The notes below the pieces were generated by a model. The model did not search any database. It had not been told where the DNA came from and saw nothing but the letters and a program-made list of their open reading frames with translations. A stretch of DNA of 64,000 nt from an uncultured Methanomicrobiaceae archaeon (GTDB taxonomy: Archaea; Halobacteriota; Methanomicrobia; Methanomicrobiales; Methanoculleaceae): positions 160,001 through 224,000 of the forward strand of contig CAWGXH010000005.1 in assembly GCA_963826525.1 (NCBI GenBank). Direction: 5' to 3'. Position numbers and translations under genes: made by a program. Numbering within the stretch: the stretch's first letter is position 1; the number at the start of each line of letters is the position of its first letter. Shown one piece after another: positions 1-64,000 of this stretch.

Positions 1-1016
1 TGCGTTTCCGGCAGCAGCGGGTGGGGCTCGGTCGCGGCAAGCGGTGTTCCCGGGAGCGGCATGAAGTAGTGGACGTGTGCCTGACCGGAGCGCGTGACCG
101 ACCGTATCAGGTCGACCGTCGCGATCTCGTCCTCCTCGTCCTCTCCGGGAAGTCCGAGGATGAAGTCGACCATCGGCGTGAGCGCGTGCTCCCGGCAGCG
201 ATCGACGGCGGAGAGAACGTCGCCCACCGTATGTCCGCGCCGGATCTGCCGGAGGATCCGGTCGCTTCCCGACTGGGCGCCGAAGTGCAGCCGGGTATTG
301 GCGCAGTACTGCACGACGAGCTCGAGGGACCGATCGGTGACGAACTCGGGCCGCACCTCTCCGGGAAACGTGCCGAAGTAGATCCGGTTCTTCAGGCGTG
401 ACAGCAGGCGCTCCACCCGGTCGAACCGGGGGTGGATGCCGTCGGAACCATAGGCAAAGGCGTTCGGCGTGACGAGGCGGACGTCCCGGAACCGGGCGGT
501 GGCGGCTGCGATCTCATCGATCGACCGGTGCCGCATACACCTGCCGAAGAGCCTGGGTGTCTGGCAGTAGCCGCAGCCGAACGGGCATCCGCGGCTGATC
601 TCGGTATAGCCGAAGACCGTCGTGAAGGGGGGGTAGGCATCGAGGAGCACGGTGTGATCGACCGGCGTAAAACCTGATCCGGTAGCGACACCGGGCGGAA
701 TCTCGTCTCCCCGCTCGAGTGCGGAGATGAGCCGCGGCAGCGTATACTCGCCCTCGCCGACGATGACATAATCCGCATAGGCTGCTACGTCACCGTAGCA
801 GGCGGATGCGTGCGGGCCTCCGACGATGGTGATGCAGTCCGCACCCGCAATCTCGTCGCGGTACGTCCGCTCGGAGATGGAGGTGAGGCTGTAGCAGGTG
901 ATATCGCCGGTCGGCTCGCTCACCGAATCGAGACGGTATCCCGCCTGCTCGCAGGCAGCGTAGAGGGCTGCATATGAGTTGTTTGCCGGGGGAATATGAC
1001 GCCAGTTCACCTTCAT
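1..1016 (-). CDS. B12-binding domain/radical SAM protein (MJ1487/TIGR04013-like); 3' end runs off the window
   Basis: Manual minus-strand translation from ATG 1016: MKVNWRHIPPANNSYAALYAACEQ...IVGGPHASA...VIVGEGEYTLP...EISRGCPFGCGYCQTP (CxxxCxxC)...FGAQSGSDRILRQIRRGH. Not in the ORF track because no stop codon lies in the window. Confidence 0.85.
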   Translation of the reverse strand, partial: MKVNWRHIPPANNSYAALYAACEQAGYRLDSVSEPTGDITCYSLTSISERTYRDEIAGADCITIVGGPHASACYGDVAAYADYVIVGEGEYTLPRLISALERGDEIPPGVATGSGFTPVDHTVLLDAYPPFTTVFGYTEISRGCPFGCGYCQTPRLFGRCMRHRSIDEIAAATARFRDVRLVTPNAFAYGSDGIHPRFDRVERLLSRLKNRIYFGTFPGEVRPEFVTDRSLELVVQYCANTRLHFGAQSGSDRILRQIRRGHTVGDVLSAVDRCREHALTPMVDFILGLPGEDEEDEIATVDLIRSVTRSGQAHVHYFMPLPGTPLAATEPHPLLPET

Positions 1017-1228
1017 GGATACAACATTCTCCATCGGATGCTCGCGGTACTATGGGGTGTGCTCATCAAAAAGTGCTGGCATGGGGGAGGGGAGAGACGG
1101 AGGCGGACAGTCTGGAATGGTTGCGTACACTGACGGCGGGTGATTTTCGGTTGTGGATCGGAGCGTCCCTCGGGCTCCCTGGAATAATAAGGTTAATGTA
1201 CGGCGCTGACGCATACTGGTGAAGGACA

Positions 1229-1977
1229 ATGAAGATTATCGACTTCATGAAGATCTTTGCGAGCGAGAGAAGGATTGAAGTACTGGACGCTCTGGTCAGG
1301 GGAGAGTCGAAGGAGACGATCAAGGAGCATGTCCCACCCTCGACGTACGCGTTCACCATGAATCACCTGAAACAGGCCGGATTTGCTGAGGAACGGGGAG
1401 GGGAAGTAAACCTGACCGATCGGGGGCATGCCTTCCTGGTAATCTTCGAAACCTTCAAAGATAATGTGAGTAACCCTGGAAAGGCTCTTCAAAGCGTTTC
1501 CCGATCACACGATTGCGTTTCCCGATGAGTTCTTCACGCGACTGCATGAGATGGGGGACTTCGAGCTCGTAACCTCCGAACCCTCCAACATCCTTCGGCC
1601 TCATCAGGTTTTTTTCGAAAATATCCGGAGATCGAAGTCCATCATGGGTGTATCCCCCATCATGTTTCCCGATTATGTCAATTTCTTTAACCAGATGGTC
1701 AATTCGCTCGATTCTATCTCCCTTGTCGTCACCGAGGAGGTCTATAAGGGTATCCCCTCCTCATCTGCTCTGGAATCGGAGAAGGTGAATATCTACATCA
1801 TCGATACGCTGCCGCCGATTGCAGCCGCCGTGACCGACCGGTTCGTATCCCTCGGGTTCTTCTATAAGTCGGGCAGCTGATGACTTCACCCGGGATGCCA
1901 TCTCGACATCGCCCCGGGGAATAGCGTTCGGGAATGCTCTCATCGAGCATTACATAAAGCAATCCCGGAAGATCTGA
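1229..1977 (+). CDS. winged-HTH transcriptional regulator with FilR1-like middle domain (DUF1724 type), frameshifted
   Basis: ORFs 1229-1528 (N-terminal wHTH, ending ...VNLTDRG) and 1551-1880 join into an architecture typical of methanogen DUF1724 regulators; the likely C-terminus ...LIEHYIKQSRKI* ends at 1977. Confidence 0.6.
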
Positions 1978-2753
1978 ATGACCTGGTAGAGTATCCATTC
2001 CCCGTCTACCAGCGTGTTTCTCAGCACCTCGCAGTTGTTGCAGTAGCGGAGGATGTAAAAGATACTGTGGAGCGAGCTTATCAGTACGATGTCTACGTTC
2101 GCGAGCAGGCCGCACGAGTAGGCATACAGGACGGCCCCGTGCGCCACAACGGTGACCGCAACCAGGAACGTGATGAGCTGGGGTTTCTTGAGCAGTGTGG
2201 GGATGGTTTTAATCCCGGCACGAGCGTCGTTCTCGATGTCCCGCACATCGTAGATGACGGTATTCACGAAACTTTTTGAAAAGAAGAACATATACAGAAG
2301 CACGGCAGGAATCGAGAAGAGTCCGAGGAAAATTACTATGAGCAGAGACCACGTGAACGCGACCACGGCGTTCTTCACTCCTGCGCCGCCCTTCAGTCTG
2401 AACCCCTGTATGCCCTTTGCATAGAGGTATGCGATGAGAAACGGAACGAGGAGAGCAGGATTTGGAAAGAGGATAAGCGATGCGATGGTGCAGAGGATAG
2501 CCGACCAGAGAAGCATCTTTTTGAACAATTTTCCGCGTTCCTCATCTTCTTTGTTGTCGACACCCCTGTCGAAGGCATATGCCGCATACGTTACCAGGAA
2601 TGCAGCGATCACCTGGTTGAGAGGGACTGCATAACCGAGGAGTTCGTAGGCGAACTGTACTTTCAGGCCTCCTGATAGCGAGACTATCAGGATCGAATAG
2701 AGAAGGCTTAACCCTTGCATAAGGATAAATGCAAGTGTCTGAAAATATTCCAA
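1950..2753 (-). CDS. UbiA-family prenyltransferase
   Basis: Multi-TM protein with Asp-rich motifs AYAFDRGVDNKED and YDVRDIENDARAGIKTIP. Confidence 0.8.
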   Translation of the reverse strand: MEYFQTLAFILMQGLSLLYSILIVSLSGGLKVQFAYELLGYAVPLNQVIAAFLVTYAAYAFDRGVDNKEDEERGKLFKKMLLWSAILCTIASLILFPNPALLVPFLIAYLYAKGIQGFRLKGGAGVKNAVVAFTWSLLIVIFLGLFSIPAVLLYMFFFSKSFVNTVIYDVRDIENDARAGIKTIPTLLKKPQLITFLVAVTVVAHGAVLYAYSCGLLANVDIVLISSLHSIFYILRYCNNCEVLRNTLVDGEWILYQVIQIFRDCFM

Positions 2754-2909
2754 TCCGGTTGGAAAGATCCAATGGTACTGGATCGCTCCATTTGAATGTA
2801 TTTTTTCAATTCCTCTGAATTAATCCAGTATTATTATACGCAAACGATTTATATTCCTTATTTTTAAACACTATCTTCGGAACACCATGCTTGAACCGGA
2901 GCAGCGGAC

Positions 2910-4001
2910 ATGAATACGTCTCATTCTATGGTCAGCGGGGGGCGTGATCGGGTTTTTTCACCCGGAGAGCCGTACCCGGAGTGCACGCACGAGCAGCTGC
3001 TCTTCCGGTATCTCGACCGGCTCGGCGACGGGATCGTCCTGATCGACCAGGATCAGACGGTCGTATGGATGAACCGCTGCATGGAGAGGCTCTTTTGCCT
3101 CGACAGGATCGATACTCTCGGGATGAATGCGATCGATTTTGTCGCTCTCTGTATCGCGCCGAGGCTGGAGCTCGGGGAGGCGTTCAAGGAGAAGATCATC
3201 GCCGCCTCACTCTTCGGCGAAGAGATCCAGAGCGTTCGGGTGTATATTACGAACCAAAACGCCCCTGTTCTCCCGATCGAGTACTCGAGCCTCCAACTCT
3301 TCGGGAGCAGCCCCCGGTATGCCCGCTGCGATGAGTACCGGATCATCCCGGGCAGAGAACCGCCTGGAGAAGCGCTCCGTAAGAACGAACGGCGCTCTCC
3401 CTTCCTTGCCGCAGACTGCGGCGACATGGTATGCACGCTTGATGCGGAGATGCGGATCACGACTGTGAGCCTCTCCCTGCGGCACCTCCTCGGGTATCAG
3501 CCTTCGGAGATTGCCGGCTCTCCCTTTGAACGGATACTGATGCCCGAATCGATCGACGACTGCCGGAGTCTCGGAGCGATCTGCTCGGGTGACGATGCCG
3601 CGGACGAGGGATCCGCTCTCTCCTTCCTCTCCATGCCGCTGGTATATCGGCGAAGAGACGGCTCTCCTATGCAGCTGGATACCCGTATTCTGGTTCCTGC
3701 GGGAGCGTCAGGTGCACTGCTTCATATCGCCCACTCGAACCCGGGAGGGGATGGCGATGAGGTCAGGAGACGTATCGATGAAAATATCGAGCAGTTTGCA
3801 ACGCTTGCGGACCGGATCAGAAATCCGCTTGCTGCCATTGTGGGGCTCGCCGATCTTGCCGGCGGCGAGGCATCGGAGAAGATCATCCGCCAGGCGCTCG
3901 CCATCGACGCGGTCATCACCGACCTCGACCGGGGCTGGCTCGCGTCGATGAAGGTTCGGGAGTTTTTACGCAAGCACGACCGGTCGGGAGGGAGTATGTA
4001 G
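2910..4001 (+). CDS. Tandem-PAS sensor protein with degenerate HisKA-like tail
   Basis: Two PAS-like segments (DGIVLIDQDQTVVWMN; SLRHLLGYQPSEIAG) and C-terminal LADRIRNPLAAIVG; no HATPase domain. Confidence 0.7.
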   Translation: MNTSHSMVSGGRDRVFSPGEPYPECTHEQLLFRYLDRLGDGIVLIDQDQTVVWMNRCMERLFCLDRIDTLGMNAIDFVALCIAPRLELGEAFKEKIIAASLFGEEIQSVRVYITNQNAPVLPIEYSSLQLFGSSPRYARCDEYRIIPGREPPGEALRKNERRSPFLAADCGDMVCTLDAEMRITTVSLSLRHLLGYQPSEIAGSPFERILMPESIDDCRSLGAICSGDDAADEGSALSFLSMPLVYRRRDGSPMQLDTRILVPAGASGALLHIAHSNPGGDGDEVRRRIDENIEQFATLADRIRNPLAAIVGLADLAGGEASEKIIRQALAIDAVITDLDRGWLASMKVREFLRKHDRSGGSM

Positions 4002-4232
4002 CCATAGGCCGTTCTCCTGAGTATCCATACTCTGTTCCTCATATGCATGCAGACTCCGGTCAGTCCTTCGTGGTTCGCAGGACGGGGACAACACCTCTCT
4101 TCCCCTCCCGGCACCATTTTTCACTCCGTATCTATTCGGTCTCCTTCCGGGCATGCGAACGTCCCGTTCTACCTGAAACCTTTTCATGCTGTGCCGGTAT
4201 ATCTCCCCGCCGCCTGATGGAGGTGCAATGAG

Positions 4233-4590
4233 ATGCCGTATGAGAAGAACAGCGAATTGCCGAAGACCGGTGCAGGAAGAGCTCCCGGAGCATGCACAGG
4301 ATATCTATCGTGAGGCATTCAACAGTGCCTGGGAGCAGTATGCCGACCCGGGCGAGCGCAGAGACCCGGATGAATCCCGTGAGGCCGTCGCTCATAAAGT
4401 CGCCTGGGCGGCCGTCGAGCGGAAGTACGCGAAAGATTCCAAGACCGGCGAGTGGAAAAGAAGGAAGGGTAGCGAGGAAGGTTCTTCGCCCGGTTCCAGA
4501 GAGATCCGGTGCCGCGTTTACCTGCCGGGTCCTGGGCGACGGTTCGATACGATAAACCCTGTGACGCCGATCCGACCGCGAAGGGACTAG
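4233..4590 (+). CDS. chaB: ChaB family protein (frameshift near start; true stop probably earlier)
   Basis: MPYEKNSELP / VQEELPEHAQDIYREAFNSAWEQY...AHKVAWAAVERKY is the ChaB signature. Confidence 0.85.
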
Positions 4591-4734
4591 CCGAAGTAAT
4601 CTGCACTCTCTAAAATGAGGCGCCATCAAGAATCCTTTCCTTAAATATGTCCTGAATATTTTTATATAGTATTGATTATATCTTGCGCCCCTTGTGTGAG
4701 GCGAAGTGTCTTCGCCTTGCCGAGATGGAGATGG

Positions 4735-5146
4735 ATGAGGTATGAGAGGAGCTGCAACGAAACGCGAGAAGAGGCCGTCCCTGAGTGGAAGGTTCTCTCT
4801 GCAAGCACGATAAAGAGCGACAGCGTGCGAAACCCGCAGGGTGAAGACCTCGGGAAGATCGAGGAGTTGATGATCGATGTCGAGAACGGCAGGATTGCCT
4901 ATGCCGTGCTCTCCTTCGGAGGCTTTCCTGGGACTCGGCGATAAGTACTTCGCCATCCCGTGGGAGGCGCTCCGTATTGTCCCGCACGAGCATCGGTTCA
5001 TCCTCGATGTGTCGAAGGAGCGGCTCGAGAATGCACCCGGATTTGACAAGAAAAACTGGCCGAAGGCGAGCAACCGCGAGTGGCTGACCGGTGTCTACTC
5101 CTACTACGGCTACGAGCCCTACTGGGAGAGGCGTCGCGAGCAGTAA
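4735..5146 (+). CDS. PRC-barrel domain protein (frameshifted)
   Basis: VLSASTIKSDSVRNPQGEDLGKIEELMIDVENGRIAYAVLSFGGF / LGLGDKYFAIPWEAL...YYGYEPYW. Confidence 0.85.
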
Positions 5147-5558
5147 TACCCGATTATGAAATCGCTCTGGAGAAATCCCCCCTCGATTCACGCCTGATGT
5201 GTATGGCAGGGCGTGAGGCGATGGGGGCCTCACCGGTGCGACAGAGCCATGACCGGAAAAGTATGATATCCGTCCATTTTTATTTCAGGTATTACGACGG
5301 GGGATTGCCGGGTATGGCGAGGCATTCTCGAAGAACATATCCCCACCTCTGCAATCCCTTCCCGTGGGGGAGCGATGAAGGAGTCGTGCAGCTTGTGACT
5401 GAGATCTGCGTGCCATCTTCCATTTTTGGCGGTCTTTTGGTTTCCCCAACATGGCGCTGAAACGGGGAGATACCTTTAAGTGTGGCGGGAGGCTGTAACT
5501 GTCTCTTCATAGGACAGCGTACTCTGTCCTGCGTTTAGTTGAGCGTGGTGATAATGCT

Positions 5559-5954
5559 ATGACGGCAATGGGCATGGAAATGGAAAAGGTGGTGTATCCA
5601 CAGATAACCACATCAAGGGTAATCACTGGTAAAACGGTAAAAAACCCCGACCAGCAGGTTCTCGGCACCGTTCATAATCTGATACTCGACATAAAGAGCG
5701 GGCGGGTTGCATTTTTCGTCCTCTCGACCGGTGGCATCCTCGGAATCGGCGAGAAGTTCACCCCGATCCCCTGGGAAGCATATTCCGGAGTGATGGAGGA
5801 AGATTCCATCATTGTTGACGTCACCCGGGAGACGCTCGAGAGCGCCCCGAGTTATGACCGGGATGCCTGGGAAGGCATGTACGAACTGAGCTGGCTATCG
5901 CGGGTGTACCAGTACTACGGATTCAGACCCTACTGGGAACCGGTGACGAGCTGA
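5559..5954 (+). CDS. PRC-barrel domain protein
   Basis: GKTVKNPDQQVLGTVHNLILDIKSGRVAFFVLSTGGILGIGEKFTPIPW...YYGFRPYW; paralog of the upstream gene. Confidence 0.85.
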   Translation: MTAMGMEMEKVVYPQITTSRVITGKTVKNPDQQVLGTVHNLILDIKSGRVAFFVLSTGGILGIGEKFTPIPWEAYSGVMEEDSIIVDVTRETLESAPSYDRDAWEGMYELSWLSRVYQYYGFRPYWEPVTS

Positions 5955-6175
5955 ATTTTGCCCGGAGTATGTTCCGGGAACGGGCGGCCGAGGACGATCC
6001 GGTCGCCCGAATCTCTGATGCCGGCCTTCCGGGTACGGTGTCCGGGCAGCCGGTGAAGATTCGCTGCTGCTCCTCAAATCCTCTGCAGTTCTCCCGTATT
6101 TTGCTGATACGATACACTTTCGCGCCCCGTCAATACCACTATTATCTCCCGGCACCAATATGATACTGCTGTAGA

Positions 6176-8984
6176 ATGAAGAGTATCGTCATCAAAGGTG
6201 CACGGGAGCACAACCTCAAGAATATCACCCTCGAACTCCCGCGGGACAACCTGATCGTCGTCACCGGCGTCTCGGGGAGTGGAAAATCGACGCTTGCGTT
6301 CGACACCGTCTACGCAGAAGGGCAACGGCGGTATGTGGAGTCGCTCTCCGCGTACGCCCGGCAGTTCCTCGGACTTATGAGCAAACCGGACGTCGACAGC
6401 ATCGACGGGCTCTCCCCGGCCATCTCCATCGAGCAGAAGACTACCTCCAAAAATCCCCGAAGTACCGTCGGAACCGTCACCGAGATCTACGATTACCTGC
6501 GGCTGCTCTTCGCCCGCATCGGGACGCCCTTCTGCCCGACCCATGGGATACCGATCGAGGCACAGTCCCCCGAGAAGATAGCCGACCGGATCGCTGCGGA
6601 GATGCGACGGCACGATCACTATCCTCGCTCCGGTCGTCCGGCAGAAGAAGGGCACGTACCAGCAGCTCTTCAAGGATCTCAACAAGGAAGGGTATACCCG
6701 TGTGCGGGTGAACGGAGAGATCTACCGCACCGACGATGAGATCACGCTCGAGCGATACCGGAAACACGATATCGAGGTCGTCATAGACCGGCTTGACCCG
6801 GCCGACCGGAGCCGGCTCGTCGAGGCATGCGAGAATGCCCTTGCAAAGTCGGAGGGGCTCATCATCGCCGTCGACGAGGAAGGGCGCGAGGAGATCTACT
6901 CGTCCCTGATGGCCTGCCCGCTCTGCGGGATCGCGTTCGAGGAGCTCCAGCCCCGCATGTTCTCCTTCAACAGTCCGTTCGGAGCCTGCGAGGAGTGTAA
7001 CGGCCTCGGGATAAAGATGGAGTTCGACCCGGACCTCATCATCCCGGATAAGACAAAATCGATCGCCGACGGTGCGGTGGCGCTCTACCGGAACTTCCTC
7101 GACGGCTACCGGAGCCAGTACCTCGGTGCCGTTGCAAAACACTTCGGATTCGACATCTTCACCCCGATACAGGATCTGACCGAGCGGCAGTACAACGCCC
7201 TGATGTTCGGGTCTCCCGAGCGGATCAGGTTCTCCATGGAGATGAAGAACGGGGATGCGCACTGGTCGCATGCAGGGACCTGGGAGGGGCTCGCACCCCA
7301 GGCCGAGCGGCTGTACCACCAGACGCAGTCGGAGTACCGCCGCAGGGACCTCGAACGGTTCATGCGGATATCGCCGTGCCCCCGGTGCGGCGGCAAACGG
7401 CTGAAGGAGAAGGTGCTCGCCGTAAAGATCGACGGGATGTCCATCGTCGACGTCACCGATCTCTCCATCACCCGGGCAGGGGGATTCTTCCGGACCCTGA
7501 ACCTCACCGAGAGCCAGCGCGAGATTGCCCGGCAGGTCTTAAAGGAGATCGTCGACCGTCTCGCCTTCCTCGAGACGGTCGGGGTCGGCTACCTCACCCT
7601 CTCCCGGAGTGCGGGTAGCCTTTCCGGCGGCGAGGCGCAGCGGATACGGCTCGCGACCCAGATCGGCTCGAATCTCACCGGGGTGCTCTATGTCCTCGAC
7701 GAGCCCTCCATCGGACTTCACCAGCGGGATAACCATAAGCTCCTCGACACGCTCCGGCGCCTCCGCGACCTCGGCAACACCCTGATCGTCGTCGAACACG
7801 ACGAGGACACGATCCGGAGCGCCGACTACGTCGTCGATATGGGGCCGGGAGCCGGGCTGCACGGGGGAGCGATCGTGGCCGCCGGCACGCCCGAAGAGAT
7901 CGAAAGAAACCCTGAGTCCCTGACCGGGAGGTACCTTGCCGGCGAGCTTGCTATCGAGGTTCCGGAGAAACGTCGGGTGAGCGACCGGTTCATCCGGCTC
8001 CGTGGCTGCCGGGAGAACAACCTCAAGAATATCGACGTCGCGATCCCGATCGGGGTGCTGACCGCCGTCACCGGCGTCTCGGGGAGCGGGAAATCGACGC
8101 TCATCTACGAGACGCTCTATCGCGCCCTGATGCAGCGGCTCCACGCTTCAAGGGAGTCGCCGGGCACGTTCGACGATCTCGTCTTCGACGACGAGATCGA
8201 CAAAGTGATCGTCATCGACCAGAGCCCGATTGGGAGGACGCCCCGGTCGAACCCTGCCACATATACGAAGGTCTTCGACGAGATCCGGAAGGTCTTTGCC
8301 GAGGCGAAAGAGGCGAAGGTCCGCGGCTACAAACCGGGCAGGTTCTCCTTCAACGTCAAGGGCGGGCGCTGTGAGGCATGCCAGGGCGAAGGGCTCATCA
8401 AGATAGAGATGAACTTCCTCCCCGACGTCTACATCGACTGCGAGGAGTGCAAGGGAGCACGGTACAACCGGGAGACGCTCGAGGTGCGGTACCGCGGCAA
8501 GTCGATAGCCGACGTTCTTGCCATGAGCGTGGAAGAGGCGATGGCGCTCTTCGAAAACATTCCTTCCATCAGGAACAAGCTCGAGACGCTCTCGAGAGTC
8601 GGGCTCGGCTATATCAAGCTCGGGCAGAGCTCGACGACGCTCTCGGGCGGCGAGGCGCAGCGGATCAAACTGACCCGCGAGCTCGCCAAGCGTGCGACCG
8701 GGAAGACGATATACCTCCTCGACGAACCCACTACCGGGCTTCACTTTCACGATGTGAAGAACCTGATCGCCGTCCTCGACGACCTCGTTGCCCGTGGGAA
8801 CACCATGGTGGTTATCGAGCATAACCTCGACGTCATCAAGTCGGCCGACTATATCATCGATCTCGGGCCCGAGGGCGGGGAGAGCGGCGGCGAGATCGTC
8901 GCGGCGGGAACGCCCGAGACGGTTGCGAGCGTCGACGAAAGTTATACCGGACAGTATCTCAGACAGATTCTTGCAGGACAATGA
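6176..8984 (+). CDS. uvrA: Excinuclease ABC subunit A (frameshift ~6605)
   Basis: GAREHNLKN, two GVSGSGKS Walker A motifs, LSGGEAQRI twice, Zn-finger CxxC pairs. Confidence 0.97.
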
Positions 8985-10531
8985 TCGATCGTGCGCGGAT
9001 TCCGGAGGACCCCGGCTGCTACCTCTTCTCGGACAGAGAGGGCACCATCATCTACATCGGCAAGGCGAAGAACCTGAAGAAGAGGGTCTCGAGCTACTTC
9101 CAGAAGCGCGACCTCGACGCCAAGACGCGGAGAATGGTGGACACTGCCGTCTCCGTCGATTTTATCGTCACCGACACCGAGGTCGAAGCGCTCCTCCTCG
9201 AGAACACCCTCATCAAGAAGCACCGGCCGAAGTTCAACATCGACCTCAAAGACTCGAAGGGCTACGCCTACATCCGGGTCACCGACGAGCCCTTCCCGCG
9301 TATCCATACCAGCCGGACGGCGGCAGGAACCGGGTCGTTCTACGGGCCGTTCGTCTCCGGCCGGGAGCGTGAGGAGATCCTGCGGCTCCTCAAAACCACA
9401 TTCCGCCTGCGATCGTGCAGGCACTCCCAAAACGGGCGTGCCTGCGGGCTCATATCGGGTCGTGCAGCGCTCCCTGTGTCGGGAAGATAACCGAGGAGGA
9501 GTACGCCGAGGGCGTCCGACGGGCGGAGGCGGTGCTGAAAGGGAATATCGTCGGGCTCATCCAGCACCTGCGGGTGGAGATGGCCGAACGGGCAAGCGGC
9601 GAAGAGTTTGAGAAGGCACTCGAGCTCCGCGACCAGATCGCCGCGCTCGAACGGCTGACCGAGCGGCAGAATGTGCAGCGGCAGAAGACCTACGACGAGG
9701 ACGTGATCAACTATATCGAGAGCGAGGGGACGGTTTACCTCATGCTCTTCAACGTTCATCTGGGGATGCTCGCCGAGAAGCACGAGTTCGTCTTCGAGTA
9801 CGCCGAAGGTTTCTTCGAAGAGTTCCTTGCCCGGTACTACGCGGAGCGGGAGCCGCCGAAGGAGCTGATCCTGCCGGAATCGGTCGACGAGTCGATCGTT
9901 GACTACCTCTCGCACCTCCGGGGGAACCGGGTGCGGGCGACCGTTCCCCGGCGGGGGGAGAAGAAGAAACTCCTCGACCTCGTCCGGAAGAACGTCGAGA
10001 TCGGGTTCTTCGGCGACCGGATAAAACTCGAGGCGCTCCGGGAGCTCCTGTGCCTTCCTCGAGCTGCCGAACGTCATCGAGTGCTTCGATATCTCCCACC
10101 TCGCCGGAACGGCGATGGTCGGCTCGATGGTGCAGTTCCGGGGGGGGAAGCCGGACAAGCGGAATTACCGGCGGTTCCGGATACGCTCGGTGAAGGGGGT
10201 CGACGACTTTGCGGCGATGGCCGAGGTCGTGCGAAGGAGGTATGCACGCCAGCGGGACGAGGGCGGGGAACTCCCCGACCTGATCGTCGTCGACGGCGGA
10301 AAGGGGCAGCTCTCGGCGGCGACGGCGGAGCTCGAAAACCTCGGGCTGCATCTCCCCGTCATCGGGATAGCAAAGCGCGAGGAGGAGATCTACGTGCCCG
10401 GAGAGCCTGACCCCCTCCCCCTCGACCGGCGGGAGAAGGCATCCCTCTTCATCCAGGAGATCCGGGATGAAGCGCACCGGTTTGCACTGGCATACCATAA
10501 AACGCTCCGGAAGAAGGCGATGGTATCATGA
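8981..10531 (+). CDS. uvrC: Excinuclease ABC subunit C (two frameshifts; no C-terminal HhH)
   Basis: GIY-YIG (GCYLF...IYIGKAKNLKKRVSSYF), UVR motif FEKALELRDQI, RNase H-like DLIVVDGGKGQL, RDEAHRFA. Confidence 0.95.
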
Positions 10532-12469
10532 CCGAATTTCATCTCACCGATACCTTTACCCCGAAGGGTTCGCAGCCCGATGCTATCGGGAAGCTCTCCG
10601 CCGGCCTCGCCCGCGGCGAGCAGTTCCAGACACTGCTCGGCGTCACCGGATCGGGGAAGACATTCACGATTGCGAACGTGATCGAAGAGGTGCAGCGACC
10701 GACACTGGTCATCGCCCACAACAAGACGCTTGCGGCCCAGCTCTACAACGAGTTCCAGGACTTCTTCCCGGGGAACCGGGTGGAGTACTTCGTCTCCTAC
10801 TACGACTACTACCAGCCTGAGTCGTACATCCCGAAGAGGGATATGTACATCGAGAAGGATGCCCAGATCAACCCGAAGATCGAGCAGATGCGCCTTGCGG
10901 CGACGGCGTCCCTTCTCTCGCGGAGGGATGTCATCGTCGTCGCCTCGGTCTCCTGCATCTACGGTCTCGGCAACCCCGAACACTTCTACAATATGGGATT
11001 TGAGGTGAAAGTCCGGGATCGGCTGCGGCGGGACGACCTCCTCCGGAGGCTCGTCGATATCCAGTTCGAGAGGAACGACATCGAACTTGCGCCCGGCAGG
11101 TTCCGGGTGAAGGGCGATACCGTCGATATCGTCCCCGGGTACTTCAACAACATCATACGGGTAGAACTCTTCGGCGACGAGGTCGACCGGATCAGCGAGG
11201 TCGATCGGATCACCGGCCAGCGTCTCGAGCAGATGGACTACTTCTATGTCTACCCGGCACGCCACTTCGTCGTCCCGGAGCACGAGAAGATGCGGGCGGT
11301 TACGTCGATCAGGGCCAGGACTCGATGCCTGGCTCCCGAACCTCGGCATGCTCGAGGCGCACCGTCTCGAGCAGCGGACGCTCTACGACCTTGAGATGAT
11401 CGAGGAGACGGGCACCTGCAAGGGGATCGAGAACTACTCCCGCCACTTCGACGGCCGGGCGGCGGGCGAGAAACCCTACTGCCTGCTCGACTACTTCCCG
11501 AAAGACTTTCTGATGGTGATCGACGAGAGCCACCAGACGCTCCCCCAGATCCGGGCGATGTACCACGGCGACTACTCGCGCAAGAAGTCGCTCGTGGAGT
11601 ACGGGTTTAGGCTCCCGTCCGCCTTCGACAACCGGCCGCTGAAGTTCGACGAGTTTCAGCGGTATATGCAGTCCGTCATCTTCGTCTCAGCGACGCCGGG
11701 AGAGTACGAACTTCAGCGGTCGAAGGTCGCGGAGCAGATCATCAGGCCGACGGGCCTCGTCGACCCCGGCGTAGAGATCCGTCCGATCGAGGGGCAGATT
11801 CGGGACGTCATCGGTGAGATCCGGTCGACGATCGAGCGGGGCGACCGCATCCTCCTCACCACGCTGACGAAGAGACTCGCCGAGGAGCTGAGCGAGCACC
11901 TGGCCGCCCAGGGGATCAAGACGCGGTACCTCCACTCCGAGATCGATACCCTCGAACGGACGGAGATCATCCGCCAGCTCCGCCTCGGCAAGTATGATGT
12001 CCTCGTCGGGATCAACCTCCTCCGTGAAGGGCTCGATATCCCGGAGGTCGGGTTCATCGGGATCCTCGACGCCGATAAGGAAGGGTTCCTCCGCGATGCC
12101 CGAAGCCTGATCCAGATTATCGGCAGAGCCGCACGGAACGTGAACTCGCGGGTCGTCCTCTACGCCGATAGGATGACCGATTCGATCCGGCGGGCGATGG
12201 CGGAGACCGAGCGGAGGCGGGCGATCCAGCTCGCCTACAACCGGAAGCACAACATCACGCCGCAGACGATTAAAAAGCCCATCCGCGAGAAGGTCGTCGA
12301 GATAACCGACGTCAAACATATCCCGAAACGCGAGATCCCGAATCTGCTCATCGAGCTCGAGGCGGAGATGCGCGAGGCTGCGGAACGGCTCGACTTCGAG
12401 CGGGCGATTGCGGTGCGGGAGACCATGAAAAAGCTCCGGGAGCATGGCATCCCCGCTCTCCCCGAGTGA
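10528..12469 (+). CDS. uvrB: Excinuclease ABC subunit B (frameshift ~11315)
   Basis: [38 protein letters not shown]-terminal UVR domain. Confidence 0.97.
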
Positions 12470-12561
12470 TCGGGCGGTTCATACCCGGAGAGGGCTGCGG
12501 GGGATCCTGTCAAACCCCTCTTTGGAGCCGGAACGACGGGTGCAACGCCCCCCGGGATGGT

Positions 12562-12750
12562 CTACTCCTGCGGGAGGATGAGCCAGAGAAGGAGGTAGAC
12601 GACGATTCCGGGAATGAAACCCGTAAAGACGGTGATGACGACCCACAACACCCGGATGAGGTTTGCATCGACGTTGAAGTATTCTCCGAGCCCGCCTATG
12701 ACACCGGCAACCATCCTGTCTGTCTGTGAGCGTGTCAATTCTTCTTCATG
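12562..12750 (-). CDS. pspC: PspC domain membrane protein (probable 1-nt error near start)
   Basis: LTRSQTDRMVAGVIGGLGEYFNVDANLIRVLWV...YLLLWLILP is the PspC signature. Confidence 0.85.
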   Translation of the reverse strand, partial: HEEELTRSQTDRMVAGVIGGLGEYFNVDANLIRVLWVVITVFTGFIPGIVVYLLLWLILPQE

Positions 12751-12808
12751 GGCACTCCTCTCTGTCCGACCCGGTATTAATGCTTCCCTGCTGGTGTTCG
12801 GAGCGCCG

Positions 12809-14084
12809 TTACCCGGCATTGGGAGCGGCACGGTCGCTCTTTCTTCCAGCTCTTCTCTTCCGGGTGCAGTTGTCGCAGGCGCCGCACCTCTCTTCTCCGC
12901 TCTCTTCGCCGAAGTACCGAGAGGATCCTTCTTCGCCGGCACTCCGTCGTTCTGCAGTAATCGGAGAGTGCATCGAGTTTCTTTCGTGCAATCTCGCGTT
13001 GCAGCTCGCTGGTATAATCGCTGACGATCAGCCGCCGTATCCGCCGCTCGTCCTCTTCGTCGTAGAAGAGGATGCAGTCGCCCGGTTCGCCGTCCCGCCC
13101 GGCCCTTCCGGTCTCCTGGTAGTAGGCCTCGAGGTCACGGGGCATGGCGGAGTGAATGACAAACCGCACGTCCTGTTTATCGATCCCCATCCCGAAGGCC
13201 GTCGTCGCACAGATTATCCGCACCTCTCCGTCGAGGAAATGCTCCTGTGCCTGCGACCGCGTGCGTGCGCCGAGACCCGCATGGTAGGGGAGGGCTGAAA
13301 ATCCGTCCTCTTTGAGCCTGCAGGCGAGCGATTCCGTCTGTTCCCTGGTCGCGCAGTAGATGATCCCGGTATCTCCCGGGTGTTGCTGCAGGTACGCCCG
13401 TATCCGCGAGTAGACGTCGGCACCCCCGGGCAGGACGGAGTAGTGAAGGTTCGGGCGGTCGAAGGTTCCGATATAGACCTTCGGATCGCGAAGATCGAGT
13501 TGCCGTATGATATCCTCCCGGACATCGGGTGTCGCGGTCGCCGTCAGGGCGATGATCGGGACGTCCGGGAATCGCTCTTTCAGGAGGCGGAGGTCCCGGT
13601 ACTCCGGCCTGAACTGGTGCCCCCACATGGAGATGCAGTGCGCCTCGTCGATAGCGATCAGGGAGATCCGAACCTCTGAAGCGGCGTTCAGAAACTCCCT
13701 GCTGACTGCCCGTTCCGGGGAGAGGTAGAGGAGCGAGAGCTGGTTGTCGGCAAGATCGGTTGTGATCTGCCGGAGTTTGGTGTAAGAGACCGAGCTGTTC
13801 AGCGACTCGGCTGCGACGCCGCGAGCCTGGAGCTCGTCTACCTGATCCTTCATGAGCGAGATGAGCGGCGAGATGACCAGCGTTGTCCCGTCACCGAGGA
13901 GTGCGGGCAGTTGGTAGCAGAGCGACTTTCCCCCGCCGGTCGCCAGCACCGCAAGGACGTCCCGCTTTTCGAGGAGGTCGCCGATGATCTCCTCCTGGTA
14001 GGGCTGAAACTCGCGGTGTCCGAAGTATCGCTCGAGGATCAGGCGGATCGGAGCCATCACTATATATTGATCCCCATCCGTCAT
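12809..14084 (-). CDS. recQ: RecQ-family DNA helicase, short form (frameshift near C-terminus)
   Basis: ATGGGKSLCYQLP, DEAHCISMWGHQFRPEY, AFGMGIDK, YYQETGRAGRDG, Zn domain CRR...YFGE...CGACDNC. Confidence 0.92.
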
Positions 14085-14186
14085 AGTCTCTCCTGCCCGG
14101 CCGGGACTCGAAAATTATCGCGTGTTATCTGTATCAGGGGGTATTCCGACGTCATCGAAGATCTGCGGAACACAGCGCCGGACTGC

Positions 14187-15013
14187 TCAATCGATGCCTG
14201 CTTCCTCGTCGGACAGGCTGTCCCAGAAGGACTCGATCGCCGAGAAGATCCTGCCGGAGAGATCGCGGATCAGGGACTACATCGGCGGACATGCCCTGCA
14301 GGATCGAAGGCGTCGTCGGTCTCGTAGATCCCGCGGTTGATCTCGATCTGAATCCAGGGTATGCCGGTATGCCGGTAGTGTGCCTGGGAGATGAATCCTC
14401 CGCGGAAGGGATCGTTGAGCGTGACATCCCCTTCGCCCCGGAACTCCTCCCGAAATGCACCGGCGAGTGTCGCCAGCCACGCGGGCGGGCAGGTGACGGT
14501 GCCGCTCCGTGTCGGTCTTCCCTGCGGGTCTCCTCCGTTCCTGAGGCAGAAGAGCGGCCGAGGCCGCTTCTCACCCCCTGCCATGGGGGGCGGATACGGG
14601 AGCATGCTGTGGCAGTCGAGCGCGAGCCGGATGTCTCCTGTTCGGAGTGCCGTCAGGAGTTCCCGGTGATAGGGGTAGTAGTACTTCGCGAGAAGCTCCC
14701 GGATCAGCATCCTGTCTGGGTACATCCCCTCCCGGTAGATGGGGATGCCCTCGTGGGTGAGACGCTTGATGATGCCGTCGGGGCTCATGAACGGGGCGTA
14801 GTAGGGTGCCCGGTTGAGGTCGACGATCAACCGGGCGATCTCGGTCGTTTTGCAGGCTGTGACGCGCTCCCTGAAATTATAGAGCCGCCGGGTCTCGGGG
14901 TCGCCCGTGTAGAGAACATCTTTTCTGGTGATCGCTGTCCGGTCACGCACCTCCTGTGGGATCACCTCTCCCCCGTGGGGAATGGATATCAGAAACGGAT
15001 AGCGTTGCTTCAT
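14187..15013 (-). CDS. N-formylglutamate amidohydrolase family protein (C-terminal frameshift)
   Basis: ISIPHGG, ARLIVDLNR, YYYPYH, LDCHSM, NDPFRGGFI, IQIEINR motifs. Confidence 0.85.
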
Positions 15014-15127
15014 GCATACTCCTTCTTCCCGGTCGGCGGCCGTTTCATCTTCCGACAGTATGGAAATTCCAGTCCCTGTCTGTCGACCGCCGAGAGCAGC
15101 CTTCGTTGGCCGATGAACTCCCTCATT

Positions 15128-15753
15128 CTATGAAGTTCTCTTCTTCGCTCGCGCCAGCATCTGCCATCGCTTGATGATAAACGTCGCGATGGCGAGGGCA
15201 AAGAGCGCATCGAAGACACCTCGCAGGATCGGGTTTTGAAAGTCGGTTCCGATCAGGTTCCCGTGAACGATGGCAAGGACGAGCACGACGTACATCAGGC
15301 CGTGCACCCACCGCCAGTACTCCCGGATATACGTCCGGAGCAGCACGCCTGCGAGTGCGATATAGAGGATATAAAGTGCCGGTCTGCCTGCGAATGTCCA
15401 GAAAGTCGTCCAGGGGCTGAAGACCGGGATGAAGACGGCAGGATCTGCGGTTGCTATGGCAACGGCCACCGGGTGGAGCGTCGGGAGGAGGATGCCGACG
15501 GCGGCAAAGGTATGGTGCACCGCGAGAAACGGCCTGCCGAGTACCCGCCGGATATCCCGGAGGAATGGCGTCATGATCGTCGCGATAGAGAGAGCGAGGA
15601 AGCCCCAGAGGGCCAGGAGCCGTACTGACCGTAGGGTACGGGTCGTTATAGGGCGACGTCAGCACGACTGCGGCTACACCGGCGTACAGGGCAAGGATGG
15701 CGGCTGCGAAGAGCAGACCCGATCGCGTCAGAACCACAGGTCCCAAAACTCAT
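15128..15753 (-). CDS. Ferric reductase-like transmembrane protein (frameshifted)
   Basis: Hydrophobic protein with His pairs in TM helices (FLAVHHTFA...TLHP; WRWVHGLMY...AIVHG). Confidence 0.65.
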
Positions 15754-15797
15754 AGGGCAGGGATAAGGGTTTCGCCCGACCAGCCCCGGAGACTCTG

Positions 15798-16323
15798 TCA
15801 GTGCCGCTCCTGCATCCCCGTCCGCACCGCCGCCGCAAACTCCTCCGGCCGTGCCGAACCGAAGAGCACCTTCCTTCCGCTCGTCAGCCGGAACTCAACA
15901 CCGCAATCTCCGCGGACGGTGTAGGCTTTCCTGCCTCCGCCGCCGTAGCGGATGCCCCAGCCGCCGAATTCACGAATCGGCCGGTAGTTCCGCACCGTCA
16001 AACCCCTCCACCTCACCCCATGCAATCCGGCGGAAGGAGAGGTGCAGCGGAAAGAATCGGTAGTAGAGGCCGTCGCTACGTACCTCAACGGTGAGGGCGA
16101 GCCGGGCAAAGAAGAAGGGAAACCCGATGCCGAAGACCAGCCAGATAACGACGAGCAGGCCGTCCGATGCCGGCCTCGTCCCGAACGGTATCCCGAAGAC
16201 GACCTGGGATATGACGGCATACAGGAAGAATGCCGCAATGGCAAGGAGAAAGAGCCAGAGCAGCGGCTGGCGAAACCGCTGCACCTCCGTAAAGTACGCC
16301 TTCCGGTGTTCCCGCGTAGCCAT
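15798..16323 (-). CDS. DUF6141-like membrane protein (frameshifted)
   Basis: FTEVQRFRQPLLW, two TM helices, YRPIREFGGWGIR...AYTVRGDCGV...GSARPEE. Confidence 0.7.
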
Positions 16324-16417
16324 GTATACCGTTCAGCCGGTTGACGGGATAAGGGCATTGGAGGGTCGGTGTATAACTCAGTGTCTCCCGTGTGTGCTGT
16401 CCTCGCCCCGGGACTGC

Positions 16418-16912
16418 TTAAATCTTCGGGACCTGAAGATCCTCAACACGGCCTGAATCCTGCTCGCGCAGTGCCGCTATCAACTCCGTTATGTTGGGTT
16501 TCTCTGACGGCTCGTAACGCTTTGTAAACATAATGCGCTGGAACTCATCGACGATGATGTTTGCCCGGTACGCGACGCCCTTCTCACCGTCGAAGGTAGC
16601 ATACTCCTGGGCGACCCCGCCGTGCGGCCAGAAATCGGCAAGCAGCGTCGTCATCTCAAGCCCCATATCCCGTGCCCATGCCTTCTTGCACGGCACAGAG
16701 TCGACGCTGATGCCGACGGCGATTGTGTTCAGGGCGTCAAACTCCTGCCAGTGCTTCTCGAGCCCCTTCATCTGCTCCGTGCACGTGCTCGTCCACGCAA
16801 GCGGATGAAACGAAAGAATGATCCGTCTGCCCCGATAGTCCGAGAGAATGAACCGATCGCCGTTCTGATCGGTGAGCATAAAATCCGGTGCCGGTTCTCC
16901 GATATCCACCAT
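16418..16912 (-). CDS. Peroxiredoxin (AhpC/TSA/redoxin family)
   Basis: GEPAPDFML, PxxxTxxC motif FHPLAWTSTC, LLADFWPHGGVA. Confidence 0.9.
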   Translation of the reverse strand: MVDIGEPAPDFMLTDQNGDRFILSDYRGRRIILSFHPLAWTSTCTEQMKGLEKHWQEFDALNTIAVGISVDSVPCKKAWARDMGLEMTTLLADFWPHGGVAQEYATFDGEKGVAYRANIIVDEFQRIMFTKRYEPSEKPNITELIAALREQDSGRVEDLQVPKI

Positions 16913-17193
16913 TCTATCTCCACCTCACAGACCTCATATCCGGAATCACTATAATACCTTTGGGAATGGCGTGCTTCCTGCCGGAATTCCTCCTCGGAGC
17001 AGTTTTGTATCCGGTGTCCCTGCACGGTGCACCCGCGGCTAGGGCGGGAGCACGAAAAGCACGTGCATCCGATGAGCCTCCGTCGGGATCTACTTGAATA
17101 AATACTTAATACCCTGGAGAGCAACCGTCCCGTATCGGTGCACCGGCACGCGACCGGTGACCGGAGCAGCATCGCTGCCGGAGGAGTCCCGAT

Positions 17194-18519
17194 ATGCCCG
17201 CCACCACCGATATCATTATTATCCTGCTGCTGATCATTGCAAACGGTATCTTCGCGATGAGCGAGTTCGCCATCGTCTCGGCACGGAAGGTCAGGCTGCA
17301 GCAGCAGGCGTCGGCAGGGGATGCAAATGCCCGGATTGCGCTCGAGCTCGCAGATGAACCGACACCCTTTCTCTCCACTGTCCAGATCGGCATCACGGTC
17401 ATCGGCATTTTCGCAGGCGCCTTCGGCGGCGCGACCCTCGCCGGGGACCTCTCGTCGTTCTTCGAAGGATATCCGATCACCGCTCCGTACAGCGGGACGC
17501 TCGGCATCGGTATTGTCGTGCTCACCATCACCTATCTGACGCTGGTGATAGGGGAGCTCGTCCCGAAACGCCTGGCGCTCGCCAACGCTGAACAGATTGC
17601 CTCGCTCGTCGCCCGCCCGATGCGTATCCTCTCGATCGCAGCATCCCCCCTTGTCAGCCTGCTCAGTATCTCGACCGAGGCGGTGTTGCGGGTGCTCGGC
17701 GTCAGGAAACCGGCAGGTCCCCAGGTGACCGAGGAAGACATACGGATCATGATCGAGCAGGGCACCCGGGCAGGGGTCTTCGAGGAGGCCGAGCAGGATA
17801 TGGTCGACCGGGTCTTCCGTCTGGCCGACAGAAGGGTCAGCTCGCTTGCCACTCCCCGCCCGGATGTGGTCGCTCTGGATATCGACGATCCGGAGGAGGA
17901 GAACTGGAGGAAGATGATCGAGAGCGGGCACTCAACCTTTCCCGTGTACCGTGAGAGTCTGGATACTGTTCTCGGCATCGTCTCGGTCAAGGAGGCCTGG
18001 GCGCGTACGGCACGGGGAGAGACGCCTGCTCTGAAGCAGATGCTCGATGAGCCGCTCTTTGTGCCGGAGAGCATTCCGGTATTACGGGTGCTCGAGCAGT
18101 TCAAAATGTCGGGGACACAGATTGCCCTGGTCACCGATGAGTACGGAAGTTTTCAGGGATTGATCACGCTTCACGATATTCTGGAGGCGATCGTCGGTGA
18201 AATTCCCTCTGCAGAGCAGCCGGTTGATATGGCGGCCGTGCAGCGCCCCGACGGGTCGTGGCTTCTCGACGGCATGCTGTCGGTCGACGAGTTCCGCGAG
18301 ATCTTCGATGTCGGGCTGCTTCCCGGGGAAGAACATGGGTATTACCAGACCATCGGGGGGTTCGTGATGACCTATCTCGAGCGCACGCCGGTCACGGGCG
18401 ATGCATTCGAGTGGCGTGATCTCCGCTTCGAGGTGATGGACATGGACGGGTACCGGGTCGATAAGGTGCTCGTCAAGCCTGTTCCGGAACAAGGCGGATC
18501 GGTGGACGATGGAACGTAG
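17194..18519 (+). CDS. CNNM/DUF21-CBS-CorC 'hemolysin' family transporter-associated protein
   Basis: NGIFAMSEFAIVSAR, GELVPKRLAL, CBS pair, C-terminal CorC (YQTIGGF, MDGYRVDKV). Confidence 0.92.
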   Translation: MPATTDIIIILLLIIANGIFAMSEFAIVSARKVRLQQQASAGDANARIALELADEPTPFLSTVQIGITVIGIFAGAFGGATLAGDLSSFFEGYPITAPYSGTLGIGIVVLTITYLTLVIGELVPKRLALANAEQIASLVARPMRILSIAASPLVSLLSISTEAVLRVLGVRKPAGPQVTEEDIRIMIEQGTRAGVFEEAEQDMVDRVFRLADRRVSSLATPRPDVVALDIDDPEEENWRKMIESGHSTFPVYRESLDTVLGIVSVKEAWARTARGETPALKQMLDEPLFVPESIPVLRVLEQFKMSGTQIALVTDEYGSFQGLITLHDILEAIVGEIPSAEQPVDMAAVQRPDGSWLLDGMLSVDEFREIFDVGLLPGEEHGYYQTIGGFVMTYLERTPVTGDAFEWRDLRFEVMDMDGYRVDKVLVKPVPEQGGSVDDGT

Positions 18520-18726
18520 CCCCGCATCCCGGAGCCGGTGGCGGCCATTGTCGCGAATGTGACGATGGAGTTGTAGAAGATACTGCGGTCGCTCCGGAAG
18601 GAATACGAAGCGTATTCCGTGCGACCAGGGATCTGCAGAATGCCCCATATATTCTTTTCTCTCGACAGTAAGGTCATATGGCTAATTATTTATCATTTAA
18701 CTGTCTAATGTGGCCTGATTGTACTT

Positions 18727-19448
18727 ATGCCCGCGATAATTACAACGGACCTGACAAAGAAATACGGAGAGCTCGAGGCGCTGTCCGGCCTCTGCATCGA
18801 CGTTGCCGAAGGTGAATCGTTCTGCCTGCTTGGGCCGAACGGTGCGGGCAAGTCGACGACGATCAGCGTACTGACCGGGTCTATCGGCCCCACGTCGGGG
18901 GCTGCGAAGGTGATGGGCATTGACGTGGCGAAAGACCCCATCGGCGTTAGAAAGTCGGTAGGCATCGTGCCGGAGTCGGAGTATCCCCCGAGTTTCCTGA
19001 CGGTCAGGGAGATACCTGGAGTCTGGTCTGCAGCATCCGGAACGTGAGCGATCACAAGCCACGGATCGATCACTGGATCGAGTTCTTCGACCTCGGGCCA
19101 AAAGAGGATGTGCTCTGCAAGGATCTCAGCAAAGGGACGAAGAAGAAGGTGATCGTATCGGCTGCGCTGGTACACGAGCCGAAGCTGCTGTTCCTCGACG
19201 AACCCTTCCTGGACCTTGACCCGATCGTACAGCACAACATGAAGGACTACCTCCGGTCCTACGTAAAAGAAGGCGGGACGGTATTCCTGTCCACCCACAT
19301 CCTCGAGATCGCCGAGAAGGTATGCGACCGCGCCGGCATCCTGTACGAGGGCAGGCTGATCGCATGCGGGAAACTCTCGGAGCTCAAGAGGTCCCAGGAG
19401 AGTCTGGAGGACGTCTTCATGAGGCTGGTCAAAGAGGAGTGCGCGTGA
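18727..19448 (+). CDS. ABC transporter ATP-binding protein (frameshift ~19025)
   Basis: GPNGAGKS Walker A, LSKG signature, LFLDEP Walker B, STHILE. Confidence 0.9.
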
Positions 19449-19461
19449 AAGAGGAATCCAA

Positions 19462-20910
19462 ATGAGCGCGAATCTCTTCTGGCTGTTCATCAAAGAGGAA
19501 TTCCGGGCTCAGTCATCCATGTTCAAGAGCTCGTTCCTCATGTACCCGGTCTTTATACTGGTCCTGGCAGGGCTCATGGGCCTGATGCTGATGTCCCTGC
19601 GCATGTCGCTCTCCACCTTCGAGCTTGTCACGCTGGCCCAGGTATCCATACTCATGTCCGGCATGCTGGTCGGCGGCATGGCGCTGTTTCAGGAGACGAT
19701 ACTGGAACGCCGCATGCCGGGCGTGAGGCTGCTGCTCAACATTCCGGGCACGCTGCCGATATCCAATAAAAAAGTCTTCGCTTTTTTCTATTTCAAGGAT
19801 ATTCTCTACTACATCTGCATGAACGTGCTGCCCGTACTCTTCGGCCTGTACGCCTCCACGTTCGTCACCGGCCTGCACGTCGATCTGCCCCTGGCGGCTT
19901 TGACGTTCGTCCTGTCGTTCCTGCTCGGCGTTTCGATCAGCTTCGCCCTGTCCACGGTCGTCGTGCGGAGCAAAGCGCTGTTTGCCGTGATAGTAATCGC
20001 CATAATCGGGCTGGCATACACGGCGTCTCTCGGGCAGGCGAGCGTGCTCTCCGGTATCGGGAGGGTCGTCCCGACCGTCGGGGCATACGTCGGCGGGTCG
20101 GTGACCGATATCGTGCTATCGCTGACCGTCTTTGTCGTTCTCTCCGCGTTTTCGCTGTACTTCATCCGGGAAACGCCGCACTCGACCGAGAAGCGATACA
20201 AAAGCGACTTTGGTGGCGTCCAGGACAGATTCCGGCTGTCCGGGCGCTACTCCGCACTGGCGGCCAAAGAGTGGATCGATCTTGCGCGGAGCGGAGGGCT
20301 CGGATCGGTGCTCTTCTCCTTCGTCTTCCCCCTCCTGTTTCTCTGGGGCCTGCTCTGGATGATGTCGAACGTGATGACCTTCATGAGCGACGGCGAAGCG
20401 ATCAGCCTGCCGTTTACCACGGTCTTCTACTCCGTCATCATCGGGTTCTTTGCGTCCCTGGTCTACGGATGGCTGAACAACATCGACAACAACGCGAACT
20501 ACAGGATGCTGCCCGTCAGCATGACCGACGTAATCAAGGCGAAGCTCATCCTGTTCGTCGTCCTTAACACCGTCGTTTCGGTGATCTACCTCTGCCTGAT
20601 CGCCCTCACCAGAGGCGAGCTCGCGCTGCTGCCCGTCAGCCTCTTCACCATGTTCATGGTTTCGGGGTATACGGGAGTGCTGACGGCGTACATGACCGGC
20701 ATCTTTACGAACAGCCTGATGTTCGACTACAAGGTGATGACCGTCTACTCGCTGGCCGTGGCGCCCGTACTCGTCGTGCTCATCGTCCTGTCGTTCTACC
20801 CCGAGATGCTGCTGGCCGAGCTCGGCCTCTCCGCCGTGCTCGGCATCGCAGCGTACCTGCTCCTCGGCCGGATCGATAAGAAGTGGGGACGAGTCGAGTT
20901 CGGGGGATGA
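19462..20910 (+). CDS. ABC exporter permease-like polytopic membrane protein
   Basis: 482-aa highly hydrophobic ORF with a two-half architecture, directly downstream of the ABC ATPase. Confidence 0.7.
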   Translation: MSANLFWLFIKEEFRAQSSMFKSSFLMYPVFILVLAGLMGLMLMSLRMSLSTFELVTLAQVSILMSGMLVGGMALFQETILERRMPGVRLLLNIPGTLPISNKKVFAFFYFKDILYYICMNVLPVLFGLYASTFVTGLHVDLPLAALTFVLSFLLGVSISFALSTVVVRSKALFAVIVIAIIGLAYTASLGQASVLSGIGRVVPTVGAYVGGSVTDIVLSLTVFVVLSAFSLYFIRETPHSTEKRYKSDFGGVQDRFRLSGRYSALAAKEWIDLARSGGLGSVLFSFVFPLLFLWGLLWMMSNVMTFMSDGEAISLPFTTVFYSVIIGFFASLVYGWLNNIDNNANYRMLPVSMTDVIKAKLILFVVLNTVVSVIYLCLIALTRGELALLPVSLFTMFMVSGYTGVLTAYMTGIFTNSLMFDYKVMTVYSLAVAPVLVVLIVLSFYPEMLLAELGLSAVLGIAAYLLLGRIDKKWGRVEFGG

Positions 20911-21349
20911 GGTCACCGGGCTAACATCAAAAGCAGTATCATTTTTTAAGCACATTATCACTCGTCCGTCCGCCGGCTCCGGGTGAGAGGGGACGGCCTT
21001 AGAAGAAGGAAACTCTCGGCTGGGAGACGCCCCTCCTCGTGCAGAAAAAAGCCTCGGAAATCGGGTATTTTTCGATTTCCTCGTTATTCTGATCGGGTGA
21101 ACGATGCTCATTTGCTTAAGGGCATATCTCGTGCAGATTCCGAAAAGAATGAAATATCATGGAGTATATTGGCCGTATGAGCGTCGGTAATAGTCGGGAG
21201 ATGTAATGCCCTGCCGGGCACCGAGATCGGCCGTCTGTGGGCGTCTGTGAGGGTGGTAATTTCTGCAGATCGAGGTGGAAATTATGGAGGTTGCAGAAGT
21301 TAACCCTGAGGTGAACTTTTTATCTCAGAAAACATGTCATCTATAGCGT

Positions 21350-22376
21350 ATGTCAAACCTGGCCGTTAAAGAAATTAAAGGCAATACGTACCTCTATATC
21401 AAAGATAGTGTTAAAGTTAACTCGAAATCGCTTCCCGTTCTGGTGTACGTCGGCAGATTCGAAAAAGCAACGCCGGATCTGGTTTTGTCGAAACTCGGGA
21501 ACTCCGGGATCTGAAGGTAACGAGATATCTTGGTTATCGGTTGGAACACTATCCGTTCACCATTCTCGACCGGAGTAAAGCCCGTGAACTTGAGATTCTG
21601 CGCTATTACTACGAACGATTCAGGGAGCTCTATCCGGATGAGAGTGAGCGGTACATGGATGCCATGTATGTCCGTTACGTTCAGGGCTCGACGGCCATAG
21701 AGGGGAATACAATCACCCTTCGTGAAGCGCAGGAACTTCTGGATCACGCTATCTCACCTGCGGGAAAAAAGATGGATGAGGTCTATGAGATACTCAACTT
21801 CCTGAAACTCCGAAGTTTCCTCAGCGAATACGGTGGCGATCTCACGAGCCGTTCATTCGAAAGGTCCACGAGATCATGATGGAACATCTTCTCCGAAACC
21901 CGGGAGAATACCGGAATATTCAGGTCGGCATCGAAAAAGTCGAATATGAACCCCCGCCCGCGATCCTTGTACCCGACCTGATGAAGGAGCTCCTGCAGTG
22001 GTATCGGCAGAATCGCAAACGTATGAATCCGTTTGAGCTCGCCGTTCTGGTGCACACCCGGTTTGAGATTATTCACCCGTTCGTCGACGGAAACGGACGG
22101 GTGGGGAGGGCGCTCATGAACTTCGTCCTGAAGCGAGCCGGTTACCCTACGCTCTACCTCGGCCTCGAGCACCGCTCGGTCTACCTGGACGCTCTCGTTC
22201 TAGCGGATGGCGGCACCGTCGCACCGATCGTCGGGACACTCTCCGATCTGTATCTCAATCAGCACGGAAAGCTTGTGCAGGAAGTCCGGGACGCCACAAT
22301 GGACAATAGCCCGATCTTCAAAGATGAGAATGAGAATATTGTGCGGCAGCTTTCTGCGCTGAAAAAGAATGAGTGA
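21350..22376 (+). CDS. Fic-domain protein (frameshifted)
   Basis: Canonical HPFVDGNGRVGR motif and upstream STAIEGN; N-terminus MSNLAVKEIKGNTYLYIKDSVKV from ATG 21350. Confidence 0.88.
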
Positions 22377-22477
22377 GGGAGATGGAGGAGTCCCCAAGCC
22401 GCGATATGATAGATACTCCCTCAGCAGCGGTCGATCCGATGAACCCGTGAAAGGCGAAAAAAAGGTGCCTGAAAGGA

Positions 22478-23005
22478 TCAGGCGATCTCGACCAGCGTGA
22501 TCGCAAACGTCAGATCCTTTCCCGCCAGCGGGTGGTTGACATCGACGGTGACTGCCGAGTCGGTAACGTTGATCACCGGGACGGTCATCGTCTGGCCGTA
22601 GGGTGTGCTGATCGTTATCTCCTGGCCGACTTCGGGGACTGAAGTGTTCCCGAACTGCTCGCGATCGAGGTCGACGAGCAGATCCTCGCGGTATGCGCCG
22701 TACGCCTGGTCTGCCGGGATAGTGACGGTCTTTGATTCCCCGACGCGCATGCCGAGAACCGCCCGGTCAAAGCCGGAGATCATCTCCCCGGCACCGACGG
22801 TGAACTGCGAAGGCCCTCGTCCCTCAGAGGTGTCAAAGACCGTGCCGTCTGCAAGGGTGCCGGTATACTCCACCTTCACGACATCGCCGTTCTTTGGCGG
22901 TCGCCGCCCCGTGCTCCCCGTGCAGCCGCTCACCATTGCGAGCAAAACCATACAGCAGACCAGAAATGCTGCCGTTATCGGATTCTTCCATTCCATTCTA
23001 AACAC
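22478..23005 (-). CDS. FKBP-type (SlyD-like) peptidyl-prolyl isomerase with lipoprotein-like signal
   Basis: GDVVKVEYTGTLADGTVFDTS, VDVNHPLAGKDLTF; hydrophobic N-terminus ending VSGC. Confidence 0.9.
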   Translation of the reverse strand: MFRMEWKNPITAAFLVCCMVLLAMVSGCTGSTGRRPPKNGDVVKVEYTGTLADGTVFDTSEGRGPSQFTVGAGEMISGFDRAVLGMRVGESKTVTIPADQAYGAYREDLLVDLDREQFGNTSVPEVGQEITISTPYGQTMTVPVINVTDSAVTVDVNHPLAGKDLTFAITLVEIA

Positions 23006-23017
23006 TTCCTTCTATCA

Positions 23018-26000
23018 CTAATAACCGTTAATCTCGACGGCACGACTGAAACAGTCCGCCGCCTCGCGATACTTGCCGAGACGATCGAGCACCCTGCCTT
23101 TGCGGTACAGCGCCTGTGCATGGTTCGGATTTGCTGTAAGCACCCGGTCGAGACAGCCGAGTGCGGCATCGTTCTCGCCGAGGTGCGCAAGGGCGATCGC
23201 TTTGTTGAAGAGAATGTTGAGATCGTCGCTGGAGAGAGCGGCCGCACGGTCGTAAGCCGCCACCGCATCGGCATACCTCCCGAACGTATCGAGGAGCATC
23301 CCTTTTGCATTCCAGATGACGGCGTTCTCCGGATCGACCTGGAGCGCGGTCTCATAACTCCTCAGGGCATCGTCGAACCTGCCGATCTTCTCACAAACCG
23401 TCCCCCGTATGAAGAGAGCCGCTGCACTCTCGGGCTGGAGCACGACAATCTTGTCGACCGGCTTGATCGCATCGGCGTACTGGCCGAGGCGGATGAGTGC
23501 CGTGCTCTTAGCGTAGAGCATATCGATATTCGTCGGCTCCTGCTCGAGGATTGTCGTATACTCGGTCAGCGCCTCTCTGTATTTCCCCGCCTTCTCGAGG
23601 GCATCGGCGAGGCCGCGTCGCGAGGCCAGATCCCCGGGGTCGGCGGCGAGCACCTTCCCGTAACACTGCTCCGAGTCGCCGTACCTGCCGAGCCAGGAGT
23701 AGATCTCTCCCCGCTGCTGCCATGCCGCCCGATCCTCGGCGTTGATCTCAAGAATGCTGTCCGAACACTCTAAGGCATCCTCGTAGCGCCCCATATGAAC
23801 GAGTGCGTTCGCCAGCATATGCCATGCCTCGTTATTCGTGTCGTCTTCCTGGAGCACCTGTGCGTAACATTTGATGGCGTCGTTATACTTCCCGGTCTTC
23901 TCGAGCGCCATGCCGTACGCCATTCGGGCACGCAGGTCGTCCGGTGTTGCGGCAAGGTAGCGTTCGAATCCGGCCGCCGCCTCTTCGTGCTTTCCGAGCT
24001 GCTCGAGCGAACCTGCTCGTATCTTCAACGCTGCCGCGTTCGCCGGGTCGGCCGCGAGCACCCAATCGCAGCACTCGATGGTGCGCTGGTCCATGCCGAG
24101 CCGGTGGAGCGCCGTCGCGAGGGCGAAGGTGGCACCGACGTCGCCCGGATTCTCCCGCACGATTCGCTCGAACGACGCTGCCGCTTCTGCGTAACTGCCG
24201 AGGTGCAGCAGCGCGAATCCCCGGTGGAGCCAGGCGAAGAGGTTTTCGGGTTCAACTTTTGTAACTTCCGTAAAGCAGTTCGATGCCTCCGTGAATCGCC
24301 CGAGGGCCGCAAGCACCATCCCCAGGTTCAGCAGGAACCCCGAGTCCGACGGAGATTCTGCGGAGAGGCGCCTGTAGCAGTCGCACGCCTCGAGAAGCCG
24401 CCCCTGCTCCTCACAGATTCTGGCCTTCCGGAGGAGTGTCCCGTCATCGTCGGCATCTACCGCCAGCACCCAATCGATGCATGTGAGGGCATCGTCGTAC
24501 CTGCCGAGCCTCTCGAGCGCCGTTCCCATCTCAAGGAGACTTCCGAGATCGTCGGGACTCTTCTCCAGAACCTGCTCGAAGCAGAGGAGTGCGTCTGCAT
24601 ACCGCCCGAGTTGAAGGAGAGCTTTCCCTTTGCTCTTCAGCACCGCACCGTCGCCCGGATTGATGCGGAGGAGCAGATCGAAGGTCTCGGCGGCTTCGCC
24701 GTACCTGGAGCGATGCATCAGTGCCGTTCCACGCTCCTGGAGTGCAATCACGCTCTCGCCGTCCTCTTTCAGGACGTGATCGAGGCACTCGAGCGCATCC
24801 TCGTATCTGCCGAGGTTCATGAGGGCATCCGCCCGCATCGCTCTCGCGACGGCGTTATGTGGCTCGTGTGTAAGGGCGGCCCTGAAACACTCATCCGCCG
24901 CCTCGTACCGTCCGAGATGGAGAAGCGCGATGCCGCTGTTCACCAGGACGCGAACGTTCTCCGGTTCGATCTCGAGCAGGCGGACGAAATTCTCCTGGGC
25001 TTCCTCGTAGCGGCCGAGATGCAGGAGTGCCACGCCGCGATGGTACAGCATAACCCTGTCCCGTGCGTCGTAGGTTGCGGGTTTCTTCTGCGCCGCGGCG
25101 GATTCATCCCGCTCAAAGAGGCTCAGATCACTGCCGGTGCCGACCCATTTCACGCTTCCGTCTCTCCTCTTCTCCATCACCCGGTCGAACGACCGTACCG
25201 CTTCGGCGTAATGGCCGAGCCTGAAGAGCGAGATGCCGCGATTGTACCAGACATGGAACCTGGTCTGATCGTGTTTCAGGACCTGGTCGAATGCCTTGAC
25301 GGCGCGGTCGTACTGGCCGAGGGTATCATAGGCGAGCCCCATCGTATAGCGGACAAGAACCTGATCGGGGTCGTGCAGGGCGACCTTATCGAAGCAGGCG
25401 GCCGCCTCACGGTAATCGCCGTCTCTGGTGAGGTTGACACCCTGCTGGTACCAGGCGGGCACGTCTTCGGGGCGCAGTGAAGTGATAGCCCCATAACAGT
25501 CTGCAGCCTCACGGAACCGACCTGCACCTTCGTATGCACGGGCCTTCAGGTACAGGGCATCCGTATCTTCAGGTTTCTTCTCGAGCACGCGATCGAGACA
25601 GGCAATAGCGCCGTTATGATCGCCCGACCGTTCGAGCGCGGCACCTCGTCTTGCGAGCGCATCGATATCACCCGGGTCCGCTTTCACGAGCCGGTCGTAC
25701 TCTTCTGCCGCCGGAGCAAACTCCCCGTTCCGCTCGAGCAGCAGGGCAAGGCGGCGCCGTGCGGTAGTGTTCTCCGGGTGGCTGTCGAGCACTCTTTCAA
25801 AAGCCTCCTTCGCCTCCCGGTATCGGGCAAGCCGTTCGAGCATCTCCCCCCGCTCGTACCACGCCGCGGTGTCGGAGGGTTCGCGCTCGACGACGCTGCC
25901 AAAACAGTCCGCGGCCTCCTGATAGGCGCCGAGCCTGGCAAGGACGTGACCAAGCGTTCGCAGCGCCCCGAGATCCTCCGGGTTCTTCTCGACGGCTCTC

Positions 26001-26215
26001 CGGAGGCATACAGCCGCTTCCTCATACCTCCCGAGGCAGAAGAGTGCCGTTCCGAGCGAGTACCAGATGGGTGCGTTTTCAGAATCGATTTTGAGGGCTT
26101 TTTCAAAACTTTTGGCGGCTTCGAGATAGTTGCCTGCTTCTATCTGGGAATTTCCTTTATTAATCCATGGATTTGGATTCTTTCCCTGCCCCAGAATATT
26201 ACCGAATATATCCAT
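23018..26215 (-). CDS. Large tetratricopeptide-repeat protein
   Basis: 1065-aa ORF composed almost entirely of 34-aa TPR units (W...G..L..LGRY.EA..CF...L..P). Confidence 0.92.
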   Translation of the reverse strand: MDIFGNILGQGKNPNPWINKGNSQIEAGNYLEAAKSFEKALKIDSENAPIWYSLGTALFCLGRYEEAAVCLRRAVEKNPEDLGALRTLGHVLARLGAYQEAADCFGSVVEREPSDTAAWYERGEMLERLARYREAKEAFERVLDSHPENTTARRRLALLLERNGEFAPAAEEYDRLVKADPGDIDALARRGAALERSGDHNGAIACLDRVLEKKPEDTDALYLKARAYEGAGRFREAADCYGAITSLRPEDVPAWYQQGVNLTRDGDYREAAACFDKVALHDPDQVLVRYTMGLAYDTLGQYDRAVKAFDQVLKHDQTRFHVWYNRGISLFRLGHYAEAVRSFDRVMEKRRDGSVKWVGTGSDLSLFERDESAAAQKKPATYDARDRVMLYHRGVALLHLGRYEEAQENFVRLLEIEPENVRVLVNSGIALLHLGRYEAADECFRAALTHEPHNAVARAMRADALMNLGRYEDALECLDHVLKEDGESVIALQERGTALMHRSRYGEAAETFDLLLRINPGDGAVLKSKGKALLQLGRYADALLCFEQVLEKSPDDLGSLLEMGTALERLGRYDDALTCIDWVLAVDADDDGTLLRKARICEEQGRLLEACDCYRRLSAESPSDSGFLLNLGMVLAALGRFTEASNCFTEVTKVEPENLFAWLHRGFALLHLGSYAEAAASFERIVRENPGDVGATFALATALHRLGMDQRTIECCDWVLAADPANAAALKIRAGSLEQLGKHEEAAAGFERYLAATPDDLRARMAYGMALEKTGKYNDAIKCYAQVLQEDDTNNEAWHMLANALVHMGRYEDALECSDSILEINAEDRAAWQQRGEIYSWLGRYGDSEQCYGKVLAADPGDLASRRGLADALEKAGKYREALTEYTTILEQEPTNIDMLYAKSTALIRLGQYADAIKPVDKIVVLQPESAAALFIRGTVCEKIGRFDDALRSYETALQVDPENAVIWNAKGMLLDTFGRYADAVAAYDRAAALSSDDLNILFNKAIALAHLGENDAALGCLDRVLTANPNHAQALYRKGRVLDRLGKYREAADCFSRAVEINGY

Positions 26216-26303
26216 ATGACACGCATACCCCTGAGCGATTGCTCGTACATGGGTACACCTGCTCCTTAATGAGTTCTCTCACTTTGTCTGACAGCGGGAT
26301 TCG

Positions 26304-27483
26304 CTACCCAACCTCATTTCCGCCGGGTGGCCTTTCGCCCGCGAAATCCTGGAGTGCCGTCGGAAGGGTCACGCGAATGGCAGCGCCGCCCGAGGGTCTA
26401 CCGGGCACCGGGTCGGCTGCAAAGACCCGTCCCCATAGCGTTCGACGAGCGTCCGAACGATGAAGAGCCCGAGCCCTTACCGCTTTTACTGCTCGTCCCC
26501 TTCTGGAAACGGTTGAAAATCGTCCGTTTTTCCTCGTCGGAGATCCCGGTGCCCATCTTACTTCCACCGATACCGTCACCTCTCCGTCCCCTCCTCGACC
26601 GAGATGGTTATCTCGACATCGGCGCCGCCGAACTTCGCGGCATTGCCGATCAGGTTGGTGAAGATCGCTCCGGCAGAATCGTCTGCAAGGATCACGGCAT
26701 CCGTTCCTCCGTAGCGGATACGGGCATCCTTATAGTTATGAATCTCACGGCGAATTACCTGATCGAGGTCAACTTCTTCCTGAGAGCCAATCGCTCCTCC
26801 CTGAGGCGGGACGATCGTGCTGACGCTATGGATAGTCTTCCATACTCTGCCATGCACGCCGGAAATAGCGCGCAGGGAGAGTTCCTTCTCATCTCCGGCA
26901 AGCATCTCGCTGAGCATCTCACGGGAGTCTCCGAGTGCGGCCATGTTCGCATTATTGACATCGTGAACCATGATGTCCAGATACAGGTTGGCCGCTTGGA
27001 GGGTCTCCTGATAGTCGCTGTCGGCCTTTTTCCGCTCACGAAGTTCGAGAAGAGCCCGGTCGCATTCTCCGGAAGACTTTCACCCGGTGACGTGATCGGT
27101 GGCATCCTCGATAACAAGGCTCGCATAAACTCTGCCCGCCACCTCCGTCCAGCGCTATCACGGTCGTCTGCTGTGTCCGTACCCGTACATCCGTCCTCGT
27201 CGGCGGGATAGAAATACTGGAGATTCTGGGATGAGAATGATATGCCCGCAGAGAGGTTCTAAAGACCTGGCGTATGCGCTGGAGATAGCGGGGCTGCCCT
27301 ATATCCGGGAATCGCTTCGTGTGATTATTGTCCCCGACGATCCCGTCCGCGGATAAGCCGGTCCAGTCCTCGAGGCATCTGTTCCAGTAGCGGATCCGAA
27401 GATCCGTACTCGAGGATGCAGATGCCGACCGGCAGGTAGTCCAGGATCTTCCATTCCGGGTGTTGGTCGAAGATTGCGGACAT
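26304..27483 (-). CDS. PAS-domain sensor histidine kinase (multiple frameshifts)
   Basis: Fragments ILDYLPVGICILE (PAS), DIMVHDVNNAN (H-box), IFTNLIGNAAKFGG (N-box), GKGLGLFIVRTLVERYGGRV (G2). Confidence 0.75.
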
Positions 27484-27499
27484 GCACCTGCACCGTCCC

Positions 27500-28106
27500 G
27501 GCGTGTTTACTGTCGGGAGATCTTGCGAGAGAAGTGCGTCCATTGGATCCAACCTCTAAGATCAGGCGATATCTCGCCTTCCACATTCAGGTCCTGCACG
27601 AGGAACTGCGTGTGGGCGAGCACAAGCCATCCATCGGGGTCGGCACTATGGGTATGGATGAGGTGGACGATGGTATCTTTCATATACGCAGGGAGTGAAT
27701 AGGCGAGATGCTGGCAGAGCCCATTGCTGATCGAGCCCATCACCCCGTTGATGATGATATTGCCGATCTCTTTGAGCGTCTCGATCCTGATCGCATAGGA
27801 GTTCAGGGCAGGCCGAAACCTCGTCCATGAGCGTCATCACGAGTGCCGCCGCGCTCTTTGCCAGGAATGCCCAGAGCAGTCGTCCCCGAGAACGCGCCCT
27901 TGAAATCAGATGCACCATTGCAAGAGATTCGTCCGGGTATGCGTCCGCGACCCATAGACTCCCGCAGGCGGAGTATCCTGACTCTGGGCACCTGGAGCGC
28001 GATGTGCGACCGGGTCATATCGTTGAGCATGCTTGCGGCTCTGCCGACGCCGATATTTGATCAGTTCTCTGATTGCATCCAGAGATTCGGGGGAGTCCTG
28101 TTCCAT
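27500..28106 (-). CDS. cheC: CheC-like protein (frameshifted; end approximate)
   Basis: LDAIRELINIGVGRAASMLNDMTRSHIALQVP and a second E.GNIIINGVMGSISN motif match the duplicated ExxN CheC signature. Confidence 0.75.
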
Positions 28107-28496
28107 ACGGCTTCTCGCCCGTACACGACATCCCGGAGCATCGCACAGAGTTCTTCGTTTTGCAAAGCCGGTTTCTTGAGGAACTATGCGGAAAAGAGGT
28201 CCATACATTGCCGTGGTGTCGTCTCCTGGATGTCCGAAGTGCTCACGATGATCGGCACCGTAAGTCCCTCTTCCCGCGCATGAGCCAGCACCTGGGTGCC
28301 GCTGCATCTCGGGCATGAGGAGATCCAGAATGACCGCACCTACGCCTTCTCCCGACGCCAGTGCGAGCCCTGCCTTTCCATTATCGGCTTCGCGAGTCTC
28401 ATACCCCGCCTCTTTCAGAAACGAGGTGAGAATCCTTCGCTGAAACGCCGAGTCGTCGATAATCACAATGATTGTCACCGGTTCGCCCTCCCGCAT
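28100..28496 (-). CDS. Single-domain CheY-like response regulator (frameshifted)
   Basis: IVIIDDSAFQRRIL...ADNGKAGL...VILDLLMPEM receiver motifs. Confidence 0.8.
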
Positions 28497-28690
28497 ACCG
28501 GATGGAAGAGGATCTTGCCGCAGCGGCAGGCCCCTTCCTTCCTGTTAGCAGGAATTGGTCCCCGTGCGAGCCGATAAGGGTAGCGATCCGAACCTGAACC
28601 GCTCTTGCATTCCGGGATGGGCATTAAAGAGCGAAAAGAGTGAGTTTCGGGAAGAAGAGGGTCAGGGGCGGTGTCACCCGCAGCCCTCCC

Positions 28691-29110
28691 TCATACGTCA
28701 AGGATCGGTTCAAACTGGGCTTTGCCGACCGGGCCGTAGAACTCGGATATCCTCGGATCCATGCCGCAGATCGGGCAGGTGTAGTCCTCCGGAAGATCTT
28801 CGAAGGCCGTACCTGCCGGAATGCCCCGGCGGGGCTCACCTCGTTTCTGGTCGTAGATATACCCGCAGATCTTGCAGACATACTTCGTCGGCTCCCAGGG
28901 AACAAAACCCCATTTCCCGATGGGGCCTTTTCCCGTCGCCCCGCAGACCGGGCAGGTGTAATCGTCAGGCAGGTCTTCGAATGCCGTACCGGCGGCTATG
29001 CCCCGGTGCGGTTCGCCCCGGATGGGGGAGTAGATGTAGTTGCATATCCTGCACCGATACCGTTTCACATTCTCCATCGTGTCACCTTCGCGTGCGATCG
29101 CGGCATACAC
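28691..29110 (-). CDS. Double (tandem) rubredoxin
   Basis: Two repeats of CxxC-YIY...[14 protein letters not shown].DYTCPxCG. Confidence 0.92.
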
Positions 29111-29184
29111 GCTCTCTCACCACATAACTCTTGCCCCTGCCCTGCTCCGGCGAGGCGGAAGGGGTTTTCCGGGAGGCCGGGTAA

Positions 29185-31498
29185 TCAATGAGAACCGGCG
29201 TGATCGTCCTTGGATGGGTGTGCCGATATCCAGGCGTCATCGGGAATGGCGGTACGGATACGATCCGTGTGGATAAGGATCTCGAAATGCGCACCGACCC
29301 CGGGCGTCCCGGTCTCTTCAATGGTAAAGATCGGTGATGGAGAGTATCTCGCGCGCCAAAAATAATCCATATCCTGTGTTGTTCCCGAAACCGCGCTTGA
29401 AGATCCTCTCTTTTTTATGCGCGGTTCAGTCTGGCCCGTCGTCCTCGCAGACAATCTTTCAGCCCGTTCTCGGTTATCCGGTCGTATATGCGAATCCGGG
29501 TGATCGGGCCGCTGTGTCTGGTTGCATTGTCGAGAAGGTTGTAGAATACCTTCTCGAGGAGAGGGTCGGCAAAGATCTCGATGCTGCTTACCTGTACGAA
29601 TACCGAGACCGCCCCCGTATCAAGCAAGGTCGTTGCACGGGCGACGGCGTCAGGGAGGTTCTGCCAGGCGGGGAACTGCACGCCGATATCCTGATAGTCA
29701 GTGGTGAAGGCGATCTGGCGGTGAATTTTTTTTCCGCCCCCTGCATCTTTCCTATGAAATCCAGCAGAGCGGATCGGCGTTATCCTCCCATCAGGGTGAG
29801 GAAACCCCATCAGGATGGTGAGCTGATTTGGACATCGTGCCGTGTGACGCTATTGAGGAGTTTAATTTCCTGTTGGTCTGCAAAAGTGCCTCTTCGGCTC
29901 TCTTTCTCTCGGTGATTTCGATCCCCTTCGAGACCACCGCTTCGACATCTCCTTCGCTGCGTAGATGGGTGTCACTGTTCAGGTATTCCTTGTCGCCCTC
30001 GCGGTCGGATAGGTATATTCTCCCTGCAGATGACAAGCGGTCGAGGGTACGGTATGGACTGCTCGTTGATCGGCTCCATGATCCCTTCGGCAGCCCGGAT
30101 CGCGCCAGGTCTTCCCGATCATCTCTTCCGGCTTTAAATTGCGCTCCTCAACGCCTTTCGAACAGACGTAGAGGTACTGGAGCTCTCTATCGTAGACGTA
30201 AAACTGGACGGGCGTCACATCGAAGATCGTATCGAGGAGACGCTTTCGCTTCCAATGTCGCAATTAACCGCTCTCGCTCGGCCTCCGCGTGTTTCATGTC
30301 GGTAACGTCGCGGACTGACTCCATTGCACCGGTGATCGAGCCGTTGTGATCATAGAGCGGCGTCGCCTTGATCCGGAAGATGCGGTCCCCCACTGGGGAA
30401 GCGGGAACGTCACCTCCGCTATCAAGCCCTGACTCCCTTCTCGGTGATCAACGTGTACCGCTGCAAGAATCCAGCCGCACCCGGCTGAAGGATACAATCG
30501 GCCAGTGCCGGTCGTTTCTCTCCGTAAAAGGGAACTGCGTACTCTATAGCCGTCAGTGCCGACCATCTCTCCGGCTCGCCACACCCGTCAGATCCTTCAA
30601 CTCGCCCTGTTCCAGGCGATAACCCGCGCGTCCCTGTCCATTGCAAACGTTTGCTTCCGGCAGATGGTTGATGATGTTCGAAAGATGTCTTTTCGGACTG
30701 CCTGATGTCCTTCCTCTGCCCAGTCTGTTGCTCCGTTACGTCGCGGCCGACCGACTATATTCGAGGAGCCGGTGCTGGCAATCGAAGATGGCTCGATCGC
30801 TCCACTGCTGCCAGCGGACCTCTCCGTTCTGCATGATAATGCGGTGTTCGAGGGAAGCGACGGGGTTGTCGGGGGTGAGAGTAGGTGAAGTGATCCTGAA
30901 ACTTGTGCCTGCTCTTCCTCTTGCATTACTGGCCGGCTCCGTTGCCCGATGATTCCATTGCACCGTTTCCCGAGGTACCTGCAGTAGGGCTTCGTTGACG
31001 AAGAGAACGATCCAGTCCGGGCTGAATCGGGTGATGAAGTCCGTCTGGCTTTCGACGACGGCACCAGCAGCGGCTTCCTTGCTCGCTTTGAGAGCAGCCT
31101 CCGTCCATCCGCGCTGGGCCGCCTTCTGGAGCATCTGCTCAAGTTCGGCGAAACACGCCTGAACGTCGGTGTCTTTCTGAAGATAAAAAGTCTGCTCCTG
31201 CCGTCGGCAGCTGCTCCCATTGCGACGTTCTCTCTTCCTTTGCCGGTGAGAAGAGATAAACGGGGTTTTGTTCCCTCGTGCGCGAAGTTCCTTGAGAAAA
31301 TCTGCATTCCGTTTGTTCTCCGGCATATCGTAATCGGAGACGATAACGTCGAAGCGGGTCTCCCTGACGGCCTCGAGCGCTTCGCGTGTCAAGTAGGTGC
31401 GGTTTCCGACGGAGAAACCCTCTTTCCGTTCAAGGAAGAGGCGGGGTGACCTCGAGCATGGAGGGCTCGTCATCCACCAGCAGCACTGATATCAGCAT
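29185..31498 (-). CDS. Receiver-PAS-PAS-histidine kinase hybrid (heavily frameshifted)
   Basis: MLISVLLVDDEPSMLEV...FDVIVSDYDMPE (receiver); PAS/PAC fragments (EHRIIMQNGEVRWQQWSDRAIFD; ITGAMESVRDVTD); ADPLLEKVFYNLLDNA (HATPase). Confidence 0.72.
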
Positions 31499-31858
31499 CG
31501 TTGCTCCCGGCCTATTTCCAAAAAAAACCATCTGTCACGCTCTGTCCATCGGGACTGTATCATCGTGCCTTATCCCTCAAAAAATCGGATATATACATCA
31601 ATCTATTCTTTATACTATCGTTATTGCGCATTAAGTAGTTATTGCTCTAGTAGGAAAGTTGTCGATTATACTGCTCTTTAAGAGTTGATTTGCCGCCTAT
31701 TTCGCGGCAAATGTGCACGTGTCGATGTGCTGGGAGAGAACACCGCACCTCCGGCCGCGGATGGCATCCTCCGGGGGCGGAGGGTGCCGCGACGGTTGAA
31801 ATGGGTATATATTAATGAGTAACCGCCCTATGAACAGCTACCTGGTGCGGATATCATC

Positions 31859-33151
31859 ATGTTTGAGAGGGTACTGGTACCGACCGATTTCTCCGAGTAC
31901 TCGGGGAGAACTATAGAGTGTCTCGGACAGATTCCGGGAGTCCGGGAGGTGATTCTGCTCCATGCACTTGATGCGGACCATGCGTCGATGCGGGCATGGA
32001 TCTCCGGTCAGACGTTTGAAACGCCTGCCGAATACGCAGAACGCCGGCTGGCGATGCAGAGTGAACGGGTAGAGGAACTCGGGCTCAAGCCGATAGCGAT
32101 CCTTGAGATCGTCCGGGACGGCGACCTCGCCGGAGCAGTCGTCGCGCGTGCTGCCGACGAACAGATCCCGCTGATCGTCATCGGCGCGCGGGGAAAGGGG
32201 ATCATCCAGGGATACTTCCTCGGCAGCGTCTCGTCAGACGTGCTTCGCAGAAGCACTGTCGATATCCTGATCACCCGCTACCGGGGTGCGGCCACGGAGG
32301 CGTGCCGGATGAGTATCTTTTCACGGGTGCTCTGTCCGGTCGATTTCTCGAGGCCTTCCCGAATGGTGATCGATTTTGTCGGACGGATGGGGAATATCCC
32401 GGAACTGATCCTGGTTCACGTCATCAAGAGCGCGGAGACAAAAGAGGAACTGGTAGCGGGGATCGAGGAGGCGGAAAGAAGGCTCCACGAGCTCGCGACG
32501 GAACTCTCGCGCGAAGGTCTCTCTATCAGGACGTTCGTGCGGTTTGGAAACCCGAGTCAGGAGATCACCGATCTCGCCGAGGAAGAGGATGTCTCCCTGA
32601 TTCTCATCTCCCGATATGGCGAGCAGGACTACTTCAGGGATATTCCCCTCGGAAGTACGGTGGCCGATGTGGCAAAGCGGGCCCGTCGTCCGGTCCTCGT
32701 GAAATATCCCATTCTGTCACTGGCGGTGGAAGCCCGGGAGCTTTCTGCCGGCAGAGTTTCCGAAGGCAGAGAGGATCTGGAAGGGGTATCACCAGCAGAA
32801 GGCGAATAGCGAGACCGACCGTATCTTCGGCGTTTTCCTTGACGGCAACCTCGTCAGCGTCGCCCGGTGCAGACGGCACCCGGACGGGAAGGAGGTCGAC
32901 GGTGTCTTCACACCCGAAGATTTGATAGGGCGGGGGTACGCGAAGAGAGCAGTTGCAGCCCTCGTCTCTGCCTGCGGGAATGATGTGCTGTATATGCATT
33001 CGACAAGCGATCTCGTCCCATTCTTGATGCATCCTTCGGCTTTACACCCATCGGCGAGCGGGAACTGCCGCCCACAATCCGGGAGCGGTATGCCTTTGCG
33101 GGCGGCAACATGGAGGGCTCAAACGTCAGCCCGATGAAGCGGATCCCCTGA
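31859..33151 (+). CDS. Tandem universal stress protein domains fused to a GNAT acetyltransferase (frameshifts in GNAT part)
   Basis: Two USP domains (MFERVLVPTDFS; FSRVLCPVDFS; GSV/GST motifs), then LVSVARCRRHPDGKEVDGVFTPED..GRGYAKRAV...LYMHS...PMKRIP*. Confidence 0.75.
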
Positions 33152-33153
33152 AG

Positions 33154-33641
33154 TTACCGCTCTTTTTTCATACTCCCGGCAAAGAGGATCCCGAGCAGCA
33201 CCCGCAGGACGAGCACGACGATCATCAGGATGCCGCCGAGCAGAATCCATGCGAGGGAGAACCTACTGACGGGGACGGCTCCTCCAGGGTTTTCCGAGGA
33301 TGAAAAGCCTCCGCCTGGAGAGTAGTGGTAGTAGTAGGTTCGGGCTTTCGCCTGCCGATACGCGGCGGACGCACCCCCACCCGGAGTGCGGTATGCCGAA
33401 TAGGCAGTGCCGGCCGCAAGGAGCCTGTCATACTCCGCCCTCTTCTCGGGATCGGAGAGGGTATCAGTACGCCTCCTGAACCTTCAGGGAGATTTCCTGT
33501 GCGCCCGGGGCGGTGCTGATATCGGGGTGATATTGTTTGGCGAGGCTCCGGTATGCGGCTTTAATTTCACCCGCGCTCGTTTCGACCGGGGCGATGCCCA
33601 GGACGTCGTATAATTTCCGGCAGTCTTCCCTACGTATTCAT
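33154..33641 (-). CDS. J-domain (DnaJ class C) protein with C-terminal TM anchor (frameshifted)
   Basis: Manual translation: LYDVLGI...EIKAAYRSLAKQYHPDIS...VQEAY/DTLSDPEKRAEYD; tail WILLGGILMIVVLVLRVLLGILFAG. Confidence 0.8.
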
Positions 33642-33679
33642 CGTGATCCTTCGGTGACACCCATGATGGTATCAGTTTT

Positions 33680-34101
33680 TCGCCCGGTTTTTCGCACGTC
33701 GCATCGCCGCAGGCGAGTCCGCCGGTATCGCCGTTGACCGTCACGACGCTGCCGCCCGGAAGATCGCAGATGTCCATTGGAAGGCTGTCGATCATAGGAA
33801 TCCCTGCGATGATTGCTCCGACGGCGATGATCGTTTCAGCCTCCGTATTGATGATAGCAGCGGGAGCCCGGCCGCTTCGCGCCAGCGCATAGATGAACTG
33901 AACGAACCGACCGTCGATCCCTTCCTGTACGGGAATGCAAGGACACGACCGGCAACACTCTCGCCCTCGAGCGGATGACCTTTCTCGATGACGACGCCTG
34001 TCTCCGGGTCGACACCGGAGAGAAATGAGATCGGTTCAGGACTGACCAGGAGTTCTCCCCTGCCTGACCCTTTCGAAAATAGCTCTTCCCTTCAGAATCA
34101 T
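33680..34101 (-). CDS. DUF126/aconitase X swivel-domain protein (phosphomevalonate dehydratase small-subunit-like), frameshifted
   Basis: MILKGRAI...PISFLSGVDPETGVVIEKGHPLEGESVAGRVLAFP..KGSTVGS...APAAIINTEAETIIAVGAIIAGIPMID. Confidence 0.8.
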
Positions 34102-34137
34102 GCGACCACACTAATAAGTGGTCGGAGAAACAACTAT

Positions 34138-35371
<1,234 letters not shown>

Positions 35372-35372
35372 T

Positions 35373-35814
35373 ATGGACGTGCTGCTGGTTCAGGCAGATG
35401 GGGTCGACCTCTACGCCACCCTTCGAAATCCGAGACCAGCCGCGGGGTTCTCCGGTTCTATCACCCCTCGCGCCTTGAGTTCGGCGTGCTGATCCGGACG
35501 GCATCCCTCGCAAGCAGTCTCTCTATTATCTCGGAGATCCGCTGGTATATCCGGCGCTACGTCGAGGTGGTGCTCTTCCGGTTATCAAGGAGACGTACTG
35601 TTCGTTCGAGCTCGCAAAGCAGGTCTATGAGCGGGATACGAAACTTGCCGCTCCCTGGGAGTATCGCCTGCTCTACGGTATCCAGGATGGACGGCTCGTC
35701 CAGTCGGTGAAGATGGATGCGGGCAGAGACCGGGACGGTTATGCCGACTCTCTCGAGGGTATGGACGACGTCCTCGAGGTCTGGTGCTCGGAGAGCGAGC
35801 ACGCCGAGGTTTAG
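35373..35814 (+). CDS. DUF5804-like archaeal protein (frameshifted)
   Basis: MDVLLVQADGVDLYATL...LRFYHP...ASLASSLSIISEIRWYIRRYVEVVLF resembles the conserved pan-adjacent archaeal family. Confidence 0.6.
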
Positions 35815-35873
35815 CCGCCTCCTCTTCCGGGCGGGTTTCGTCCGGAAACGGTCTGGCAGGAGGGGGCTCTGCA

Positions 35874-36143
35874 CCCTCCCCCGCGATGCGATTGCCGGTA
35901 ACGGTCGCCGTGCTCGTGATTCTGCCGTACGGCAGATCTTTTCCCAACCTCGACATATCTCCGATACGTTCGACGCTTTTGCGGGCATCGCACCTGTGGG
36001 GTGTTCTCCCTCGACGGGAGGGGTCGAGAGTCCCCCTGTCGCCCGTGGCGAATGAGGTCGTCCCAAAGCCCTCTGCCCGGGGGAGACTCCCTCCCGAGCC
36101 CTCCCCTGGTATGTGATTAGCCGGTAATGGCCGTGCTCGTGAT
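35874..36143. repeat. Two imperfect ~45-nt direct repeats plus palindromes in the gap between convergent genes
   Basis: 35874-35920 CCCTCCCCCGCGATGCGATTGCCGGTAACGGTCGCCGTGCTCGTGAT versus 36099-36143 CCCTCCCCTGGTATGTGATTAGCCGGTAATGGCCGTGCTCGTGAT; perfect palindrome TCTGCCGTACGGCAGA at 35921-35936. Confidence 0.7.
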
Positions 36144-36289
36144 CAAACCCCTGTTGCGGTTCGGATAAACGTCACCATGCCCCCGACGGCATTCCTCGAT
36201 AGAGGCTGCAGACAGAGCCGGGGCGTGAGTATGGCGAGCTTTCGGGTATCGCACTCTGGAAAAGGTATAGGGAGAAAAAAAGGATCTCT

Positions 36290-37528
36290 TCAGGCAAACA
36301 TCGCACCGTACGAGGTGTTGATGTGATGCTTGTCGAAGTCCAGCGAGAGCTTGTCGATCGCTTTCATGAAGTCGTCCTGCGTGACGGTCTCGTGCTCGCT
36401 CCGAATCGCGAACATACCTGCCTCCATGCAGACCGCCCGAAGGTCGGCACCGTTCTTTCCCTCGGTGAGGCGGGCGACCTCCGCAAGATCGACGTTCTCG
36501 CCGAGGTTCATGCCCTTCGTGTGGATCTTCATGATAGACAGCCGTCCCTGGGGGTCGGGGAGCGGAATCTCGATGATCCGGTCGAACCGTCCCGGCCGGA
36601 GGAGGGCGCGATCCAGGATATCGATCCGGTTGGTGGCGCCGATGATCTTGACATCGCCGCGGTTCTCAAAGCCGTCCATCTCGGCGAGGAGCTGCATGAG
36701 CGTCCGCTGCACCTCGCGGTCTCCCGAGGTCGTCGAATCGCTCCGGTGGGCACCGATCGCGTCGATCTCGTCGATGAAGATGATCGACGGCGCTTTCTGT
36801 TTGGCAAGTTCGAAGAGTTCGCGCACGAGCCGCGCCCCCTCGCCGATATACTTCTGCACGAGCTCCGAACCGACGACACGGAGGAAGTGCGCGTTCGTAT
36901 GGTGCGCGACCGCCCGCGCGAGCAGCGTCTTCCCGGTTCCGGGAGGGCCGTAGAGGAGGACGCCCTTCGGCGGCGCGATGCCGATCTGCTCGAAGAGATG
37001 GGGCTTTGTGAGCGGGAGCTCGACTGCCTCCTGGATCTCTACGATCTGCGGCTCGAGGCCGCCGATACTCTCGTAGCGCTCTTCAGGGGATTCGATAAGT
37101 TCCATGCCGTAGACCTGCGAGTCGTAACTCGTGGGGAGGATGTCGACGATGGCAAGGGACTGCTGGTTTAAGGTACACCGCACACCCGGCTTGAGGAGAT
37201 CGGGATCGATGAGCTGCGATGTGCGGACGAGGAACCGCGGGCCTGCACTGCTCCGCACGATGACCCGGTTATTGTCAACGACGTCGGTGACCGTTCCGAT
37301 TACGAGAGGGGGGCTCCTGAGCTGCTCGATCTCGCTCTTGAGCTTCCGGAGCTCCCGCTGGTACCGGATCTTCTGGGTTTCGATATAGCGTTTTTCAGAC
37401 TCCATCTGCCTGAACTGCTCCCGCAGTTCCAGATTTCGGTTTTCGAGGTTGGTTATCCGTTCAAGCAGGTACTGGTAAAGATCTTCACCGGTATCCTTGT
37501 CTGGCGCTTGCCGAGCAATATCTCCCAT
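36290..37528 (-). CDS. pan: Proteasome-activating nucleotidase, paralog 2 (intact)
   Basis: Coiled coil, [46 protein letters not shown]; C-terminus AMFA. Confidence 0.96.
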
Positions 37529-37585
37529 AGGTCTCCTCGAATAATTATATAGGGTAAAATGGATATAAAGTTCTTTGCGAGAATC
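37529..37585. promoter_or_regulatory. Compact divergent pan/mbf1 promoter region
   Basis: 57-bp gap with TATA-like TTATATA (~37545) and TATAAAG (~37564), each ~20-30 nt from a start codon. Confidence 0.55.
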
Positions 37586-38083
37586 ATGCAATGTGAATTA
37601 TGCGGCGCTCCTATCCACGGACCGTCAAAGACAGTCCAGGTTGAAGGTGCAGAACTCTGTGTATGCATCAAATGTGCAAAATACGGTAAGGAAGTCCAGC
37701 AATCACGGCGAGGCGGTGCTCCTGTGCGAAGGCCGGGAACACCGGCGGTCTCGACGCCGCAGCCCCGGAGAAGGCCGAGGGATGTCTTCGACCTGATCGA
37801 GGGCGATATCGTCGATGACTACCGCGAGCGGATTCGCGCTGCCCGGGAGGAGAAGGGATGGTCTACACTGGATCTTGCTCACGCGACGAAAGAGCGTGAG
37901 ATCCTGATCAAGAAGATCGAGAAGGGCGATCTCATTCCGGAGGACGCCGTTCGGAAAAAACTCGAGCAGGCGCTCGGCATCAAATTGATCGACTCCGCTG
38001 CCGACGAGACCGAGTCCCGCGGCGGCGGCAGAATGACGACGACCGTCGGGGATGTCATCTCCTTTAAGAAGATCCGGAAGTAA
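37586..38083 (+). CDS. mbf1: Archaeal multiprotein bridging factor aMBF1
   Basis: Zn ribbon MQCELCG...[10 protein letters not shown], Cro-like HTH, C-terminal TVGDV; adjacent to pan. Confidence 0.92.
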
Positions 38084-38191
38084 CCGGCAGGAACAGAGTC
38101 TTTTTCCGGAAACAATAGAGCAGCGTCGATCGTTATCGGGAAAGGGTTGTGTCCCTTTTCCCCTCGCCATTTCTCATCCTGCGTGCTTACC

Positions 38192-38201
38192 TTTTTATAG
38201 A
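38192..38201 (+). promoter_or_regulatory. TATA box of the aromatic operon leader transcript
   Basis: TTTTTATAGA; the core TTTATAGA lies 30-23 nt upstream of ATG 38224, the spacing expected for a leaderless archaeal mRNA. Confidence 0.6.
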
Positions 38202-38223
38202 TGGACGAAATATGATATTACCA

Positions 38224-38271
38224 ATGCGTGGTGAATGTTTTTTCGCCGGTGAATGCTTTTATCACTGGTAG
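38224..38271 (+). CDS. Putative aromatic-rich leader peptide MRGECFFAGECFYHW
   Basis: ATG CGT GGT GAA TGT TTT TTC GCC GGT GAA TGC TTT TAT CAC TGG TAG: 3 Phe, 1 Tyr and 1 Trp (plus His) in 15 codons, ending 184 nt upstream of the aro operon. Confidence 0.65.
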   Translation: MRGECFFAGECFYHW

Positions 38272-38358
38272 CGAAGGATCCATCCGCCGTGCAGGCCTGA
38301 ACAACGCACTTCTTCCGCAGGTTCACTCCACTACCGGATGGTGCCTGCCTGTTTGCAG

Positions 38359-38391
38359 TTATTTCCGCTTTTTTAGCACTTTTAGTTATTA
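38359..38391 (+). terminator. T-rich tract (incl. T6 at 38369-38374) in the aro leader; candidate archaeal termination site
   Basis: TTATTTCCGCTTTTTTAGCACTTTTAGTTATT between the leader ORF and the first gene; archaeal terminators are oligo-U tracts. Confidence 0.45.
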
Positions 38392-38455
38392 TCCCCGGAA
38401 CTGAAGCGTAATTCTACACCAGAATCGCTGACGTGCCGGATGAGGAGTTCTGATT

Positions 38456-39247
38456 ATGAGAGGAAAAGAAATTCGCATGGAACGTATCATGGATCGTAAT
38501 ACCGGAAAGACCATCATCGTACCGATGGATCACGGTGTAACGGTCGGGCCAATCCCGGGACTGATAGATCTAGGAAAGACCATCGACCTCGTGGCGGGGG
38601 GCGGGGCAAACGTGGTGATCGGGCATATGGGGCTTGCCCTGCATGGTCACCGGCGGCACGGCAGAGATGTCGGGCTCATCCTCCACCTCTCGGCGAGCAC
38701 CGCCGTCGGACCCGACCCGAACGATAAGGTGCTCGTCAATACCGTCACGAACGCCCTCAAAATGGGGGCGGACGGTGTCTCGGTGCACATCAATGTCGGT
38801 GCGAACTCGGAGGCCAAGATGCTCGAAGACCTCGGACGGGTGGCGATCGAGTGCATGGAGTGGGGGATGCCGCTGCTTGCGATGATGTACCCCCGCGGTG
38901 CGAAGATCGCGGACGAGCACGACGTCGAACACGTCAAACTCGCCGCCCGGGTGGCGGCGGAGCTCGGCGCCGATATCGTCAAGACCGTCTACACCGGCGA
39001 TCCCGACAGTTTCCGCGAGGTCACGCGGGGGTGCCCGGTCCCGGTGGTCGTCGCCGGCGGGTCGAAGACCGACGATATGGCCATCCTCGAACTGATCGAG
39101 GGGGCGATGGAGGGCGGTGCTGCCGGCATCTCCATCGGGAGGAATGCGTTCCAGCATCCCGCTCCGGAGAAACTGATAAGGGCTGCGGCGCTCATCGTAC
39201 ACGAAGGAAAACCGGCACACGAAGCAATCGAGATCCTGAGGGCGTGA
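38456..39247 (+). CDS. aroA': 2-amino-3,7-dideoxy-D-threo-hept-6-ulosonate synthase / class I aldolase (paralog 1)
   Basis: IVPMDHGV, LHLSAST, AMMYPRG, AELGADIVKT (Schiff-base Lys), VAGG, GRNAFQH; first gene of the aro operon. Confidence 0.88.
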   Translation: MRGKEIRMERIMDRNTGKTIIVPMDHGVTVGPIPGLIDLGKTIDLVAGGGANVVIGHMGLALHGHRRHGRDVGLILHLSASTAVGPDPNDKVLVNTVTNALKMGADGVSVHINVGANSEAKMLEDLGRVAIECMEWGMPLLAMMYPRGAKIADEHDVEHVKLAARVAAELGADIVKTVYTGDPDSFREVTRGCPVPVVVAGGSKTDDMAILELIEGAMEGGAAGISIGRNAFQHPAPEKLIRAAALIVHEGKPAHEAIEILRA

Positions 39248-39252
39248 AAGAG

Positions 39253-40038
39253 ATGATAGGAAAAGAGATACGTCTTGAACGAATCATGAACCGGAATACA
39301 GGAAGATCGGTGATCATCCCCATGGATCACGGGTTTACGCTCGGACAGATCGAGGGGCTCCGCAACATGACGGAGATTGTCTCCGAGGTCAGCGAAGCGG
39401 GTGCAAATGCCATCGTCCTCCATAAGGGGATGGTGAAGGGCGGCCACCGGAAGCATGGGCGGGATATCGGGCTCATCGTCCATCTCTCGGCGAGCACCTC
39501 GATGAACCCCGACCCGAACGACAAAGTGCTCGTCTGCACCGTCGAGGAGGCGGTCGCCCTCGGTGCGGATGCGGTCTCGATCCATATCAATCTCGGGGCG
39601 CCGAACGAATCACGGATGCTCGAGTCGGCGGGGCAGGTATCGAAAGAGTGCAACTGCTGGGGAATGCCGCTGCTCATTATGATCTACCCCCGCGGCGAAG
39701 GGATCGATCCCACGTCCCCGAAGGCGATCGGGCACTGTGTCCGGGTGGCGGAAGAGCTCGGCGCCGACCTGATCAAGACGAACTACACCGGGGATGCGGC
39801 ATCGTTCCGCCAGATCACCGATGCATGCTCGGTTCCCGTGATGGTCGCGGGCGGCGAGAAGGGCGGCGATATCGAGACGCTGACGACCCTCGGGGAGGCC
39901 GTGGCGGCCGGATCCGCCGGCGTCTGCATGGGCAGGAACGCGTTCCAGCGCGATAATCCGCGCCAGTTCATCCGGGCGATCTGCCGGGTAGTGCATGACG
40001 AAACCGACCCTGCCCGGGCGCTGGAGCTGGAAGGATGA
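39253..40038 (+). CDS. aroA': ADH synthase / class I aldolase (paralog 2)
   Basis: IIPMDHGF, VHLSAST, MIYPRG, EELGADLIKT, GRNAFQR. Confidence 0.85.
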   Translation: MIGKEIRLERIMNRNTGRSVIIPMDHGFTLGQIEGLRNMTEIVSEVSEAGANAIVLHKGMVKGGHRKHGRDIGLIVHLSASTSMNPDPNDKVLVCTVEEAVALGADAVSIHINLGAPNESRMLESAGQVSKECNCWGMPLLIMIYPRGEGIDPTSPKAIGHCVRVAEELGADLIKTNYTGDAASFRQITDACSVPVMVAGGEKGGDIETLTTLGEAVAAGSAGVCMGRNAFQRDNPRQFIRAICRVVHDETDPARALELEG

Positions 40039-41021
40039 AGGTCTTCTGGGTCGATATCCGGCCGTGGGATAAAGACCTCGCCACGACCGCCATCGAGAGC
40101 GGTGCGGATGCGCTGATGGTCGGCCGTGCTGATGACCTCCGTGAACTTGCCCGGACGACGGTCATTGCGCCCGATGGGGATCTCGTTCCCGGAGAGGATA
40201 TCTTCGAGGTGGCGATCGAGGATAAGGAGAGCGAAGAGGAGGCGGTCAGGCTTTCGCGGAAGGGATACGTGATCGTCAGCACCAGCGACTGGACGGTGAT
40301 CCCGCTCGAGAACCTGGTCGCGGCGTCCGACCGTATCATCGCGACGGTGACGAACCGCGCGGAGGCGGAACTCGCACTGACCGTCCTTGAGCGCGGCGTC
40401 GCCGGGATTCTGCTGAAGACCGGCGATCCGGCCGTCGTCCGTGAGGTTGCGTCGCTGATCGCATCCTCCGGCGGGAGCACCGATCTCATTCCCTTCACCG
40501 TCACCGGCATCCGGCCGGTCGGGATGGGAGATAGGGTCTGCGTCGATACCTGTTCGCTCCTCGCGGACGGACAGGGGATGCTCGTCGGCAACACCTCCTC
40601 GGCCTTCCTGCTCGTGCACCCGGAGACGCTGGAGAACCCCTACGTGGCTCCCCGGCCGTTCCGCGTCAATGCCGGTGCCGTCCATGCCTACATCATGCTC
40701 CCGGGCGGGAAGACGGCCTACCTCGCCGACCTGAAGGTCGGAGACCACGTCGCGGTCGCGGAAAGCGACGGCAGGACGACCGATGCGGTGGTCGGAAGGG
40801 TGAAGATCGAACGCCGGCCGCTCCTCCTCGTCGAGGCAAAGGCCGGCAGCGCCCGCGTCAGCCTGATCCTCCAGAATGCGGAGACGATACGCCTCGTGGG
40901 CGAGGACGGCGGCGCGATCTCGGTCGTCGACCTCAAAGAGGGTGACCGGATCCTCGGGGCTGCAACGGAAGGTGGCCGCCACTTCGGGATCGCGGTGAAG
41001 GAGACGATCCTTGAGAAGTGA
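40035..41021 (+). CDS. aroB': 3-dehydroquinate synthase II
   Basis: DWTVIPLENL, GDRVCVDTCS, RPFRVNAGAVHAY, LQNAETIRL, GRHFG. Confidence 0.95.
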   Translation: MKVFWVDIRPWDKDLATTAIESGADALMVGRADDLRELARTTVIAPDGDLVPGEDIFEVAIEDKESEEEAVRLSRKGYVIVSTSDWTVIPLENLVAASDRIIATVTNRAEAELALTVLERGVAGILLKTGDPAVVREVASLIASSGGSTDLIPFTVTGIRPVGMGDRVCVDTCSLLADGQGMLVGNTSSAFLLVHPETLENPYVAPRPFRVNAGAVHAYIMLPGGKTAYLADLKVGDHVAVAESDGRTTDAVVGRVKIERRPLLLVEAKAGSARVSLILQNAETIRLVGEDGGAISVVDLKEGDRILGAATEGGRHFGIAVKETILEK

Positions 41022-41025
41022 GCGC

Positions 41026-41850
41026 ATGCTGGCAGGGATCATCGGCGGCACCGGAAAGATGGGGAGGTTCTTTGCGTCCGTCTTTTCTGCCGCCGGATGG
41101 GATGTCATCGTATCGGGGCGCGATACGCCTCTCTCCAACCGCGAGGTCGCAGAGCGAGCGGACGTGGTGATGGTCGCGGTTCCGATAGGGAGGACGATAG
41201 CCGTCATCGACGAGATCGCCCCGGTGCTTGCGGAGGAGCAGATCCTCTGCGACATCACCTCGCTGAAGGTGGAGCCCGTCCGCGCCATGCTCGCCTCGAA
41301 GGCCGGTGTCGTGGGGCTGCACCCGATGTTCGGCCCGGGCGCGGAGTCGCTTTTGAACCAGACGATCATCGTCACCCCCGCACGCTGCGACGGGGCGGCG
41401 CTCGACCGCCTGCTCGGTATCTTCCGCGAGCAGGGGGCGGTGCTGACCTTCGCCACGCCCGAAGAGCACGACCGGATGATGGCGGTCATCCAGGGGCTGA
41501 CACACTTTGCGACGCTCTGTGCGGCCGATACGATCCGGCGTGCCGGGGTGGACGTCGAGGAGTCGCTCGCGTTCACGAGCCCCATCTACCGTATCCAGAT
41601 GGGACTGATCGGGCGGCTGCTCGCCCAGGACGCCGACCTCTACGGCGATATGCTCCGGCTGAACCCGGCCGTGCCCGAGGTGCTGGCCGCGTTCGAGGAT
41701 GCCGCAAAGAGTCTCCGCACGATCGTGGAGGCGGGCGACCTTGCTGCCTTCCGCGATTTTTTCGCGAAGAACACCGATCACTATGCCTCCTACGGGAAAA
41801 CGGCCACGGAAGAGACCGACGATCTTATCAGATATATGGTGACGCGATGA
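41026..41850 (+). CDS. tyrA: Prephenate dehydrogenase
   Basis: GIIGGTGKMG, DITSLK, HPMFGP, EEHDRMMAVIQGLTH. Confidence 0.93.
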   Translation: MLAGIIGGTGKMGRFFASVFSAAGWDVIVSGRDTPLSNREVAERADVVMVAVPIGRTIAVIDEIAPVLAEEQILCDITSLKVEPVRAMLASKAGVVGLHPMFGPGAESLLNQTIIVTPARCDGAALDRLLGIFREQGAVLTFATPEEHDRMMAVIQGLTHFATLCAADTIRRAGVDVEESLAFTSPIYRIQMGLIGRLLAQDADLYGDMLRLNPAVPEVLAAFEDAAKSLRTIVEAGDLAAFRDFFAKNTDHYASYGKTATEETDDLIRYMVTR

Positions 41851-42644
41851 CCCTCCTGACACTCGGCCCTGCCGGAACTTTCAGCCACGAGCTCGCCCTG
41901 CGGCTCTACGGCGACGATATCGAACTTCTCCCGACGATCGGAAAGGTCATCGAATCGGTCGCCTCCGGCACGGCGGACGGCCTCGTGCCGATCGAGAACA
42001 GCGAAGCCGGCGGTGTCGGCTCGACCCTCCGGGGGCTCCAGGATGCCGGGGTCTTCATCGTCGAAGAGGCGTACCTGCCGATCCGTCACCATTTCGCAGC
42101 CCGGTGCGATCCCGGCGATCTTGCCGTGATCTATGCTCACCCCCAGACCCATGAGCAGTGCAGCGTGTTTCTCGACCGACTCGGGGTCGATGTCGTGCAT
42201 ACCAGCAGCAACGCGGCGAGCGCGCTTGCCATGCTCGAGCGTGAGCGTGCCGGGGCGATCGTCTCCTCGAGTGCCGCGGAGATCTACTGCCTTCCGGTTA
42301 TCCGGCGGGACGTGCAGAACAGCATGCAGAACGTCACCCGGTTCGTCCGGATATCGGCGACTCCGCGGGACGAAGCGGGCTGCACCAGGTGCAGCATCCT
42401 CGTCGACCCCGCTACGAACCGGGCAGGTCTGCTCCACGACATTCTCGGGGTCTTTGCCGTCCGCTCCATCAACTTAACGAGGATCGAGTCGCGGCCGTCC
42501 CGGCGGGGGATGGGGCGGTACGTCTTCTTCATCGACTTCGATCTCGCGCCCGGGTGGGAGGAGGCGAGGGAGGAACTTCGGAGAATGACCACGGTGAAGG
42601 AACTCGGCTGCTACTCGAGGAGGGAGATGCCGGCATGGACGTAA
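41847..42644 (+). CDS. pheA: Prephenate dehydratase with ACT domain
   Basis: LGPAGTFSH, VPIENS, HPQTHEQC, NVTRF, INLTRIESRPS. Confidence 0.93.
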   Translation: MTLLTLGPAGTFSHELALRLYGDDIELLPTIGKVIESVASGTADGLVPIENSEAGGVGSTLRGLQDAGVFIVEEAYLPIRHHFAARCDPGDLAVIYAHPQTHEQCSVFLDRLGVDVVHTSSNAASALAMLERERAGAIVSSSAAEIYCLPVIRRDVQNSMQNVTRFVRISATPRDEAGCTRCSILVDPATNRAGLLHDILGVFAVRSINLTRIESRPSRRGMGRYVFFIDFDLAPGWEEAREELRRMTTVKELGCYSRREMPAWT

Positions 42645-43904
42645 CCGTCTCCCGGAGTCCCGCGGTGGACCTGACGTTCGCTGCTCCTCCCTCGAAGAGC
42701 TATACGCACCGGGCGCTGATCGCCGCCTCGCTCGCCTCGGGCCGGAGCCGGATTTGCCGCCCGCTCGATGCCGACGATACCCGGCTGACCGCCCGGGCGC
42801 TCCGGAATCTCGGCGTTCCGGTCGACTGGCAGGGCAGCGAGATCATCGTCGACGGAACCGGCGGGGAGCTCCCGACCGGAGATCCGGTCACGCTCGATTC
42901 CTCGGCAACTCCGGGACGAGCCTCCGGCTTCTCTCCTCGATAGCCCTCGTATCGCCGCGTCCGGTGGTGCTCACCGGGAACCGGCGGATGCTGGAGCGGC
43001 CGCTCGGGCCGCTCGTAGAGGCGCTCCGTGCCCTCGGCGGTGAGGCCGTCTACCTCGGGAAACCCGGCTTTCCCCCGATCCGGGTCGAGGGGAGGCTTGC
43101 CGGCGGGACGGCCGTCGTCGATGCAAGTATGAGCAGCCAGTTCATCTCGTCGATCCTGATGGCCGCTCCCTGTGCCGACGAGGACGTCGAACTCGAAATC
43201 CCGGAGATGCCCGCATCCCGGTCGTACCTCGACGTGACGGTCGACGTCATGGAGGCGTTCGGCGCACGGGTCGAACGGGACGGGTATACCCGCTTCCGGG
43301 TGCGGCGCGGCACCCGCTATACCGGCAGGGAGTACACCGTCGAGGGCGACTACTCGTCGGCCTCCTACTTCTTTGCCGCGGCGGCTATCTGCGGCGGCAC
43401 CGTCCGTGTGAACCACTTAAGCCCCGCATCGGTGCAGGGCGACCGGCGGTTCCTCGACGCGCTCGAAGCGATGGGGTGTCTCGTCGCGTCATCGGTCGAT
43501 ACGGTGACCGTCACGCGGAAGGGCGAGCTCTCCGGCATCACCATCGATATGTCATCCGCCCCCGATACGGTGCAGACGCTCGCGGTCGTTGCGGCCACGG
43601 CAGCGACGCCGACGACGATCACCGGGTCGGGCACCTGCAGTACAAGGAGAGCGACCGGATTGGGATCACGGCGGAGATCCTGCAGAGGATGGGAGCCAGT
43701 GTCTCGGTCGGCACCGACCGGATCACCATCACCCCGGCCCCGCTCCACGGCGTGGTCGTCGACCCGGTCGACGATCACCGGACCGCCATGAGTTTCGCCG
43801 TCCTCGGCCTCGGGGTCGGCGGAATGACGATCCGGGATGCGGAGTGCGTCGGCAAGTCGTTCCCCGGGTTCTGGGATGCCCTCACAGAGGCGGGACTGCT
43901 ATGA
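42635..43904 (+). CDS. aroA: EPSP synthase (frameshifted)
   Basis: PPSKSYTHRAL, GNSGTSLR, SSQFISS, EGDYSSA, KESDRI, DDHRTAMS, KSFPGFW. Confidence 0.95.
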
Positions 43905-45226
43905 AGATCGTCCTCGTCGGTTTTCGGGGCACCGGAAAGACGGCCGTCGGACGACGGCTTGCCGGCCGCTTCGGTCTTCCGTTTGTCGATACCGACGCTG
44001 TAATCGAGGAGAAGGCGGGCATCGCCATCCCGGCGATCTTGAGCGGTGGGGCGAAGCGGCGTTCCGGCGTCTCGAGCGGGAGGTTATCGCGTCGCTCCGG
44101 GACTGTGACGGTGTCGTCAGCACCGGCGGCGGGGCGGTCATCGACCCGGCAAACGTGGAGAGCCTTCGCCGGAACGGGACGGTCATTCTGCTAACGGCAG
44201 ACCCCGCGGTCATCGAGGAGCGTATCCGGGGCAGCGACCGGCCGGGGCTCACGTCCCTCCCGCTTCGGGACGAGATACGGGAGATGCTCGGGCAGAGACG
44301 GGTTGCCTACATGAGTAGTGCCGACGTCTGCATCGATACCGGCTCGCGCAGCGTGGAGGAGACCGTCGAACAGATTGCAGCCCTGCTCACGGCGCTGCCC
44401 GACGACCTCCTTGTTCCCGATGATCTTGCGGCGGTGCGAAAGCGCGACCCGAAGATCCGGATTTGCGGCATCGCCGGCAACCCCTGCTCGCACAGCAGGA
44501 GCCCCGCTCTCTACAACAGGCTCTTTGAGCACTACGGTTTACACTACTATTACACGAGGTTCGAGTGGCCCGCAATAGAACCCATCGTCAGGCTCGCACG
44601 CGCCCTCGACGTTCGGGGACTCTCCGTCACCATTCCGTTCAAGCAGGATATCATCCCGTTCCTGGACGAGGTCGACGCGGACGCGGCCGCCATCGGCGCG
44701 GTAAATACGGTCGTGCAGTGCGGCGGAAGGCTGCATGGGTTCAATACCGACTGGCTCGGGGTGAAGATTCCGCTCGAGCACCGGCGGGGAGCACGGGCGG
44801 TCGTGCTCGGTGCGGGAGGTGCGGCGGCGGCGACGGTCTATGCACTCCGCGACCTCGATATGGCGGTGACCGTGCTGAACCGGACTCCCTCGAGAGCCCG
44901 CCTCCTTGCGGAGCGGTTCGGGTGCGCGTGGGGAGGGCTCGACGACTTCCGGGGAGGAGACACCGATGTCGTCGTCAATACGACCTCGGTCGGGATGGAA
45001 GATGCGGGGCGGAGCCCTCTTCCGGCGGACCGGCTCGAACGGGGGATGACCGTCTTCGACCTCGTCTACACGCCCCCCGAGACGAAACTCATCCGGGAAG
45101 CGCGGCTTGCCGGCTGCGAGGCAATCCCCGGCACCGAGATGTTCGTCCACCAGGCCGCCTCCGCAGTTCCGCCTGATCACCGGCATCGCCGTGGAGGCAG
45201 AAAGCGTGCGGGAGATGATGCAATGA
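43901..45226 (+). CDS. aroE: Shikimate kinase (AroK type)-shikimate dehydrogenase fusion (frameshifted)
   Basis: MKIVLVGFRGTGKT...FVDTD...FRRLE...STGGG...RPGL, continuing in frame into HSRSP, SVTIPFK, GAVNT, NTDW, GAGGAA, DLVYTP. Confidence 0.9.
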
Positions 45227-46225
45227 ATACGTTTGGGAGAAACTTTCGGGTCACGACATTCGGAGAGAGCCATGGAAAGGCGCTCGGAGCCGTCATCGAG
45301 GCTGCCCTCCCGGTATCGCGCTGACCGAGGCGGATATCCAGCCCTACCTCGACAGGAGGAGGCCGGGCACGAGCAGCCTCGTCTCTCCCCGCAGAGAGGC
45401 GGACAGGATCGAGATCCTCTCCGGCACCTTCGAGGGCGTCACGACCGGGACGCCGATCGCTCTTGTCGTCTATAACCGGAATCAGGAGTCCGGCGACTAC
45501 GATGCACTCCGCGACATTTCCGTCCCGGTCACGCCGACTACTCGTATGCCGCGAAGTCCGGTATCCGCGACCACCGTGGAGGCGGGCGGAGTCCGCCGGG
45601 AGACGCTCTCCCGCGTCGCGGCAGGCGCGGTTGCGGCGAAGTGCCTCGAGCGCTACGGCATCGGTGTTGCCGGGCGGATCTGTGAGATCGGCGGAGAGAC
45701 CACCCTCGAGGGAATGGAAGAGGCGATCCGCACCGCACGGCAGGAGGGCGACTCCGTCGGCGGGATCGTGGAGGTCGTCGTCTCCGGGTGTCCGTCGGGG
45801 CTCGGCGACCCGGTCTTCGGGAAACTCGACGCAATGATCGCCGCCGCCCTGATGGGTATCGGTGCGGTGAAGGGCGTCGAAATCGGAGCCGGTTTCGCCG
45901 TAGCACGGATGCGCGGGAGCGAGAATAACGACCCGATCACCCCGAAGGATTCGCTGGCAATAACGCCGGCGGCATCCTCGGCGGGATCAGCACCGGTCAG
46001 CCGATCGTGGCCAGGATCGCCGTCAAGCCCACGCCCTCGATCGAAAAAGAGCAGACGACGATCGATACGGCTGGAAATGAGCGGCGGATACGGATACATG
46101 GCCGCCACGACCCCTGCATCGCGGTGCGGGTCGTGCCGGTCGCGGAGTGCATGCTGGCGCTCGTGATCCTCGACGCTCTCCTCGAGCAGGAGAAGTACCG
46201 CGGTTTCGCCGTGAGAAAAGAGTGA
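45223..46225 (+). CDS. aroC: Chorismate synthase (several frameshifts)
   Basis: [41 protein letters not shown]. Confidence 0.93.
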
Positions 46226-46227
46226 GT

Positions 46228-46857
46228 TTACTGGAGCATCTCGAGGAGTTGCTTGAGTTCCTCGACGTGGTACTGCCCCTTCGCCGTCGGGGTTCCGGCG
46301 TGGCAGTAGGCTAACTCCGAACCGAAGAGCGGGAGGAGGGCACGGGTATAGCGGTACTCGTCCCCCACGATGCTGACGCAGATCGGTTTTTGCGCTTCAG
46401 CAGTGAATGCAAGGAGCGCGAGCACGTCGGCTTGCGATTTTGGGCTGACGGCGATCTTCGGGATATCGCCGAACGACCGCAGGTCGCTCACGAGTGCGTC
46501 GAGATCGGATCTCCCCGGCATCTCCGGGCGGTGATGCGAAGCGATGATCTGCACGCCGTGTGTTTTTATGTCAGGCGCATGCTCCCGGTATCTCATCTCC
46601 ACGTCGACGATATCGACATGCCTGATGAGCGGCCCCACAATCTCGAACCACGCATCCGCGTTCCCGGTGAACCGCCCCCCTTCCTCTCTGCTTCGAAGCG
46701 TCGCGATTATTGGAATGATGGTTCGCGCCCGTATCAGTTCGACGGTATCCGCAAGGTCGCCTTCAATCAGGTCCAGGCGGAGCTCGATGAAGTTCACACC
46801 TGCTGAAACGGCCAGGTCAAGCGTATCGGGATCGTGAATGGAGGCGACGAGCTTCAT
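46228..46857 (-). CDS. aroD: 3-dehydroquinate dehydratase type I
   Basis: IELRLD, IATLRSREEGG, VDVE, IIASHH, DIPKIAV, TAKGQ. Confidence 0.9.
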   Translation of the reverse strand: MKLVASIHDPDTLDLAVSAGVNFIELRLDLIEGDLADTVELIRARTIIPIIATLRSREEGGRFTGNADAWFEIVGPLIRHVDIVDVEMRYREHAPDIKTHGVQIIASHHRPEMPGRSDLDALVSDLRSFGDIPKIAVSPKSQADVLALLAFTAEAQKPICVSIVGDEYRYTRALLPLFGSELAYCHAGTPTAKGQYHVEELKQLLEMLQ

Positions 46858-46900
46858 ATCTCTCGGGTGGTATTCAGTCGGTATTCGGTATTAAGTCTGT

Positions 46901-47736
46901 TCATTCTCCGGGAGCGCTCTTTCGATCGGCCGCAAGGGCGTCGTTTCGTGCACGTGCCCGCTCGAACATGCGGTCGAAGGCTGCCGGGAGGTCTTCCCGT
47001 AGCGACGATACCCCCACCTCGGTGATGCCGCCCGGCGTCGCCACCCGTTCTATCAGGCAGGCGGCGCTCATATCCGTCTTCTGCAGGAGCGCGGCAGTTC
47101 CGATGAATGTCTCCCGGGCGAGGCTTGCGGCCTCCTCGGCAGAGAGGCTGCTCTGCCGACGGGCTGCAGCGGCGAGTTCCTCCAGGATCGCTGCGATCAG
47201 CGCAGGTCCGCAGCCGGAGACGACGGTGGCGGCGGGGAGATCCTCCTCGCTGACCTCGATCGCCCTGCCGAGCGCGGAGAGGAGGTGTTCCACCCGGTGT
47301 GCCGCATCTCCGGATACCTTCCGCCCGTGACAGACGAGCGTGATCCCGCGGCCGGCCTCGGAGGTTATGCTCGGCATAGCACGCGAAAGCGGGCCGGCAT
47401 CCGCCTCTCCAGGCGCTCAAGAGGTATTCCCGCCGCGATCGAGACGATATGTTCGTTCCCGGAGAGCGCCGGGAGGATCTCGCCGAGCACCCCGTCGATA
47501 TCCGGCGGCCTGACGCAGAGGAAGATAAGGCTGCAGAGGCGTGCGAGGCCTGGATTGTCGGGGGGAACCGTGATATCCGGCCAGCGTTCCCGGAGCGGGT
47601 CGGTTCCTCTCCGCGACCGGGAGGCGATGGCGAGTTCGCCGGGCAGAAGCGCGCCTGAGGAGAGGAAGCCTTCCGCCAGCATGCTCCCCATATGCCCTGC
47701 GCCGATGATACCGACCTGCGGCCGCCTGTTAAGCAT
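46901..47736 (-). CDS. proC: Pyrroline-5-carboxylate reductase (frameshift ~47378)
   Basis: IIGAGHMG, LCVRP, VSIAAGI, SGCGPA, VATPGGIT. Confidence 0.88.
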
Positions 47737-47844
47737 ACGTAAAAGGTGGAGTCTCTCTCCTCATAAGCCCTGCTCTCCTCTCCGGTCGGGCATACGCATA
47801 TAGTGCCGCCCCTCACACGTACCTGCATACTTTCCGGAGAAACT

Positions 47845-50404
47845 ATGAGCACGGAAATCTCGCAAAGACAGTCACGACGGATCGGATCGCTGCCGGACCT
47901 CCTCGCCCCCGCAGGCTCTTTCGACGCGCTCGTCGCGGCGGTAGCGGCCGGAGCGGATGCCGTCTACCTGAGCGGAACCCGGTTCGGTGCCAGACGGTAC
48001 GCGGCGAACTTCACCGACGAGGATCTGGTCCGCGCGATCGAGTACGCCCACCTCCGGGGCGTTTCTGTCTACGTCACGGTCAACATACTGATACGGGATG
48101 CCGAACTCGCCGATCTGGCCACTTACCTCGTCCGGCTCTATGAGATGGGTGCCGATGCCGTGCTGGTGCAGGATGCCGGCGTGGCGGGGCTTGCCCGGGA
48201 GCTCGTCCCGACCTCCCACTCCACGCATCTACCCAGATGACGATCCATAACCGGGAAGGGGTGGCGTTTGCCGCCGGAGAGGGTTTTTCCCGCGTGGTGC
48301 TCGCACGCGAGATGCCCCTCGCCGAGATCGAGGGGACCGGCAAGGAGGCGGAGAGATACGGGATCGGGCTTGAGGTCTTCATCCACGGTGCTCTCTGCTA
48401 CTGCTACTCCGGCCAGTGCCTCCTCTCGTCGGTCATCGGAGGACGGAGCGGAAACCGGGGGATGTGCGCCCAGCCGTGCCGAAGGCAGTATGACCTCCTC
48501 GTCGGCCGAAAGGACGAGTACGGGAGACCGGTAGATCTCCGTCCGGTTCCTCTCGATGAATCGTACCTCCTCTCGACCCGGGACCTTGCGGTCTACCCGC
48601 ACCTCGACAGGATCGTGGCCTCTCGCGTCGCATCCCTCAAGATAGAGGGGCGTATGCGGTCGCCGGAGTACGTCGCGACGGTGGTGAACATCTACCGTCG
48701 CGCGCTCGACGCCATCAGCGCCGGGACCTGGTCGCCTTCTCCGGAGGATATGCAGGATCTGGCGCTCGCCTTCTCCCGGGGTTTTACCGCAGGATACATC
48801 CTCGGCGACGAGTCGATCATGGGCCGGGACCTTCCCGGAAACCGGGGTCTTCTCATCGGCACGGTGACCGGGTACGACCCCGGGAGACGGGAGGCGACGG
48901 TGCTCCGTGCCGGAGACCTCATCCTGGCGCCGGGCGACGGGCTCGTCTTCTGCCGGGACCGGCCCGGCGGCGAGGAGGGACTGGTGCTCCGGTCACCTCC
49001 GGTCGTTCGGGGTGACCGGATACTCCTTCCGGCCTCCGGTGCCGGTCGGCCGGGGAACCCGGGTCTTCCTGACGAAGCGGGCGGCACTCGAAGAGCGTGC
49101 CCGGAGCATCATCGCCCGCGAACTCCCGGCGCTTCCGCTCGATATGCGGGTATCCTGGGAGGAGCGCGTCCCCGTCTTCGAGGGGGCGGTCGTTGCCCCG
49201 GACGGGCGGGAGATCCGGTTCTGCATGCGCTCCGACGCTCCGATGGAGCCGGCACGGAGCCGCCCGCTCACCGAGGATCAGATAGCGACCCAGCTGACGA
49301 AGACAGGTGGAACGGTGTTCACGGTCCGGAACCTTCAGCTTGACTACCCGGGTGGGCTCTTCGCACCCATCGGTGAGCTGAATAGAATGCGAAGGTCGTT
49401 TCTCGACCGCGCCGCTTCGGCGCTCGCCGCCGCGTACAGGCCTGACGATGCAGCGGTCGGAGCGGCCGAGGAGCGGCTCGAATCGCTCCTCCCCGCACTG
49501 ACCGCAGATCCTGCGCCGCCGGGAGAGCCGCGGCACCCCGCCGTCGCCGTCTATGCCGCGACGCTCGACGAAGTGCGGGGCGGGGCGGCAGGCGGTGCCG
49601 CTACCGTCTTCTTCGAGCCACAGGTCAGGATAGATGCCGGGGATCTCCTCGCCCTTCTCTCCGAAGCAGCGGCAGTCTGCCGAAGCGAAGGGGCGGAACT
49701 TGTCTGGAAGTGGCCGCCGATCACCCCCCGCGGATTTCTCGATTCGGCCGTCCCCCTCCTCCCCTCGCTTGCCGGGGCAGGAGTCGGCGGGGTTATGGTG
49801 AGTGGCACCGGGGCAGCGGCAGCAGTAGTAATGGCCGCGCCCGAGCTCCCTCTTTACGGTGCGGCGGGCATCAACATCTGGAACCACCGCGCGGTCGCCG
49901 GGATGAGCCCGCTCTTTCGGTATCTCACGCTCTCCCCGGAGCTCCCCGCCTCCGATCTTGCAGGCCTCGTCGCACGGTCGCGGCAGAACAACTCCGGCAC
50001 ACTCTTCGGGTTCATCGTTCAGGGCACCCTCGAGGCGATGGTCACCGAAGATCGCCTTCTCCTGCTTGCGGGGACAGGGACGGGGGATACCTTCTACGGC
50101 CTCCGGGATACGACCCGTCATATCTTTCCGATCAGAACCGACGGTGAAGGGAGGAGCGTACCTTTCGAACGCGGTCGAGACATCCCTGATCGATCACCTT
50201 CCCGCCCTTATCGGAGCCGGTCTTGATTCGCTCGCGATCGATGGCCGCGGCAGGGGCGAGCGGTATGCCCGTGAGATGGCTGGATTTTACCGCACGGCGA
50301 TCGAGTCGGGCGCCGTCACGCCTCGCCTGAAAGATGCGGTGAAGCAGCGTTCGTGCGGGGGGATCACCGCCGGCCACTTCCTCCGGGGCACCCCCGATGA
50401 GTGA
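47845..50404 (+). CDS. Peptidase U32 family protein, long DUF3656-type (RlhA-like; frameshifted)
   Basis: LLAPAGS, GADAVY, HASTQMTIHN, LEVFIHGALCYCYSGQC, SGNRGMCAQPCR, LKIEGRMRSPEYV; C-terminal region QLTKTGGTVF...ELNRMRR. Confidence 0.88.
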
Positions 50405-50440
50405 CACCCTTCTCCCGAGGGCTATCGTTTATTAAAATGA

Positions 50441-51136
<696 letters not shown>

Positions 51137-51691
51137 TCAGACGATCAGCGAGATCAGGTCGTGCTTGGTGATCACACCCTGCACCTTTCCTTTATCGGCC
51201 ACGATCACCGCATGGTTCTGCTGCAGGATATGGACGACCGTCTCTATCGGCATGGATGGCGGGACGGTCGGAAAACCGGGTTCCATGAAGTCCCTGACGC
51301 TGTGGATCTGCGTCTTCTGGAGGCCGCCTTCTTCCATCGCGTTGATGATGGCCGACTCCGAGATGCACCCCACCGGCACGCCGTCCTCGATCACCGGGAG
51401 CTGGGAGATCCCGTTCTTCCCCATGATCTCTACGGCCCGGCTGATCGGTTCGGACGGAGAGACGCTATGAACCGGGGTGTGCATGAGATCCGCGGCCGTG
51501 ATGGCGGAGTTCTCTGCGGCCTTGAGGACGTTGACGATCTTGGTGAGCGTGCTGGCCCTCGGATCGACGCTGCCTGCCTCGATGCGGGCGACCATCGACT
51601 GGCTGATTCCCGCCATACGGGCTACGTCAGCCTGTTTCAGTCCAAGATGCGTCCGTTTTTCCCGAAGTTCCGCTGGCGTCGGTATGTCCAT
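51137..51691 (-). CDS. XRE-HTH plus CBS-pair transcriptional regulator
   Basis: GISQSMVARIEAGSVDPRASTL HTH followed by two CBS domains. Confidence 0.88.
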   Translation of the reverse strand: MDIPTPAELREKRTHLGLKQADVARMAGISQSMVARIEAGSVDPRASTLTKIVNVLKAAENSAITAADLMHTPVHSVSPSEPISRAVEIMGKNGISQLPVIEDGVPVGCISESAIINAMEEGGLQKTQIHSVRDFMEPGFPTVPPSMPIETVVHILQQNHAVIVADKGKVQGVITKHDLISLIV

Positions 51692-51845
51692 GATATTAGC
51701 AATGGTAATTTGAATATCTAAAGGTTATGCATCATTATGCATGCGATGCGAGAATATGCTCTTTTCGATCGCCCCGGTCTACGGCTCGATGCAGGTAGAT
51801 TTTCAGCCTCGGAAGATTTATACGAGCATGGGCATAGGAGAAGGT

Positions 51846-52109
51846 ATGGCCGTCGATAAAGAAGACCAGCAGCGGACCCTCCAGAAAGTGCACGATATCT
51901 TCTCTGCCTACGGAACGGTCGATGCCGTCAGGAACGAGCTCAAGTCCGAAGGATTCGTCGTCAAGGCCGAGCACGGCGAAGTCGTCTCGATGGAGAATGC
52001 AGACGCGGAGATATTCGTGCTGATCCGGATGGGCGAGGACGGTCAGGTCGTCGGCGATCACGTGACGACCTTCGACGAGATCGAGCTCAAGCCGGCGAGG
52101 AAGGCGTGA
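51846..52109 (+). CDS. Hypothetical protein
   Basis: 87-aa ORF with an SD-like GGAGAAGG and host-like codon usage. Confidence 0.6.
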   Translation: MAVDKEDQQRTLQKVHDIFSAYGTVDAVRNELKSEGFVVKAEHGEVVSMENADAEIFVLIRMGEDGQVVGDHVTTFDEIELKPARKA

Positions 52110-52223
52110 CGAAGACCGGATAGCACTTCACCTGCAGATACCGTGAGCGGTGATATCGCACAAGCCGAAAGACCGATATTCACGGTTGGAAGTCGAAACT
52201 ACGAGAATAGACGTTCGATAATA

Positions 52224-52550
52224 GGAGTGGGAGGAGTAAGCCTCCTTCTGTTCGTGGCGGCATTCGAGCTAAGCGCCATACCCGGGCGGATACCAGGCGA
52301 TCCATATGCCCTGTTTTGGCTTGCACCCGCAGGGATTCACCGTTTCATCGTATCCCATCGCTACGTTCAACGAGTTAGGTATCGCCCCGAAGGGCTCGAT
52401 CGTTTCATTACTGACGATGGGCCGTGTCGTTTCTGTGCCATTGCCGTGACTCTCGCCACCCGCACTTGCATGCGGCTGCGTTCCCGGTCGGTGGGAGGAC
52501 TTTCCTCAGCAGCACATTCGTGCCACCGTCGGCCGCCCTCTCCCTCTCCC
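52224..52550 (-). ncRNA. rnpB: RNase P RNA (archaeal type A)
   Basis: Reverse complement contains GAGGAAAGUCCUCC (CR-I/P4), ACAGAAACG (CR-II), UGAAACGG (CR-III), GGUGCAAGCC and 3' AACAGAAGGAGGCUUA (CR-V); termini GGAGAGGGAGAG / CUCCUCCCACUCC can form P1. Confidence 0.93.
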
Positions 52551-52659
52551 CCATTCTATTGGTGCGCCAGCTACATATTGGTGACGGTACCGGGAGAGTT
52601 ACTTTTGGGTAACACAATCATTAAATATCAGTATTAAAATCTTACGTTTTGATTCTACC

Positions 52660-53194
52660 ATGGCTCTCCGAGGCACATCCGACGCCAGCACCCAGCTGGA
52701 ACTTGCCCTGGTCTTCGGGGCGTTCATCGCCGTGACCTCCCTCTTTTCGTGTCTTGCCCTCAGTGCAAGCACGGCCCCGATTGCAGGCGGCAGCGATGCA
52801 TCTTATCCGTCATCTCCGGTCGGCGATCCGTGCCTCACAGTCGTCGGAGACGTCGCCGGTATCAGGGTATGCCCGGATACCCCGTCTCCCCTGTTCGACA
52901 CCCTCAGACTGACGGTCGCCCCGGTAGAGGCCAGGGCGGTCTCTCGATCTCGAGCAGATGACCGTGACCGTCATGGCAGCGGATCGGATTGCCATCCTCT
53001 CCTACGCCGATACGGAGATCCCCGGGCGAGGTGAGTGGACGAGTGACAGCACCCGCGCCGCCGGCGAGGCGTTCGATATGCTGATCGGCCTGCCGGAACC
53101 CCTGGCACGGGATGGGGATGTCAGCATCGTCCTTCGCCCGGAGGGTGCCGGCCCGACGATCATCCGGCACGCCACCCCCATCTCCCCGGTCTAG
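52660..53194 (+). CDS. Divergent archaellin-like protein (frameshift ~52935)
   Basis: N-terminus DASTQLELALVFGAFIAVTSLFS resembles the class III signal/N-helix (xxFTGLEAAIVLIAFVVVAAVFS); C-terminus SIVLRPEGAGPTIIRHATP resembles archaellin ends. Confidence 0.5.
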
Positions 53195-53261
53195 ATCTCC
53201 GGCACTCTTCCGCTACCGCCCGCAAAAGACTAAAATATTCAACGGTATACGACCCACTCTG

Positions 53262-53828
53262 ATGAATATGCTGACCCCGGAAGAAGGAACACTCGCACTG
53301 CAGGTTGCCCGGAAGGCCATCGAGCACGCGGTCAACAAAGAGCGGTATACGGCCCCGGCGCTCCCTCCGATCTTTGGTGAGAAACGGGGCGTATTTGTGA
53401 CCCTTAAACGGCAGGGCTCGCTACGCGGCTGTATAGGGTTGCCCTACCCGGTTCGCCCGCTCGGAGAGGCCCTGGTCGAGGCCGCGGTCTCCGCAGCGCT
53501 TCAGGACCCGCGCTTCCCGCCGATATCAGGGCGGGAACTCCCCGATCTCGACCTCGAAGTGACCGTGCTCACGCTGCCCGAACCGCTCACCTGCCCGCCG
53601 GCGGATCGGCCGGAGAAAGTCGTCATCGGGAAGCATGGCCTGATCGTCAGCGGCATGGGCACGAGCGGCCTTCTGCTCCCCCAGGTGCCGGTCGAATACA
53701 ACTGGGAGAGCAGAGAGTTCCTCGATCACACCTGCCAGAAAGCGGGGCTGAGCCCCGGCTGCTGGAAGCGGGGTGATGTCAACGTACTTACCTTCGAGGG
53801 GCAGATATTTGAGGAGCAGGCGGTTTAA
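53262..53828 (+). CDS. AMMECR1-domain protein
   Basis: RGVFVTL...LRGCIG, DPRFPP, EVTVLT, GKHGL, GLLLPQV, CQKAGL. Confidence 0.92.
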   Translation: MNMLTPEEGTLALQVARKAIEHAVNKERYTAPALPPIFGEKRGVFVTLKRQGSLRGCIGLPYPVRPLGEALVEAAVSAALQDPRFPPISGRELPDLDLEVTVLTLPEPLTCPPADRPEKVVIGKHGLIVSGMGTSGLLLPQVPVEYNWESREFLDHTCQKAGLSPGCWKRGDVNVLTFEGQIFEEQAV

Positions 53829-53833
53829 CTCGA

Positions 53834-55287
53834 ATGGCAATCAGACTTTGAAATCATCCATAAAGATATTGCAGGACGCATCGGCAAGCTCAAAGTCGGG
53901 GAAAAGACGATCCGGACGCCGGCGCTCCTGCCCGTCGTCAACCCCCACCTCCCGCTCGTGACGCCCCGCGAGATGCAGGAGATGGGCGTCGAGGCGCTGA
54001 TCACGAACGCCTACATCTTCAACCGGAGCACCCAGTTCCGGGAACGGGCGCTCGCCGAAGGCCTCCACGCCGTGCTCGACTTCGACGGCGTGATCATGAC
54101 CGACTCAGGCTCGTTCCAGCTCTCGGTCTACGGCGAGGTCGAGGTCACGAACCGGGATACCCTTGAGTTCCAGCAGGCGATCGGCAGCGATATCATCGTC
54201 CCCCTCGATATACCGACGCCGCCCGGCACCGACCGCGAGACCGCACAGGCGGAACTTGCGATCACGATGGAGCGGATCCGCGAAGGGCAGGCGCTCTTCC
54301 CGGAGGCGCACCTCGCAGGGCCCGTGCAGGGCGGCATCTACACCGACCTTCGCGAGGAGGCGGGAGCGGCGGTGCAGGAGCTCGGGTTCACCTTCTGCCC
54401 GATAGGCGCGGTCGTCCCGCTGATGGAGAGCTACCGCTACAAGGAACTCGTGCAGGTCGTCCTCGCCGCAAAACGCGGCCTCTCCCCGGCGACCTGTATC
54501 CACCTCTTCGGTGCCGGCCATCCCTCGATGTTCGCACTCGCCGTCGCGATGGGATGCGATCTCTTCGACTCGGCCGCATACGCACTCTTCGCCCGTGAAG
54601 GCCGGTATATCACGACGCACGGGAGCCTGAAGATAGACGAACTCGCGGAACTCCCCTGTGCATGCCGGGTCTGCCGGACGCACACCGCCGAGGAGCTCAA
54701 GAAGTCCCCCGACCGCGAACGGCTGCTCGCCCTCCACAACCTCTACGTCACGCTCGCGGAGATCGCCCGGATACGGCAGGCAATCCAGGACGGCACGCTC
54801 TGGGAACTCGTCGACGAGCGGTGCAGGAATCACCCGCGGCTCCTCTCCGGCTACCGCGAGTTGCTCCGGCATGCCCCGGAGCTCGAAGTCCAGGACAGAG
54901 CCTCAAAGCGCCGGTTCTTCTACCGGGGCGACGGAGAGCTGCCTCCGCACGGAGGTGCTCCGCTACCACCGGATGATCCCCCGTATCACGCTCGGCGAGC
55001 GGGTGCTCATCTCCTTTGACGGCAGGGATCTGCCCGGGTTCGATACGGTGCTCGGGTTCAAGCCACCCTTCGGCCCGTACCCGCCGGAGCTCGGCGAGAC
55101 CTTCCCGGTCGGCCAGAGCGAGATACCGGAGTACGACGACGCGATGGTGCGGAGCGGGTGCGCCGGAATTCGGAGCCTGATGGCTGCCCACCCGGAGAGC
55201 CGGTTCACCGTCCGGTGCGGTGCAGCCTGGGCGGCGATGGTCCGCGAGGAAGTGCCCGGTGCGGAGGTGTACGATGAGCAGGTATGA
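53834..55287 (+). CDS. tgtA: Archaeosine tRNA-guanine(15) transglycosylase (frameshifted)
   Basis: DIAGRIGKL...[46 protein letters not shown]. Confidence 0.93.
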
Positions 55288-56910
55288 GGCAAAGAAGCGG
55301 GACGGCCTTGCGACGGATCGGCCTCTTCGAAGACGGCGACCGGAGTCTCTCCCTCCCGGCGGCGGTGGAGACCGAAGCCCTCTTCCCCGACCTCGCCGCC
55401 CGGGCGTTCTCGAACGTGCCCCTCGCCGCCGATCCTTCGTTCGTCCGCCGCTACCTCGCGGTGGGCGGCGGCCAGCCGGTCACCATTCACCCGGCCGCAG
55501 AGAACACCGCATCGTCCGGCGACTGCGTGATGGCCGCGAACTGGCACACGGCGCCTGGCAATCCCCGGAACTATGTCGAGTGGCTTATCGCCCTCAAAGA
55601 GCAGGTCGTTCCCGATACCGCATGGTATGCACCGGCCGCGGCGCTGCCGTCGACGGCCGCTCTCCTCATCTACTCGGGGTTCGATCTCTTCGACTTCCGG
55701 GGAGTCAATCTCGCGACCGCCCGGGGCGTCTTCTGCACCCCCGAAGGGGAGTTCCCGGCGGCGGCGATGGACGACGGGCTCTGCGGCTGCGTCGGGTGCC
55801 GGGAAGGCGACCTCAAACAGCATAACCGCCTCGCGCTCGAGCGGGAGATCGCCCTTGTCAGGCGGTTCGTCGAGGCAGGGCAGCTCCGCGAACTGATGGA
55901 GGCGCGCTGCCGGATGGACGCAAGCCAGGTCGGCATTCTCCGGTTCCTCGACCGGAAGTACGCCTTCATGGAGCGCCGCCTTCCCATCGCACGGGATGTC
56001 ACGATGCGGGCGAACTCCGCCGAGTCCCAGAACCGTCCGGAGGTGCGGCGGTACGCCGAGCGTGTCATCGAACGGTTCATCCCCACGCGTACCGACGTCG
56101 CGGTGCTCCTCCCCTGCTCTGCGAGGAAGCCCTACTGCCTCTCCCAGAGCCACAAGAAGTTCATCGCTGCGGTGGCGAACCGCGGCCACGAGTTGATCGT
56201 CACCTCGCCCCTCGGGCTCGTGCCGCGGGAGCTTGAACGGGTCTACCCTGCCGCCCACTACGACGTGCCGGTGACCGGCTACTGGGACCGGGAGGAGTGC
56301 GCGTTCATCGCCGATATCCTCGCCCGCTACCTCGCAAAGCACGCCTACCGGCGGGTTATCGCCCATCTCGAGGGCGGAGCGCTCACGGTGGCGGAGATGG
56401 CTGCGGAGACGCTCGGGATCGACCTCGAAGTGACCTGCAACGACCGCCCGACGAGCGGGACATCGCTCCGGGCGCTCGATGCGGCGCTCCAGGGCGAGCG
56501 GCGGATACTGCCCGATATGGTGCGGGGAACGATCTCGTGGCAGTTCGGGACCGATATCGATATGAGAGGGCTCCGCGTCCGGAGTAAAGGGCCGCAGGTC
56601 TCGGTGCTCAAAGGCAAGCAGCAGTTCTTCAGCCTCGACCCCGGGACGGGACTCTTCCGGCCGACCTTCGAAGGGTGGCAGCTGATCCCGGAGGGCTACC
56701 GGGTGACGATCGACAACTTCGTGCCGCAGGGGGACGTCCTCGCCCCCGGCGTGACGGATGCCGACCCGGCCATCCGGGAGGGCGACGAGGTGCTGATCGT
56801 CGGCGAGTCCGCTCTTGCCACGGGGAGAGCGATGATGAGCGCCGAGGAGATGCTGCGGTCAAAGCGCGGTGTCGCCGTCAAGGCGCGGAAGGTGCGCGAA
56901 GCTCGAGTGA
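55274..56910 (+). CDS. arcS: Archaeosine synthase subunit alpha (frameshifts at ends)
   Basis: LLPCSARKPY..SQSH, TSPLGLVPRELE, YDVPVTGYW, C-terminal PUA domain; follows tgtA. Confidence 0.9.
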
Positions 56911-56962
56911 GGCCGGCGGCCGGAGTGCCCGCACTTTCGCCCCCTTTTGAAGGAAAGAAAAA

Positions 56963-57289
56963 TTATTTTTTGGGAGTCAGCTTCACCGCTGTCCCGTAGG
57001 CGAGCATCTCCGCCGCGCCCGGCATCGTCTCGGAGGTGGTGAACCGGATAGCGACCACCGCATCCGCTCCCATGCCTTTTGCGGTGTTTATCATGCGGTT
57101 GATCGCCTCGAGCCTTGACTCGCTGAGCATCTCGGTGTATGCCTCGAGTTCGCCGCCGACGATGCTCTTGAGCCCCGACATGATGTCTTTTCCGATATGT
57201 TTCGACCGGACGGTGTTGCCGTAGACGATGCCGATGACGGATGTGTCGTAGCCCGGTATGAATTCTGTCGTTGATAGAAGCACTCTCAT
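56963..57289 (-). CDS. YbjQ/UPF0145 family protein
   Basis: GKDIMSGLKSIVGGELEAYTEML...GADAVVAIRF...LAYGTAVK. Confidence 0.92.
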   Translation of the reverse strand: MRVLLSTTEFIPGYDTSVIGIVYGNTVRSKHIGKDIMSGLKSIVGGELEAYTEMLSESRLEAINRMINTAKGMGADAVVAIRFTTSETMPGAAEMLAYGTAVKLTPKK

Positions 57290-57457
57290 TCACTCCTGTA
57301 TCTGCTCGATCTGCTCCTCCCGTGAGCGGAATACGACGAGCGCGATTCCGATCAGGATGAGGGGGACGGCGTAGAAGAGGAGAAAGGGAAAAGCAAAGGG
57401 CGCCAGAACGGCTCCGAGGACGATCAGTGCGGCTCCCCACTTCACCTGACTCTTCAT
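57290..57457 (-). CDS. Small two-TM membrane protein (55 aa)
   Basis: Manual translation MKSQVKWGAALIVLGAVLAPFAFPFLLFYAVPLILIGIALVVFRSREEQIEQIQE*; its stop abuts the ybjQ ATG. Confidence 0.7.
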   Translation of the reverse strand: MKSQVKWGAALIVLGAVLAPFAFPFLLFYAVPLILIGIALVVFRSREEQIEQIQE

Positions 57458-57684
57458 GCTTTTACTATCATGCTACGGATGAATAATGGCTTTTCCATAC
57501 GATGTGGCGCGGGCCGTACCAGGTCACAGCCATTCCCGGGGTTCTGTTCCGGGTCGGGGCCGTTCTCCATCTTCGGAAGGCTCGGCGAAGGCCGTATGCC
57601 GGGGATGCTTCGACAGATGCAGTAAAGAGACAGAAAGCACAATAGATACCCACGATTCACAAGGCACTAACAGGAGTGACGCGG

Positions 57685-58536
57685 TTGTATAAAGTGAATA
57701 TGGCGACCGAGATCGCCGAAAGGATCTATGAGTTCTGGATACGTGCCCCCCAGGTGGCGCGCAATGCACGTGCAGGGCAGTTTCTGATCCTGCGCATCGA
57801 CGAACAGGGCGAACGCATACCCCTCACCATCTCCGCCGTGAACGGCGACGCCGTGCGGGTGGTCTTCATGGCAGTCGGGAAGACGACCCAGCACCTGGCA
57901 ACCCTCAAAGCAGGGGATGCTCTCGCGGACGTCGTGGGACCGCTTGGGAAACCGAGTGAGATCGAGAATTTCGGCACCTGCTGCCTCGTCGGCGGGGGTG
58001 CCGGGATCGCCTGCCTGCCGATCATCGCACGCGAACTGAAAGAGGCAGGTAACCACGTGATCGGGATTATCGGTGCACGGAACGCGGGCCTCCTCATCCT
58101 CGAAGACGAGATGCGGGAGATCTGCGACGAGCTCTTCATCACCACCGACGACGGCAGCAAAGGGTTCCACGGATACGCTGCCGACGTCCTCAAGCGGGAG
58201 CTCGACCACCGGACGATCGACCGTGTCTGGATCATCGGGCCTGCGATCATGATGAAGGTCACCTCGGCCGCAACCGTCCCCTACGGCGTCAGGACGTTCG
58301 TCAGCCTAAATCCCATCATGGTCGACGGCACCGGGATGTGCGGGTCGTGCCGGGTGACCGTCGGGGGCGAGACCAAGTTCGCCTGCGTCGACGGCCCCGA
58401 GTTCGACGCCCACCAGGTCGATTTCGTCGAGCTGATGCAGCGGCAGCGGATCTACACGGATCAGGAGAAAGTGGCGGTGGAGCGGTTCGCCGAACATGCC
58501 TGCCGGTGCGGTGAAGGAGGCCACCACCATGGGTGA
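57685..58536 (+). CDS. nfnA: NfnA/SudB-type FAD/NAD-binding [2Fe-2S] subunit
   Basis: GQFLILR...ERIPLTI, GPLG, GGGAG, TDDGSKG, MVDGTGMCGSCRV...FACVDGPEF. Confidence 0.88.
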   Translation: MYKVNMATEIAERIYEFWIRAPQVARNARAGQFLILRIDEQGERIPLTISAVNGDAVRVVFMAVGKTTQHLATLKAGDALADVVGPLGKPSEIENFGTCCLVGGGAGIACLPIIARELKEAGNHVIGIIGARNAGLLILEDEMREICDELFITTDDGSKGFHGYAADVLKRELDHRTIDRVWIIGPAIMMKVTSAATVPYGVRTFVSLNPIMVDGTGMCGSCRVTVGGETKFACVDGPEFDAHQVDFVELMQRQRIYTDQEKVAVERFAEHACRCGEGGHHHG

Positions 58537-59872
58537 CCGGCCGGCCGACGTCCGGGTTCACGACTTCAAGGAAGTCGATCTCGGCATGACCGTCGACGAG
58601 GCCATCGCGGAGGCCGAGCGCTGCCTGCAGTGCAAAAAGCCGCTCTGTGTCGGCGGATGTCCTGTCTGCATCGATATCCCGGGTTTCATCGCCGAGGTCG
58701 CGAGCGGCAACTTCCGGAAAGCGGCGGCGATCGTGAAGGAGCAGAATATGCTCCCCGCCATCTGCGGCCGTGTATGCCCGCAGGAGACCCAGTGCGAGGG
58801 CGTCTGTATTCTCGGCAAGAAAGAGACCCCGATCCGGATCGGCGCCCTCGAACGGTTCGTGGCGGACTGGGAGCAGCAGAACGGGCTCGTCTCCCCCGAG
58901 GTCGCCGGGTCGACCGGAAAGCGGGTCGCCGTCGTCGGGTCGGGACCCGCCGGGATCACCGCTGCGGCCGAACTCGCCCGTGCGGGCCACGCGGTGACCA
59001 TCTTCGAGTCGCTTCACGAAGCCGGCGGCGTCCTCACCTACGGTATCCCCGCGTTCCGCCTGCCGAAGGAGATTGTGAAGATCGAGATCGATCAGGTGCT
59101 CGAGATGGGTGTCGGGCTGAAGAAGAACTATCTCGTCGGAAGAAGCCTGACCGCTGCCGATCTCCTCAAGTACGATGCAGTCTTCCTCGCCACGGGAGCG
59201 GGGCTTCCCTCGTTCATGGGCATTCCCGGGGAGAACCTTCCCGGCGTCTACTCGGCGAACGAGTTCTTAACCCGCGTCAACCTGATGCACGCCGATAAGT
59301 TCCCCGTCTTCGACACGCCGGTGAAGCACGGCGCACGGGTCGCGGTCGTCGGCGGCGGCAACGTCGCGATGGACGCCGCCCGGGTCGCCCGGAGGCTCGG
59401 AGCGAAGGTCACTCTCATCTACCGCCGCCGCGAGGAGGATATGCCCGCACGGCTCGCCGAGGTGCACCACGCGAAGGAAGAGGGGATCGAGTTCGCCACC
59501 TGCACGAACCCGACCCGGATCATCGGCGACCAGTTCGTCACCGGTATCGAGTGCGTGAAGATGGCGATGTGCAAGCTCGACGCAAGCGGACGCCCCTCCC
59601 CGAAGGAGGAGGAAGGAAGCGAGTTTACTATCGACGTCGATATGGTCATCATCGCCATCGGGACGAGCCCGAACCCGCTCCTCGTCTCGCTGATCCCCGG
59701 GCTTGAGCGGAGCCGGAAGGGAAACGTCGTCGTCGACAAGGACGGCAGGACCTCGATCGGCCACGTCTATGCCGGCGGCGATATCGCCACCGGAGCGGCG
59801 ACGGTGATCTGGGCGATGGGCTCTGCGAAGAAGGCCGCCGCCGCGATCAACCGGATGCTCAAGGAAGAATAG
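58529..59872 (+). CDS. nfnB: NfnB/SudA (GltD-like) NADPH-dependent flavin Fe-S subunit
   Basis: RCLQCKKPLCVGGCPV, CGRVCPQETQCEGVC, GSGPAG, GGGNVAMD, GGDIATG. Confidence 0.88.
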   Translation: MGDRPADVRVHDFKEVDLGMTVDEAIAEAERCLQCKKPLCVGGCPVCIDIPGFIAEVASGNFRKAAAIVKEQNMLPAICGRVCPQETQCEGVCILGKKETPIRIGALERFVADWEQQNGLVSPEVAGSTGKRVAVVGSGPAGITAAAELARAGHAVTIFESLHEAGGVLTYGIPAFRLPKEIVKIEIDQVLEMGVGLKKNYLVGRSLTAADLLKYDAVFLATGAGLPSFMGIPGENLPGVYSANEFLTRVNLMHADKFPVFDTPVKHGARVAVVGGGNVAMDAARVARRLGAKVTLIYRRREEDMPARLAEVHHAKEEGIEFATCTNPTRIIGDQFVTGIECVKMAMCKLDASGRPSPKEEEGSEFTIDVDMVIIAIGTSPNPLLVSLIPGLERSRKGNVVVDKDGRTSIGHVYAGGDIATGAATVIWAMGSAKKAAAAINRMLKEE

Positions 59873-59889
59873 AGCAATAAACATAATTC

Positions 59890-62420
59890 TTCATTTGATA
59901 GCGCACGAGGTTCACTGCTAGCCTTTTCCAATAATAATTGGTAATCGGTACATCCATTATTTTTACATGGAACGGCTATTCTCTGTAATAATGGTGGAGA
60001 GCCTTCCCATGGTGGTTCAAGAAATCTGATCTTTGAAACTTGGTGAGAATCATTTAGAGGATAATACCATAACTGATCAGCGCCAATACACTTGCTGTTG
60101 TATAATCATCGCCTACCCCTATTGCAGCGCACATATCTCCCTGCCAGTTCCTAACTCACTCTCTTCTGCCAATGAGGGAAAAAGAACGAATTAAATAAGA
60201 TTGCTAGTTCTCTTCCAAATCCAAAACTCTCATCGTCAATGTGACACTGGAATGACTGGTGGGAGATTAATTTCACTTGAGGATATATCCTTCCATTCTA
60301 CGAATGTCAGACTTCCAGCGCCATCCAACAACGGAACAGGTAAACGATCGTGAGGGACAAGACTCCAGAATGTTTCAGAGGGTATTCCGAAATATGCGTT
60401 TATACGTCCTAACTGATACCACTTTCAGCGGGACCGAGTTCGAATATTTCGTCGATATGATCTGATAACATTTAATCTAGTATACTGGCGAAAAATCGGC
60501 TCAAACCAATGTTCATTGGAACCGATTATTTCAATTCTCCCAACATCGACTTTAAGTTTCTTCTTGGGTATATTCACTAGTAATTTTAGGTGGATATATA
60601 GGAGAAATCTCCGTGCTTGCGACTTACTGCGATACTAAAGATAATGGGGTTTATCTACATTTGACAGCATGATTCCGTCACGGTAGACAGAAAATTGAGA
60701 GGCATGATTACAACTTGGACTTGAGTCTCTACATATAAGGATGCTTCATCTCCGTTTTGTTCGAATGTTGGTTGCATTCCAAGTCAGAATCGTTCCTCCG
60801 AACGTAATTAGACATTTCCTTGTCAAAATCAATATCATCCTTTGGGACTAATAGTGAAAAAATACCCTCGTAACCTTCCAGTTTAAGGTTCTCTCTTAAG
60901 TAAAAAGAAACCTCGTTAAGTAATTCTTTGGCGAAGGGAACGGTATGCGGTAAGAAAGCCTCTTCAAATGGGTAAGTAAGGTCTAACTGTTGAATTTGAT
61001 ATTCAAAACCGTATCTGTGTCTAATCTTTTCTGCATCTTCATTGGGATGAATTATTATTGTTTTTTTATCACTCTCATCGATTATTATTGGAAATTCGGC
61101 AAATCCGGCTATAATCGATAAATATATTGTAACATCGAATTCCTCACTTGATATGCCACCTTTCCTTAATTTATTGCTGTACACGCGGACACGGACAGTA
61201 GTTACTATGGATCTGATGTCCTGTGGGCGCTTCGAAATTCTAAAATGCCTCAATACATCCGGGATGGTTATTTCAAGAGAATGTCCGTAATTAGAAAAAT
61301 ACGGATCAACGCATGTGAATATTTCGACTTTTTCAGCGACTTGGAAGCGACTTAATATCAATTCCGAACTGAGAAATCAGGGTATAAACTGATACCTAAA
61401 CTGATTTCTTTCTTCTTAAAGTCTTCACTTTGGTAGTAACTTCTTCCAGCGACTGCAAGATAATTTTTGACAATATATTCGTCCATCCCAATTCCATTAT
61501 CTTTCCACGTTACAATTACGTCTCCATCTGCTTGATGCTCAACATTTACGAATATCGCTCCGTCTGGGCCACCTTTCAGCAACTCTTTTCGCATTCGAAT
61601 AGCATCGATGCTGTTTTGAAGAAGTTCACGAAGAAATACATAATAATCGCCATGGTATATCTCATTCGCTAAGGATTTCAAAGATATTTTGACGATCAAA
61701 ATCAAACAGAATAACTACGGGTTCAAAACCGTTTGTCTCAATTTTAAAATCGATATGAGAAAGATCGAGCATGTATTTTTCTTCTCTCATCCTTGCGAGG
61801 ATATCGTTGCAACCCTTTAACTGCTCCTTGCAATAATCTTCCAGATCTTTTAAAGCGGCATAGACTTCGTGGTCTTCAGTAGAACCACTTACCTGAACGT
61901 ATCGGCCATTTTGATAGGGTGGAAAAGTAACAGGTCTTATTGCGCGATGTTTTTTCCATTCAAGTTGAGACTTTGAGTTTTTTGGAGCATACAAATTTGT
62001 ATAGTACGAGTGGAGTTCTGCCCTCGGACATATCAAATAGGTCGATAAGGCGAACGTATAGCGTTAAAGCACAAATATTGACACTGTTTTCTAGAATAGA
62101 ATCTTGCAGCGGATATCGTTTCGTATTGTTGCAGTTCCTCAAATGCTGCTCCATGCCCGACACATATTTTTGAAATTGCTTCCCCTACACTCGAATTTAT
62201 CGGGTTGAAATAATGGCGTATGCGAAGCCCGCTCCGTTCAGCGTGGGTTTCTCTGACATATGCCTGCCATGTTTTTGTCGAATTCCTCTCCTTCAAATAC
62301 CGAAACATTATGATCTTTTGCAAATTTACTAAACTTATCGGGTTCATCTTGGAGCACCGGATGAGGAAGGTCATCGATAGACCCATAGGTATCGTCTGTG
62401 AAGAGGCCGTTCTCTCTTAT
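59890..62420 (-). pseudogene. AT-rich HD-CE-like plus HSP90-like (GHKL) ATPase gene; 5'-truncated and fragmented
   Basis: Fragments YVRETHAERS...ICVGH, VRLIDLFDMSEGRTP, SQLEWKKH, then IYHGDYYVFLRELLQNSIDA and WKDNGIGMDEYIVKNYLAVAGRSYY; sharp drop in GC content. Confidence 0.7.
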
Positions 62421-62588
62421 CACCATTTCATGGAGTGGAGATCAGGAAGCCCCCCTCCCTGATACAGTTGCCGCCGGTCCACGCGTATGCAGTGCGTGCC
62501 ACAGTAAGAATACCGTCTGGTGCGACAGGATGATTGACAGGTTGTTGTCTTCTCCGCTGGCGATGGTTGCCGAGGCCGTATCGGTCTA

Positions 62589-63311
62589 TCACAGCTCCCC
62601 GGCAATCTCCATGAGGGCGCGGGCAAGGAGGGCGGGGTGGGTAACCATCGCGTCGTGGGAGGCGGGAATCGTCCGGCACGACCAGCCCTCTCCCTCTGCC
62701 TCGTCGCAGAACCTCCTGAATTTCGGGGCAAGAGGGGACTTCGTGCAGTGGATATATCCCTTCGGGACTTTCTCGTATCCGCCGGAGGTCAGGCAGAGGG
62801 GTTCGTGCTGGCACCTGACGGAAAGTCGGTGAGGTGGGACCGTGCCCATGCACGTTCCTCTTCGTCGGCGATGCCGAGCGCTGCGACGAATGCGTCGGTG
62901 GGGGGGAGGCGCCAGCCGTCGCCGCCCTCCGCTGCCGCCTTCGTGTACGCAGAGCGGGTCGCTTCGGGCTGAAAGTCCCACATCGCCATTCCGTCGCGGC
63001 CGGTATAGGCGTCGAGGAAGATGAGCCCGGAGAGGCGGTCATATGTCCGGTCGGCAAGCTGCGAGATGACCAGCCCGGCGTACGAGTGGCCGACGGCGAT
63101 GACGTCGGAGATCTTCGAAGGAGAGGACGCTCTGGAGGTCGAGGACGTGGGTGGCAAGGCCCGTCTCGTGGGTGAGGAGGTGGGAGCGCTCGCCCATCCC
63201 GGTCAGGGTCGGCGCAAACGCCCGGTGCCCCTCCGCCTCAAGGAGGGGCGAAAGCCTCCTCCAGCACCAGCCGCCGTGCATCGCCCCGTGGACGAGAAGA
63301 AAGGTCGCCAT
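62589..63311 (-). CDS. Alpha/beta hydrolase (esterase), frameshifted
   Basis: MATFLLVHGAMHGGWCW, PTLTG, nucleophile elbow GHSYAG, IFLDA, ASHDAM. Confidence 0.88.
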
Positions 63312-63608
63312 ACTGCTCTTCTCCCCCATTAGCCCCGGGGGCCAGTGCGGCCCTCCCTCTTCGCTGCTTCGCGCCCAATTGTCTGTATCACCCGCATCAT
63401 ACTGCACTCCGTCCTTCCGGCCACATCCCGATACGTATTCTAGGGGACGGGGGCGGATATACTCTCTGCGTTTTTCAAGCGCCGGATTGCCTTCAACAAC
63501 TCTCCGGCAGTGCATTGCGGCGCACTTCTGTCCGGAATATACAGATCGGGCGCTGCAGGCTCGTTTCAAAAAAGAAATCCTTATCCCGGCACCTGCGATA
63601 TGCTGATT

Positions 63609-64000
63609 ATGGATAAGCCTCAAACGACATCCCCACGCCCTGCGGCCATCCTCTTCCGGCTGACGATGGCGATCGGTTTCGTGGGCGTCTTCTTCGGGAT
63701 CTACTTCGCCTTCATCGACCCGGCCCTCGGCGTGCAGGTCGCAGCCCTCCTCCTCGTCGGGATAACGGGTATCATCAGTTTCCTCCGGCACTCCGTCTTC
63801 TGGCGGTCGGACCAGGCCCGGATGGGGTGGAGACCCGGTAGCCCGCAGTTCCAGATGGAAGTCGGGTTCGCGAATCTGGCGGTAGGCGTTGTGAGTATCG
63901 CTGCAGTCGTGCTCGCCTGGGGGACGGCCGCCGTGGGAACAGCGCTCCTCATCTACGGGATCTATATTGCGGGCGCCGCTGTGGTTCACGTGCGTGATGC
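63609..64000 (+). CDS. DUF6790-like membrane protein; runs off the window
   Basis: Manual translation: TM helices, SFLRHSVF...ARMGW..GSPQFQMEVGFANLA. Confidence 0.65.
   Translation, partial: MDKPQTTSPRPAAILFRLTMAIGFVGVFFGIYFAFIDPALGVQVAALLLVGITGIISFLRHSVFWRSDQARMGWRPGSPQFQMEVGFANLAVGVVSIAAVVLAWGTAAVGTALLIYGIYIAGAAVVHVRD

Follow-up and report, generated by a model that had tools for sequence, protein, structure and literature searches.

Leader peptides as sensors of amino acid supply

Leader-peptide sensing of amino acid supply is a textbook bacterial mechanism. In the enterobacterial pheL-pheA, trpL and hisL systems (Rfam Phe_leader), a leader ORF carries codons for the end product of the pathway, and the ribosome that translates it senses charged tRNA. 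The ermC, cat and cmlA leaders and the Bacillus subtilis rtpLP-rtpA pair produce a different output, since the leader-stalled ribosome frees the Shine-Dalgarno sequence of the next gene. Ribosomes can also change frame, as in the +1 frameshift of prfB (RF2), which combines a YUU-U slip sequence, a slow next codon, a Shine-Dalgarno-like element upstream and orthologues with fused frames. The closest described case is the mycobacterial cysteine "ribulon", in which, according to the preprint, a leaderless polycysteine sORF forms the first cistron of a biosynthetic operon and the same sensing logic was shown experimentally (Canestrari et al., bioRxiv 10.1101/834739).

In archaea, the described regulators of aromatic amino acid operons are DNA-binding proteins that act at promoters, namely TrpY of M. 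thermautotrophicus and Tar/TK0271 of T. kodakarensis (PMC6737238). They serve the same targets (aro, tyr-phe and trp operons) with no leader ORF involved, and neither "attenuation" nor "leader peptide" occurs in the accessible text of that article. A search of the accessible literature, supplements excluded and PMC13675443 and PMC11456600 included, found no archaeal case of amino acid sensing by a leader peptide. An earlier note on this DNA held that classical attenuation of this kind is not well established in archaea.

The window analysed here, 64,000 nucleotides of archaeal DNA, carries a candidate for such a leader in front of its aro operon. Like the mycobacterial cysteine sORFs, the aro leader frame includes a stretch of codons that specify the regulated amino acids. 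Those sORFs are bacterial, sense one amino acid and use one frame, whereas the aro leader is archaeal, has a TATA promoter, mixes three aromatic amino acids in its tail, mostly consists of two overlapping frames plus a 70-nt 5' RNA domain, and is known here from sequence alone. It resembles pheL, trpL and hisL in being enriched in end-product codons ahead of a biosynthetic operon. However, its ORF has 57 codons with the regulatory codons at the 3' end and a predicted leaderless start, and the window shows no terminator hairpin with a U run, no demonstrable antiterminator and no Rfam match. Stalling is triggered by drugs in erm and cat and, in the 10-codon rtpLP leader, by three Trp codons, while the aro trigger would be a mixture of Phe, Tyr and Trp codons.

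The aro operon and the distribution of its leader

All features described here lie on the forward strand. The leader region corresponds to the 5' part of the aro-operon mRNA, immediately before aroA' (38456..39247), the first operon gene, which encodes a DeoC-family aldolase of the ADH synthase type (PF01791, E 1.3e-61). A Shine-Dalgarno sequence, GAGGAG, precedes it at 38442-38447, and an aroA' orthologue was detected in 41/41 relatives. Pfam domains bear out the gene order read earlier from the sequence: genes 1 and 2 are both DeoC aldolases and gene 3 is a DHQ synthase II. These are followed by tyrA (41011-41850, PDH_N+PDH_C), pheA (PDT+ACT), an EPSP synthase split over two frames near 42900, a shikimate kinase-shikimate dehydrogenase fusion and a partial chorismate synthase. 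A single metatranscriptome run containing RNA from a relative gave a 344-nt contig wholly inside aroA', with the leader outside it. The trp operon of the same genome showed no leader of the aro type, and a genome-wide search of this genome for other amino-acid-rich leader frames yielded nothing convincing.

The comparison set comprises 82 upstream regions from 80 genomes, covering 34 genera and 6 families of one order. Each region carries a leader frame that is linked to aroA', ends 32-230 nt 5' of it and has 4-12 F/Y/W among its last 16 residues (82/82). Within the last 20 codons, Phe and Tyr occur in 82/82 and Trp in 53/82. The regions fall into two types. A-type regions (66/82, 27 genera) contain two frames, ORF1 and ORF2, as in the window. 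B-type regions (16/82) have one ATG-started ORF that begins 30-34 nt 3' of a TATA-like box and runs directly into the aromatic tail; they comprise 7 genera and one further copy (C7) within the window's own assembly, and they have lost the conserved 5' block and kept the leader ORF and tail. A survey of 20 genomes that represent 14 further families in the phylum turned up no similar leader, with one ambiguous case, a T/G-rich stretch that is aromatic in all three frames. In sister classes, a palindrome lies ahead of aroA'.

Promoter, first frame and 5' RNA domain

A TATA-like box, TTTTTATAGA, lies at 38192..38201 and is identified by sequence and conservation. In 27/27 genera the best TATA-like octamer begins 29-33 nt 5' of the ORF1 ATG, and this spacing holds even in lineages with 18 nt inserted ahead of the ORF2 start. 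Under the archaeal TATA-to-start spacing rule, the transcript probably begins at about 38222-38224, on or beside the first base of the ORF1 ATG. ORF1 itself (38224..38271) has 15 codons, MRGECFFAGECFYHW before the stop, and reads ATG CGT GGT GAA TGT TTT TTC GCC GGT GAA TGC TTT TAT CAC TGG TAG. Both the TATA box at leaderless spacing and the 15-codon ORF proposed in the earlier note are therefore real features, and relatives conserve the ORF together with its aromatic codons.

ORF1 occurs in 66/66 A-type sequences, with 14-26 codons and exactly 15 in 46 of them. The comparison for which the note had called, a conserved short ORF with Phe, Tyr and Trp codons, came out in part: the ORF and its Phe and Tyr codons are retained in all 66 sequences with synonymous variation (UUC/UUU, UAU/UAC), and a Trp codon is found in only 4/66. 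The stop falls 2-6 codons past the Tyr codon in 65/66. By itself ORF1 is not rare, because 190 of 8,876 frames in crude upstream regions of this genome also hold at least 5 F/Y/W in a 14-residue window; its conservation across relatives is nevertheless beyond chance.

Positions 38224-38265 are near-invariant in nucleotides across families, and conservation this strong calls for an explanation beyond the sensing of aromatic codons, such as RNA structure. The window's own fold and the comparison predict a 5' RNA domain of about 70 nt (38225..38293). In helix P1, 38225-38233 pairs with 38285-38293, enclosing hairpin P2 (38230-38235 with 38242-38247) and a hairpin on the second repeat unit. When the 5' 10 nt are paired with the mid-leader window, matched partners reach -11.14 kcal/mol and mismatched partners -8.79, and 0 of 20,000 permutations reach the matched mean. 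For P2, compared in 44 sequences, every substitution preserves pairing and no pair has changed on both sides. Comparison thus identifies a conserved, predicted RNA domain at the 5' end.

Within this domain, two tandem 18-nt units, GGTGAATGTTTTT and GGTGAATGCTTTT (38230..38265), form a direct 13-nt repeat at a spacing of 18, just 3' of the predicted transcript start. Each unit holds a GGUGA 5-mer and, after 4 nt of spacer, a U run and a codon that is aromatic when read as ORF1. The 23-nt 5' block occurs in the genome only in the aro leader copies. An Rfam scan of 37000-39500 with E up to 10 returned no leader match and two chance-level matches elsewhere.

A long open frame ending in an aromatic tail

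ORF2 (38231..38404) lies in the +1 frame relative to ORF1 and runs for 57 codons, from a GTG at 38231 to a TGA at 38402-38404. It translates as VNVFSPVNAF...CSYFRFFSTFSYYPRN before the stop, and a further GTG lies just 5' of its start, at 38228. Phe codons are present early in ORF2 too, distant from the spacer hairpin described below. Relatives keep the GTG start, replaced by ATG in 2 lineages, and the N-terminal motif VNVFSPVxxFI(S/T)xS. Searches of Pfam and NCBIfam with ORF2 gave no family, and a word search of a large predicted-protein collection (31-100 aa) gave no candidate.

When anchored on the conserved 5' motif, the ORF2 frame is open for 41-75 codons in 66/66 sequences, while the remaining two frames run into a stop after 0-25 codons. 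Among 27 genera, each represented by a single sequence, stop counts are 0 in 1,423 codons for ORF2 but 79 and 73 in 1,396 codons for the alternatives. Within one genus (g6), 4/4 indel events are multiples of 3. Selection nevertheless acts only on openness and leaves the peptide sequence free, because third positions have not gathered more substitutions than the rest in the central part of ORF2 (28/40/31).

The tail of ORF2 (38360..38392) reads Y F R F F S T F S Y Y, so that 7/11 codons are aromatic. In the same 27 representatives, the last 14 codons hold a mean of 7.1 aromatic residues in the ORF2 frame compared with 1.4 and 2.8 in the others, base composition predicts 2.8, and the coding frame has the highest tail count in 27/27 genera. 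An equally aromatic tail ends only 13 of 82,425 frames of the genome, and 2 of those 13 are leader copies. As judged from these counts, the main cluster of aromatic codons sits in ORF2, not in ORF1. What had been read as an untranslated segment of about 185 nt is instead this open frame, present in 66/66 A-type sequences, and the supposed untranslated T-rich tract at about 38370-38390 consists of ORF2 Phe and Tyr codons. ORF2 is thus an unannotated, translated-looking frame that gene callers overlooked.

The spacer between the tail and aroA'

A hairpin is predicted from the last Tyr codon to the Shine-Dalgarno sequence (38392..38447). Its 5' arm is 38392-38398, and its 3' arm comprises 38436-38439 plus 38444-38446, overlapping GAGGAG. 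In the window its signal is weak (-16.4 kcal/mol, z -1.33, with 17/200 shuffles equally good), and for the genus of the window the matched arms show no pairing advantage over mismatched ones. Across relatives, the spacer is more stable than its dinucleotide shuffles, with a mean z per genus of -2.1 over 31 genera and 27/31 below -1; this covers 75/82 sequences, 7 having been dropped since their tails, as picked for this test, scored fewer than 5 aromatic residues. Covariation across genera is seen as well: the arm that follows the last aromatic codon pairs better with its own Shine-Dalgarno-proximal window than with mismatched ones (-12.13 versus -9.98 kcal/mol; 2/20,000 permutations) among 30 genera, with 4 long-spacer genera left out.

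Other features of the spacer set bounds on this picture. The pairing probability of the Shine-Dalgarno core shows no excess over shuffles, and a first helix that starts no more than 10 nt from the last aromatic codon carries no information, since 89% of shuffles have one as well. In 10/34 genera the helix ends 30-177 nt 5' of the ATG, and the output may therefore differ there. MAFFT plus RNAalifold across families gave no consensus for the hairpin because the alignment is not structural, and one family (f1) offers no stem covariation because its stem is invariant. The window hairpin (38392-38446) is followed by GUUCUGAUUAUG, which has no U run, so it is no intrinsic terminator; in one genus (g19) a strong hairpin is followed by U5. 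No pair of terminator and antiterminator was found in the window, and no alternative pairing that overlaps the regulatory codons stood out in minimum-free-energy folds.

A proposed ribosome-sensed leader with translational output

Comparison across the order establishes, at the level of sequence, a leader frame, a frame-specific aromatic tail, stop avoidance and a structured spacer. We favour, with somewhat better than even confidence, a leaderless, ribosome-sensed aromatic leader with a translational output. The transcript would begin at or next to the AUG at 38224, as the TATA spacing suggests, and ribosomes would work along a leader frame in which Phe, Tyr and, in many cases, Trp codons cluster at the end. 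In the two-frame leaders of the window and the 27 A-type genera, ORF2 would be entered either by initiation at its GUG or by a +1 slip out of ORF1. The tail cluster adjoins the predicted hairpin, whose far side would touch the aroA' Shine-Dalgarno sequence.

When charged aromatic tRNA is scarce, ribosomes would dwell on the tail codons. A ribosome parked at UAU UAU (38387-38392) would have the hairpin's 5' arm inside its mRNA channel, leaving the Shine-Dalgarno sequence free and allowing aroA' to be translated; operon mRNA under translation would additionally avoid factor-dependent termination. When aromatics are plentiful, ribosomes would run off at the UGA, the hairpin would close and expression would presumably drop. 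Transcription-level models predict the wrong sign unless alternative structures exist. A translational output fits better, even though hairpin support in the window itself is weak. The lack of excess pairing at the Shine-Dalgarno core, the Phe codons early in ORF2, the strength of nucleotide conservation in the 5' block and the missing leader of the trp operon speak against the model.

Alternative explanations

The two frames might instead act together as a two-stage frame-switching sensor, in which ORF1 ribosomes slip +1 into ORF2 when Phe- or Tyr-tRNA is scarce; we regard this as unlikely. Ribosomes would start at the leaderless ORF1 AUG and as a rule terminate at the end of its 15 codons. 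A P-site tRNA paired with YUU would slip when the next codon (Phe UUY or Tyr UAY) is slow, GGUGA 4 nt 5' of each site may pair with the 16S 3' end as in prfB, and only ribosomes that had slipped would get as far as the F/Y/W tail and expose the ribosome-binding site of aroA'. Candidate sites lie at 38239-38244 (TTT TTC) and 38257-38262 (TTT TAT). YUU-UUY at the first and YUU-UAY at the second stand in the ORF1 frame in 66/66 sequences with the +1 frame open downstream, and a slip into ORF2 would therefore be allowed at both T runs. GGTGA or GGTGG precedes site 1 in 60/66 and GGTGA precedes site 2 in 46/66, although these bases also form hairpin stems, and the constraint that P2 places on the same nucleotides also explains why UUY is conserved.

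The position of the ORF1 stop, 2-6 codons past site 2 in 65/66, would also suit slipping, as would the observation that the ORF1 ATG, and not the ORF2 start, holds the TATA spacing even with the 18-nt insertion. Natural one-frame fusions occur exactly at the T runs, at site 1 in one genus (g22) and in the C7 copy and at site 2 in another genus (g21), and such frame-fused orthologues are the usual comparative mark of programmed frameshift genes. Yet T runs are indel hot spots, so fusions there are expected regardless, and the aroA' of the C7 contig is broken as well, so its indel may be an assembly error. Slipping is moreover unnecessary, since ORF2 owns a conserved GTG (ATG in 2 lineages). If it did occur, the part that a stop codon plays in prfB would fall to a sense codon for an aromatic residue, at two tandem sites, and the supply of aromatic aminoacyl-tRNA would set the efficiency of a programmed frameshift conserved across an archaeal order.

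The 5' block could also be a protein- or ligand-binding element, either a DNA operator where transcription starts or a riboswitch-like RNA, that is the real sensor and makes the frames secondary. The near-invariance of 38224-38265 across families, the tandem 13-nt repeat, and the support of P1 and P2 by covariation or pair-preserving changes all agree with such an element. So do the palindrome ahead of aroA' in sister classes and, in the accessible accounts, the regulators such as TrpY and Tar used by the archaeal aromatic operons known so far. It is nonetheless rather improbable as the sensor, for it leaves the stop avoidance over 41-75 codons, the frame-specific tail and the multiple-of-3 indels unexplained, and B-type lineages without the block still carry the leader ORF and tail. 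Additionally, the window's TATA box and ATG enclose no inverted repeat, and no Rfam family matches.

Oligo-U is an archaeal intrinsic termination signal, and the reading first proposed for this locus has ORF1 alone as the sensor, with stalling at its Phe, Tyr and Trp codons controlling read-through at an oligo-T tract at about 38370-38390. The conservation of ORF1 with its Phe and Tyr codons and the T6 and T4 runs within 38369-38383 speak for it. The same T runs, however, encode Phe in a frame that is conserved and open, the end of ORF1 lies about 100 nt 5' of the T tract, Trp is present in ORF1 in only 4/66, and no terminator/antiterminator alternative was found, the whole-leader fold having a z of -0.60. 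A ribosome stalled that far behind the polymerase should, we infer, promote termination, not prevent it. What survives of the proposal is a conserved leader ORF at leaderless spacing before the aro operon throughout the order; as a mechanism, attenuation by ORF1 alone seems very doubtful. The idea that ORF2 codes for a small functional protein whose C-terminus is aromatic, rather than serving as a sensor, has very little to recommend it, because its conserved open frame and N-terminal motif are accompanied by a middle without purifying selection, freely varying sequence and length (41-75 codons), strict linkage to aroA' (82/82), no Pfam or NCBIfam family and no predicted protein of 31-100 aa that shares words with it.

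Implications for archaeal gene regulation

The aro leader is present in every examined genome of a whole order, and it is built of well-defined elements that can each be mutated, namely the start codons, the U runs, the aromatic tail and the arms of the hairpin. A leader that worked as the favoured model proposes would bear on archaeal ribosomes as metabolite sensors. It would also bear on the interplay of archaeal leaderless initiation with transcription-translation coupling and factor-dependent termination, and possibly on the part that hungry codons play in programmed frameshifting.

Leader and operon organization

The leader preceding the aromatic amino acid operon is a real, order-wide element, more elaborate than first described. 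As read from the DNA, it would combine a leaderless short ORF (ORF1), an overlapping 57-codon ORF2 whose tail is rich in Phe/Tyr/Trp, an RNA domain conserved at the 5' end, and a hairpin located at the ribosome-binding site of aroA', the operon's first gene. On the forward strand, a TATA-like box TTTTTATAGA (38192-38201) is followed by the 15-codon ORF1 MRGECFFAGECFYHW* (38224-38271), as the earlier note had described, and by the aroA' start (38456, preceded by GAGGAG). The ~185-nt segment 3' of ORF1, which it had called untranslated, proves to be an open frame: three-frame translation reveals ORF2, +1 to ORF1, running from a GTG at 38231 to a TGA at 38402-38404 and ending in ...CSYFRFFSTFSYYPRN*, with a further GTG ahead of it at 38228. 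The third frame holds a five-codon mini-ORF kept in many relatives (38235-38252, ATG TTT TTT CGC CGG TGA, MFFRR*), a by-product of the overlapping frames. A 12-nt mid-leader inverted repeat (38275-38286 vs 38335-38346) is 83% complementary.

Pfam domains bear out the proposed aromatic operon, listing in order two DeoC-family aldolases, DHQ synthase II, prephenate dehydrogenase, prephenate dehydratase with ACT, EPSP synthase, a shikimate kinase-shikimate dehydrogenase fusion and chorismate synthase. The EPSP synthase gene (42389-43791) is broken across two frames near 42900, with Pfam positions 11-92 and 83-329 in successive ORFs, and of the 327 model positions, the chorismate synthase match (45233-46166) covers just 119-247. 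Either the assembly contains frameshift errors here or the genes are broken.

Distribution across the order

The order meant here is that assigned to the window's genome in the genome collection searched. Orthologues of aroA' occur in 41 of 41 relatives and, at E <= 1e-100, in 145 of 161 genomes from the order. Upstream DNA was compared in 82 sequences from 80 genomes, 34 genera and six families. All 82 contain the tail frame, which stops 32-230 nt 5' of aroA' and has 4-12 F/Y/W in its final 16 residues; the last 20 codons include Phe and Tyr in every sequence and Trp in 53.

Two architectures occur. The A-type (66 sequences, 27 genera, the window among them) pairs ORF1 with the overlapping ORF2. 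Its ORF1 has a leaderless-spaced ATG and 14-26 codons (15 in 46 of 66), while the +1 tail frame starts from a conserved GTG, or from ATG in two lineages, located 7 nt 3' of the ORF1 ATG, or 25 nt in lineages with an 18-nt insertion. In 27 of 27 genera, insertion-bearing lineages included, the TATA-like octamer starts 29-33 nt 5' of the ORF1 ATG. This is the usual archaeal TATA-to-start spacing, so the transcript is predicted to start at, or within 2 nt of, the ORF1 AUG, and ORF1 should be leaderless. In the single RNA run located, a metatranscriptome, a relative is represented by a 344-nt contig confined to the interior of aroA'. The B-type (16 sequences) has a single ATG-started ORF, 30-34 nt past a TATA-like box and continuous into the tail; it comprises seven genera and one copy from the window's own assembly.

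That assembly supplies three aroA' copies: the window's (C5), C6:11357-12145 (L041) and C7:11359-12146 (L042). The C6 protein is 100% identical to the window's, and the C7 protein, in two pieces, 96-97% identical, which suggests that the assembly mixes several strains or is contaminated (reported contamination, 5.3%). The B-type copy is that of C7, whose leader has a T run shorter by 1 nt, fusing ORF1 to ORF2.

Outside the order, 20 genomes spanning 14 further families of the phylum yielded no comparable leader, with one ambiguous case. At six loci of such families, from several sister classes (L090, L095, L097, L098, L100, L102), the final ~60 nt upstream of aroA' contain a ~21-nt palindrome of the form GCTACTRTG-N3-CAYAGTAGC, flanked by a TATA-like box on one side and the Shine-Dalgarno sequence (SD) on the other. 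It is likely an operator or a 5'-UTR hairpin, so aroA' control seems different outside the order.

Coding signals and the 5' RNA domain

With the frame set by a 5' motif, independently of the tail, ORF2 reads on for 41-75 codons in every one of the 66 A-type sequences; in the other two frames a stop appears after 0-25. Across 27 genera, each represented once, its frame has no stop in 1,423 codons, compared with 79 and 73 in 1,396. The last 14 codons average 7.1 aromatic residues, against 1.4 and 2.8 in the other frames, 0.1-1.1 on the reverse strand and 2.8 predicted from base composition (44% T); the coding frame is the most aromatic in 27 of 27 genera. Although relatives are not independent, middles and tails are unalignable between families. 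Among the 18 species of genus g6, each of the four indel events has a length divisible by three, and substitutions by codon position number 28/40/31, indicating that openness alone, not the protein, is conserved in the middle of ORF2. Neither Pfam nor NCBIfam contains a family matching ORF2, and no predicted protein of 31-100 aa sharing words with it was found. In the window's genome, equally aromatic tails end 13 of 82,425 frames, two being copies of this leader. An FWF(R/K)Q* tail is common to g19 (L045, L046, L078, L079) and g16 (L036, L072, L073), genera of different families.

From family to family the leader's first 40 nt hardly vary, and they include a tandem 18-nt repeat. Within this 5' domain (~70 nt), the P2 hairpin (GGUGAA/UUCGCC) shows pair-preserving changes only (44 sequences). 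A second helix, P1, pairs the first 10 nt with a mid-leader segment (38225-38233 with 38285-38293 in the window's fold), and its strands covary, in that AUGCG, AUGUG and AUGCA each meet their own complement. Across 25 genus-by-variant representatives, excluding six insertion-bearing sequences, matched strands average -11.14 kcal/mol, vs -8.79 for mismatched ones, and 0 of 20,000 permutations reach the matched value. The 5' block has no other copy in the genome and no Rfam family match.

ORF1 also retains Phe and Tyr codons: in its frame, the two U runs YUU-UUY (Phe) and YUU-UAY (Tyr) occur in 66 of 66 A-type sequences with synonymous variation at the aromatic codons. Judging from this pattern, ORF1 is no chance reading frame. 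Each run follows a GGUGA-like 5-mer at a distance of 4 nt, and in 65 of 66 sequences ORF1 stops 2-6 codons past its Tyr codon. This arrangement would fit a prfB-like +1 slip from ORF1 into ORF2, triggered by a hungry aromatic codon, and the B-type fusions fall exactly at these runs. Such a slip is nonetheless unlikely, since P2 constrains the same bases, T runs are indel hot spots, and ORF2 has its own start codon. The upstream gene (37559-38083) encodes aMBF1 (TIGR00270, 167 bits). In 24 of 30 large loci, comprising all of family f1 and one of f5, this gene lies no more than 1.5 kb upstream of aroA'. Eukaryotic Mbf1 keeps +1 frameshifting in check when ribosomes stall; the proximity of the two genes here may reflect synteny alone.

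Output step and biological meaning

The spacers between tail and aroA' fold more stably than dinucleotide shuffles (z averaging -2.1 per genus in 31 genera, 27 below -1; 75 of 82 sequences). Covariation links the SD-proximal window to the arm 3' of the last aromatic codon (-12.13 vs -9.98 kcal/mol, 30 genera), with two of 20,000 permutations as good; pairing probability of the SD core is no higher than in shuffles. A helix beginning no more than 10 nt from the last aromatic codon is also seen in 89% of shuffles. The window's own helix, stretching between the last Tyr codon (38392) and the SD, is weak (-16.4 kcal/mol, z -1.33), and in its genus matched arms have no pairing advantage over mismatched ones. 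In 10 of 34 genera, 30-177 nt separate the end of the helix from the aroA' ATG, and in g19 a strong hairpin (z about -5) precedes a U5 run more than 100 nt before aroA', so output may differ between lineages; the g19 arrangement may be a version of the switch that acts by transcription termination.

If ribosomes stalled behind the polymerase, RNA would be exposed and factor-dependent termination favored, the wrong sign for a biosynthetic operon. Conversely, a ribosome parked beside the hairpin would free the aroA' ribosome-binding site, the right sign. This argument favors translational over transcriptional output. The observation made earlier holds, and its interpretation holds in part. On a modest balance, the element appears to be a ribosome-sensed aromatic leader with translational output.

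No archaeal leader-peptide sensor appeared in the portions of the literature searched, where the mycobacterial leaderless Cys sORF (10.1101/834739) comes nearest in mechanism. Archaeal aromatic operons studied so far, according to the sections consulted, involve the regulators TrpY and Tar (PMC6737238).
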